A stretch of DNA of 54,081 bases, taken from NCBI GenBank assembly GCA_010093745.1, contig MU006012.1, positions 1 through 54,081 of the forward strand. The letters run 5' to 3'. The position numbers and the translations under genes were made by a program. The DNA comes from Piedraia hortae CBS 480.64. Taxonomy: Eukaryota. The notes beneath the pieces were generated by a model. The model was not told the origin of the DNA. It saw only the letters and a list, made by a program, of their open reading frames with translations, and did not search any database. Positions 1 to 54,081 of the stretch are shown here, in pieces (position 1 is the stretch's first letter; each line of letters starts with the position of its first letter).

Positions 1-731
1 CGCTCGGCTCTCGACTTCACGCGTCAACTAGTTTTCCGTAGAGATTTGTATGCAGGTACACATCTGCTCACAATTATAATACTTCCCCGTTCCCGATTAG
101 GCGCTAGCGTCGCTTCATCTCGGCCCATCACAACCGTCACAAGAACTGCTTCGTTCTGCTTCTCTTTGCGCAGCCTGACGAGGCTGGGTCATGATCGATA
201 TGGTCTTCATCAAACGCGCGCTGCTCGAGGATGTGCTGCGACGATGCAGTCCAGTCGAGTTGTCAGTGTCATCCAACTCCCCTCCTTGGTATCGTCCATG
301 AGGAATCCAAAACTGCTCGCACAGTGTGGGGAATCTCAAGAAGTCGTGGAATGATTCGTTCGTCGATGTTGTCAGAAATGAATAGCTCAGCGGCAACGCG
401 AAGCCGGTAACCTGACGAAGCTATACGCATGCGAACACGATCAAGATTTTCGCGATTATCGAGTCATTGCCCATCCCCATCCCTCCCAGAGAAAACCCGT
501 CATAGTGGGGCCTATATCCTAAAGTTCTGTTCCACTTCCACACACCACCATCTCCACATCTATCCACCAAACACCCATCCCAGTGAATGCCCACCACTCA
601 CCCTTCGGTGATTCACACCCCAACCATGTCCCCCAAACGCCCCTATAATCATTAAGCACGCTGCCCTACCAACGAACGCGTCGTCATTTACCATTTCCAA
701 TTCCCCCACCCCCCTCCGTTCCACCCCAATA

Positions 732-1175
732 ATGAATACCCCCCAGCGCAACAAGCGCACTATCCGTCCTCCAAGCACACCCATCGATCTCGCCACCCTT
801 GCAACCGAAAAACTCCACCTCAACTCAACCACATATCAAGCCCTCGCCCCTTCCGCTCCCCGTAAGCGAGCCCGCCGCGAGAGTCCCCTCTCCTCACCCA
901 TCAAAACCCCCCGAGAAATCAAATTCAACTCACCTGTTAAGTTGACCCAAAAAAGCAAGAGAATCTCCGGGACTCCCTCCCCGAAATCTATTAGGAAACG
1001 TAAACGGCGTAGGGTGTCGGAGGAGTCGATTCAATTCTCGTCTCCGTGTGTCCGTTCGGCAAAGCGGGCTTGTTTGGCGATGATGAAGTCGGACGAGCGT
1101 GTCAAGGAGGATGGGTCGAGGGTTGAGGCCGAGTCGCCGGATAGGAAAGTTGGGGGTGTGGAGGGGAAGGAATAG
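732..1175 (+). CDS. Hypothetical basic, Ser/Pro-rich protein (147 aa)
   Basis: ATG-initiated ORF with K/R clusters (RKRKRRR, NLS-like). No recognisable domain. Confidence 0.35.
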   Translation: MNTPQRNKRTIRPPSTPIDLATLATEKLHLNSTTYQALAPSAPRKRARRESPLSSPIKTPREIKFNSPVKLTQKSKRISGTPSPKSIRKRKRRRVSEESIQFSSPCVRSAKRACLAMMKSDERVKEDGSRVEAESPDRKVGGVEGKE

Positions 1176-1949
1176 ACTTGGTCGTTGTTTGAAGAGTCGT
1201 CGTGAGCATTCTGTTTGCTGTGTTTGAGGATGATGGACTGTGTTGGGGTTGCGAGCTTCGGGGGAGGTTTACGATTATGACGCGAGGATGGATGATGAGG
1301 GTGTTGTCAGTCGTCTCACGTGAGACTTGGTTTTGGTATGGGATGGCTTGATCGCTCCATGTCGCTACGGTGTAGGAGTGTGTTGTAGATACATAGCTTG
1401 TATGCCTTATGATCTGCGTTAGTGTGTTACTTCCAATGTGTTCCGTTCACGATCAGCAGGGAAAGATCACGTCACTGGAAGATTATGAATTCAACTGGCC
1501 GTAACTCGAAATTTCAGCGTTGTATCCAGAGCTCTATCTATCAATAGATACAAAATCTCCCTATTGAATCACGAATGACAAAAAGAACGCGCCACGAGGC
1601 GAATATATACAGTAGCAACATCCTCTATATCTAGTTCACGCAGTGGGAGGACTTCTATAAATCATGACACCGCATACAACCGCACCTCATCGGCTTCGCT
1701 AGATCCAGCGGCTGGTCCACCTAATTGTATAACCCCATGTCTTCCCCGTCCCTTCTCTGCAATTTTCTGGATGTGTCCAAACTGATCCCACAGCTTCGAC
1801 TGTGACAGTGGTAATCCACACCTCCGACTTGGATATGTGCTTGGCAAACACTACCGTCGAGATGGGTCGGATCTGACGTGCGGCGTATGTTCATGACCCA
1901 CGGCGCTTGTAAAGTCCATTCTTATTGAATATTTACAAATCGTGCGGAG

Positions 1950-2322
1950 GCAGTCTTCGCGCTTCATTGACTTGCAGTGTGGCTTCCACTGTGTCGTTTC
2001 GTGATTATGCTAGAAGAGATGGTATTCTCGCACGCAGTCTCGGGCTTCTTCGTAGCTTGCATGTAGCCTCCAGTGTGACATTTCACGGTTATTGCGATAG
2101 GAGAGATAAGATTCTCATAGGGAATTTCGGGTTACTTTCATAGTTCACGGTGTGGCTTCCACTGTGTTCATCCTTCCGTGATTACGCTACGAGAGATGAG
2201 ATTGTCGCAGGCAGTCTCGGGCTGCTTAGGTTTCCAGTGGCTTCCAGTGTGTCGTTTCGTGATCACGCCACGGGAACAGTATCCTCCCAACCTGCCGATA
2301 ATTTTCTAATTGGGAATTTCGC
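1950..2322. repeat. Degenerate tandem repeat, about 4 units of 84-89 bp
   Basis: The motif gt(g/a)gc(t/c)tcca(c/g)tgtg starts at 1979, 2063, 2152 and 2237. The first three units continue with related ...gagat..att.tc... sequence. Units alternately end in gcagtctcgggct or gggaatttcg. Confidence 0.85.
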
Positions 2323-2689
2323 ACACCGCTTTATGGATCTTGCAATTTTGTGAATAAAAACTTCGTTGTGTCTAATTACACTCGGACTTGTATAGTTGAT
2401 TGCCAGCTGCGTTCTCTGTAGTTCAACTTTCACATGCTGTGTATCTTGCGCCTCGAGCTCGCGAAGCTGAAGCCACTTCGTGAACGAGCATCTGCAAGCA
2501 GGCAGCTTACACTCAGGAAGTGTCTAAGATGATTAGTGTCCAATGGGTTTTCTTCCTGAATAAACGAGGCGAAACCAGTCCCTAGGAGCGGGGCAGAGGT
2601 CTACTAGCGTCAAGCTCTCCGCACAAAAGGACGGTCGTCAAGAGAGGTAGGCTTGTGTGTTTAAGATGTATCCTCCCAGTCGCATAAAT

Positions 2690-3850
2690 AACCCCCTCGT
2701 CAGGAAGCGACAAGTCCAAGTGGTTGGAAATGCTCTCAACAGCCCGTTTGTACCCCCAGTGCGCTGAGTGAAGCGAAATCGAACCCAGGAAACCGAATAC
2801 TGACAGAGGTATTCCTTTACAGAAAACAAAATGGCTCTAAGTCGGTTAGACAAACAACTTGAGTGGGGTTCATCATGCTTACCAGTTTGGCCAGCAAACG
2901 TTTTCTACGCTGCTGCATCCTTGTCAGGAAGCGAGAGATGTGTCGGCAAACGTGCGATCGCTTCCTGCAGCTGCGCAGGGCTTCAGGGGAGGTGAATGCT
3001 ACGGGCAGCTGCTCCATATCGCTGTGTTCGGTCGTCGGAGCTCAAAAGGCGGCCGGCTATGTTTCCACCTCTGGAGTTCCAGTTACCATCCGAGGTGTGA
3101 ATGAGCCCCTTCCGCCCATTGTCTCCCCTAACATACTGCTATCCAAGCTTTCTTGCTTAGACTCATCGCATGCAAGAAAGTGACGTAGTCTTCGCGTCAG
3201 CTCCAGCCAGCATTCACATTGAGTAGTGGTCGTAATCCGGCTTCTATTGTCGTAACCGCAGCAAAGTCAAAGTCGAAGTTTTCGGCAACCAACTTGTGGT
3301 AGAGGTATAGGAAGCTCTTCCCGCTCGTTAGTTTGTGGTATGTCTGTCGGAGCCTGGGTCCGACAGAGCAACAGACCCGCTCGAGCTCATCCAGAATGAT
3401 GTTCTCGTTCCATGGACGACATATGCTCACTCTGACTTTAGGAAGCCGCATAGGGTGACATGCTAAGTGGTGGATCCATGGGATGGTCTCGGTTTTGAAT
3501 GATTCGGAGGCAAGCGATTTTCCCAGTTTGCGCATTCCTTGCCAGTGCATTTGCCAGAGACGCTGCAGGGGCTTCATTATCCCTGCATCGCAGACCCCAT
3601 AAACCTCACGGAACGCAAAAGCTCGACCTTTACACCAAGGAACCAATTTGGCGCCCCCAACTAGCCTGGACGAAGTGTACTGCTGTAGCTTTGCTGGCTT
3701 GACACCACAGCAAGACTACGTCGTCGACATAAAAGAATACCAGGGACGACTGCCGATACAGGTAAGGGCTGCCGGGACGGACGGTAGGCCTGGCATTTAA
3801 GTGTGAAATCCTCATACCAGAGCAAACACCTGTCTTCACATTCAAGGTTG
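2690..3850 (-). mobile_element. Decayed Ty1/copia LTR-retrotransposon pol relic (RT, possibly RNase H)
   Basis: Minus-strand SPYLYRQSSLVFFYVDDVVLL (YVDD near 3720-3740) matches the copia RT PCLF..FFYVDD motif. Downstream DFAAVTT (near 3250) resembles NFAAxxTRPD. FPTTWTCRFLTRGL (near 2700) weakly resembles the RNase H end PTxxxxADxLTKxL. Frames are broken and the boundaries are approximate. Confidence 0.6.
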
Positions 3851-4389
3851 AGCAAGTAGTTCAGGTTTAGGTGTCTTTCAAGCAGGAGACAGGCGAGCGT
3901 CTGAATTTCTCCTGGCATGCGATCCTCACGCGCCTCCTCCAAGGACTGCAGTGTTTTTCATCATGACGATCGGACAACTGAGTTGTCGAAGTGATTGGGA
4001 CTAGGATGTCTTGCGGTGTATTCGTATACACCGTTCGGGTCTGTAGCGGAGAGGTTTTGAGTAGCCCGTCGTCTTCTCATATCTAAGGCGACGTTCGTAT
4101 TTCTGTGCCTCATACTATCTTTGCTCAACCTCTCTTTCTGAACCTTTGGCTTGGGAGAGGGTAAAATCACGAAAGGTCACGACTAGCGGAAGCCCGCGGC
4201 CCTTTGAATCAGGTCTTGCAGATTTATGGTGCACCCCGCCTTCAATCGACCCCAGGATCCCTCTGAGGGATCCACTGTAAAAGAAATTAGGCGACCTTCC
4301 CTTCTAGCATAGGGGTGAGCAAGCTGAGCACCTTTTCGTGAGGTTCATGTGATCACGCCACACATCAATCTCTTTCCCAGCTCTAGCAT

Positions 4390-4730
4390 ACTCGAAGAAC
4401 TCCCAGTGGGAGTGTTGTCCAGTGCCAAGCCCACAATGACGTCACATTTATTGTGGGACGTTTGCTTTCCTATCGTGGTATATTTACCCCATATTCGATC
4501 AGATTCGGATAACAAGCCCGGTTTTCAACCTCGATGTCGGAGAGGGTGGGAATGCAGGTTCGAGATGCGTAGATGGCGCCACGAAATTAGGGGATTGGCC
4601 TGTGTGCGGCTGTAATGGAGACTTTGCTCCACGGGCGACGATGGAGGTACGAGGATTCGTCAACGCAGCGGGATATTCCCGGCTCTTAATCAAGTATTAT
4701 AGCCGCTTGGCTGAAATTCTGTTGGAATTT
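4390..4730 (+). mobile_element. Decayed Ty3/gypsy reverse-transcriptase relic
   Basis: ELPVGV...PIVVYLPHI resembles MPFGL...VYLDDI with the catalytic DD lost. EVRGFVNAAGYSRLLIKYYSRLA (near 4643-4710) resembles the gypsy VRxFLGxAGYYRRFIxxYSxIA thumb/connection motif. Confidence 0.55.
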
Positions 4731-4908
4731 TCCAACGGCAGGGAGACAGTTCTGATGGAATATGGAGGTGTTGATTTAGCGCAGCATAATGTGCAATATG
4801 GACACGGAGAGTTGGAACAAGAACAGCATCCGTGATTATGCTCATGCATTGAGTTGTGTCAAAAGGATGTAGCACCCACCATGATTAGAAGCATAGATAG
4901 AAGTCGAA

Positions 4909-5314
4909 ACTTCTCAGGGTTTTTACCTCTATAGAGGAAGTTTTCCCTGAGACGGGTCATTGTCTCGTTCATGCTTAAGGGCATGGTTCGCTGACGTTGT
5001 CCTGGCAAATGCGGTTAGACTGAGGTAGTGTGGGGGAGGTTTCGAACCTCACCTCATAGAGATAGACAATTACATTTTGACCTTTTTCAGTAAAAGTTGA
5101 GTGAAAAACTTTCGTCGTTGACATCCACTCCGCTCTAGTCCTCGGAGGTTCACCCCTCCGACAAGTTGTATAGTCTTATTGTATTTTGGGTATTGAGAAA
5201 ATGAGGGTGCCCCACATTCGTGCACGGTCCAGACCGCATTTGCCGTGATCGCATTATGTGACGTTACTACGTCTCAGAGAAACCATCCTCTGTGAGGGAA
5301 AAACCCTGAGAAGT
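4909..5314. mobile_element. MITE-like non-autonomous element with imperfect terminal inverted repeats (about 406 bp)
   Basis: 4909-4954 (acttctcagggtttttacctctatagaggaagttttccctgagacg) matches the reverse complement of 5270-5314 (acttctcagggtttttccctcacagaggatggtttctctgagacg). A second, inner inverted pair is ggcaaatgcggt (5004-5015) / accgcatttgcc (5233-5244). No ORF and no clear TSD. Confidence 0.6.
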
Positions 5315-5538
5315 CTAACCATATACTCACGTGCTCATAGCAACGAGGCTTCATGCCAACAAGTTTCGATTAATAGCAAAGCCGTGAAACTATTCATGAT
5401 TGGGTGATACGTCCACCTAATCTCATGATCGGGGGTCCTGTCAGGTAGCTGTCCTCCGCAACATCACCACCACCCCGGCTACAGCTCGCAAAACACACTC
5501 CCCACTGGTATCATAATCCCTAACCTTAACTTTTGTAC

Positions 5539-8500
5539 CTACAATTCCTTGCCACCGACAAATTCACTCCACCTCTTAACCTCAGTCGGGATACCCTCCT
5601 TCTTTGGTAACTTTTCATTTATACACTTTGCAAACAACAAAGCAGTCTACTCACGTTAGTGACCCCCCTCTACTGTTTAAAAGAAAACTCACCTTCGGCT
5701 CCATAAAAAGCGGAACATGAAAGTCGACTGCATTCCTCCTCATGACGTAGTCCTCGTCGAGGAGACTACTCGCCCTTGCGCGAGCAAGGTTAAACACACC
5801 CCTAATATCGTACTTCTCAAACACCTCGCGCAAGGCGCGCTTATCCGTCTTTGGGAAGTCTACAATTTCCACGCTCACTCCAGGGGCGGCTTTCTCGAGG
5901 CGTGATTTCACCGTCTTGTTTGCGGCGTAGAGTTTGTAGCCTTGGGGATGGAGGTAGGCTACAATTTGGGCAAGTTCGGGGAAAGTTGTATCCCCGCCGA
6001 AGAGGAGACCTTCGCCCGGCTGTGGCGTGCGGAAGTTCATGGTTGATTGCATTGCTGTCCAGTACGCTTCGACAAGGTCCTGGCCGAAACAGGCCAGCTC
6101 GCCTGTGCTGGACATTTCAACGCCGAGATAGGGGTCTGCACCTGCGAGACGGGACCAGGAGAATTGCGGGACCTTGACGGCGAGGTAGTCTCGTGGTTTG
6201 GACATTAGGTCCATTGGTGCCGGGACATCTTTGTCTAGAATGGCTCGCGTTGCGACGTCGATGAAGTTTGTGCCGAGGACTTTGCTGACGAAGGGGAAGG
6301 AACGGGAGGCACGCAGGTTGCATTCGATCACCTTCAGTGCGCCGTCGACGTGGATAATTTGCATGTTAAAGGGTCCTGTGATGCTCCATGCTTTGGCGAC
6401 TTTTTCGGCAATCTCCTTGACCCGGTCTTGGGTATCGGTGGAGAGTTGAGCTGGTGGAAGGACGAGCGAGGCATCTCCAGAGTGCACTCCGGCGTTTTCA
6501 ATGTGCTCGCTGACAGCATGAACAATGAGCTTGCCGTGTGATGCCACTGCATCCACGTCGATTTCTTGTGCGCCTTCGATGAACTTGGTAATCACAACTG
6601 GATGATCTGGGCTCACTTCGCTTGCGGCGACTAACCGCTCCTTGAGCTCATTTTCGGAGCGCACAACGGTCATGGCGGCACCCGAAAGAACGTACGAGGG
6701 TCGCACGAGGACGGGGTAATTCACTTCGCGGGCAAAGGTCGCTGCATCCTCATACGAAGTCAGCTCCTTCCACGCAGGTTGGTCTACGCCGATGGAGTCG
6801 AGAATTTGAGAGAATTTGTGCCGATCTTCAGCCTTGTCAATATCATGCGGATCGGTGCCGAGCACTTTGGCTTTACCCGTTTCCTGCAACTTCAGAGCAA
6901 TGTTTTGAGGCAGCTGGCCACCCACCGATACCACCACTCCACTGGCTGTTTCCAATTCGTAAATGTCCATGACCCGTTCGTAGCTGAGCTCTTCAAAGTA
7001 CAGTCTATCAGCCACATCGAAGTCGGTAGAGTACGTCTCTGGGTTATAGTTGATCATGACAGTCTTCTTGTCGAGCTTCTTAAGAGACAGCGTAGCGTTG
7101 ACGGCACACCAGTCAAACTCCACGGAGCTTCCAATGCGGTAGACACCCGATCCAAGGACGATGATGCCATGGTCACCAAAGGTCACATCGTGGCTGGAAG
7201 CATTATAAGTAGTGTAGAGATAATTGGTATCAGCCGGGAACTCGGCCGCCAAAGTATCAATCTTCTTAACCCAAGGTCGAGTGCCAAACCGCGTTCGTCG
7301 GGCACGCACCTCGTCTTCGGTCGAGTTGACAGCCCGGGCGATCTGGCGGTCAGAAAAGCCGAGCTTCTTAGCTTTTAACATGAGCTCTTTGCGTATGCCA
7401 AACAGACTGCCAGTCTCCTGCAGCTGGCGCGTGCAATTTACAATGTTCTGGATCTTGTACAGAAACCACTTATCAATCTTGCTGAGGTCGTGAACTTTGT
7501 CCACGCTATATCCCCGATTGAGCATTGCCTCGCCAACAGCCAGCCATCGACGATCTGTCGGGTTCTTGAGAACCTCATCCACGTTCTCGAATTTGTCCCC
7601 TTGTAGGCCATCAAACCGGGGGTCAACTTGCCGAATTGCTTTCTGGAAGCTCTCTTCAAACGTGCGGCCGATGGCCATGACCTCGCCTACCGACTTCATT
7701 GCCGAGCCAATATCCCGCTTAACGTTTTGGAACTTGCTTAGGTCCCAGCGAGGGATTTTGGTAACTACATAGTCAAGCGAGGGCTCAAAATTTGCAGTTG
7801 TAGTTCTGGTCACAGCATTAGGTAGTTCAGGAAGGGTGTGTCCAAGACCGATCTTGGCAGCGGTGTAAGCGAGGGGATAACCTGTGGCCTTGGAGGCAAG
7901 AGCAGAAGACCGCGAGAGTCGAGCATTGACTTCTATCACGCGGTAGTCAAGGCCATCAGGCTGCAAGGCATACTGAACATTGCATTCGCCCACCACCCCA
8001 AGATGGCGCACAATCTTGATGGCAGCGGTTCGGAGCATGTGGTATTCCTCATCGCTGAGGGTTTGTGAGGGAGAAACGACGATGCTGTCCCCGGTATGAA
8101 CGCCCAAGGGATCGAAATTCTCCATGTTGCAGACGGTAATGCAGTTGTCAGAGGCATCTCGAACGACTTCGTACTCGGCTTCTTTCCAGCCTTTGAGGGA
8201 TTTTTCCACCAGGATCTGAGGAGAGAGGGATAGAGACCGAGCTGCCAAGTTACGCAGTTCCTCTGCATTATCGGCGAATCCAGACCCAAGGCCACCAAGG
8301 GCGTAGGCGGCGCGAACAATGATGGGATAGCCGACAGCATCCGCCGCCTTGAGAGCCTCATCCACTGTTGACACGGCAACACTTTCAGCGATTGGAATAT
8401 CAATTTCCTTGAGTGCCTGAGCGAATAGTTCGCGATCCTCGCTAGTTTCGAGAGTTTTGATGCTTGTGCCTAGGACTTTGATGTTGTAGCGATCGAATAC

Positions 8501-9073
8501 GCCCATTTTGTCAAGGCGAACTCCAAGATTGAGAGCTGTCTGACCACCAAAGGAGAGAAAGATGCCATCTGGCCTCTCGCGCTCGATAACATAGGTGACA
8601 TACTCTGGAGTAACCGGTAGATAGTAGACCTCATCAGCCAAAACATGGGCGGTCTGGATCGTGGCAATGTTGGGATTAATGAGCACGGAGGGTATTCCCG
8701 CTTCCTTGAGAGCTTTAAGAGCCTGAGAGCCTGAATAATCAAACTCACCAGCTTGACCGATTGAGAGCCCACCGGATCCAATGACTAGGACTTTCTTAAC
8801 GTTTGCTAGATTAGACACGTTTCCCGCGACACTACTGTTTTCTGCCTGGTCTGGTATTCTGAGTGGAGGTTCTGCCACAGTTGCAAGATATCTTGCTACA
8901 ATGGGGAAGTTGTGCTTGCGCAGGGCTCCAACGTTTGGCCGGCTACAGCTGAGCAGTGTTGTGCCTATGGAAGCTCTGGGTATGCGCAATAATGACTGAC
9001 CATGACAACTGAGCGAACGAGTGTGGACACTGTTGATTAGAAACCCTCTGAACGCCCTTGGAGACCCCACCAT
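5539..9073 (-). CDS. CPA2: Arginine-specific carbamoyl-phosphate synthase large subunit, mitochondrial precursor
   Basis: CPS motifs KVLVIGSGGLSIGQAGEFDYSG, EVNARLSRSSALASKATGYPLA, GSGVYRIGSSVEFDW and ECNLRASRSFPFVSK, with an Arg-rich presequence. Intron 5647-5692 (GTGAGT..CTAAC..TAG, 46 nt) joins the final exon TALLFAKC...GGKEL* ending at 5539. Confidence 0.97.
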
Positions 9074-9599
9074 GTTTGTAACTGAGCCGCAGCGTGCAGG
9101 CCATACTTTTTTTGAGTGAGTGTCCGAATGTGGAAAAGTGCCGAATTCTTACCGCGCCAATCAAAACGTCAGAAAGGATGAAAGTGGGGTAGATGATCAA
9201 CCTCACATCAACGGTTGACGAGTGATGCTGTCAAACTATGGTGCACTGCCATATCAAAAGACTGTACCCTAATTCGTCAACAGTATTCGATAACACGTGT
9301 GTCGTGTTCATTGCCCATTCATCGTCCCAGGAAATATTCCTGGTAGATATCTTGGTTGCCATCGCTCGAGAATCTCTCACAACCCTCACCATCATAGGTT
9401 TGTAACTTTAGGTTAATGATTAAGTATGCGGCAACCACCGGATTGCTTCACAGCTTGACCATGACGTCTCACTCCGGAATAGCAGCTGCTGATTTCTGTA
9501 CCGAGGCCGTATGAATGAAGCTAAGGTCGTACCGATAACCGGGCATGTCAGCGAAAGTGGCTCGCACTGTGGTCATGGAAATCTTCTGTAGGAACTAAA

Positions 9600-10400
9600 T
9601 CCCAACAGCGGTCACTCGATGTCATAGAAGAGGAGAGGTTTATGGGCACACAGACGATGAAAGCCACCTGGATGCATTATATTTCGCCCACTCGAAGCTG
9701 GTCGAGATCTACGAGGACAACAGTGATGTGCTCATATTCGATGAAGACGAACAAATACGACATGACGTTGCTGTGTTTTGTTTTCATCACTTCGTTCGGC
9801 GTACCCTTCCCCTTACTAGCTGCTTTTTGCAAAATGAGGGCTACTAGTTATCGTAGGCGTTTGAGAGGCCGAGTGAACTATTTGGTTAATGGGCTGAACA
9901 ATTCCAAAGTAGCACTGCGTGATAGAGACTTGGCTGCCATAGAGCAGTCTGCCATGCTATCCAGATCACAATGTGCCATTGAAGTACGCAATGCGCCTGC
10001 TGAATCCTCCCGCAACCGACTGCTGCAGCAGCAGCTACTGTCACTACATATCAATCGAGTTGTGGTAGACATGGCTCGGAGGATTGCCCAGAAAACTACA
10101 GGGCAGACAACAAAGAGATTGATGTTGGAGGACCGTAAAAAGACATTTTGCCTCCGGGGAAGTTTTCTCTTGGGATGGATCACAATCCAGTTCATGTTGG
10201 AGTACGTTCTCGGTTACATGGTCTCGGTAAATGCGGCCAGACTTTGCTAGCGTAAGGTAGTGTTCTCATCTTCGTTCCACTTTTTCCGTATAAGTCTTCA
10301 CCTCCGACATCAGGGTCATCGTGTGGTCATAAATCGCAGAGACGTGGCTCTGCCATACAAGGTAAGGTGGACGCGGGTAGTTCCGCCCTGGGATGTTCGT
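9600..10400 (+). mobile_element. Decayed Mutator (MULE) transposase relic
   Basis: Across a frameshift: LDALYFAHSKLVEIYEDNSDVLIFD / KTNKYDMTLL...FGVPFPLLAAF (MULE LFFAHP..DVLLxDxTYKTNxYxMPL), then RDRDLA (second Asp motif TDRDxAL), LLSLHINRVV (degenerate CxWHIxKN) and ETWL/PYK near 10340. The 202-aa ORF at 9642 is largely part of this relic. Confidence 0.75.
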
Positions 10401-11317
10401 CCGGGGTGCCTGGGAAGTTTAATATTGGCCGCCTGCTTTTGATCGATCACCTCCCCCGCAAAGCCTAAACAGTGGGTCCAGCCATCATCGCTAATTGGCG
10501 GCATTGTACCTGCGCCGTGTAGTTGTGGACGTGACTGCCATGTGCGCTTGCCCATGACCCAGGGACATTGGCAGGCATCGCAGAAGGACTGATGAGAAGG
10601 AAGGATATATTGCCCTAACTATAGCAGGTGATTGACAGGCCCGCTATCGCCGTTTTAGATCGAGTCATGCGTGACACCTATCCATATCGGGGTCATACGC
10701 CGATCATTGCCGTCAGACGACATGGTGACACTACACACGTGGCCGCACGCTAGCCTGGCTGTTCCATCCGAAGAACAAGGCGTCCGGTATTACGTAGAAA
10801 GAGGTTCGAATGGCATAATAACTATGTACTAGTTGACAAATGGAAAACGGTACAATTTCCGCCTTGACGGCTTGGCCGGTTCTAATTGCACGACTTTAGG
10901 TCGAGAATGTCAAGTGGCGTTCTTCGGTCTCGCTCTGCATGAAAAGGGCCGGGCCTTGCAAGGAGCAGCGTGGGGAGCAGCTGATGCTGCAGCCACCTAA
11001 CCCGGTTCAGCGGGTGAGAGCCGGGGCGTTGCGGTAACCCCGAGCGAAAGATAGCCAATGAAGATGGAGACATCGGCATCCCGCTGCCCGATCATCCGGT
11101 TAAGCAAGCCAAGGTGGTTAGCGAGCCCCGACATTTCCAAGCGCACGTCCCGTTCAGCCACCACGCAGATGACCTACTCCGCAAAACTATCTTACGCCTC
11201 CCGCCTCTCCATTCATGCACCCCAGAAAATATATAGTGGGAAACACAATCCGTCTTCTAGAAGGCAGTTTCTGTCCGATTCCGAAACCTCCATCTGCTAC
11301 CGTCACTACCTTCCGTC

Positions 11318-13059
11318 ATGCCTATTGCCCTCCGCCCCCCACCGGGGACTCCTGGTAAGGCCTGGCCCGCCATTGCCGTTGGTCTCTTCATCGCCTTTGG
11401 TGGTATTCTGTTTGGCTATGACACGGGAATCATTGGAGGCATTCTCGCCATGCCGTATTGGCTCAACCATTTTACGACAACGCCAGACCACACGCTTGAA
11501 TCCAAACAAAAGTCTATGATTGTTTCCCTTTTGTCCGCCGGAACATTTTTTGGTGCTCTCGCTGCCGGCCCTCTCGCCGACAAAGCTGGACGCCGGGGTG
11601 GTCAAATGGCTTCAACCGTTGTTTTCTGCATTGGTGTCATCATGCAGACAATCGCTACCAAGATCCCCCTGTTCACCGCTGGTCGATTCTTTGCTGGCTT
11701 TGGTGTCGGTCTACTCTCTGCCCAGATTCCTCTGTATCAGTCGGAGACAGCTCCCAAGTGGATCCGTGGAACCATTGTTGGTGCTTACCAATGGGCTATC
11801 ACGATTGGGCTTTTGCTCGCCTCCATCGTTGACCATTCCACTGCCAACCGCAATGATTCTGGCTCCTACCGTATCCCCGTTGCTGTTCAATTCGCGTGGG
11901 CAATCATCTTGTTTACTGATCTGCTTGTTCTTCCAGAGACACCTCGCATGTGGATCAAGCGTGGCCGTCCCGATCGTGCCGCGAAATCTCTCTCATTCCT
12001 CCGCCGGCTGCCCGTGGATCACCCGGCGCTTGTTGAGGAGCTGGGAGAAATTACTGCCAATCACGAGTATGAGATGTCCTTGGGTAAAGCCAGCTACCTC
12101 GACTGCTTCAAGGGCACACTTGGGAAACGTCTTGCGACTGGCTGTCTCCTTCAAAGTCTCCAACAGTTGACCGGCGTCAACTTCATCTTGTAGGTTCTTT
12201 TGCTGCCTTCTCGCCTACGCTTGCTAACTGGTTCAGTTATTATGGCACGAGCTTCTTCAAGAACTCCGGCATCAAGAGTTCATTCACCATCAGCATGATC
12301 ACATCCGCCGTCAACGTTGCATCAACGGTTCCCGGGCTCTACTTGGTCGAGTCCTGGGGAAGACGACCTTTGCTCCTTATGGGTGCCATTGGAATGGCAG
12401 TGAGCCAGTTCATTGTTGCCGCAGTCGGTACTGCCATTGGCACCGGAAACATGATAGGACAGCGCGTACTCATCGCGTTTGTCTGCTTCTACATTTTCTT
12501 CTTCGCATCGTCCTGGGTAAGTCGGATCAACCTGACCGAAGTATAAAGAGCTAATCTTTGCAGGGCCCCTGCGCATGGGTTGTCACGGGTGAAATCTTCC
12601 CACTCAAGGTTCGCTCTAAGGCTCTGTCCTTGACCACGGCCTCCAACTGGCTTCTCAACTGGGCCATTGCATATGCCACGCCTTACATGGTCGACTCTGG
12701 TGCAGGCAATGCCAACCTCGGAGCCAAAGTGTTCTTCGTCTGGGGTGGTTTCTGCTTCATTTGCATCCTATTCGGTGAGTAACATTTCACCGTTCTTCCT
12801 GCTTTTACTAATCAATCTAGTTTGGGCAATGATATACGAAAGTAAGGGACTTTCCCTCGAAGAAGTCGACGAAATGTACGGCAAGGTCAGCAAGGCTTGG
12901 CAATCACCGGGCTTCAGGCCTACGATTTCCTTCCAGGACGTGCAAGATGTGAACGTCCATGGCGGCCGGAAAGCCTCCTTAATAGAGATGGAGCAGGAGG
13001 TGATGAGGAAGAAGTCGGTTCAGCATGATGAGGGGTATATTGGAGGAAAGGCGCAATGA
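11318..13059 (+). CDS. MFS sugar porter, high-affinity hexose (glucose) transporter family
   Basis: Motifs FGGILFGYDTG, ADKAGRR, PLYQSETAPKWIRG, LPETPR and QQLTGVNFIFYYG. Introns at 12190-12236, 12517-12563 and 12775-12820 are all GT..AG with branch sites and restore the frame. Confidence 0.95.
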
Positions 13060-13949
13060 TGATGTAAACGATTTGTTTATCTTTTTTTGCATAAGTGATT
13101 TAGCATGGAGTGAGGCTGGATAGCGGAAATGGTCGATGCATTTCACCGTCATAACAGCAAAACGTGAACATGTCCCTGTAAATCTGCCCAGGAAGTCCTA
13201 CATAGTCCAAGCAGTCTCATAAATGATCTACTGCCAGGATGAGGGAAGTTGTTTCGTATCTCACATGCTGCTAAAATGACTCGTGTACTCACCTAGCTGG
13301 CGGCGCACAGAATTTTCCTTCACGCATAACTATCTTCTTTCCCTCAAATGGTAGCTGCGACCATGCCCCATTTAATTGGCTCTCGATCTGCAGATACATA
13401 GTAGCCTGTTACGAGGGTCCAGTGGCCCTTGGAGACACCCATGAAAATCACCAACTCCAATATCTTCACGAAACTCACCATCTTGCAATTACTTACGACG
13501 GAGGGCGCTCCCGGGCTATCAAATTTCTCCCATCAAGGTGATTGTTACCAGCACGGCGTAGACTCACCATCGGAGTCAACTTCCAAACTTCAGACATCCA
13601 CGAGCCTATTACATTCGGGTTCATTCCTTGCGTGTAATGAGCCCGACTCTAATGATCGATGAGTTCCTCTCCACTCGAGCCATCCTCGCGCCGCATTACA
13701 AGATCAGCGTATTTGGTCATGTATCTAGCTGGTAATAGAACTCAATACTTCCACACGCTTGCCTCGGCAGATTGCGAGGGGGCCCGGTCGATTGGAAAGC
13801 AACAAAGCAACCTCTGGGCATTTCCCCACCATCATCCTCCAAATTGCCTGTTGTTACAGGTATTCATATCCGTCTAGAACACCTTCGTCATAGGCCATAA
13901 TGTGTCGCGAACATGGGCACGAGGTGGCAAGCGCAATGAGATTCCCGTG

Positions 13950-14910
13950 ATGGCCACTTGTGCGGGGACTATTTTGAGATTCTCGAGCTTCTCCATTCGA
14001 TATCCGATCGGGTAAGCGGGCAGATTCTCGCCTCTGCTCGATCTGAAGAGGATCATCAAGCCTTTTGTGACGACGATTCCATGCAGATTCGGGTCCGTGT
14101 GCGCGCAGATGCAAGTGGACCTCGACACAGTGATGGAGATAGAGAGAGTCCGATTTACGCATTCGACCTTGTCGCTGTCAGCGTCATGCAGATCAGAGCA
14201 CGTCTCCTTGTGCAAGGTTGCGAGAAAGAAAATCCACTGAGTCGGTAAACAGCATTGCAGACAGGGTGATCATCTTGGAGGACGACTCAGAAGCTAAATT
14301 TCTCGCCCTCTCGAATGCTAGCTCCGACATGATGCGGTGATCCCGATTTTCTCCGTGGGAAGAGCCAACATGACAACTTCATCCCTACCTCCATCTCAAC
14401 TTCGTTACAGGGCTGGGATTGCCTTACTCCCAAGCCATGCGGGGGTTCGAGAGACGCAAGGGGTTCAAGGCAAACAACCCGCCCAGTCACCATGCTGAAT
14501 CAAAGGCACCGAGCGCAACTCCCGGTCGGCCGCCGGTTTAACGACAAAACGATTCTCTGTGAGCTGATGCTCGAATCCGGCAAGTCCAACTGGCTGGAGT
14601 GCAAGGTCCAGCGCATGGCTGTGCGGCCTAGAGAAGAAGTGCTGGCAGGCACGCGAAGCCGTTTAATGGCAAGTGTGAGGTTTTTATCGCACGAAGCTGT
14701 CGAGCAACGGAGGGGAGCTATCCTCGATAATGACCTGCAAGCAGTTTTGAACAGGCTCTGCTTCGCGACCACAATCAACAAGTCCCATGGACGGTCCCTT
14801 GATATGGTTGAGCTAGACGTTGTTTTCTAATGGTCAACTCCTCTCCCGAATCATCAAACGTGGTCATCCCAATGGACACACTAATCCCCTAGGATCAACG
14901 GACAACGTTG
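13950..14910 (+). mobile_element. Decayed Helitron/PIF1-type helicase relic
   Basis: 14756-14852 reads LCFATTINKSHGRSLDMVELDV, then after a frameshift FSNGQL-LSRI. This matches the PIF1/Helitron motifs LAFAMTINKSQGQSL and VFSHGQLYVALSR. LCGDYFEIL (near 13960) weakly resembles GGDFRQIL. Boundaries are approximate. Confidence 0.65.
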
Positions 14911-15118
14911 TACTAGGCTACATAGTGCTTACTTCCAATGCCGCCGTCCTTCAAATGCCAACCCCCCACCGTATGTAAGCGACGTTATTGACAGTATTGC
15001 AACACGTGACAGATCAATGCCAAGACTTTTGCTGCAACGTTGGAAAAAAGTCGGACCAAATTTCGCAAGCTTCCACACATCCCTTACGCCCACCACCACT
15101 CTCTATATCGCTACCAAA

Positions 15119-17098
15119 ATGGCCGAGGAAGTCTACGACGGTGCCATTGGCATCGATCTCGGTGTGCAGCAATCGTCTACATCAACGATCGTAAACTGAC
15201 CTGTCAGGAACCACTTATTCCTGTGTCGCCAACTATGAAGGCGCCGGGGTAGAGATCAGTATGTGTACCAGTTCTATAGCGCGACTCTGCTAACAGAAAT
15301 AGTCGCCAACGAGCAGGGCTCTTTTACCACTCCGTCGTTTGTGTCCTTTACTCCCGAAGAGCGCCTAATCGGCGAGGCGGCCAAGAATCAGGCGGCCATG
15401 AACCCGGCAAACACAGTCTTCGACGTGAAGCGTCTGATCGGTCGCCGTTACGATGACCCCACGGTCAAGAAGGATATCGAGTCGTGGCCGTTTAAGGTTG
15501 TCGATGACGACAACAACCCAAAGGTGCAGGTGGAGTATCTGGGTGAGACCAAGACGTTTTCGCCGCAGGAGATTTCAGCGATGGTGCTTGGCAAGGTATG
15601 TGCAGTTGTAAAGGGTATGGGACTCGCTGACTGTCCGTAGATGAAGGAGATTGCCGAGATGAAGCTGGGCAAGAAGGTGTCCAAGGCTGTGGTAACTGTG
15701 CCGGCTTACTTTAACGATAATCAGCGTCAGGCAACCAAGGACGCCGGAGCAATTGCTGGGTTGAACGTTCTGCGCATCATCAACGAGCCTACTGCAGCTG
15801 CCATTGCCTACGGTCTCGGCGCTGGAAAGTCTGACAAGGAACGTAATGTTCTGATTTACGACTTGGGCGGTGGCACTTTTGATATCTCTCTTCTGCACAT
15901 CCAAGCCAGTGTGTTTACCGTCAAGGGCACTGCTGGTGATACTCATCTCGGAGGAGAAGACTTTGACGCCAAGCTCGTCACTCACTTTGCCACCGACTTC
16001 AAACGCAAGCATGGCAAGGACCTCACGACAAATCCTCGCGCGCTCCGTCGTCTCCAGACGGCTTGCGAACGTGCCAAGCGTACCCTCTCCTCCTCCACTC
16101 AGACGTCGATTGAAATCGATTCCTTGTTTGAGGGCATTGACTACAACACCAGCATCACCCGCGCTCGCTTTGAAGAGCTCTGCCAAGATCTCTTCCGCTC
16201 TACCATTGAGCCTGTAAAGGACGTGCTGCGTGATGCCAAGATCGACAAGTCTGCCGTTAATGAAGTTGTTCTTGTTGGTGGCAGCACGCGTATCCCACGG
16301 ATACAAAAGATGCTGTCGGACTTTTTCAACGGCAAGAAGTTGGAGAAGAGCATCAATCCCGATGAGGCTGTTGCCTATGGTGCAGCGGTGCAGGCGGGGA
16401 TATTGTCGGGTAAGGCGACTTCAGCAGATACGCAGGATTTGCTGTTGCTTGACGTGGTGCCTTTGTCGCTCGGCGTGGCGATGGAAGGGAATATCTTTGC
16501 GCCGGTGGTGCCCCGTGGCCAGACGGTTCCTACCATCAAGAAACGTACGTTTACAACGGTCGCAGATAACCAGCAGACTGTGCAGTTCCCCGTGTTCCAA
16601 GGCGAACGTGTCAACTGCGAAGATAACACTTCTCTCGGAGAATTTACTCTCGCTCCCATCCCGCCCATGAAGGCCGGCGATGCGGTTCTAGAAGTAGTCT
16701 TCGAAGTCGACGTCAACGGTATCCTAAAAGTCACAGCAACGGAGAAGACATCTGGACGGTCGGCTAATATCACCATTTCCAACTCTGTCGGCAAGCTGTC
16801 ATCTGGCGAGATTGAGAAGATGGTTGAAGACGCGGCCAAGTTCAAGAGCAGCGATGAGGCTTTCTCTAAGAAATTCGAGGCCCGTCAGCAACTCGAGTCG
16901 TATATCAGCAGAGTCGAGGAGATTGTGTCCGATCCGGGCATGAGCATGAAGTTGAAGAGGGGTCAAAAGGAGAAGATCGAGAGCGCGCTTAGCGATGCGC
17001 TCGGCCAGCTGGAAATCGAGGATACCAGTTCGGAGGAACTGAAGAAGAAGGAATTGGCTCTCAAGCGTGTTGTAACAAAGGCTATGAGTACGCGTTAG
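15119..17098 (+). CDS. SSB1: Ribosome-associated Hsp70 of the SSB class, with an SSA-like internal segment
   Basis: SSB-type N-terminus [26 protein letters not shown], internal [11 protein letters not shown] and [17 protein letters not shown], and C-terminus [11 protein letters not shown] without EEVD. Introns at 15162-15207, 15259-15302 and 15596-15640. Confidence 0.97.
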
Positions 17099-17391
17099 AG
17101 GGCAGATCAATCCGTGCAGTTTGTTACCGTTCATCGATCGTGAATTGTGCAGTTCGTTTTATCAATCAACCTCATCTGATCGTGCGATACATCTAGATAT
17201 TATGCAATCAATCCATCTACCATACAGTCATCTATGCATGCAAGCCATCATGCATCTCATCATTCATACAATCAATCAATCTTACTCGTACCCTCAATTT
17301 ATCATACACTCTCATTTATGCATACCTCATCTACTCATACAGTATTTCATCGACCCATGTATCATCTCCATCATGCCCCCATCAATACCCC

Positions 17392-18684
17392 TCATGCTAT
17401 TCCCCCAGCAAGTCTCTGAAACCGCTCAGGTCTAAACCTCTCCCGCGTCCAATTCCTCGCTCTGCCGTCTTGTATCCTCTTTTCCTTTCCCAAAGGGGAA
17501 GAAGCCCCTTCAAGGTGAGACTTGGCGAGGAGGAGAAGGTCTAAATGTCTCTCTACCTGTTTCTTTAGCGCGTGGAGCTTGGCGGGGAGTTTGGGGTTGG
17601 GGAGGGGTGTGCTCGTTGCGACGTCGTTTGGTGGCGTCGGAGAAGAGTCTTGTGGGGTCTTCGTCGTCGATTGCGGAGAAGACTCTCGCGAAGCCTGCGA
17701 AGCCTCATCCCTCCCTACCTCCGAAGAAGGCGGGGAACCATCCCTCATCGATTGCGAAGGATCCCTCCCTACCTCCGCTGATGTGGAAGTTTCCTTTGGT
17801 TGCGAAACCATCGTCCCATTCCCCCGCAGAGCCTTATTCTTCGCTACATGCACTGCTTGCCCCGGCGACGGCGAAGCCTCTCTCCCCACCTCTCTCTCCC
17901 CAATCGCAGGAACAGGCCGTCTAACCCTCTCCCCAAACAACCCCGCTCTCGCCTCAACCCGGACCGTAAGTTTGAATTCGGATTGGATTGTGTTGCTTCG
18001 CGTGCGGGGGGTTGATGTGCGGATGGGGATGGAGCTCACCGCGTGTCCGGTTCCGTTGAAATTCGAGGAGGAGATGCGTTTGGCGGAGCTGAGGGGGGTG
18101 CGGGGTGTTGAGGCGGAGGGGAAGCCGAAGCCTGACGCGAAACCGGGGCCGGAGTGGGAGGTTAACCCGGACGCGGAGCTGGAGCTGGAGCTGGAAGGGG
18201 GGAGGGCAGCTAACGCCGAAACCGAGCGCATCTGTGACGCTCCCCCAGCCTCCACTCCCCCAGCCGCTCCTCCGGTCCCTACTCCCCAAGCGCAACCCCT
18301 CTCCACCTCCTCAATCTTCCCCAACGCACCGCGATAATACCCCTCCGCCGTCTCAAACATCTTCACTTTCTCGGCCGTAGTCCCGCTCCCGCTTCGCCCA
18401 AGTTCATCGTGGGAAAGTGCCAAGAAGATCTCGATGAGGAGCTTCGATTGAAGTGGATGATGGGAGGACTTCAGGACGGTAAAGCACGTTTGGATGCATT
18501 CGCGGTAGTGGTGTTGTGTGAAGAGGGCTTTGATGTAGTGGATTTCGATGGTTTCCATTGGGGGGGTGGACATGTTTTCCTTGGAGGGGATGGTGGGTTC
18601 TTTGGGAGTGTATTTGGGGAGGGCGCGTTGGATCGGTGAGGGGGACGGGACCAAGGGTGAGACGGTGACGTGATTGAGATGCAC
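17392..18684 (-). CDS. Hypothetical fungal protein with helical ends and a low-complexity Ser/Pro middle
   Basis: 430-aa uninterrupted ORF. The C-terminus RIxxxRxxxWxRxRFxPERF resembles an uncharacterised Pezizomycotina family (from memory). The true start could be the Met at 18573. Confidence 0.7.
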   Translation of the reverse strand: MHLNHVTVSPLVPSPSPIQRALPKYTPKEPTIPSKENMSTPPMETIEIHYIKALFTQHHYRECIQTCFTVLKSSHHPLQSKLLIEIFLALSHDELGRSGSGTTAEKVKMFETAEGYYRGALGKIEEVERGCAWGVGTGGAAGGVEAGGASQMRSVSALAALPPSSSSSSSASGLTSHSGPGFASGFGFPSASTPRTPLSSAKRISSSNFNGTGHAVSSIPIRTSTPRTRSNTIQSEFKLTVRVEARAGLFGERVRRPVPAIGEREVGREASPSPGQAVHVAKNKALRGNGTMVSQPKETSTSAEVGRDPSQSMRDGSPPSSEVGRDEASQASRESSPQSTTKTPQDSSPTPPNDVATSTPLPNPKLPAKLHALKKQVERHLDLLLLAKSHLEGASSPLGKEKRIQDGRARNWTRERFRPERFQRLAGGIA

Positions 18685-19106
18685 CTGCTACAACTTACCC
18701 CTTGGGGGGACGTTACTCTTGGGGGTGTGGTGAATGGAGGGTTTGGCCTATCTGGTTATTGACTCGGAGGGGAGGACAGCTACGACTACTTGTTGTAAGC
18801 GACAGACTGCCGCGCGCGAGGAGATTTTTTGGGATTGATATGCAGGTACCCGATTCAGGGTCCTTGACCCCGCGTGGTATTTTTAGGTTAGACACGAGAC
18901 GTGGACGTTGGGCAGAGTATTCTTGTCGTTACTCCTGTCGAAGGTCGAGTGCAACTGGTCGAATGAATGGGCAAGACGAGGAATGGGTTGGAGAATGCAT
19001 GTATAACCAGGTTTCCTTGCTGATTGACTACCCTCCATGGCCTAGCGCGCCAAGTGGGGCGATATCACTGCCTGTCAAAAACTGTACATCCCAACACGAC
19101 CAAATC

Positions 19107-19754
19107 ATGTACCAGTTCACCCGAAGAACCCTCCCAAAGCTCACCAAACCCCGCTTCCAATCGACCCTCACCTCGCCCCTAAACCTCCCGCAATGGTTGG
19201 TATCCGTCCATCCCAGACGTTCTCCCTAAGTGATGTGTAGGTTAAAACAAAACTCCCACCTCCTCAAACCGCCCATCAACAACGCCGTAATTCACCGCGA
19301 GCCCTTAATGGTCCAAATCGTCGGCGGACCCAACGCACGAACAGACTACCACATCAACTCGACCCCCGAGTTCTTCTTCCAGTGGAAAGGCCGGATGCTC
19401 CTCCGTACAATGCAAAATTCCGAGTCCAAAGACTATTACATCAACGAAGGCGAGTTCTTCCTCTTACCGGGGAACATCCCGCACTGTCCCGTCCGGTTCG
19501 AGGATACAGTCGGGGTAGTGCTTGAGCTGCCTCGACCAGAGGGCTCGATGGATAGACTCCGCTGGTACTGTCCCAGCTGTCGCGGTGTCGTATACGAGAC
19601 GGAATTCCACTGTACCGATCTAGGCACCCAGATCAAGTACGCGGTGGAAGACTTTACGCGTGATGAGCACAAACGAACCTGCCAAAACTGTGGAACAATC
19701 TGCTCATCTAAACCCGATAGAGAGGCGATGGAGCGTATGAATAGCGGTAAATAA
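19107..19754 (+). CDS. BNA1: 3-hydroxyanthranilate 3,4-dioxygenase (kynurenine/NAD pathway) with N-terminal extension
   Basis: Motifs PLNLPQWLKQNSHLLKPPINN, VGGPNARTDYHIN, PEFFFQ, IPHCPVRF, and rubredoxin-like WYCPSC/TCQNC. Intron 19196-19240 (45 nt) restores the frame. Confidence 0.95.
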
Positions 19755-19756
19755 AA

Positions 19757-20218
19757 TTACCATTCCGGGGGATGGTAAACCATCGCCTCGCGCCGTCGTC
19801 GTCTCGTTTCCCTTGGGTTATCACTCACATCCTCCCCGAGCGGTTGTCTAACATTCTCCCATCCATTTACAGGTAGGGGATGGTAATCCCGCACCAGCGC
19901 AACGACCTTTGAAGCCCTTTCCCTCCTCTCATCACTTTCAGCTGACTTCATCGCGTTCAACTCCTCATCAAGTAGGCCGAAGCGACAGTACCTCTGCACG
20001 ATAATTCTCGTAGCCGCCTCGGAAACACTCCTATCAGGGTACTCCGTCAACGTTCTCAGCGCGTCGAGCTCGATTTCATCTTCAAGTACCCAATCGTCAC
20101 CTTCTTCCTCGTGCTCCCGCTCAATTGGCCTAGCAACAGCATTCGCAGCGTAATACGCTGCCATCAGCGCAAACGCTCCAACGCCAACCCAGACCCACCG
20201 CCCGTCAATGCGGAGCAT
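19757..20218 (-). CDS. Hypothetical fungal protein with N-terminal hydrophobic segment (153 aa)
   Basis: Clean ATG ORF filling the space between BNA1 and the NOP14 promoter. It has an N-terminal TM-like stretch and a C-terminal RRRRREAMV motif. Confidence 0.7.
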   Translation of the reverse strand: MLRIDGRWVWVGVGAFALMAAYYAANAVARPIEREHEEEGDDWVLEDEIELDALRTLTEYPDRSVSEAATRIIVQRYCRFGLLDEELNAMKSAESDERRERASKVVALVRDYHPLPVNGWENVRQPLGEDVSDNPRETRRRRREAMVYHPPEW

Positions 20219-20267
20219 TGCGCATTACTCCGCTAACCACACAACCAACCCTTCACCTCTCGTTCTC

Positions 20268-20275
20268 TGACGTCA
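20268..20275. promoter_or_regulatory. Possible CRE/ATF bZIP site in a 132-bp divergent promoter
   Basis: Perfect TGACGTCA between the starts at 20218 (-) and 20351 (+). Motif match only. Confidence 0.3.
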
Positions 20276-20350
20276 CGACGGGACCACCCGAGCCCACTCC
20301 CCAACAAAAAAATCTCTCAGCAGCCTCCCCCCCCCAAAAAAAAAAAAAAT

Positions 20351-22606
20351 ATGGCCCACTCGCAGCTCAAACAGCTCAAATCCTCTCTTCGCGAAAAAGG
20401 CGTTATCGGCCAGAAAAATAAAAAAAAGGGTAAAAAATCTGGCAGGACAACCCTCCAAGACCCGAACCCTTTTGAGGTTCGTTCCCGACCGCCCAAATTC
20501 GAGAGTTTCTCCTCGAGGAACGATGCAGCTGTCCATCGCCCCGGGGTGAGTCGCTCCGCCGGAGAGGATCTCCGGCGCGCGCAACTCCTCCCGGAACTGC
20601 GCAGGAAGGGTAAGGCCGGTGCGGTTTTTGATCGACGCTTGGGGGAGGGGGAGATAAGACTCTCGGCAAAGGAGAAGGACGCGAGGAGGTATGCTAGGGA
20701 GAAGAGGGGGAAAGGGGTTTTCAGCCTTGAAGAGAGTGAAGGTGAAGAGGGGGGGTTGCTGGCAATGTCGTTTGGGTTCGCGCAAGAGCAGGAGGAGGAG
20801 AGTGATGATGAGGGGGAGTTGTTGGCCAGAAAGAGGCCGGCGGAGGAGGTTCTTGAAGAACAGGAAAGGAAGAAATCAAAGAAGGAGGTTATGAATGAGG
20901 TTATTGCTAAATCGAAGTTTTATAAGTATGAGAGGCAGAAGGCCAAGGAGGAGGAGGAGGAGTTGAGGGAAAAGTTGGATAGGGATTTGGAGGAGGTGAT
21001 GCAGCTGCTGCAGAAGGTTCCGAAGGGGGAGAAGGAGGAGGAGAAGAAGAAGGAGAAGGAGAAGGAGAGGAATGGTTCAATGGCAGTAAATCCGGAAAGG
21101 CAGAAGTTGTTGGATGGGATGGACCGCGCAGAGGCGGATAAGGAGTATAGTGCCAAGATGAGGCAAATGGCTCAGGGCGCTCGCGCGCAGCCGGCTGATC
21201 GGACCAAGACGGTAGAGGAATTGCAGAGTGAGGAGGCCGAGCGGGTGAAGACGCTGCAGGAGAAGAGAGAACGGCGGATGAGGGGCAATGTGTCTGATGA
21301 GAGTGGTGATGAAGTAGAGGATGATGAGGCGGATGAAGCTGCGCAGTTTGGGTTAAATCGTCCTACTAAACCCATCCATGAGGATGAGGATGAGTTTGAT
21401 CTAGACGAGGATCTCATTGCGTCTGGGTCGGATATATCAGATGTTGAATTGACTGATGATGAAAGTGCAGCCGAAGAAGCGGACGAGTTTGAGGAAAAGA
21501 CGGCATCCTACGCCGGATCGTGTCCACGAAGCCATGCTGAATTATTGGCAATTGTTCAATACATGTCGCCAGAGGAACTTCCGGCTCTCGTGCAGCGCAT
21601 CAGGGCAAAATATCAGCCCTCCCTTGCTGCAGCCAACAGGGAACTTCTAGGTGAGCTTGCCGTGGCTCTGGTGGATCATGTCGCCTACATGGCTGTCCAT
21701 AAGCAACCACTGGCAGTCATCGAACAGCTCATACGCCACTTGCACTCGCTTTCACGCACTTACTCTACAGAAATTGCTCGTGCCTTCCGGGGCCATCTGC
21801 AGAAGTGGGCTGAGCGGGAAGACGGACATCCTAATGCGGGCGATTTTGCAATGCTAACAGCTATTGGGAGTATATATCCCACGAGCGACCACTTTCATCC
21901 TGTTGTCACGCCAGCCATGACTCTTATAGCTAAATGGCTTGGTCTGAATGGGCCAGAAACGAAGAAGCAGCAGACCATTGGGGCGTTTCTGGTGGCACAA
22001 GGTATGAGTTACCAGAAGCTCAGCAAGCGCTACATCCCCGAGGCAGTCAGGTTTACCTTGCGCACACTGGAGCTGCAGCCGTCCATGGACGAATTGACAC
22101 CACACCTGGCCAACCTCATGACCATGGCCAAATGCTGGAGCGAGAGCTGTGCATTTATCGAGATCTTCACCCCCTTCTTGGCACCACTAACTAGACTTCC
22201 AGACGCCTCCCACGAACGACAACAATTGGAAATCCTCCTGCAACAAGCACGCCTCTCTCGCTGTCCGTTGGAACTGCATCATCACCGGCCCTTGCCCATC
22301 AGGACAGCAGTGCCTAAATTCGAAGAGGGCTTCAATCCTGATAAGCACTACGATCCTGACCGTGAGAGAGCCGATGCGAAGAGACTACAGAAAGAGTACA
22401 AGCGCGAGAGGAAGGGTGCGTTGAGAGAGTTGAAAAAGGATGCGAATTTCATTGCGCGGGTACAATTGGCGGAGAAGAGGAAGAAGGATGAAGAATATCA
22501 CTCTAAACAGAGGAAGCTGCTTGCGGAGATTCAGGAGGAGAGTGGGCGGCAGAAGAATGAGTATGAAAGGGAGAGGGAACGGCAGAAGAGGAAGCAGAAG
22601 CGGTAG
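20351..22606 (+). CDS. NOP14: Nucleolar protein Nop14 (SSU processome)
   Basis: Motifs SQLKQLKSSLRE, NPFEVR, DRRLGE, RKKSKKEVMNEVIAKSKFYKYERQ, YPTSDHFHPVVTPA and PKFEEGFNPDKHYDPDRER. Confidence 0.92.
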   Translation: MAHSQLKQLKSSLREKGVIGQKNKKKGKKSGRTTLQDPNPFEVRSRPPKFESFSSRNDAAVHRPGVSRSAGEDLRRAQLLPELRRKGKAGAVFDRRLGEGEIRLSAKEKDARRYAREKRGKGVFSLEESEGEEGGLLAMSFGFAQEQEEESDDEGELLARKRPAEEVLEEQERKKSKKEVMNEVIAKSKFYKYERQKAKEEEEELREKLDRDLEEVMQLLQKVPKGEKEEEKKKEKEKERNGSMAVNPERQKLLDGMDRAEADKEYSAKMRQMAQGARAQPADRTKTVEELQSEEAERVKTLQEKRERRMRGNVSDESGDEVEDDEADEAAQFGLNRPTKPIHEDEDEFDLDEDLIASGSDISDVELTDDESAAEEADEFEEKTASYAGSCPRSHAELLAIVQYMSPEELPALVQRIRAKYQPSLAAANRELLGELAVALVDHVAYMAVHKQPLAVIEQLIRHLHSLSRTYSTEIARAFRGHLQKWAEREDGHPNAGDFAMLTAIGSIYPTSDHFHPVVTPAMTLIAKWLGLNGPETKKQQTIGAFLVAQGMSYQKLSKRYIPEAVRFTLRTLELQPSMDELTPHLANLMTMAKCWSESCAFIEIFTPFLAPLTRLPDASHERQQLEILLQQARLSRCPLELHHHRPLPIRTAVPKFEEGFNPDKHYDPDRERADAKRLQKEYKRERKGALRELKKDANFIARVQLAEKRKKDEEYHSKQRKLLAEIQEESGRQKNEYERERERQKRKQKR

Positions 22607-22845
22607 ACACACCGTAGTGGTGGTATCAGTCACTGTAGTGGCTAAGAGGTAGATGTATTGCATCGACACTGGTCACTATCATCAGCACGCCTCGGCCATG
22701 CCTGGTTGCACTGTTGATGGCAGAGCCTCGGCCGCACATCCCCCACGTGTTGTGTGATAGCCGAGGTTGAACGGCCCGCCTTTTAACAGCCTCCAGCTGC
22801 AGCTCCCATCAACCCCAGTTCTTTAGCTCTGCAGATAACAGAAAA

Positions 22846-24781
22846 ATGCCTGAACGAGTCGTTGTCGTTGGAGCCGGCCGTAAGTAGAAGCTCCACCTTT
22901 GATGTATCTATCTAACGAACAGTCTCTGGCCTGAGTGCTGCCCACTCCATCTACCTAGCAGGAGGCAATGTCGTCCTTCTCGACAAGAACAATTTCATGG
23001 GCGGCAATTCCACAAAGGCCACGTCTGGAATCAACGGAGCCTTGACCCGCACGCAAGTCGATCTGAACATCGCCGACAGCGTCAAGCAATTCTACGACGA
23101 TACCCTCAAGTCAGCCCGAGACAAGGCCCGCCCGGACCTGATCAAGGTCCTGACCTATAAATCTGCAACGGCGGTCGAATGGCTGCAGGATGTATTCAAC
23201 CTTGATCTGACTCTAGTTTCTCGTCTAGGCGGGCATTCCTTCCCGCGCACACACCGCGGCCACGATGCCAAATTCCCCGGCATGGCCATCACCTACGCTT
23301 TAATGCAACGCTTCGAAGAACTCGCCGAAACGGAACCAGAACGGGTCCAACTCATCAAAAAAGCCAAAGTCATCAAAGTCAACAAAGAAGGCAACACCAT
23401 CACGGGGGTGACCTACCTCTTCAACGGCGAAGAAACCGTAGCCAACGGCCCCGTAGTCCTAGCCACAGGTGGCTATGCCGCCGACTTTACTCAAGACTCC
23501 CTCCTGAAAAAGTGGCGTCCCGATACCTTCGACCTCTCAACCACCAACGGCGCACACGCCACGGGCGACGGGCACAAAATGCTCATGAGCATCGGCGCGA
23601 ATGGAATCGACATGGACAAAGTCCAAGTCCACCCCACCGGTCTCGTCGATCCCAAGGATCCCCAAGCAAAAACCAAATTTCTCGCAGCCGAAGCTCTCCG
23701 CGGCGAAGGCGGACTCCTTCTCAACAACAAAGGCCAACGTTTCACCGACGAGCTCCAACACCGTGACTACGTCTCTGGAAAACTCTGGGAAGAGAAAAAA
23801 GCGGGCCGTTGGCCGATCCGTCTTGTGCTTAACAGTAAAGCTTCCAACACCCTAGACTTTCACACCCGCCACTACAGCGGACGCGGCCTCATGAAGAAGA
23901 TGAGCGGAAAGGAACTCGCCAAGGAGATCGGATGCTCGGAAGAAGCGTTGAGTAAGACTTTCCAAGATTACAATAAATACGCCAAAGGCGAGGAGAAGGA
24001 TCCGTTTGGGAAGAAGTATTACCATAACACCCCCGTGGACATCAACGATACCTTCCACGTCTCGCTGATGGAGCCCGTTCTGCATTTCACCATGGGTGGG
24101 ATTGAGATTAACGATAAAGCACAGTGCCTCAACTCTGAAGGTAAACCCTTTGAGGGTCTCTTCGTCTGCGGCGAGCTGGCAGGCGGCGTCCACGGCGCGA
24201 ACAGGCTGGGAGGGTCGTCACTCCTCGGCTGTGTCGTCTACGGTCGTGTTGCGGGAGAGAGTGCGAGTCAGTATCTCTTCCAGAAAGTCCTTAGCGGTGG
24301 GGGGAGTGCGCAGCAGCGCCTCGGGCAGATAAGTCTGCACATCGATCCTGCGCAGCCGGGACGGGTTTCTGTTTCGTGGAGCGAGGCGGGTTCGTCATCC
24401 GAGGAGAAGAAGATGGCAGCTCAGGCCCAGACGTCCGCGGCCCCTGTGATGTCGAAGACGGGGGATTCGTCTGACCCAGGCAAGGTTACTTCCGCGAAGA
24501 GTACTTCTGAGTTTAAGATTCCGGATAAGGAGTTCTCGCTCGAGGAGGTCGCGAAGCATAATAAGAAGGAGGATCTGTGGATCGCGGTCAAGGGGATTGT
24601 GCTCAACGTTACGGATTGGGTTGATGAGCACCCCGGTGGGCCGCAGGCGCTGTTTAGTCATATGGGGAGGGATGCGACTGAGGAGTTTGAGATGTTGCAT
24701 GATGACGAGGTTATTCCGAAATATGCACCGGAGATTGTGATTGGACGGGTGAAAGGGCAGGAGGTTACGTTGGAATATTGA
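22846..24781 (+). CDS. OSM1: FAD-dependent soluble fumarate reductase with C-terminal cytochrome b5 domain
   Basis: VVVVGAG|LSGLSAA spans intron 22880-22922. Motifs GGNSTKATSGING, VQVHPTG, AEALRGEGG, HFTMGG, GGVHGANRLGGSSL, and the b5 motif EHPGG. Confidence 0.93.
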
Positions 24782-24807
24782 TTATCATGTAGTTTAGGTT
24801 GTGTGTA

Positions 24808-24828
24808 GGGGGGGGGGGGGGGGGGGGG
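24808..24828 (+). repeat. Poly-G homopolymer (21 nt) in a convergent 3' region
   Basis: Directly visible run of G. Confidence 0.9.
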
Positions 24829-25063
24829 TAATCGGACTTTTTGTCGGTGTACGTTCTGCCTGCTGTGCTGGTGATGTTCTTGATGGTTTGATGTAGGTGT
24901 CGAACCAGACTAATTGACTGAAATGTGCATAAAAACAGTATCTTACACGCGCTATAGATTCATAAAGTCCACAAAGTGACTACCCAACCCTCATCCATCC
25001 TGTCATCCTACCCACCCTTAACAATAGCAACACAGTAAACCCATCCACCCTTTCCATCATCCC

Positions 25064-25408
25064 CTATGCGTCCCTAATAATACCCATCCTCCTCTCTCTC
25101 TCCGCCCTGGCCCTCGTCGCGGAGCGTGTTGCCACCCCCCCAGCATCTCCCCCAGCAGGGGTCAACTGCGCAGCCCTCATCTCAGCATATCGTCTCTGCG
25201 ATTCATCGAACCGTTCCCTCTGCTGTGCCATTCTTTCCGCCTCGCCCGCGTGGTTAATTTCCTGCATGAGATGCTCGTCGGCTGTGGAGGGGGATTCCGC
25301 ATTTTGATTGTTGGTGGTGGTGATGGTGGTGGTGGTTTCGAGACGGCGGTCGTAGTCGACTAGGTCTTGTTTCGTTAGAGTGATGGTTGTGGGGGGACGG
25401 GAGAGCAN
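25064..25408 (-). CDS. CDC26: Anaphase-promoting complex subunit Cdc26-like
   Basis: (M)LSRPPTTITLTKQDLVDYDRR matches the Cdc26 N-terminal motif MLRRxPTxIxLxxxDIxxY. The A of the ATG would be the first N at 25408 (TG is visible at 25407-25406). Confidence 0.7.
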   Translation of the reverse strand, partial: XLSRPPTTITLTKQDLVDYDRRLETTTTITTTNNQNAESPSTADEHLMQEINHAGEAERMAQQRERFDESQRRYAEMRAAQLTPAGGDAGGVATRSATRARAERERRMGIIRDA

Positions 25409-25527
25409 NNNNNNNNNNNNNNNNNNNNNNNNNNNNNNNNNNNNNNNNNNNNNNNNNNNNNNNNNNNNNNNNNNNNNNNNNNNNNNNNNNNNNNNNNNNN
25501 NNNNNNNNNNNNNNNNNNNNNNNNNNN
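25408..25527. other. Assembly gap (120 N)
   Basis: Run of n characters. Confidence 1.
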
Positions 25528-25744
25528 TAGGGATGTTGTTTAGGACTGGTGTAGGGAGGGTTTGGTAGTGCCGCCCACGACTTGGTGCCACAACCATGCC
25601 GGTGGCGCAACCGTTCGCATGGTCAATTGAGCCAAACCTATTCGGGCGATCGTGTAGCCACGCTAGGCTTAAAGGAGGGTTGACAGCTTGACCTCACAGA
25701 TAGCCAGACAGACGACGCCGACTGCCAACCAAACTACATACGCA

Positions 25745-26410
25745 ATGCGCCGCCTCCACACCACCGCTCGATCGGCTTCATCGAAGAGTGAACTTGCCTC
25801 GCGACTGGGGAGCAGACTCCGCGAACTAAGAGACACCCCCTCCCCTCCAGCTGCACAGCCCGCGACGCAGCCTGCGAAGCATCCCTCCACACCAGCAGAA
25901 CAAATCCCCACGCAAATCTCCAAGGTAAATCCGCCCATATACCCAACCCCACCCCCCCACCCAGCCAGGGAAGTAGCCCCCCTCTGCGAACGCCTGGGGA
26001 CCCTCGCCCCGGGGGGCGATCCCGTCCCGCGCCTTTTGCAGGGGAAGGTAGTCCACTTCCGTAGTCGAACTGAAAAGGAAGAGGCAGTACATGAATGTGT
26101 TCGTCGTGTGAGGGGGAGGATTGAGTCTCTCCCTGACGAGAAGAGGAAAGCTGCTGAGGAGAGGTTGGGAGGATCCCTCACGGATGAGAATGTGAAAAGA
26201 GTTTTTTGGGGGTCAGTTGGGGGGAGGGTGAGGGAATATCTCACCTCTACACTCGTCCGGGGGACCTACGATGGAGGGAAGGAAGGGGGGAGGGAAATGA
26301 CTGCCCTGGATGGGGTGGAAGCTCTTCTTCGAAGAAATAAATACTTTACAACTGACGATCGAGAGAAATTTGTGGGGAAGGTGGGGGGTTTGTTACAGAA
26401 TAGACGATAA
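25745..26410 (+). CDS. Hypothetical protein, probably mitochondrial
   Basis: ATG ORF beginning MRRLHTTARSASS (presequence-like). No domain recognised. Confidence 0.7.
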   Translation: MRRLHTTARSASSKSELASRLGSRLRELRDTPSPPAAQPATQPAKHPSTPAEQIPTQISKVNPPIYPTPPPHPAREVAPLCERLGTLAPGGDPVPRLLQGKVVHFRSRTEKEEAVHECVRRVRGRIESLPDEKRKAAEERLGGSLTDENVKRVFWGSVGGRVREYLTSTLVRGTYDGGKEGGREMTALDGVEALLRRNKYFTTDDREKFVGKVGGLLQNRR

Positions 26411-26423
26411 ATTTGTATGATAT

Positions 26424-27104
26424 TCACCCGACTGGGAGGTCTGCCTGCCAGAAATTTGTTATCTCTTTGAATTGTACTTCCCCGATTTCGGTGCGTAGAG
26501 TTTGGAGACGGCTATCCCCCGTGCTGATTGCGTGAGACAAGGAGGAGATATTTGGGAAGATCTTCCCCAGTGCTGCTCGGGTGCGGGGTGGCATGGGTGG
26601 GTTAGCTGTTGCCTGAGACAGGAGATCCTCTGCTGGAGGGTTCGGTGGGGGACGTTGGAGGAGTGCTTTTGTGTAGTCCTGTAGAAGACGTGGGAGTTGG
26701 TCCGGAGAGGTAATGGGGATGAGGGTGTGCAACCCGCCCCGCTCGGTGAGAGATGCTTGCAGACGGGTGTAGCCGAGGAGACTTCTTCGTGGGGTGGGGG
26801 TTTGGGGTAGGAGAATTATTACCGCTACGCGGGAATTGATGTTGGTGGGGGATGTGATCCGGGTCAGTGTCCCCTCGAGGGTGCTTTCTGTGAGGTCTCT
26901 CTCGGAGAGAAGGATGATTTTTAGGGACTTTTTGGGTAGGGGAAGTTCAATGTCGTGATTGCTGGGAGTGTTGGTTTCGTGCAGAGAGAACTCACGGATG
27001 AGGGTTGGGAGGATGGAGACGTAGGAGGGGTGGCGGCGGGTTAGTGTGGCCATTGGGTATGCAAAGTGGTCAGGGTTTTGTACAGCTTGATTAAGCATCT
27101 GCAC
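26424..27104 (-). CDS. Hypothetical fungal protein
   Basis: 226-aa uninterrupted ORF. The start at 27104 overlaps the OPA3 stop, so the Met at 27053 is a likely alternative. Confidence 0.6.
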   Translation of the reverse strand: MQMLNQAVQNPDHFAYPMATLTRRHPSYVSILPTLIREFSLHETNTPSNHDIELPLPKKSLKIILLSERDLTESTLEGTLTRITSPTNINSRVAVIILLPQTPTPRRSLLGYTRLQASLTERGGLHTLIPITSPDQLPRLLQDYTKALLQRPPPNPPAEDLLSQATANPPMPPRTRAALGKIFPNISSLSHAISTGDSRLQTLRTEIGEVQFKEITNFWQADLPVG

Positions 27105-27791
27105 CGCCCGTCCGTTGACTGCCTTTTTGTCGACTGCCCCCCTGTTGACTGCCCCTCTCCCGCAAAATCGCCTCTAATCTTTCTGCCGTCTGACCCTGCT
27201 CCTCGATCATCTTCTGCAGCTTCACGATCATCTCATCATGTTCATCAATTTTCTCCGCTACAACATCCCTCCTAGCGCTCTCCTTCCTCCGTGACCTCCA
27301 ACTATCCCAAACCAACAATCCCGCCGCAACAGCGAATATAAACGCCTCTGAAAAGAAATTCGCCCCTAATTCAATAGCCTTGGCTTCACTCAGCGGACGT
27401 ATCTTCACTTTCGGAACCTTCTCCTCTGCCGGCGGACGAAGCCGTTCCTTTTCCACCTCTTCGTCGTGTTTCGCCTGTTCAGCCTCGGTCCTGACCGTCG
27501 GCGTCTCGGCCTTGCGCTTCTTCTCCTCGGCCAACCGCTGCTCTCGCTGGTGTAGCTTTTGCTGCGTTTCCGGATCGTGCAGAATGCCCAACCGCATGCG
27601 CATGTCAATCCGATGAACCCGCTGCGCCTGGCGCACCGCGAACTGTCGAAACGCCTCGTGCTCTTTGGCCTGTTTCTTAATCTGGTTCTGGAAGAAGTCA
27701 GCATTGGAGGTGATGATGCATGTATGCTCACGCCTATCGGCTTGGCAGCTGTCCGTATGGCCAGGGACAGCAGCTTGAAAGTCAGCGACAT
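27091..27791 (-). CDS. OPA3: OPA3-family mitochondrial protein
   Basis: MSLTFKLLSLAIRTAAKPIG|NQIKKQAKEH spans intron 27688-27731. The motif IRPLSEAKAIELGANFFSEAFIFAVA is followed by a coiled coil. Confidence 0.9.
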
Positions 27792-27890
27792 GCCCGCCGC
27801 GACCCGTTGTCCTGGCGGATGTAATAGAGATGATCTGATAAGATCTGATTAGATTAGGCTGCACTAACGTCACGTCTCAAAACACGCGAC

Positions 27891-30800
27891 ATGACGGCTA
27901 GTGATGAGGATTATGGATTTGATGATGATGATACGGAATTCCTGATCGCCGCTGCTGAGGCCGAAGCGGCGCATAATGTTGGCGGCTTGACGAGACCTGC
28001 TAAAAGGCCACGACAAGATAATGATGAGCAGAAACAGTCACGACACAAGATACGCACTCTCGCCAGTGTAGAGCCGTTCCCGATCACGGTGTATAGTCAG
28101 ACGCAGCATGGGCTGGATGCCACTCCTGCGCGTCTCAGAGGGCCGATATGGAAGAGGCCCAGGCTGGCAGAGCCGGAAGCAGTCCAGACAGAGGCAGTCC
28201 AGACAGCCAGTATTGATGAAGATGCCCGTCTAGCGGCCAGACTGCAGGCAGAGGGGAACCATGGCAGAGATCCAGACCAGACGGCGCTGCTGGAGGAACT
28301 GGCAGAACTCCCACTGGACACATCATCGCCCGAGAGACCCCCTGTGAGGCAGCCACCTCCCCGGCTTAGAGCGCCGCAGGGTGGCTTAAGACAGACGACA
28401 CTATTCGGTGACTTAACTGAGGAAGTTAGTGATGACGAAACGGAACGACGCCATGCCTGGCCGTTGAAAGAGACGGAAGAGCCGCCAACTCATCATAAAC
28501 TGAACGCTGAAGCTATGAAGACGTGGATATACCCGACGAATTTGGGTACCATCCGTGACTACCAGTTCAGCATCGTATCCAGGAGTCTGTATCACAACAC
28601 CCTGGTGGCCCTGCCTACCGGTCTTGGCAAGACATTTATCGCAGCCACAATCATGCTGAATTACTACCGCTGGACTACAGACGCACAGATAGTTTTCATG
28701 GCACCGACCAAGCCTTTAATCGCCCAGCAGATGGAGGCGTGTTACAATATAGTCGGGATACGTAGACATGATACCGTCCTCATGACGGGCGCCACTAGTC
28801 CTGGTGTACGTGCTGATGAATGGCGGGAGAGACGCGTGTTCTTCATGACGCCGCAGACGGTCATTAATGATCTCAAAACCGGTATATGCGATCCAAAGCG
28901 GATTGTCCTCCTGGTAGTCGATGAAGCCCACAAAGCCACGGGCGGGTATGCCTACACCGAAGTCGTATCCTTTTTACGCCGATTCAACAACAGCTTCCGC
29001 GTCGTCGCCTTGACAGCCACACCCGGATCCACCGTGGAAGCCGTCCAAGCCGTGGTAGACAACCTAGGGATCGCCCGGGTGGAACTCCGCACGGAACAAT
29101 CCATCGATATCCGCCCATATACCCACGAAAAAGAAATGGAAACCGAACTCTTCGACTACAGCGAGGAACAAGACCTCATCATGGAACACATGTCCAAAGC
29201 ACTCAAACCCCAACTCGACAAACTCACCACCCAAAACGCCTACTGGTCACGAGACCCCATGTCCCTCACGGCCTTTGGCCTAACCAAAGCCAGACAACAA
29301 TGGTCCCGCTCCGACGCAGGCCGCAAAGCCCCACAACCAGTCAAAGTCATGGTCAACGTGGTCTTCACCGTCCTCTCGCAACTCGCCCATGCCATATCCC
29401 TCCTCAAAAACCACGGCATCGCCCCCTTTTACACCAGCGTCCTCTCCTTCAAAACCTCCTTCGATCAATCCAAAAGCAAAAGCAAAACAACCCAATCCAT
29501 CATCCAGAACGAGCACTTTTCTCAAATGATGACCCGTGTACGGGGGTGGATCAACAACCCCGACTTCATCGGCCATCCCAAACTCCACTACCTCCGCTCC
29601 GTAGTCCTGAACCACTTCCTCGACGCCTCCGAGGGGGTTTCCGAAGGAGGCAGCTCCTCCCGCACAACGCGAGTCATGATCTTCGCCTCATTCCGGGACT
29701 CAACGGAAGAAATCGTCCGCATCCTAGCCAAAAACCACCCTCTAATCCGCCCCCACGTCTTCGTAGGCCAAGCGAGCAGCTCTAATTCCGATGGAATGTC
29801 CCAACGAAAACAAAACGAAGTCATCCAAGCCTTTAAATCGGGGAAATATAATACCCTCGTCGCGACCTCGATCGGGGAAGAAGGTCTCGATATCGGCGAC
29901 GTAGACTTAATAGTCTGCTACGATGCGTCGTCCTCTCCCATCCGGATGCTCCAACGAATAGGCCGGACGGGACGGAAGAGGGTGGGTAGGGTCGTGTTAC
30001 TCCTAATGAAAGGGAAGGAGAACAGTGATTATGAGAAGGCGAAGGATAGTTATGCGTTCATCCAGAAGACCATCGCTGATGAGGGGAGGTATACTTTCCA
30101 TCGGGATCAAAGTCCGAGGATTGTGCCCAGGGGAGTAAACCCCGTGGTTGTGAAAGAGGTGATTGAGATTCCGATTGAGAATAGCCAGCCGATTGATCTT
30201 AGTGAGAGGAGGGGGAGGAAGAAACGTCCCCCCAAGAGGTTCCATATGCCGGATAACGTCATTACGGGGTTTGTGTCGGCGGGGAAGCTCGGTAGAGATG
30301 GGAATGCTGTGAGGGGAGTCTCACCTGTGTCCGTCCCGGAGTTGGATGGCGTCCTCCTCACCCCCGAACAGGATGTTGAGCTAGAAGAGAAATATGCCCG
30401 CACCGCGGGCGATGAGGATTTGGTTATCCAGCCCCCCGATGGACGGAATGCGGCGGCGCTTAGGGAACTGGGACCCACGGGGTTTGTGGGGCATGGGGAT
30501 AAGGCAGTGGGGTTTTCGAGGGCGATGAGGGAACTACTCGATGTTGATGCGGGGATTATTAGGGTGAGGCAGGGGGGTGTTGATGAGAGGTTGCTTTATT
30601 GTGAAGGGGGGGCGGGGGAGAGGGTTGTTGAGCCAGAGGGGGTGATGGCGCTGAGAGGGGAGGATGCTCAAAAGAAGAAGAAGAAGAGAGTAAGCGCTGC
30701 TAAGGCGGGGATGGAAGCTAACGACAAGACGAACTCTGCTTTGAAAACGAAATCTAACAAGACAAACACTAAAGCGAAAACAAAACACACCACGGACATC

Positions 30801-31103
30801 AAGGGCAAGACCAAAACAAAACCAAAGGGAAGAGGCAGAAAAAAGACGAATGGGGACGAAGCAGCCGAAGGGTCCGATTCCGAACCAGCCCCCACGCCGA
30901 GTTACTTGAAACTTGCATCGCAGGGGATCGATCTCGGAGAGGAGGATACGAGTGGGGAGGATGATGATGAGATGCAGGGTAATTTGACTGGTTTTGTTAT
31001 TGATGATGATGAAGATACACCCGAGGAGGGTATAAGTAGTGATGATGAGCCGGTTAGCAAGAGGGATAGGAGGGTGGTATATAGCAGTGATGAGGATAGG
31101 TAA
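27891..31103 (+). CDS. MPH1: FANCM-family DEAH-box DNA helicase Mph1
   Basis: Motifs IRDYQ, ALPTGLGKT, VVDEAHKATG, LTATPG, ATSIGEEGLDIG and QRIGRTGRKR. Confidence 0.95.
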   Translation: MTASDEDYGFDDDDTEFLIAAAEAEAAHNVGGLTRPAKRPRQDNDEQKQSRHKIRTLASVEPFPITVYSQTQHGLDATPARLRGPIWKRPRLAEPEAVQTEAVQTASIDEDARLAARLQAEGNHGRDPDQTALLEELAELPLDTSSPERPPVRQPPPRLRAPQGGLRQTTLFGDLTEEVSDDETERRHAWPLKETEEPPTHHKLNAEAMKTWIYPTNLGTIRDYQFSIVSRSLYHNTLVALPTGLGKTFIAATIMLNYYRWTTDAQIVFMAPTKPLIAQQMEACYNIVGIRRHDTVLMTGATSPGVRADEWRERRVFFMTPQTVINDLKTGICDPKRIVLLVVDEAHKATGGYAYTEVVSFLRRFNNSFRVVALTATPGSTVEAVQAVVDNLGIARVELRTEQSIDIRPYTHEKEMETELFDYSEEQDLIMEHMSKALKPQLDKLTTQNAYWSRDPMSLTAFGLTKARQQWSRSDAGRKAPQPVKVMVNVVFTVLSQLAHAISLLKNHGIAPFYTSVLSFKTSFDQSKSKSKTTQSIIQNEHFSQMMTRVRGWINNPDFIGHPKLHYLRSVVLNHFLDASEGVSEGGSSSRTTRVMIFASFRDSTEEIVRILAKNHPLIRPHVFVGQASSSNSDGMSQRKQNEVIQAFKSGKYNTLVATSIGEEGLDIGDVDLIVCYDASSSPIRMLQRIGRTGRKRVGRVVLLLMKGKENSDYEKAKDSYAFIQKTIADEGRYTFHRDQSPRIVPRGVNPVVVKEVIEIPIENSQPIDLSERRGRKKRPPKRFHMPDNVITGFVSAGKLGRDGNAVRGVSPVSVPELDGVLLTPEQDVELEEKYARTAGDEDLVIQPPDGRNAAALRELGPTGFVGHGDKAVGFSRAMRELLDVDAGIIRVRQGGVDERLLYCEGGAGERVVEPEGVMALRGEDAQKKKKKRVSAAKAGMEANDKTNSALKTKSNKTNTKAKTKHTTDIKGKTKTKPKGRGRKKTNGDEAAEGSDSEPAPTPSYLKLASQGIDLGEEDTSGEDDDEMQGNLTGFVIDDDEDTPEEGISSDDEPVSKRDRRVVYSSDEDR

Positions 31104-31499
31104 CTATGTTGTGGTGGTATGTTTTGAGGTGCATGTTATATGGGGTGCATGCTTATGGTGTGTTTTTTTTTATCAGGAGTGTATGGATACTCATAACGGG
31201 TGGGGCTGATGAGACGATGAGTTTCACGCAGTCATGCTACCTAAAATCTGAGCAATGATGAATTTCAGTCCCATTCTTGGCAGAACGTCTCCATCACAGG
31301 CTGTACACCCTCGTAGTGCACAAAACACCTCCACGTGCCAGACGCATCAGTCTCCAACACAGGTTCCTTGCTGATGCCGTTGTGAAAGCAGTCTTCACTT
31401 TGTCACAGTGGAGAGTCCAGCGCCTCTCCACATTAGTTTTTGTCAGTTCAGTATTCTATGATCACTCCGCAATAAAATGTCGGTAGTAATTGGCAAGTC

Positions 31500-33060
31500 C
31501 AAGAACCCTCTGCATCCAACCCAAAGCCCATCGCTCTCATCTCACATCTGCATGGAAGATCATATTGCCTTCGGAACCGGCCGGTTACCAACTTGCTGGC
31601 AACTCCCATTCTGAATACTCACCAGTTTGTTCCGGCGATATATCCTGCCAAGCGGCCCTTGCAATTCTCTGACAGTAGCCGAGGAAGAACGTGTTCTCAA
31701 CAGCCGAATATCGGATGAAGGATCGCTTGAACGTACCCTTTGAGCTGTGGGTGCATGCTTTCCACGCGCCCTGGGGATGGATAATGCTCTTCGAGGTACA
31801 TCAGTATTGCTAGTTTTTGTGTTAGCTAGGTGAACTAGTATGTAAAAGGGCTACGTACGAATTTATCTTTGAAGACAATGAGATCATTACATTTAAGTCG
31901 CTCCGCGGTGGGAAGTTGGGTAAGATCTCCTCTCATGCGTTATTCTCAATGGTGACCAATCCAATAGGGATATTCAGCTGGTTCTCTCACCACATTGCCG
32001 TTTTAAACCCACTTCGGCTTCAGGTGACATTCTTGTTGATGTGCCATGTACACAACTGCTGTTGCGTTCTAGGGAACAGGGTTCTTGAACGCCTTCCAAA
32101 AGCCGCTAACAATCGATCCGAGTGGGCAATTCTCCGTTGAAAATCCCGCTCGGCCTCACCAGATGTCAACGCCCATGCCTTACGGCTGTATTTCCAACGA
32201 TCTGACAAAGCGGCATGTTAAACCGGTTCACCTACAACAATTCATGTTGGAATTTTATACGCAGAAAGACTTGCGTTGGGACGGACCTTGTATGTGTTGT
32301 CCACCAGGATCAGATTGGACGTTTGTTTAGGCGCGTTCTAAAGATCCAGAACACGTGGGTACCTCTCTACTTGAAGGAGGATGTAGTACAATGATGACGG
32401 TTATTCGAGCATCGGATCGGTTGCGGTGGGTTGGGTGCTGGTTTTCTACGTTAGAAGCGCTGCGTTTGGGGTTGTATGGTGTGTGTTGTCAATTGGGAGC
32501 AGATCTGGGCTGGCCTAGTATCCGTTTGAAGACGGCGACTTCAGAGATTCATTGGGTGCCATCGTAGTGATATGCAGATTTTCTTCCTTTGAAAGATAGA
32601 AGCGCTGCGCTTGGGGTTGGCTTAGATATGGTGTTACTGAGGAACGGGGATGGGCATTTTTTCGATCTGTGGATACATTCTGGACGTTCGGTATCTTTTT
32701 GATGGCGGGCTGGCAGGAGGGCTGGCAGTCCAGGGTCAATCTCTGCGCAAAGTCTGGATTCCTAAGCTTGTTCGGGTTTAGTGCAACTGTTCGACCAATC
32801 ACAGCTGGTGGACCTCTTCGCAACAGGCTCGCGTCATCGTATACCGCATATAGAAACCACGCTTTGTCGTGCCAATATACACTCATGTTCAGAAGTGAAA
32901 TCTCACATCTACCCTTGATATCAAACCCATCTTTACCAGAAAGCCCTTCCTTCCACATACATGGGCCGCTACGGCCAAACTCAGATATATCGGCGCCAAT
33001 ATGTCCAGGTTCGACTGGATTACCACCATGTTTGAACCGCGTTCCACCAAAATCGATTAA
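31500..33060 (-). mobile_element. Mutator (MULE) transposase pseudogene with two retained introns
   Basis: ILVDNTYK|VNRFNMPLCQIVG spans an intron at 32232-32286. LFPRTQQQLCTWHINKNV (near 32025-32075) is the CxxH motif, and GRVESMHPQLKGY (near 31735-31772) is the catalytic Glu motif. A second intron lies at 31810-31858 (GTACGT..GCTAAC..TAG). Stops and frameshifts lie between the motifs. Confidence 0.85.
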
Positions 33061-33399
33061 CATCTAGAGCCTGTTGAAAGATACAGCTTCTATCCGTCTG
33101 CATGAATGGTACCGGTTTTCTATATCCTTAAGTTTGCGTTGTGGGACGAATTTCAACCCCGTAACTAGGAAGTTCGGCAGGGGAGGTGTATTCTAGCTAC
33201 ACCCCAACCCTCGATGTAGCGCACGCTAGATACAGGAATATTCATCTTGACGGCGGACTCTCAGTAGCCCCGTTGCGGTTTCCACGAATCTATAAATGCC
33301 TCAGAGGGAAATGGGTTTCGTATATCTGAAATAATCGCACGAAGCACCAACGAAGTGATGCATCATAATCCCTTGACTGCTCTAGTTAGAATACAGAAC

Positions 33400-36300
33400 C
33401 CCATGTCTAAAGTCGCCGGACATGATCCAATCACTCGGGTGTTTCGCCAGAGACGATGCTTGCTTCTTTCTTCTCAGACTCCGCGTGCCTGGGTTCTAAT
33501 CTTGAAATCTCCGCAATGGTTAGAAACGGTTTATGAAGAGCGTACATGAAGTCACACCTCTGAGAGTTCTGCTGTCTGGTGCAAGTGGTCGTTCATGCGT
33601 CGAAGTCATTTTCCAATTCGTCCAGTGATGACAGGTTTAGATCTGCTACGAGCTTACTTGTTCAATCATCTTTTCTCCGATTTTGGGGTTGGAAAGTTGG
33701 TACTGAGAGGCTCGCTAGTGGAATTGACGAGGGATTCCATGGCGAAATGCTACTGATCTTCTCAAAAGGAGACCGGGGACAATGGCACGTCATATGCCAA
33801 GTCGACATGGACTCCTGTATGTGTCATTGACGAAGGAAAAGGCCACAAAGGTATTTCCAACAGGTGAACGATATGTCAAGTCAGGATAGCGGTGGGAATG
33901 TTATGCGCAGTGTAGCTTGTACGTAACGGTTTCCATAGCAGACATTGGGATGAAGTTGTATCAGTAGGTATTGCTTTCTTAACCTCTAACATTAGACCTT
34001 GGGACGGGATGAAACTTTCGAAGAAGTTTCTGCTGCAAATTGCTCATTATTCTGCTGGATATCGAGCCATGTGCAATCGAATTTGTGATATAGCTGGTAC
34101 GAAAGGGTTTTCCTCGGTCTCCGCTGTATTCAGATGTCTTTATATTGTCAATGTCACCTTGAAGAACGATCGAGAGAGTCCACACTTTAGCTACAGGTGC
34201 AGCCATCCATATCACCAGAATTTCATATGTAGTCTCCGAACACATCAGGTGTGCGGAAGCCAAATCGGGGCTGAGCAAGCTCTACTTGTACTCGGACTTG
34301 CTTATCACCACTGCGACAGTAGCATCATCGGCGAACAATTTAAGTGGCTGCAAATTGTTACTTGAAGTTTGAGGTAATAGTGGTTAGGAATTAGCGAGAA
34401 CGGTAACGTGGCATGAGGCCGAAAAACCTCTCACGTCTGGAAGAAGCGGGGTCTCAACACGACGTGTCTGAACCATTGACAAGAGATTTTGGTTAAGGGA
34501 TTATTCTCGATGCTCTATTCCCTCACACAAGAACTCCTCGATACAACCGCAGCCATAGGCGTCCAGACCACCCGGTGTTACGTGATACTGGTCGGTCCGG
34601 CTGTTGACGGTACATTAAAGCCACTTACGACAACTGACGACAGTCGCCGGAACTTTTGGAGGGGTAACTGTAATTACGGATTCAAGGCGCCACACACTGG
34701 CAAACTTAGCGATGTAGGGATCGGACTAGGCTGGGCTAGGAAAAGTCACGACGTCCAATCTCAAAATTCACAAAACGGTCGAATGTAAAGTGTCTCAATA
34801 AGTGGTCCCTCTACCTGCGGAGGGCTGACGCGCCACGAGGACCCACTCCGGGCCAGACCGCATCCACAGATCCACAGGGCAAAACTCCTCTGCGAGATGG
34901 AAATCCTGCAACAGGCAGGATTGCGATCAAGAAGTCGGTGCCCAAGACATCGCAGGCTGCGACATTCTGGGCACCAACTGAGCTTTCACTATACATATTT
35001 GTCCAACTTCGGGCTCTTTGTGCGAAACAATGTGAATAATATTGCTGAGATAGATTTCGGCTGTGATGGCATCGCATTAATGGTGGTGAAAAATTGGTGG
35101 GTATATACGCGTAACTGACGGCAAGAATATAGCTTACATAATCAAGATCCAAATATCAGGCTTTGACGGCGAGTTCACAATGGCTTGTCGAGACATGCAG
35201 TACTTTAATTAGACGTCAGCTACACCTGGTTCTACGTTGAACAAGGCATTGCCAAATGCTCAGCAGCAGCGCTCGCCGTATTCAGCCATCGCCGTCGCAT
35301 CGCCGCCGAGTTCACAATTACGCTTATTGAGACAACATGTCGCGATCGTATACCATATGTACCAACACCGCTTCCTACCTCATAGCAAACGAATTACATT
35401 GGACTTCTGAACAAATGTTGTTTATGCTCTGTCGCTCTCAAGACCACTAACCAGGCAGGAGATGGCCATACCTCCAAGACTTCAGATTGGGTGGCTTGGG
35501 CAATGAACGCAAGATTCGGTGCCAATGTAAGCCTTGAAAAATGCAGATCGAAGTATGATTACAACAAGTTTATCTGGAAGTCACGGTGCAAGCACCTTAA
35601 TGGTCTCTCCAAGAGGGGCACCATCTATCTACCAACGAGTTTGACGTCGAGGGTGCATATCTTACACACTTTGTGATCTTTCACGATCAGAAGCCTGAGT
35701 TTGCGGAAGAGCTGCAAATACATAACTGGTCATGTCCATATATTCCAATCCAGGACTATTCTCAGGCGCCTTGTAGCATGCAGAACCCAGCATGGAGATT
35801 TTGCCGACTGTCATGGATGGCTGGCTCACGAAGAAAGGAGCTATGCTATGCGATGGCCGACTTGGAGCGATACTAGGCCAAGTTTTAATTGGTCACCCGA
35901 AAGGACCGGGTCTTCCTACAGACCACCTGTACTGCGGAAAAGAGCCAAATGGGCAAATATGGCCATCGACGATGAGGGGAGACACATATGCATTACCGAT
36001 TTGCTCACAAGGATTGAAGTGCGTCTGTCTATATGTTCGATGCAGCAATGCCACGGGGGAATAGTAAACCGTTCACCGTCGCGGCCTACGTGGAAACGGC
36101 AGTGAACAACGTCATTGAATATAAGCCAGTGGCAGGAAAAGACATTCCGCTGTGCTAAGTCGCGTACAGAGGGTGCAATGAGGAGAGTTTGGCCAGTATT
36201 CGAGACACATGGAGACAGAGTTGTTCGTGGCACATGGTATCACCAGAAATTTTCGAATGAGGAGTACTCCATGCTCTAAAATGAATTTGACCTTTCACAC

Positions 36301-37000
36301 TTTGGTGGAAGCCTTTCATCGTCAAAGTAGCCTACCAATTCTGGTAGCCATCAAAGCCCCAGTAAGTGGGGTCTCGTGACCTTCACGGTCAATCTGACTG
36401 CACTTAGCATATGCTAATATCTGTGAAGATTGATGACCGGCATTAAGGTCGTTCTTAAAATTTGTTCAGATTTAGGTCCCGACGTTCCGCAATGACCTCC
36501 CCATTCTTGCGGTGAGGGATTGTTACCGCCACTGAGCGTGCGTGACCCGAGCGCGAATATGATTGGCTGACGACGCCCAACATTGAAGACGCCCAAAAAT
36601 TTCACCATAGTCTGGAGCGGATGGCATACCTCGAGAAGATATGCAGGGCCCTAATGCAGCCTCGCGCAAGTTGACACATACATACCTATATGCGGATGCT
36701 GGCGCACTGTAACATCGGCCCTCTTCACAGTAACGGCATTTTTCCTCATATTGGCCAGAAACTATGTCGTCGAGCCAGTAGAATGCCAGGCATCATTATG
36801 GCAGATGGTGAGGTGGTAGAAAGGGACGGGGGCAGGTTTGGCCACGATGCCATCATACCCCGCAAGTGGCTCCACACTGCAGGGCTTTTCGTGCGCATGC
36901 CCAACAATATCGGTCACAGTGTCGAACTTTGCACACCCAATGTGCTGATCCCATTTCTCTTATCCACCAGTATGAACATCTGGTATAAAGTAGTATTTGG
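33400..37000 (-). mobile_element. Heavily decayed Ty3/gypsy pol relic (RT - RNase H - integrase order)
   Basis: Collinear weak motifs on the minus strand: AFYWLDDI (near 36763-36790), VKFLG (near 36600), RARSW..GAQNVAACDVL (RNase H end, near 34950-35020), LQPLKLFADD (near 34340), GDRGKPF (near 34110), HP/SQGLMLE (near 34000) and GDFKI..LWRNTRVI (near 33430-33515). Each is weak alone; the order supports the call. Confidence 0.6.
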
Positions 37001-37545
37001 GGCTATCTGACGTTGCGGTAGCTTTGCCATATCAGAGTATAGCGAATTCTTTAAATAGAAGTATGTGAAAACTTTTGATAGTCATCGCAGATTCACAAGT
37101 GCTTCCATATTCCATTTCCATTGTCGCACAAATCTGGTCGGGAACATCGGATGGTCACGCGATGCGGAAAACATCCCGCCCCTTGGCGCCCCTGACTAGG
37201 CTTTGGCTATATACAGATTTGATCAACATCGAACATCACTTTTCCTCAGCAGCTGACATACCAGGCAATACAAAAGCGTCGCGCGCGATCAAAAGTCGCA
37301 TGCCGGAGATTACCCATCGTGCGCGATATCGAGTGTTTTGACGCGCGTGAAGACCTTTGGTGGGGTGCACGTGCGACAGCTGTACGGGTATACCGCGGAG
37401 ATCCACCGCATCACTTGCCGACTACCTGGCGCGGTATCTGGAGAAAAGCGACTAAGGTGTACAATTCAGCCACGTGTGGGCCCCACTCATCGAAAAATTT
37501 GCACCTTCACTTCGATATCAACATCAACCTTCCACTTTAATCAAA

Positions 37546-40201
37546 ATGGATCAAAATTACCCCTCGGTGGCTCAATGGGGTAGCCTGGCAATGAGCTATC
37601 CATACAATACCCGAGTGAACGTAGTAGACCTCTCGACTTTACGCGTCCTGCCTAAACACCAGCTTCCGACATCGCTTGGGCAGCCGACATTTAGTTTGCA
37701 ATGCATCGAAGCTGCGCAAGCATCTCGTCTGGACCCATATGCCCTCCACCAAGGAGAGCAGAAACTCCTGGGTTCTGTCTTGACAACAAAAGACAATCTC
37801 ACTCTATATCTGAACGTCCGCAATGCCATCCTTCGGTTGTGGTTGCGAAAGCCCGAAACCGCGCTGACCTCGGATGAAGCGCGTGGTTGTCTACCAGAAG
37901 GGGCGGACGAAGGTTACGCCGATGCTGCGTTTAAATGGCTCGTGCGTGAGGGATATATTAATCACGGGTGTCTCGATGTTGGCCAAAGTTCACATTTCAC
38001 AGGCCCCCCAACCAAAACCGTTGTGGTTATTGGTGCCGGCATTGCGGGCCTCGCGGCGGCGAGACATCTCGATGGGCTCTTTGCTCAAGAAAGCCTCATA
38101 AACCCCCCGAGAGTAATCGTGCTAGAAGGAAGACATGTCATTGGTGGTAGGACTTGCTCCACCAAACTTCGCAACCAATCCGGTCCGACGGAATTCCCGA
38201 CTTTTCTTCCAAAGGCGGCGGACCTGGGCGCGATGATCATTCCGGGCTTCTGCGGCGGTAACCCCCTAGAACCCATAATACGGGGACAGCTGGGAATGTG
38301 CTATCGCCCCGTGTCAGAGCAAATGGAAGTGTACGATTACGACGGCACACGGATATTGCCCGCCAAGGAAAGACTGGTTACGGATCTGTACACGGACATA
38401 TCGCATCGCTTGGCCAAGTTCCGTGCTAAAAAACTCCAGACGTCGACGATGACGGGATTCAAAATGCGTGTCGATAACGCTCACGTCCCTCCGCGCCAAA
38501 GCGAGCGTGAGAAGGAAATGCTCATCCCGTTTGTGAATCATGAATGTCGCATGGGCGTAGTGAAGCCGGGAAGACGGGAGAATGCGCCATCTGGAAGAGG
38601 CAGACCCGTTCGTGAGGAACGCATGGTCAGAGAAGCTGACACCAGGGCCACTCCTGCTGTTAGAGCGGCACGCTCAATGGGTTGGAAGGCGAGGAAACAG
38701 GGTCAAGAAGGGGCAGACGACGAGACTATCGCTGTTCAAGATAAGGGTAATGTTGAAGAGACTCTAAACGACGCCCTCAAGCAATATCAGCGTCTGATTT
38801 TCCTTGGCACGGAAGAAATACGACTACTAAACTGGCATAATGCGAATCTGGAAGCCACTCACGGCGTTCCTCTTGCCGGTCTCAGCATGACTGCACACGA
38901 TCAGAATGCTGGTACTGAATTCGAGGGCCCCCATGCCATCATCGCTGGTGGTATTGGACAGCTTCCGCACGCCTTGTCCGTGTATCCCACTCAACTTAAC
39001 ATACGGTTCGGGAGTGTAGTGGAGGGTATAGAGTATGATGGAGAAGAAGGTCCAAAACAAGGTATCGCCAAAGTCAAGTGTGTGAATGGCGAGATATTTG
39101 AAGCCGATGCGGTCATCAATACCATTCCCCTGGGTGTCCTGAAACAGAACTCTGTCATTTTCAATCCGCCTTTACCCAAGTGGAAGCAGGATGCTATGGG
39201 GCGGCTAGGATGGGGTCTCTTGAACCAGGTTTGTCAAACTATATTCTTGTGAAACTCCAAACACTAACATGTCTTAGTTGATTCTCGTCTACGACAAGCC
39301 GTTCTGGAACGAGGAGCAAGAAGTATTTGGCCTGCTAAACGACAGTGAGCCATCGGAAAGCGATGATTCATCAGCATATGCCCGCTCACGCGGCCGCTTC
39401 TTCAAAATCCTCAACGTCACCAAAACAAGCGGCCGACCGACTTTAGTCGCTTTCATGGCCGGCTACGCCGCCTTTGAAGTCGAAGAAACGCCCATGTACA
39501 TCCTCCTAGCCGAACTGCACGAACGACTAGGACGAATCTTCCAAACAGAAAAACTCCCGGAGCCCAAAGAAGTAATTATGACCCGCTGGGGCAAAGACCG
39601 TTTCACCAAAGGTGCATTCACCTACACCACAACCGACACCTGGTCAGGGGACTACCAACTTATGGCCAAGCCCATCGGAAACATGTACTTTGCCGGTGAA
39701 GCGACCAACTCCGCCTACCCCGGCACCGTCCACGGTGCTTACTTATCCGGCCTCCGCGCCGCCAGCGAAGTCGCCGAGCGTTTGATCGGACCCATCAACA
39801 TTACCCGTGATTTCGCCATCCCGACCTCCCAAAAAAAGAAACCCGAAAAAGATATCACCAACCCCGAGCTCGAAGCAGCAGTCGAAGCCACTGTCATAGA
39901 ACGTCTCGGACCCAGACCTAAATGGAAGCGCTCATCCGAAATCAACCCCTTTTTGGCGTGGTACCACCAGCGCAAAGCAGAACTCTCAAGCGCGAATGCC
40001 AACGCGAACGTGCGCATGGAAACACTCGGTCCGGAATGGAAGGCCCTTAGCGATGAAGAACGCAGACCGTTCATGTCTGCTGCTAAGATTGCGCAGAAGA
40101 GAAATAAGGAGGCGAAAATTGCGTATGATGCCCAGCTGAGGAACTGGCAGCGTGGGAAACAGAAAATTAGGGAGGAGTTGTTGAGGGGGCAGGGTGTTTA
40201 G
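37546..40201 (+). CDS. LSD1/KDM1-like flavin amine oxidase (SWIRM, amine oxidase, HMG box), divergent, about 868 aa
   Basis: SWIRM YLNVRNAILRLW..WLVREGYINHG, FAD-binding VIGAGIAGLAAAR and VLEGR..GGR, TIPLGVLK, FAGEAT..YPGTVHGAYLSG, and a C-terminal HMG-like INPFLAW..WKALSDEERRPF. Intron 39229-39277. Confidence 0.9.
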
Positions 40202-40671
40202 ATTGTAGTGTATGGGGAGTTGTGTTCGATAGGTGTATTCATGATGGATTTAATGGACCGGTTGTTCTACGGGAGGCATACGTCGTTTTCGCTAATGAAA
40301 AAGGGGCGTGGGGTTGGTGCTTTAAACGGCCAGTGGTATCATCCCGTTCGGGTCAGAAAACCCCGTGTATCTCTACCGGTGAAATTGCTGTTCAAACCCA
40401 ATCAAACATAACCTTTCCCACCCATGAAGGACCTGACAGTTACCTTAGACGAACCCAAAAAACCCATTCTACATTTGGCAAACCCCATTGTCAACAAAAT
40501 CCTCACACAAACAATCTGTCCACACAAAAAATGCTACAACCGCCTTCCACTGGTCCTCAGACACAGTTCTGTAAAAATCACATAAACACATTTTCCTTAA
40601 AAAAACATACTTTTCCTCCCAAAGGGGTATCAATTCGCAAACACCTCAAAACACCCTCCCTCCTTTCATTT

Positions 40672-41670
40672 TCACCTCAAAAACGCCTCCCTCCCCAACT
40701 TCCCCCTCTCCCGTTCAAATAATCCCCATGCTTCCCTCAAATTCCAATTCGCTTTCTCCAGACAAACCCTCGCGTAACGGGGCAGTAATCCCGACCTCCT
40801 CACAAAAAACGCGAGAATCTCATGAGGGGGCATGGCAAGGAACTTCCCGTCCTGTCCGCGAAGCGGCAGACCGTTAAGCAGCTGCAATTTCGGACAGTAG
40901 GCAATCGCACGTTTATAGTACCCCGGGTCGCGCCACTCGAGGGGGTTTCCGGTTAGGATTAATTGTTCGAGGTTGGGGAAACTGCTTCGCCAGAGGAAGA
41001 GGGAGGACATGACTTGGAATTTGTTATTGGAGAGGTCGAGGTTGAGGAGGTTGGGGAGGGTTCGTGCGAGGGTTGTTACGGGGGAGAGGGTTTCAAGGCC
41101 ATTATTGGATAGGGAGACGCTGGTTATGGCTTCGTCGGGGCGGGATTCGAGGGCTTGTTGGAGGACTCGCATCATTGCGGGGAAGAATTCGTTTGCGCTT
41201 GATGGGGAAGAGAAGGCGCCGTGGGTTTGGAGGTCGGTGTCTTGTTTTAGGGAACTGAGGTCTAGGTACTTTGTTGTGACGTCGTAGCGGCGGTCAAGGA
41301 TTCGACGGAGGATGGCCTTTTTTTTTTCGGCGGGGGAGAGGGGTTGTTGTGTGGGTTGGGGTTGGAGAATGATTTTGCTGCCGGACCATTGGCGGTCGTT
41401 TAAGTTGAGAAAGGCTTTGGTTGCTTGTGGTTCAACCACTATACATATTTCGTTTGGTCCTGTTTTGCGGGTCTGGGTATGTTAATCAATTCATGATGTG
41501 GGAGGATAAGGACATACCTTTTTCACCCTCAAGTTGGCACCCGAATCCATACAGACTTCCCTTTCCATCCATCTGATCAAAGAAGGAATTGCTCCATCGG
41601 AAGTACCTTGCTGTTTACATAACGTCACTTTCAATTCTATCCAGTTACTCCCCGGGGGTGTGTTCTCCAT
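40672..41670 (-). CDS. Mex67/NXF1-like mRNA export factor homologue (RRM-like, LRR, TAP-C/UBA; no NTF2-like domain), 317 aa
   Basis: Exon 1 (41518-41670), intron 41473-41517 and exon 2 are in frame. LRR region RRYDVTTKYLDLSSL..SVSLSNNGL..LLNLDLSNNKF..LILTGNPL. C-terminal SGLLPRYARVCLEKANWNLREAWGLF..EAF is TAP-C-like. Confidence 0.85.
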
Positions 41671-42069
41671 AACGACCGAAGATATAGATGTGTGGTTGTG
41701 TTGCAAAAAGTGGAGTCACAACACCAGTCAACCCAGACTACTTTGGATTGAGTTTGGAAAGTGCACTGTGCTTAGTCAGCGCAGACAATGGCGGGTCAAT
41801 CACGCTTGCAGCGTGCGACTGATGTGTAGAGATTTATCCGTCTAGATAGGCAACGTGCACTCGAGTGCGGCTTGTTGCCTGCTTTGTCGTTGTACAGTGT
41901 CGAGGGATGCAAAGGTCAGGCAAAAGTTTTAGCTGAGGTTGACATCATCAGCCCCGCGGTGTAAACGTCAACGCCTTTCAGCGTGTCTGCGCACAGACCG
42001 CCGACGCCTTGTTTCCACAGTCTGGGAATGTGAAAATGCAATGCAGCTACAATCCTACAAAAGCTCTAA

Positions 42070-44058
42070 TCAGACAGCTCCCCCGGTGATACCCCCACCA
42101 ATGCCTACTCCTGTACTGCCGTAGACTTTGATGGGCAAGGTGATATCCACAGAGTCAGCTTTTAAAGCCTCCCGTCCCGTGTAAGCCCTGCCAAACTCAT
42201 TCTCCCCACACCTTTCCCATGTGTCTTCGTTGATCACGATAAAGGTAAACTTGATCCCGTACTTGACCTCGACCGCGCTTGTGCTCAGTGAAGGGGTCGC
42301 AGATAGCGGAACGGGCAAGGAAAACGCGACACGCTCAGAAAACAAGACGAGCTTGTGTGAATTGGCGAGAACTTTGCGAGAGAAACGAGAGATAGAAGCC
42401 TCACTCCTTCTGGCCAGAGAAGTGGCAAGAAGTACCTCTTCGGTGAAAAGGTCTATAGTGACAGAGTACGATGATGACGAATCAGAAAAGTTGACGACTC
42501 CGGTGATGACTTCTCCAACCTTCCAGTTTGTGCGGAGGAGGGAGATGGAACATATGCGGTTCCCGGATATGGCAATCTGAAACTTCTTCTCGAGCTGGAA
42601 TGCAGAGTGCAGGCAAATGTCGTTGATGAGTGCTGCCGTCGTCTTCTCTTCTGTGGCCTCTTCAGTCATGACGGGTGCGGCGTCTCCTTTGCTAAGTAAC
42701 CGTTCGGTATAGCGAAGGAAATCTTCCATATTTTGTCGGCTTTTCATGGGCTTGCGCTCACAAGGAGACGAGGAGATGGCAGCCTCATCCTTTAATATCA
42801 CCTTTGGTTTCATGAGATCCCATACCCGCGCTTGTCCTTGTCGAGTATAACCACCCAAGACGCGAAACGGAATCTCAAAGTTCTTCACCTCGTTGTTTCC
42901 ATCCTTTTGCACACCCACGGTGAGGTGGTAGCATATCTTCATCACCCTCCCATTGTGGCTTGCGGGTAAGCCGCCAGGGAGCTTGAATCTATATGAAAAC
43001 TGCCTCTTTTCGCCGGGTAAAAGTGTCAAGTCTACAAACAATAGAGACTGAGGCGTGGACAAAAGTGGTATTCTCTTGGAGTCGACATTTGCTTTGACCT
43101 GTTGTGCAAGAGACGAGGATTTGTCTTCTCCGCCGCCCAGAATGCTTGTGATGCTACCCCAAGCTGAGCCAAAGAACCCAGATGATGCTTGGCGTGATCG
43201 ACGGTCCGCCGCCGCAACGCCGCCTTCGCTTTGTAGCACTGAATACTTGATCTTCTCGAACTGGGCGTCATTGACAATACTGCTCTCGAGGGTAAAGTAT
43301 CCCGCTGTTTGGGCATAGGCTAGGATCAGGGTCTCAGGACTTCCAGCAACTACCGGAGACGATTCAGGGAGGAAGTGCTCATCAACGCTAAATTTACTGG
43401 CCGTAACGGTGCTGCGAAATTCATATTCACTACTAGTGCGTGGAGTTTCGCATTCTGATAATACACGGGATACGGGGTTGGGGTTCTGCTCTGGACGAAG
43501 GCCTCGTTGAAGCGGAAGAGGTTTGTGGCTGCCGAGTTTCTGGCGGGCTGGAAATTCGAATGACAGAGGTGATGGTTGGCGTTTAGTCTCATTAGTCGGC
43601 CTTCCGGGCACAACTTGGAGGCTTAGGCTTCGCGAGTGGCCGGGAGTAGACTTTGTGGGCGGAGGCTCTACCAGCTGATTTGCGACAACATCGCTGCCAA
43701 GTGACATGATGGAGAGAGAGCGGCCATGGCCTTTGTGGGCATTTAAGGGCGTGGATGGCTGTGGAGCTGTCCGTACGGAAGGCTTCCCGCCGGCAATGTC
43801 AAGCGACAGCGTGGGCCGGTGGTGAACTCGCTGTGTCCGCCAAGATACAGGCGGCGGACCGAGCCCCGGCGCAGCCGATGCGGGCCGGCTGGAGGCATCA
43901 GTTAGTGGCAGCGTTGACGGAGTCTTGACGCCCTCGACGCCCTCGTCTGGCCGCGACTCGGCGGCGTTGACAAAAGTGATGAGACATTCAATCTCCTCCC
44001 CGGAGTATACGGCGAGCGAGTCCCAACGCACGTCGACGCGGACATTGGACGGAGACAT
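42070..44058 (-). CDS. RGP1: Rgp1 family protein (Ric1-Rgp1 GEF subunit)
   Basis: N-terminal VYSGEEIECLITFVN and core IPLLSTPQSLLFVDLTLLPGEKRQFSYRFKLPGGLPASHNG..YHLTVGVQ. Confidence 0.88.
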   Translation of the reverse strand: MSPSNVRVDVRWDSLAVYSGEEIECLITFVNAAESRPDEGVEGVKTPSTLPLTDASSRPASAAPGLGPPPVSWRTQRVHHRPTLSLDIAGGKPSVRTAPQPSTPLNAHKGHGRSLSIMSLGSDVVANQLVEPPPTKSTPGHSRSLSLQVVPGRPTNETKRQPSPLSFEFPARQKLGSHKPLPLQRGLRPEQNPNPVSRVLSECETPRTSSEYEFRSTVTASKFSVDEHFLPESSPVVAGSPETLILAYAQTAGYFTLESSIVNDAQFEKIKYSVLQSEGGVAAADRRSRQASSGFFGSAWGSITSILGGGEDKSSSLAQQVKANVDSKRIPLLSTPQSLLFVDLTLLPGEKRQFSYRFKLPGGLPASHNGRVMKICYHLTVGVQKDGNNEVKNFEIPFRVLGGYTRQGQARVWDLMKPKVILKDEAAISSSPCERKPMKSRQNMEDFLRYTERLLSKGDAAPVMTEEATEEKTTAALINDICLHSAFQLEKKFQIAISGNRICSISLLRTNWKVGEVITGVVNFSDSSSSYSVTIDLFTEEVLLATSLARRSEASISRFSRKVLANSHKLVLFSERVAFSLPVPLSATPSLSTSAVEVKYGIKFTFIVINEDTWERCGENEFGRAYTGREALKADSVDITLPIKVYGSTGVGIGGGITGGAV

Positions 44059-44110
44059 CTGGGCCCGACCTTCCTGGTCACTTGCTGCATGTTTTTGGAT
44101 GACATCATAA

Positions 44111-44737
44111 CTACAATCTGCCCCTCCACTTCCGCGGCGGTTTCATTCCCTTTTGGGCCATGTCCCTCCACTTCCTCACGCCCCTCCTTTCCCATCGCTC
44201 TCGTCTATCTTCGGCCTCGTCTGCTGATGGCCTCCATTTTGATTTTACAATCCGTCTGACAGCTTCGTAAGAAATTTTGAAATGCTTTGCCAGAGTCTCA
44301 TAGGTAAACGTGTCTGGATCTGTGGCATGTAGGGCGCGGATTCCCTCGAGAGCGTCTGGCGATAGCCGTCTACGCGGCTCCCAGGCGACGCCCTTGCCCA
44401 GTTTGGCTTGCAGTTCTGCTTTGTGGATCTGCCATGGCTCTTTACGCGGCGTTTCTTTATGTTGTTTCTGCAGCGTCGTCTTCCCGGGCCTGGATTGGGT
44501 TGAAGCTTCTTTGGTTGCGGAAAACCCTTCCTTTGCCTTGTCATCTATTCGCTTCCGCTTTCCGATCGTTTGCCCTCCTCCCTGCCCGTCCATGGCATCA
44601 ATCTTCGCAAGAACCCTTGCTTGCGCATCTTCTGTGGAATCCATAACCCATCTCCGGCCACCCATACCTCTCGAGATATTTGTGCGCAACGTCAAACGTT
44701 CAACATTAGTAGCAGAAGCACAAAAGAGCGACTTCAT
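44111..44737 (-). CDS. RRG9: Neugrin/Rrg9 mitochondrial protein
   Basis: Motifs EPWQIHKAEL..WEPRRRLSPDALEGIRALH..LAKHFKISYEAVRRIVKSKWRP. The ATG at 44737 gives a presequence-like N-terminus. Confidence 0.85.
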   Translation of the reverse strand: MKSLFCASATNVERLTLRTNISRGMGGRRWVMDSTEDAQARVLAKIDAMDGQGGGQTIGKRKRIDDKAKEGFSATKEASTQSRPGKTTLQKQHKETPRKEPWQIHKAELQAKLGKGVAWEPRRRLSPDALEGIRALHATDPDTFTYETLAKHFKISYEAVRRIVKSKWRPSADEAEDRRERWERRGVRKWRDMAQKGMKPPRKWRGRL

Positions 44738-44869
44738 GATCAAGATGGTTCTAATCAAACCTCCGTCCGGCAGAAAATCTTTACGGGAAGAGCCGAGCCA
44801 ATGGAATATTCTCCGATCAAACTTGGCACATCAAACACATTCATACACAGTCAAGATTATAGTATGTGG

Positions 44870-47538
44870 TCAAACAACTTCTCTCCTCCTGCCCAGTCCA
44901 CTCGCAAACATGACCAATCCATCAGCGGCCGCATGTCTCCTTTGAAGCTCATCATACGACAGATCCATCTGCTTCTTCCTTCCCACCATGCCCCTCTCAA
45001 TATATCGGTGCGATGCATCTTCATCCACAAACTCAATAGAGTGGATCATAAACGACATACCGTCGTGTCTCTTTCCCCATGCCCGGGAGCGGATGTGGTG
45101 CTGTAAAGAACTGACATAGGCTTGCAGAGGGGGTAGGATGAGAATGGTGATGTGCAAGTCGCGGTTGACTGGTATCTTGAGTGGTTTCGTGGGCCTGCTG
45201 CTCACAACGCCAGATTCTTGTTCCCCGCCGTCAGCCATTTCTTCAGGGAATAGCTCCTCAAGCTGAGCATTTGTTTCCGGGCCAAAATCTCCACGGATCC
45301 ACCCCGCATGCACAGCTGCGGCCACAACGTCCGAGTCGTCTGTATAGATTTCTGTTCCCCAAATCTGGCGACTCTGGCAAATACCTGCGAGAGCGCTGGC
45401 TTCATTGCATGTCGCACTTGGACGAATGTAGTACCGTGGTACGCGAATGGTAAACACGCAGTTTTCCCGCTTCTCAAACAACGGAAGCGGCTTCATAGAG
45501 TTAAGATATTTGATCTTAGAGTCCAGTGCGAAATCAGCATTGGCGGGCCGCGACACAGTAGCCGCGTAGAGCTGTGTCCCGAGGTTTTTGCGAGGCTTGT
45601 CAGACACAGACGTCAACACTTTGGCCATGTCGACATCCATCATAGTCTTTGGTGGCGGGATTGGTGGGGCTGGGTGAGGATGGAGGTGGCCATCGGCGGC
45701 GGCATGATTGTGATGATGGTGGTGGTGATGGTGGTGGTGATGATGAGAAGGACGAGATGGGAAATTCATCACGCCAAATGTTCCCTGTTGGGGCTCTTGG
45801 TGACGATGGTGATGGTGATGGTGCAAATGGTGATGATGAGGTGGAAGAGTTCTCGATCGTTTGCCGTTACGCCGATCGGGTGTGGTGCTATCGTCCTCCT
45901 CTCGCGTAACTTGCCAGTTGCCTCTTTTGCTGCCGCGTCCCTCTTCGTCTGCCGGAGAATCGAGGCGTGGAGGTATGTTGTAGCCCTTGAACGAGTGGGC
46001 AGCGGGTAGTGGGCCGCCAACGCCGCTGCCAAGACCGGGGAACATTCGTCCGAATTCAGACGAGATCCCAGGGTTGTCATTTCCCGGCCCAACCGGTCGT
46101 GGTTGCACACCCTGGACAGCCTGGGGCAAGGGTGACTTGCGACCCTTTCGGTTTGGGCTTACATTCAATAACTGCCTGGGCTCTTTCTTCGGCTGCTCGC
46201 CAACCCGGCCATCAATTTCAGGCGGAGACGCTCGCTTCACTGGTGCGTCGTGAACATTATCCACGGGAAAGGCCCTGAACCCCCCATCCATCGCAACAGG
46301 CCCATTTTTCTCCTTTTGCGGGCTATCAAATCTGTCTCTGTGGGCAGGAGCAGCTTCATTCTTGAAGGCGGACACACTGTCTTGCTCTGGCTCTGGTGCG
46401 TTACGGGGAGGCTCAAAGTGACGAAACGGGCCGTCCTGACGATTATGCTCTGTAGGCTGACTCGTCGGGCGAATCGGTGGTGGATGGCCATTTTCCTGGC
46501 CATATTTTGGAAAATTCACAGCAGCATTTGTAGTACTGTCCTGGTTCGACCCAACGTCACGCCCTCTTGGTTGCGGCCCATATCCTCCTCTGGATGGACT
46601 CGGTTCGCGGTGACCGGTATACTCCCGTACACTAGAAGCTCGCCCTCTAGGAGGAGGAAAGGATATTTGGTTTGGCGTGGATAAGTGGCCTGCGCTCGAG
46701 ATGGAAGGCGAACGCGGCGCTTTCACATCTTCATTGCTACCAAGTATCGAGGAGATGGACATACCCGCGCTGCTCCTATGATTCGACAAGCTCGCTAGCT
46801 CATGGACACCGGAGAATGGGGATATCGTTGGCGGCCCAAGCGGGGCAGTAGAGAGATGGTTCACATGAGGTGGCTGCGACGTTGGCGGAGGCGGCATACT
46901 GCGCGGGAAATTGAGCGGCGGCAGGGGAGGGAGCATTGGCTGGGAATCAAAGGTACCTGTGAGTTTAAAGGTCAGCAAGGCCTCCTCAGCGCTCCGCGCT
47001 GCACTTACCCCTGGCATAATGGACTGGGCTCGTAGCTCCGCTCATGGATCGTCGTCGCTGGTGATCGGCCGAAAACAAGGAAGGCGCAGAAACCTGTGGC
47101 GGTGGAAGCATAGGCAGTCGCTGAGGGGATGGGAGCGAGGCCGACTGAGGGCGATGGGCGCGTTCTGTCGCAAGTCAGTTGAAACGGGTTCCCAATCGAG
47201 CTAGCGTCAGGTAGGTGCGGGGTGACGTTGGGAAGCTTGGTTAGCGCGAACCTGACGGGACCCTCGACAGGGACCCATCTGTCCAGCCGACAGCGAGACA
47301 CTTGCTGGCACCCTTCCCATTCCCAGGCTTGGTAAAACATACCTGGCGTCGATACCCATGGTCGAGGCGGCCCTAGACTCGCCCTCCTCTCGTGTGCTGC
47401 CAAGGACTGTCTCGGAGCGTGGATGGGGTCTGAGGAAGCCAACGAATGGCCGATGGGCGGTTGCGCAAAGGGTGGAGCATGTGCAGTCGGACGAGACGGG
47501 GCGTAATCGAATGTGGGTTCATATGCTTGGTGGGCCAT
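44870..47538 (-). CDS. RXT3: Rpd3L histone deacetylase complex subunit Rxt3
   Basis: Motifs IWGTEIYTDDSDVVAAAVHAGW, DLHITILILPPL and RSRAWGKRHDGMSF, plus His tracts. The model extends 5' of the listed ORF: exons 47343-47538, 47009-47164 and 44870-46956, with phase-1 introns at 47165-47342 and 46957-47008. Confidence 0.88.
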
Positions 47539-48054
47539 TGAAAGTCGTTTGCTGACTACACCGAAGCAAGACGAACAACTGTTACGACGGTCGCATGGGG
47601 CGGAGGACAAAAGTCAACAAGCTGTTGGGGTAATTGATTAGGAAGAAAAAGAGGAAGCCAGACCGGGCCACAACGGGAAACGCTAATCCAACGCCTGTGA
47701 CCTACACGTGATGATGTGCGCTAAAACCGTCGATCCCAGATTTGGGGATCGCACTCCCGCCCCACCCACTTTCCCCCCCTCTCCCCCACTTTTGCCAAGC
47801 CTGCAGAGAGCTGTCACTGCGTCAAAAGCATCTAGAACGGTAGCACAAATGTAACCGTGAAAAGTAGATTGCACAGTAAATCGCCGTCTTTTGTCCCTTG
47901 GATTATCAGTTCGATATGGTCCATCCACAATCATTGTAACACATGGCTCTCATAGCAAAAGCACACATATCAACCCCACTTCATCTCGCGGGCATTTGCA
48001 TGAATCTAAAGTGAAAATATTCCAGGCTCGGATCCTTCCCGCCCAACCAGAACA

Positions 48055-49227
48055 ATGACCACACCGGTAAAAGCCACGTTTACACAGCGGGCCTGCATTT
48101 CGTTTTGGCTCTTTGGCTTGATCAACAACTTATTCTACGTAATAATTCTCTCAGCTGCTCTCGATCTTGTGGGACCCAGCATTCCCAAAGGGACGGTTCT
48201 CTTAGCCTCCATCATCCCGTCTCTTGCAACAAAATCCCTAGTCCCATATGTTATACACGTTGCTCCCTATGGGTTCCGCATCCTTGTCCTTGCCTTGCTC
48301 TCGGTCGGGGGGATGCTTATGGTGACGATGGCAAGTCCCAAAGCCGTAGCCGTAGGCATCGTCCTAGCCAATCTCAGCGCCGGAGCAGGAGAGGTACACT
48401 TCTTATCGCTAACACATTTCTATGGCCCTCTCTCGCTGGCGGCTTGGGGCAGTGGCACCGGTGCTGCCGGACTCGTTGGCGCTGGCGCGTACGCCCTCGC
48501 TACGAATGTTTTACACATGAGAGTGAGGACGATCTTGTTGCTCAGCACACTTGCACCGGTGGTTATGGTGTTGATTTACTTTTCGACCCTGCCATTAGAA
48601 CCGCTCGCCAGAGAAGGCGGTGGCCATGCGGCAGAACGGGAGGGCCTACTCGCTCAGACGTCCGAGTCTCAAAGCCTCGGTGCTAAGCTACGCAGTGCCA
48701 GAGCGTTGATCTGGCCGTACATGTTGCCACTTTTCTTGGTCTATGTCGCAGAGTACACGATTAACCAAGGCGTGACACCGACTCTGCTCTTTCCATTGGA
48801 AGACACACCTTTTAAGCACTATCGAGCTTTCTATCCGACGTATGGTGCTATATACCAGCTTGGAGTCTTCATCTCCCGCTCGTCGCTGCCTTTTGTAAGG
48901 GTCAGGACGCTTTACGCCCCGTCATTGCTGCAGGTTGGTAATCTCGGTTTGCTGATAATGCAGTCGCTCTACATGTTTATTCCCAACTTATGGATTGTGT
49001 TTTTGATAATCTTCTGGGAAGGGTTGTTGGGTGGATTGGTCTATGTCAGCACGTTCGCTGCAATACGGGAAGAGATGCCTGCAAAGGACAGGGAGTTTAG
49101 CTTGGGAGTAACGTCGGTTGGCGATAGCTTGGGTATCACTGTGGCTGGATTTCTCAGCGTGGTCGTGGAGAAGACGCTTTGCTTATGGCAGGTTCGACAT
49201 GGTATCGATTGGTGCACGAGATTATGA
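48055..49227 (+). CDS. BTN1: Battenin/CLN3 family vacuolar membrane protein
   Basis: Motifs FWLFGLINNLFYVIILSAALDLVG, WGSGTGAAGLVG, YVAEYTINQGV, YQLGVFISRSS and WEGLLGGLVYV. Confidence 0.93.
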   Translation: MTTPVKATFTQRACISFWLFGLINNLFYVIILSAALDLVGPSIPKGTVLLASIIPSLATKSLVPYVIHVAPYGFRILVLALLSVGGMLMVTMASPKAVAVGIVLANLSAGAGEVHFLSLTHFYGPLSLAAWGSGTGAAGLVGAGAYALATNVLHMRVRTILLLSTLAPVVMVLIYFSTLPLEPLAREGGGHAAEREGLLAQTSESQSLGAKLRSARALIWPYMLPLFLVYVAEYTINQGVTPTLLFPLEDTPFKHYRAFYPTYGAIYQLGVFISRSSLPFVRVRTLYAPSLLQVGNLGLLIMQSLYMFIPNLWIVFLIIFWEGLLGGLVYVSTFAAIREEMPAKDREFSLGVTSVGDSLGITVAGFLSVVVEKTLCLWQVRHGIDWCTRL

Positions 49228-49700
49228 TTGACCGAATCTCATGGTGCACAAGTCGATGAACTCCTTCATGCCGTCTGCCAGCTTCTTGTCTATGTTGGTC
49301 CTCATATCTTTGATCTTTTCTAATGCTTCAATCTCGCCTTTCGCCTTGGTCCAGGGTTGTTTGGCACATGGATATGGTTCCGGTTCAAGCGTGTGTGCGT
49401 AGATGAGTTGTAACTGCGCCCTTAATATGGGATATCGCACGAACAGGCGCTTGAATTCGGGGTCGTTCTCAAAACCTTTGAATCCGACTCTCGGTACTTG
49501 GGCAGCTTGTGGTTTTTCAACTGTCTTCTCCGTTCTGACCTCGCCTGCATGTTGTGGCTTGTGGATTTTGTAACAATCCAGACAACAACTGCGCGATCAG
49601 AATAAACCGCCACAAACGACAAGAATACTTACTATCGAAGCTCACAAACAGGGCATTTGTACCTCGACTCCTTGTCGTGGCAGACTTGGCAATACAGCAT
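49222..49700 (-). CDS. zf-HIT zinc-finger protein (Hit1/ZNHIT3-like, 144 aa)
   Basis: MLYCQVCHDKESRYKCPVCELRY|CCLDCYKIH spans intron 49589-49632 (44 nt). Exon 2 runs in frame into the 49222-49440 ORF. Confidence 0.85.
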
Positions 49701-49748
49701 TGTGCGAGTTGTTTGGCGGAAGAAGTTGCAGTCATCACACCACAAAAC

Positions 49749-50503
49749 ATGTCAATTAGATCACTCGCTCGAGTACTCAGAACAGGACAACAATGGCGAA
49801 GCATTCAAACGCGCGCAATGCCGAACATGCAACAAATGGGACACCGACTGGATAAGCGCAACCAGAACGTACTCTACTACACGTTATCAATCATCATCGG
49901 CACCCTGGCTGTATCATACGGCTCCGTCCCTCTGTACAAAACAATATGTCAGCAAACCGGCTGGGGAGGGCAGCCCGTGCGATCCGCGGCGCATGGCGGC
50001 GATCTAACCAACGAGGAGACGATTGCGCAGAAACTGACGCCTGTTACCAACGTGCCGCGTCTGCGCATCACATTTGCGGGATCCACATCCGACGTTCTGC
50101 CCTGGAAATTTACACCGCAACAGAAAGAAGTGCGCGTGTTGCCAGGCGAGACTGCGCTGGCATTCTACACGGCGACGAATCTCAGCCAGGACGAGGACAT
50201 CATTGGCGTGGCCACGTATAGCGTCACGCCGGCTCAGGTGGCGCCATATTTTAGCAAGATTCAGTGCTTTTGCTTTGAAGAGCAGAGGCTCAACAAGGGA
50301 GAGACGGTCGATATGCCCGTCTTTTTCTACATTGATCCGGACTTTCTCAACGATGTCAACATGAAGGGGATTGATACCATCACCTTGAACTACACTTTCT
50401 TCAGTAAGTTTGATGTATCTGTGAGTGTTTTAGAGGCTTATTTCGGTCAGAGGCCAGATACGACAAGGATGGCCACCTCAAGCCCGTCCCGATGCCATAT
50501 TAG
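49749..50503 (+). CDS. COX11: Cytochrome c oxidase copper chaperone Cox11
   Basis: Motifs YGSVPLYKTICQQTGWGG, PGETALAFY and YFSKIQCFCFEEQRL. Intron 50404-50450 is followed by KARYDKDGHLKPVPMPY*. Confidence 0.96.
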
Positions 50504-50853
50504 AAGTCATTTCCCGGCGTTGGAATGCACTTGTACTCTTACCCAGATCCTTACTATTAATGTACAAACACTTGCAAACACCATCCTCACCCAATGGGTG
50601 TCCACAGTGGACACTTCCTCTCGTTACCAGCTGTTCCTCACCGATGCTGTAGTCGTCGCTCTGGGTGAGATAATATGACATTGACAAAACGGTTGAGATC
50701 AGAGGGGAACAAGGTATCATCCACGTTCATGCCCATCTTGCTCTGTGCATCCGATACTAATGCCCATCGAACGAGTTTCACAGCTGCCCCACCACATTAG
50801 GGTTCACATCGTGTCCGCATCCACTGACCAGCACACCAAAAGTCCATCCAAGC

Positions 50854-51693
50854 ATGCGTCTCTTCCTTCTTTTACCGGCCCTGGCTCTAGCCGAGCAAAT
50901 CCCCCTCATCGATCAAGTTAAAGGCTGGTTCTCTCTATCCAAACCCTCCGAATCCACAACGTCTTCCGAAGCTCCCGAGCACATTCTCTCAGGCAGCGGA
51001 ATCACCTCCCTAAACGTCCACAGACTAACCCTAGAAAACTACAACGAGCTCCTACGGCCACAATCCGAGCCGGACGAGTTTGCCAAGCCTACAGAAGGTA
51101 TCAAAGAATGGGTAATCTACACTACTGGCGGGAACAAGACATGCTACGGCAGATGCGGCCACGCGGACCAGAGCTGGAATGATGCCGTCCCTCTTCTTTC
51201 TGCGAATGAAGCTTTGAATCTTGGTATGTTGGATTGTGAGGATCAAGACACGCTCTGCAATGCGTGGATGTTGGCTCCCCCGCAACTCATGCATATGAGT
51301 GGTGATGATGTCAGGTTCATTTCCGTGAACAAAACGACTGTTACCCCCAGCGAGATTGCTCGGCTCTTTTTGGAGGGTGGGTATAAGGAAACGGAGCCGT
51401 ATCAAGGGGCTTTCCACCCGTGGAACGGTTTTCTAGTTAAGAATGGTCTTGCGATTCCGTTTGGGAAGTTCATGACGTATATTGCAATGGTGCCGTCTTG
51501 GGCTATGATGCTTGGCGTTTCAATGCTTAGTCGGACTTTTATGTAAGTGTTGCCGTCTCGGTCTTTAGTAGGTTTGGCTAATGGCTATAGGGGCAGGAAC
51601 ATGCGTCGGGCTGGAGCCGGACAGGCGGCTGCGAGGCGTCAGAACCAGCAAATTCCTGCTGCTGCTGCTGCTGCTGCTGCTGCGAGGCGGTAG
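50854..51693 (+). CDS. Signal-peptide-bearing thioredoxin-fold-like membrane protein
   Basis: Signal peptide MRLFLLLPALALA, motifs TGGNKTCYGRC and LDCEDQDTLCNAW, and a C-terminal hydrophobic segment. Intron 51543-51590; the last exon has a GCT-repeat poly-Ala. Confidence 0.7.
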
Positions 51694-51770
51694 GTGGCCA
51701 TACCCAAAAGTATATATATGGTGTAAGTTTACCGTGTGGAAACTATTTGCGTGCCCTGCGTTGGATTTCT

Positions 51771-52550
51771 TCATTTCTGATCAGGAAACAATTGTAAAGC
51801 TCCGACCTCTTTATACCTCACCACACCAGATTCATCTTCCTTGGCACCCATCTCACAGATGACAAGTTTATCGAGCAAAACGTCCTTTGCCCAAACCTGA
51901 TCTCCAAACTTTTCAACAAACGGAGTGGCGTCAAACTTGAGGGGACCTTTGCGCCCTTTTCCTCTATTGCTTTTTGCGTATATTGTGTTCAGCAGCGTGG
52001 CGTGGAGGAGTAAATCTTTTGATTTCCTCTTACTTTTCCGCTGTGGCTTTGCTCCTACAGCCGACCCTCCTCCAGCTTTCCCATCCGGTTCCGACTCCCC
52101 TCCACCTTCCAACTTTCTCCTCTCTTCTTTTGCCTCTTCCTGCCCAACTGGGTCGACGAAACCTTTTTCCCTGAAGATCTTGAGAACATCCTCCGCAAAG
52201 GATCTAACCTCGCCATCCTCAAAAGGGTAAGCATACAACACTGAGGTCGTCGTCCTTGACTGCAAAGGTTTCATCCCCACAAGTTCAATTTTGAGGTTAT
52301 TACGCTTCAGAAGCTCAGAAGGTTTCAACTCTTGGAGTAATGCCACGGCGGAAGAGAGCTGGACTTGAGAGAGGGACATTACCGCCAGTGTGAAGTGGAG
52401 GGTGTGTAATGGACGGAGGGCTTTGGTCAGAGTGTCGGCTTCACGGTGGGAAGAGATCGTAGAATGGAGATGAGCGAGGGATTGGATGAGCTGTTGCTTG
52501 GACGAAGGGTTGACGAGCGGTAGGGCGAGAAAGTGGGTCAGTTGTGGCAT
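51771..52550 (-). CDS. AKAP7/ASCC1-like 2H phosphoesterase domain protein
   Basis: LTHFLALPL and two HxT motifs (LHFTL, LHATL). ATG at 52550. Confidence 0.8.
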   Translation of the reverse strand: MPQLTHFLALPLVNPSSKQQLIQSLAHLHSTISSHREADTLTKALRPLHTLHFTLAVMSLSQVQLSSAVALLQELKPSELLKRNNLKIELVGMKPLQSRTTTSVLYAYPFEDGEVRSFAEDVLKIFREKGFVDPVGQEEAKEERRKLEGGGESEPDGKAGGGSAVGAKPQRKSKRKSKDLLLHATLLNTIYAKSNRGKGRKGPLKFDATPFVEKFGDQVWAKDVLLDKLVICEMGAKEDESGVVRYKEVGALQLFPDQK

Positions 52551-52693
52551 GGCTGGTCCAACGGTCGATGGATGGAAGCTCAGATGGATGTGATGAATGG
52601 GACATGTGACGGATGTGAACTGACCCCGCCCTACGTCATCGGTATTTGCTCGACCTCCAGAAAACCTTCCAGCCTGTACAGACACAAGACGTT

Positions 52694-53458
52694 ATGTCAG
52701 AAGCAGAGACTCCCACGCAGAAGCAAGCCCGGCTGCGGCGGGAGAAGCGAGCGAAGAAGATGGCGGAACAGGGAAGTGACCGACTGGCGCGAATTAAAGC
52801 GCTGAATGGCGGAAACGTGCCTCCAGAAGAGATTCTCAACTCAGCGGACCCGGAGGAGGCTGATATCGAGACGATTGCACGAGCGGACATACCTCAAGGA
52901 CGTCCATGGCCCGGCCAAGCTCCAGCAGCGGTGCAAGATGACGATCCAATGGTCAAGATGATGCAGCAGTTGACGGGCATGATGGGAGGAGGAGCGCCAG
53001 GCGGACAGCAACAGCAACAGGACGTTCCGCCGCTCCTAGAAGCGATGATGAAAGGCGAGGCAAAGCAAGATGAAGCAAATGTGCCCAAGTCACAGAGCGC
53101 GAATCTCTGGCGCATCACACACGCAATCTTCGCCATCACGCTGGGGATCTACATTGCCCTCACCACATCATTCACCGGGAGTGCACTGGCACGGACTGCG
53201 CAGAGCGATACGATGAGCATCTTCCCAATCTTCGCAACTGCAGAGCTTCTGCTTCAAGGGACGCGGTACTTTCTCGAAGGAGGACGGCTTCAAGGCGGCG
53301 GGATGCTAGCCATGGCGGCCAACAGCGGTATCATCCCGCCGCCATACTCGAACTATCTTTCCATTGCAGGACGCTATACCGCCATCTTCCAAACCCTCGC
53401 CAGCGACGTCCTAGTCCTAGTGTTCATCCTCGGAGTAATGAGTTGGTGGAACCAATAG
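52694..53458 (+). CDS. GET2: GET complex subunit Get2-like
   Basis: N-terminal QARLRREKR..GSDRLARI motif and three C-terminal hydrophobic segments. Confidence 0.75.
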   Translation: MSEAETPTQKQARLRREKRAKKMAEQGSDRLARIKALNGGNVPPEEILNSADPEEADIETIARADIPQGRPWPGQAPAAVQDDDPMVKMMQQLTGMMGGGAPGGQQQQQDVPPLLEAMMKGEAKQDEANVPKSQSANLWRITHAIFAITLGIYIALTTSFTGSALARTAQSDTMSIFPIFATAELLLQGTRYFLEGGRLQGGGMLAMAANSGIIPPPYSNYLSIAGRYTAIFQTLASDVLVLVFILGVMSWWNQ

Positions 53459-54001
53459 TTATACAGATAATTCCTTTTCCCGCTTCAGCAAAGCCTTATG
53501 TGCCGAGCTTTTTGCCCTCACACGTTCCGCGTCAGCAGCAAGTTGCTCGATATTCCGCATCTCTGCCTTGTCCTCTTCCGTTGCCTCAACCTCAAACGCA
53601 GAGGGAACCCTCTTCATCACCTCGCCCATAATCTCCTTATTGTTCAACCCCGTCATCCGTATCGTATCCACCTTTTCTTCATCCCAGTGAATCGACAACA
53701 TCGCGTCGTCTTGTCCATTGACAGCCGTCCGATCCACCGTCATCGCCACCCCAGGATTATGATACTTCAACCGCCGCAGCTCCTGTCTCCAGAACTTTCT
53801 GTCCATGAAATCAGCCACAGCGTCCCTCCCACAAAGCCGTCCATACCTAGGACCCATATGCCCCCCCTCAATTCTCGGCGCAAAGCGGAGATGAATCCTC
53901 TGCACATCCTTAGGCAGCACGACCGCACCCGAGCCCAGTCTTAAATCCAGCAGCCTCCCCGCGAGCTTGCGCATCCGCGCGTGCACAGAATGCGAGACCA
54001 T
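53459..54001 (-). CDS. MRP49: Mitochondrial large-subunit ribosomal protein Mrp49/mL61
   Basis: LRLGSGAVVLP..GHMGPR|KFWRQELRRLKYHNPGV, with an in-frame 48-nt intron at 53799-53846. Confidence 0.85.
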   Translation of the reverse strand: MVSHSVHARMRKLAGRLLDLRLGSGAVVLPKDVQRIHLRFAPRIEGGHMGPRYGRLCGRDAVADFMDRKFWRQELRRLKYHNPGVAMTVDRTAVNGQDDAMLSIHWDEEKVDTIRMTGLNNKEIMGEVMKRVPSAFEVEATEEDKAEMRNIEQLAADAERVRAKSSAHKALLKREKELSV

Positions 54002-54081
54002 CACTACTGCTCATCCAAAAAAACTCCCCGCCGGGATAAAGTGTTGTGAATATGCGGTATATTACGCGCATTATTAGTAAC

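Follow-up and report, generated by a model that had tools for sequence, protein, structure and literature searches.

An SSB-type Hsp70 of Piedraia hortae carries an SSA-type tract within its ATPase domain

A mosaic SSB gene

The only gene for an Hsp70 of the SSB subfamily in the genome of Piedraia hortae, a member of the Capnodiales that lives on hair and has a small set of genes (PMC7082219; papers are cited by PMC number for the excerpts that bear on the point), encodes a hybrid protein: about 100 residues of its ATPase domain are of SSA type, and the remainder is of SSB type. Positions refer to the window, i.e., the whole stretch of DNA analysed (54,081 nt). The hybrid gene occupies 15119-17098 on the forward strand and specifies, in four exons, a product of 614 amino acids; the translation of our exon model is identical to the database protein P0002, the record of which is labelled Piedraia hortae. 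The explanation we consider best, with a probability of roughly 0.72 for the whole of it, is that the hybrid functions as an SSB, originated by repair templated on the SSA of its own lineage, was tolerated and has since been refitted.

15119..15161 (+): SSB gene exon 1; ATG at 15119; translation identical to P0002; intron 1 spliced out in the RNA-type contig of run X2, record 6
15208..15258 (+): SSB gene exon 2; GT..AG joints, translation identical to P0002, X2 contig
15303..15595 (+): SSB gene exon 3; translation identical to P0002, X2 contig
15641..17098 (+): SSB gene exon 4; contains the entire tract and both crossover zones; ends without EEVD

Each Hsp70 subfamily is represented by a single gene in the genome (SSC was assigned from sequence features, KAR2 and LHS1 from their HDEL ends), which also encodes Fes1 and Zuo1; the hybrid is therefore no spare copy. 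Among the matches listed, the next-nearest full-length proteins are Capnodiales SSBs (86-87% over the last exon).

About 300 nt 5′ of the ATG, a stop-free frame (14333-14827, forward strand) resembles the C-terminal part of a Pif1-type (Helitron-like) helicase, with an ESM Atlas feature score of 0.92 to Pif1_2B clusters, no match in Pfam and one weak second copy (G000:C9:365208-365336; 74%); it is probably a decayed transposon piece. One of the contigs of run X2 has its end at 14942. In convergent orientation to the SSB gene, a low-complexity stop-free frame of 431 amino acids without Pfam match lies at 17392-18687 on the reverse strand. The other Pfam-matched genes between 612 and 54010 are ordinary: carbamoyl-phosphate synthase, a sugar transporter, Nop14, a FAD-binding/cytochrome b5 protein, a DEAD-type helicase, a SWIRM amine oxidase, Rgp1, Rxt3, CLN3, Cox11 and an AKAP7-like protein.

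We compared the hybrid with 118 SSB proteins and 204 SSA-type proteins, two reference sets that are separated at 152 diagnostic sites. Each homologue search yielded the best 120 of 8000 scored candidates, the sample lying outside basidiomycete and early-diverging SSBs; one duplicated plant protein (P0003) was dropped from the SSB set, and 22 SSA-type proteins were dropped by length and checked separately. Outside residues 235-336, the hybrid is SSB-type at 128 of 131 diagnostic sites (31/33 in residues 1-234; 97/98 in 337-614, with one SSA-type site), while the 21 sites within comprise 13 of SSA type, two of SSB type and six of neither. Mean identities to the SSBs and the SSAs are 0.91 and 0.70 for residues 1-210, 0.60 and 0.81 for 235-336, 0.93 and 0.75 for 337-400, and 0.92 and 0.38 for 401-614. 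The best segment in the SSA state (residues 235-326) has a log-likelihood ratio of 34.2, a value reached in none of 2000 permutations (maximum 12.6), and the refined limits of the tract are residues 235-336 (15956-16261). A preliminary description, made from the DNA alone, had reported SSB-like ends around a stretch of SSA-like ATPase domain at 15950..16252; the translation it quoted is that of residues 233-333, the SSA and SSB consensus patterns it gave agree with the reference sets, and the alignment it called for bears out the mosaic. It had roughly equated the tract with nucleotide-binding subdomain IIB, which is indeed covered, but the tract extends some 26 residues further into IIA:

15884..15928 (+): residues 211-225, IIA strands of SSB type; private at four residues (I211, A218, S219, G225), each absent from the 118 SSBs and 204 SSAs
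15920..15976 (+): 5′ crossover zone, from the last clear SSB residue (T222) to V242; includes the conserved TAGDTHLGG motif at the IIA/IIB hinge
15950..16183 (+): subdomain IIB, the exchange-factor handle, residues 233-310 (human 229-306), from PDB alignments; boundaries from PMC2940730
15956..16261 (+): SSA-derived tract, residues 235-336; 13 of 21 sites SSA-type; 58 nucleotide steps from the SSB versus 22 from the SSA consensus; tree support 100/100
16145..16153 (+): possible SSB island within the tract, N298-T299-S300; N298 in 112 of 118 SSBs and 0 of 204 SSAs; S300 codon AGC
16184..16261 (+): IIA helices 3′ of IIB, residues 311-336, SSA-derived, from diagnostic sites and model
16262..16297 (+): 3′ crossover zone, from N336 to the SSB-type R349; includes a conserved motif of 10 residues

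The two crossover zones cover the two motifs best conserved between SSA and SSB. Within the 5′ zone, E235 is SSA-type and A239 is one step from the SSB residue, the crossover point being placed to the zone only. Residue numbers are offset by four from human Hsp70 (PDB alignments), and a structure model (mean pLDDT 72.5; below 50 at residues 230-234), used for secondary structure only, has IIA strands at 208-217 and 220-228. A239, P261, T282, N298 and I318 are SSB-type or nearer SSB, and the AGC codon of S300 is one step from the Asn codon AAC common in SSB, the fungus's own SSA having TCG there. These SSB-like sites possibly reflect a patchy repair tract, or else single back-substitutions.

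Other SSBs have few or none of the SSA states at the 21 tract sites: among the matches listed, 92 of the 118 have none of them, 22 have one and four have two, so that none carries the tract. A shared clade trait, which the preliminary description had weighed against a novelty, is thereby ruled out for the sampled relatives. Among the 350 proteins gathered (including 23 outside the site counts), an SSA-tract motif and an SSB-flank motif occur together only in P0001/P0002, and none of 80 metagenome loci combines them. A degenerate pattern for the hybrid, which variants and intron-split genes escape and for which this window was the sole positive control, had no match in the JGI metagenomes.

Continuity, phylogeny and donor of the tract

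The hybrid gene is intact, spliced and transcribed. One contig of 14,987 nt (run X1, record 1) matches the whole region with zero differences, X1 being a run that may be the source of the assembly. From another sample and study, record 6 of run X2 holds a contig of 1,193 nt that runs from 15083 to 16410 with three introns removed at GT..AG joints, by which we took it as RNA; with no mismatch over the listed pieces, it extends from the 5′ SSB flank through the tract and over 100 nt into the 3′ SSB flank. Run X3 yielded short, low-depth identical pieces only. The evidence for continuity consists of contigs, and at that level it refutes a mis-assembly. An artefact fusing SSB with SSA, or the DNA of two organisms, might be suspected because the X1 library is mixed, with a second fungus at a depth of about 246 versus 13 for Piedraia DNA, and because chimeric Hsp70 contigs exist in databases. 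However, the second fungus has an ordinary SSB that diverges over the tract, X2 shows no second SSB, DNA identity between the tract and the own SSA is only 72%, and the contigs of both runs cross both junctions without difference. We regard such an artefact as next to impossible, in line with the view of the preliminary description, which had asked for continuity across 15900-16300 and for the comparison with the own SSA DNA.

Another SSA/SSB mosaic in the databases, P0092 (JGI, a singleton on a 2209-nt contig), is SSA-type in residues 25-156 and SSB-type from 189, with one crossover in a conserved stretch; it is likely a chimera of metatranscriptome assembly.

Trees were built from 45 of the 322 reference proteins, picked by name; those of the flanks are quick trees, of which the N-terminal one has an aberrant A_Equus row that was omitted from the C-terminal one. 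Both flanks group with SSB orthologues (SH-aLRT 100), residues 1-210 inside a group of 14 Capnodiales SSBs (SH-aLRT 99), and residues 357-560 are 99% identical to the Teratosphaeria SSB. A branch with 100/100 support puts the tract on the side of the SSAs, and constraining it with the Teratosphaeria SSB is rejected (p-AU 0.00056), so that the separate trees, a check put forward in the preliminary description, lead the flanks to Capnodiales SSBs and the tract to SSAs. With SSBs included, the tract branches off at the base of the SSA side, and a weakly supported branch (90/51) therefore also unites it with all SSBs; a graft that has a few SSB-like sites should behave in this way.

At the 46 differing sites in residues 235-336, deriving the hybrid takes a minimum of 58 nucleotide steps if one starts from the Capnodiales SSB consensus, as compared with 22 from that of the SSAs and 21 from the own SSA; SSA is nearer at 35 of these sites and SSB at six, with five ties. 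Residues 310-316 alone include six two-step changes, all to the SSA state. Convergence of an SSB lobe on SSA through point mutations could draw on the five SSB-like residues named above and on the AGC codon at S300, but it is contradicted by these step counts, by TCN codons at S280, S281 and S316 and CGT at R326, which are not one-step routes from the SSB residues, and by flanks that have barely changed (branch 0.0056 over 204 columns); we hold it to be very improbable. The contiguous tract, with its discordant phylogeny and sharp limits, is best read as the product of an old, lineage-specific ectopic gene conversion that would have replaced IIB and the next IIA helices, much as the preliminary description had proposed. 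The exchange was one-way, because the own SSA has the SSB state at 1 of the 152 diagnostic sites.

Synonymous identity to the donor is not raised: the hybrid and the own SSA use the same codon at 40 of 83 shared residues in the tract and at 70/155 and 37/79 in the flanks (45-47%), the corresponding fraction for unrelated environmental Hsp70s being 19-52% (13/69 to 37/71; 15 of 80 loci). Exact DNA runs shared by tract and donor are at most 14 nt, and similarity to the donor at the DNA level is gone. The synonymous signal having vanished, the event must therefore be old, and a recent conversion is ruled out by the saturated synonymous sites; on the sequences compared, it postdates the divergence from Teratosphaeria and Baudoinia, both of which have ordinary SSBs. 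The four-fold sites of the tract are C-rich and G-poor versus the flanks (p 0.003, post hoc test), a further sign of a separate history.

Over residues 233-333, the tract and the own SSA (P0241; G000:C40:128044-129915) are alike at 83 of 101 residues. They have in common the rare residues D248, Y297, K322 and N336; no other SSA among the 204 combines more than two of these, and K322 is absent from all. The SSA set was chosen by likeness to the tract or the own SSA, so that these counts are conservative. At H253, Q311, D327, I330 and S333, the tract retains common SSA residues where the own SSA has since changed. The donor was probably the lineage's own SSA, a reading favoured because of the shared rare residues and the prior likelihood of a donor in the same nucleus, not because of the trees. 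Fourteen SSAs are slightly closer in the tract than the own SSA (83.3% versus 81.4%), the trees do not unite the tract with the own SSA, and AU tests reject neither the own SSA nor a Pichia-like donor: a constrained union of the tract and the own SSA is 8.7 log units worse (p-AU 0.24), and when SSBs are removed, the own SSA (p-AU 0.52) and Pichia are equally good as sisters of the tract.

The same recombinant origin with a foreign or since-lost SSA copy as donor (e.g., a horizontally acquired, yeast-like SSA that later disappeared) appears improbable to us, though less so than convergence. Pichia SSAs share five unusual residues with the tract (A246, T247, D248, P261, Y297) and are the nearest rows by path (p-AU 0.48). 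Yet the support for Pichia is 39/0, K322 and N336 point to the own SSA, GC3 of the tract equals that of the flanks (0.65), neither a second SSA nor a remnant was found in the genome, and tract identity stays at or below 83% for the roughly 240 SSA-type proteins listed and at or below 79% for 80 metagenome loci. D248 and Y297 co-occur in 13 of 204 SSAs, including the Pichia proteins P0145, P0146 and P0149-P0154, a recurrence that speaks against the own SSA as donor; their joint presence in these 13 and in both Piedraia proteins suggests a coupled pair in IIB.

The own SSA has diverged further than its relatives among the SSAs (its end branch measures 0.15-0.16 for the tract and 0.10 for residues 357-560), its private residues being clustered in lobe II.

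Function and fixation of the hybrid

Position 298 (human Y294), in an exchange-factor-binding strand, is occupied by Y in all 204 SSAs and by N in 112 of 118 SSBs; the hybrid has N. Human Y294 may contact BAG directly. All exchange factors target IIB (PMC4753570, PMC2940730), and their core contacts in the tract (human R258, R262, E283 and D285; PMC2940730) are invariant in the SSA and SSB sets, and the positions of human R261 and D292 vary little or not at all in either set. In yeast, Sse1 and Fes1 already serve Ssa as well as Ssb (PMC2685646). The preliminary description had the ribosome-bound Hsp70 gaining an SSA-type co-chaperone surface: IIB is SSA-derived, as it supposed, but with core contacts that are the same in both subfamilies, an SSB-type N298 and exchange factors shared beforehand, the surface is hybrid rather than simply SSA-type.

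Apart from an SSB-type IIB, all SSB-defining features tested are kept (compare PMC12847954): the basic lid, the KRR-type motif, the Ssz1 residues, the SSB-type IIA strands and the lack of EEVD.

16538..16546 (+): KKR 429-431, counterpart of the yeast Ssb KRR ribosome contact (PMC5150220; alignment to 9r9o)
17042..17095 (+): basic C-terminal lid helix (K597, K598, K604, R605, K609, R614), the main SSB ribosome-binding site (PMC5123055)

The retained ribosome-binding features comprise K568/R569, K597/K598, K604/R605, K609 and R614 (PMC5123055), and the residues of the Ssz1 interface, yeast R261, E370 and E547, are present as R262, E371 and E548 (PMC8476630). The IIA beta-sheet is the docking area of J-domains (PMC7289447). 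The genome encodes the RAC partners Ssz1 and Zuo1, the latter with HPD. An SSA-type substrate domain and EEVD are absent. We filed the hybrid as a variant SSB rather than a plain member because only 2 of the 21 tract sites in IIB and beyond (residues 235-336) are SSB-type. It would act as the cell's single SSB, bound to the ribosome by its basic lid, recruited together with Zuo1/Ssz1 and holding nascent chains in an SSB substrate domain.

As to its origin, we propose that a break in the DNA of the SSB gene was mended with the SSA gene, or its cDNA, as template, on the own-lineage branch once Teratosphaeria and Baudoinia had diverged. Pairing in the two best-conserved motifs flanking IIB would have replaced about 300 nt in frame, possibly patchily. 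The hybrid's survival may be owed to IIB being a hinged module in which SSA and SSB do not differ at the core contacts to nucleotide and exchange factors. About 11 private substitutions would then have arisen in the graft and in the IIA strands beside it, most likely refitting the graft. Residues absent from both reference sets number 11 of 146 in the stretch 211-356 and 2 of 468 elsewhere (p 5e-6), the reference proteins having a median of 0 and a maximum of 7 (SSBs) or 11 (SSAs) in that stretch; among them are R268Q, at a position where all 322 reference proteins have R, and the four substitutions in the IIA strands next to the tract. Five private residues of the own SSA fall in that stretch as well. 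Of the residues that the preliminary description had called private, Q268 is indeed so; FATDF occurs in Pichia SSAs as well, and in DYNT, Y297 is also found in the own SSA and N298 is the SSB state. The simplest reading of the private substitutions is that they are compensatory, although relaxation or positive selection may also account for them.

The swap may, with the same origin, have been fixed for a different cause, i.e., selected because an SSA-type IIB retuned nucleotide exchange or the choice of co-chaperones, perhaps after the loss of an SSB-selective BAG factor in the reduced genome. Botrytis BAG1 bound the SSB homologue and not SSA1 in two-hybrid tests (PMC6467101), so that an SSB-selective IIB partner exists in filamentous ascomycetes, and once such a partner was lost, IIB could have become replaceable. 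Two routes gave no BAG-domain match in the Piedraia hortae genome, in a search run without positive control, and 10 of 21 ubiquitin-like matches were scanned, none with BAG. That every exchange factor targets IIB, the private residues of the own SSA and R268Q at its otherwise invariant site speak in the same direction. Against selection stand the unchanged core contacts and the SSB-type N298, the presence of Fes1, Sse1, Ssz1 and Zuo1, and a fast local change that is equally compatible with compensation or relaxation; we consider it unlikely, if the least so among the alternatives to tolerance followed by refitting. Equally tentative is the specific form in which the only SSB took over the exchange-factor handle of SSA, retuned by R268Q and ten more private changes with N298 kept, in a genome that may lack a BAG factor. 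If true, a single co-evolving Sse1/Fes1 system would serve both cytosolic Hsp70s, and cross-subfamily conversion would have rewired the chaperone network adaptively.

Two further possibilities were rejected. Loss of RAC, Sse1 or Fes1 is excluded by the presence of all of them in the genome, and loss of mismatch repair as an enabling cause is disfavoured, by locus count, by six MutS-family and three MutL-family loci, the numbers usually found.

Known systems and meaning

The hybrid resembles the fungal SSBs of known structure (Chaetomium thermophilum Ssb, PDB 7olc/5tky; S. cerevisiae Ssb1, PDB 9r9o) in length, N-terminal lobe, linker, substrate domain, basic lid and lack of EEVD, but these have the ordinary SSB pattern over residues 235-336, where the hybrid is SSA-type. 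Conversely, the own SSA, so alike in the tract, shares only 38% identity with it over residues 401-614, and the hybrid lacks the GP-rich tail and EEVD. In the excerpts of Kominek et al. 2013 (PMC3879978), each Hsp70 subfamily is monophyletic across 53 ascomycetes, conversion is described only within SSB (SSB1/SSB2), SSA and SSC, and conversion in Drosophila hsp70 and mammalian HSPA1A/B is cited. Those cases, too, are non-allelic conversions between Hsp70 paralogues; they homogenise near-identical copies, whereas the Piedraia event crosses subfamilies about 61% identical as proteins and leaves a lasting single-copy mosaic. Engineered yeast Ssa/Ssb chimeras (cited in PMC5150220) and MxDnaK1/2 swaps (PMC11019930) demonstrate that pieces of Hsp70 paralogues are exchangeable, and in the yeast chimeras neither Ssb's NBD nor its SBD was essential for ribosome attachment (cited in PMC5150220). 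In contrast to such whole-domain swaps in the laboratory, the Piedraia hybrid is natural, fixed and cut inside the ATPase domain at about the subdomain level. We found no report of a natural SSA/SSB chimera in the literature searched, in which subscription journals are thinly covered. The mechanism is of a known kind and would here have acted across an unusually deep divide between paralogues.

In Ascomycota, SSA and SSB have been viewed as separate units of function and evolution, with conversion inside each only (excerpts of PMC3879978). A fixed, expressed, single-copy hybrid means that exchange can cross the subfamily line at about 60% protein identity, and Hsp70 trees that contain this protein mix two histories. 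The hybrid is a natural domain-swap experiment between two long-separated chaperone subfamilies, and it suggests that SSB identity does not reside in subdomain IIB. As a construct already made, it could be used to ask where in the ATPase domain the specificity for Zuo1, Ssz1 and exchange factors is set; its private substitutions would mark where a grafted lobe needs refitting.
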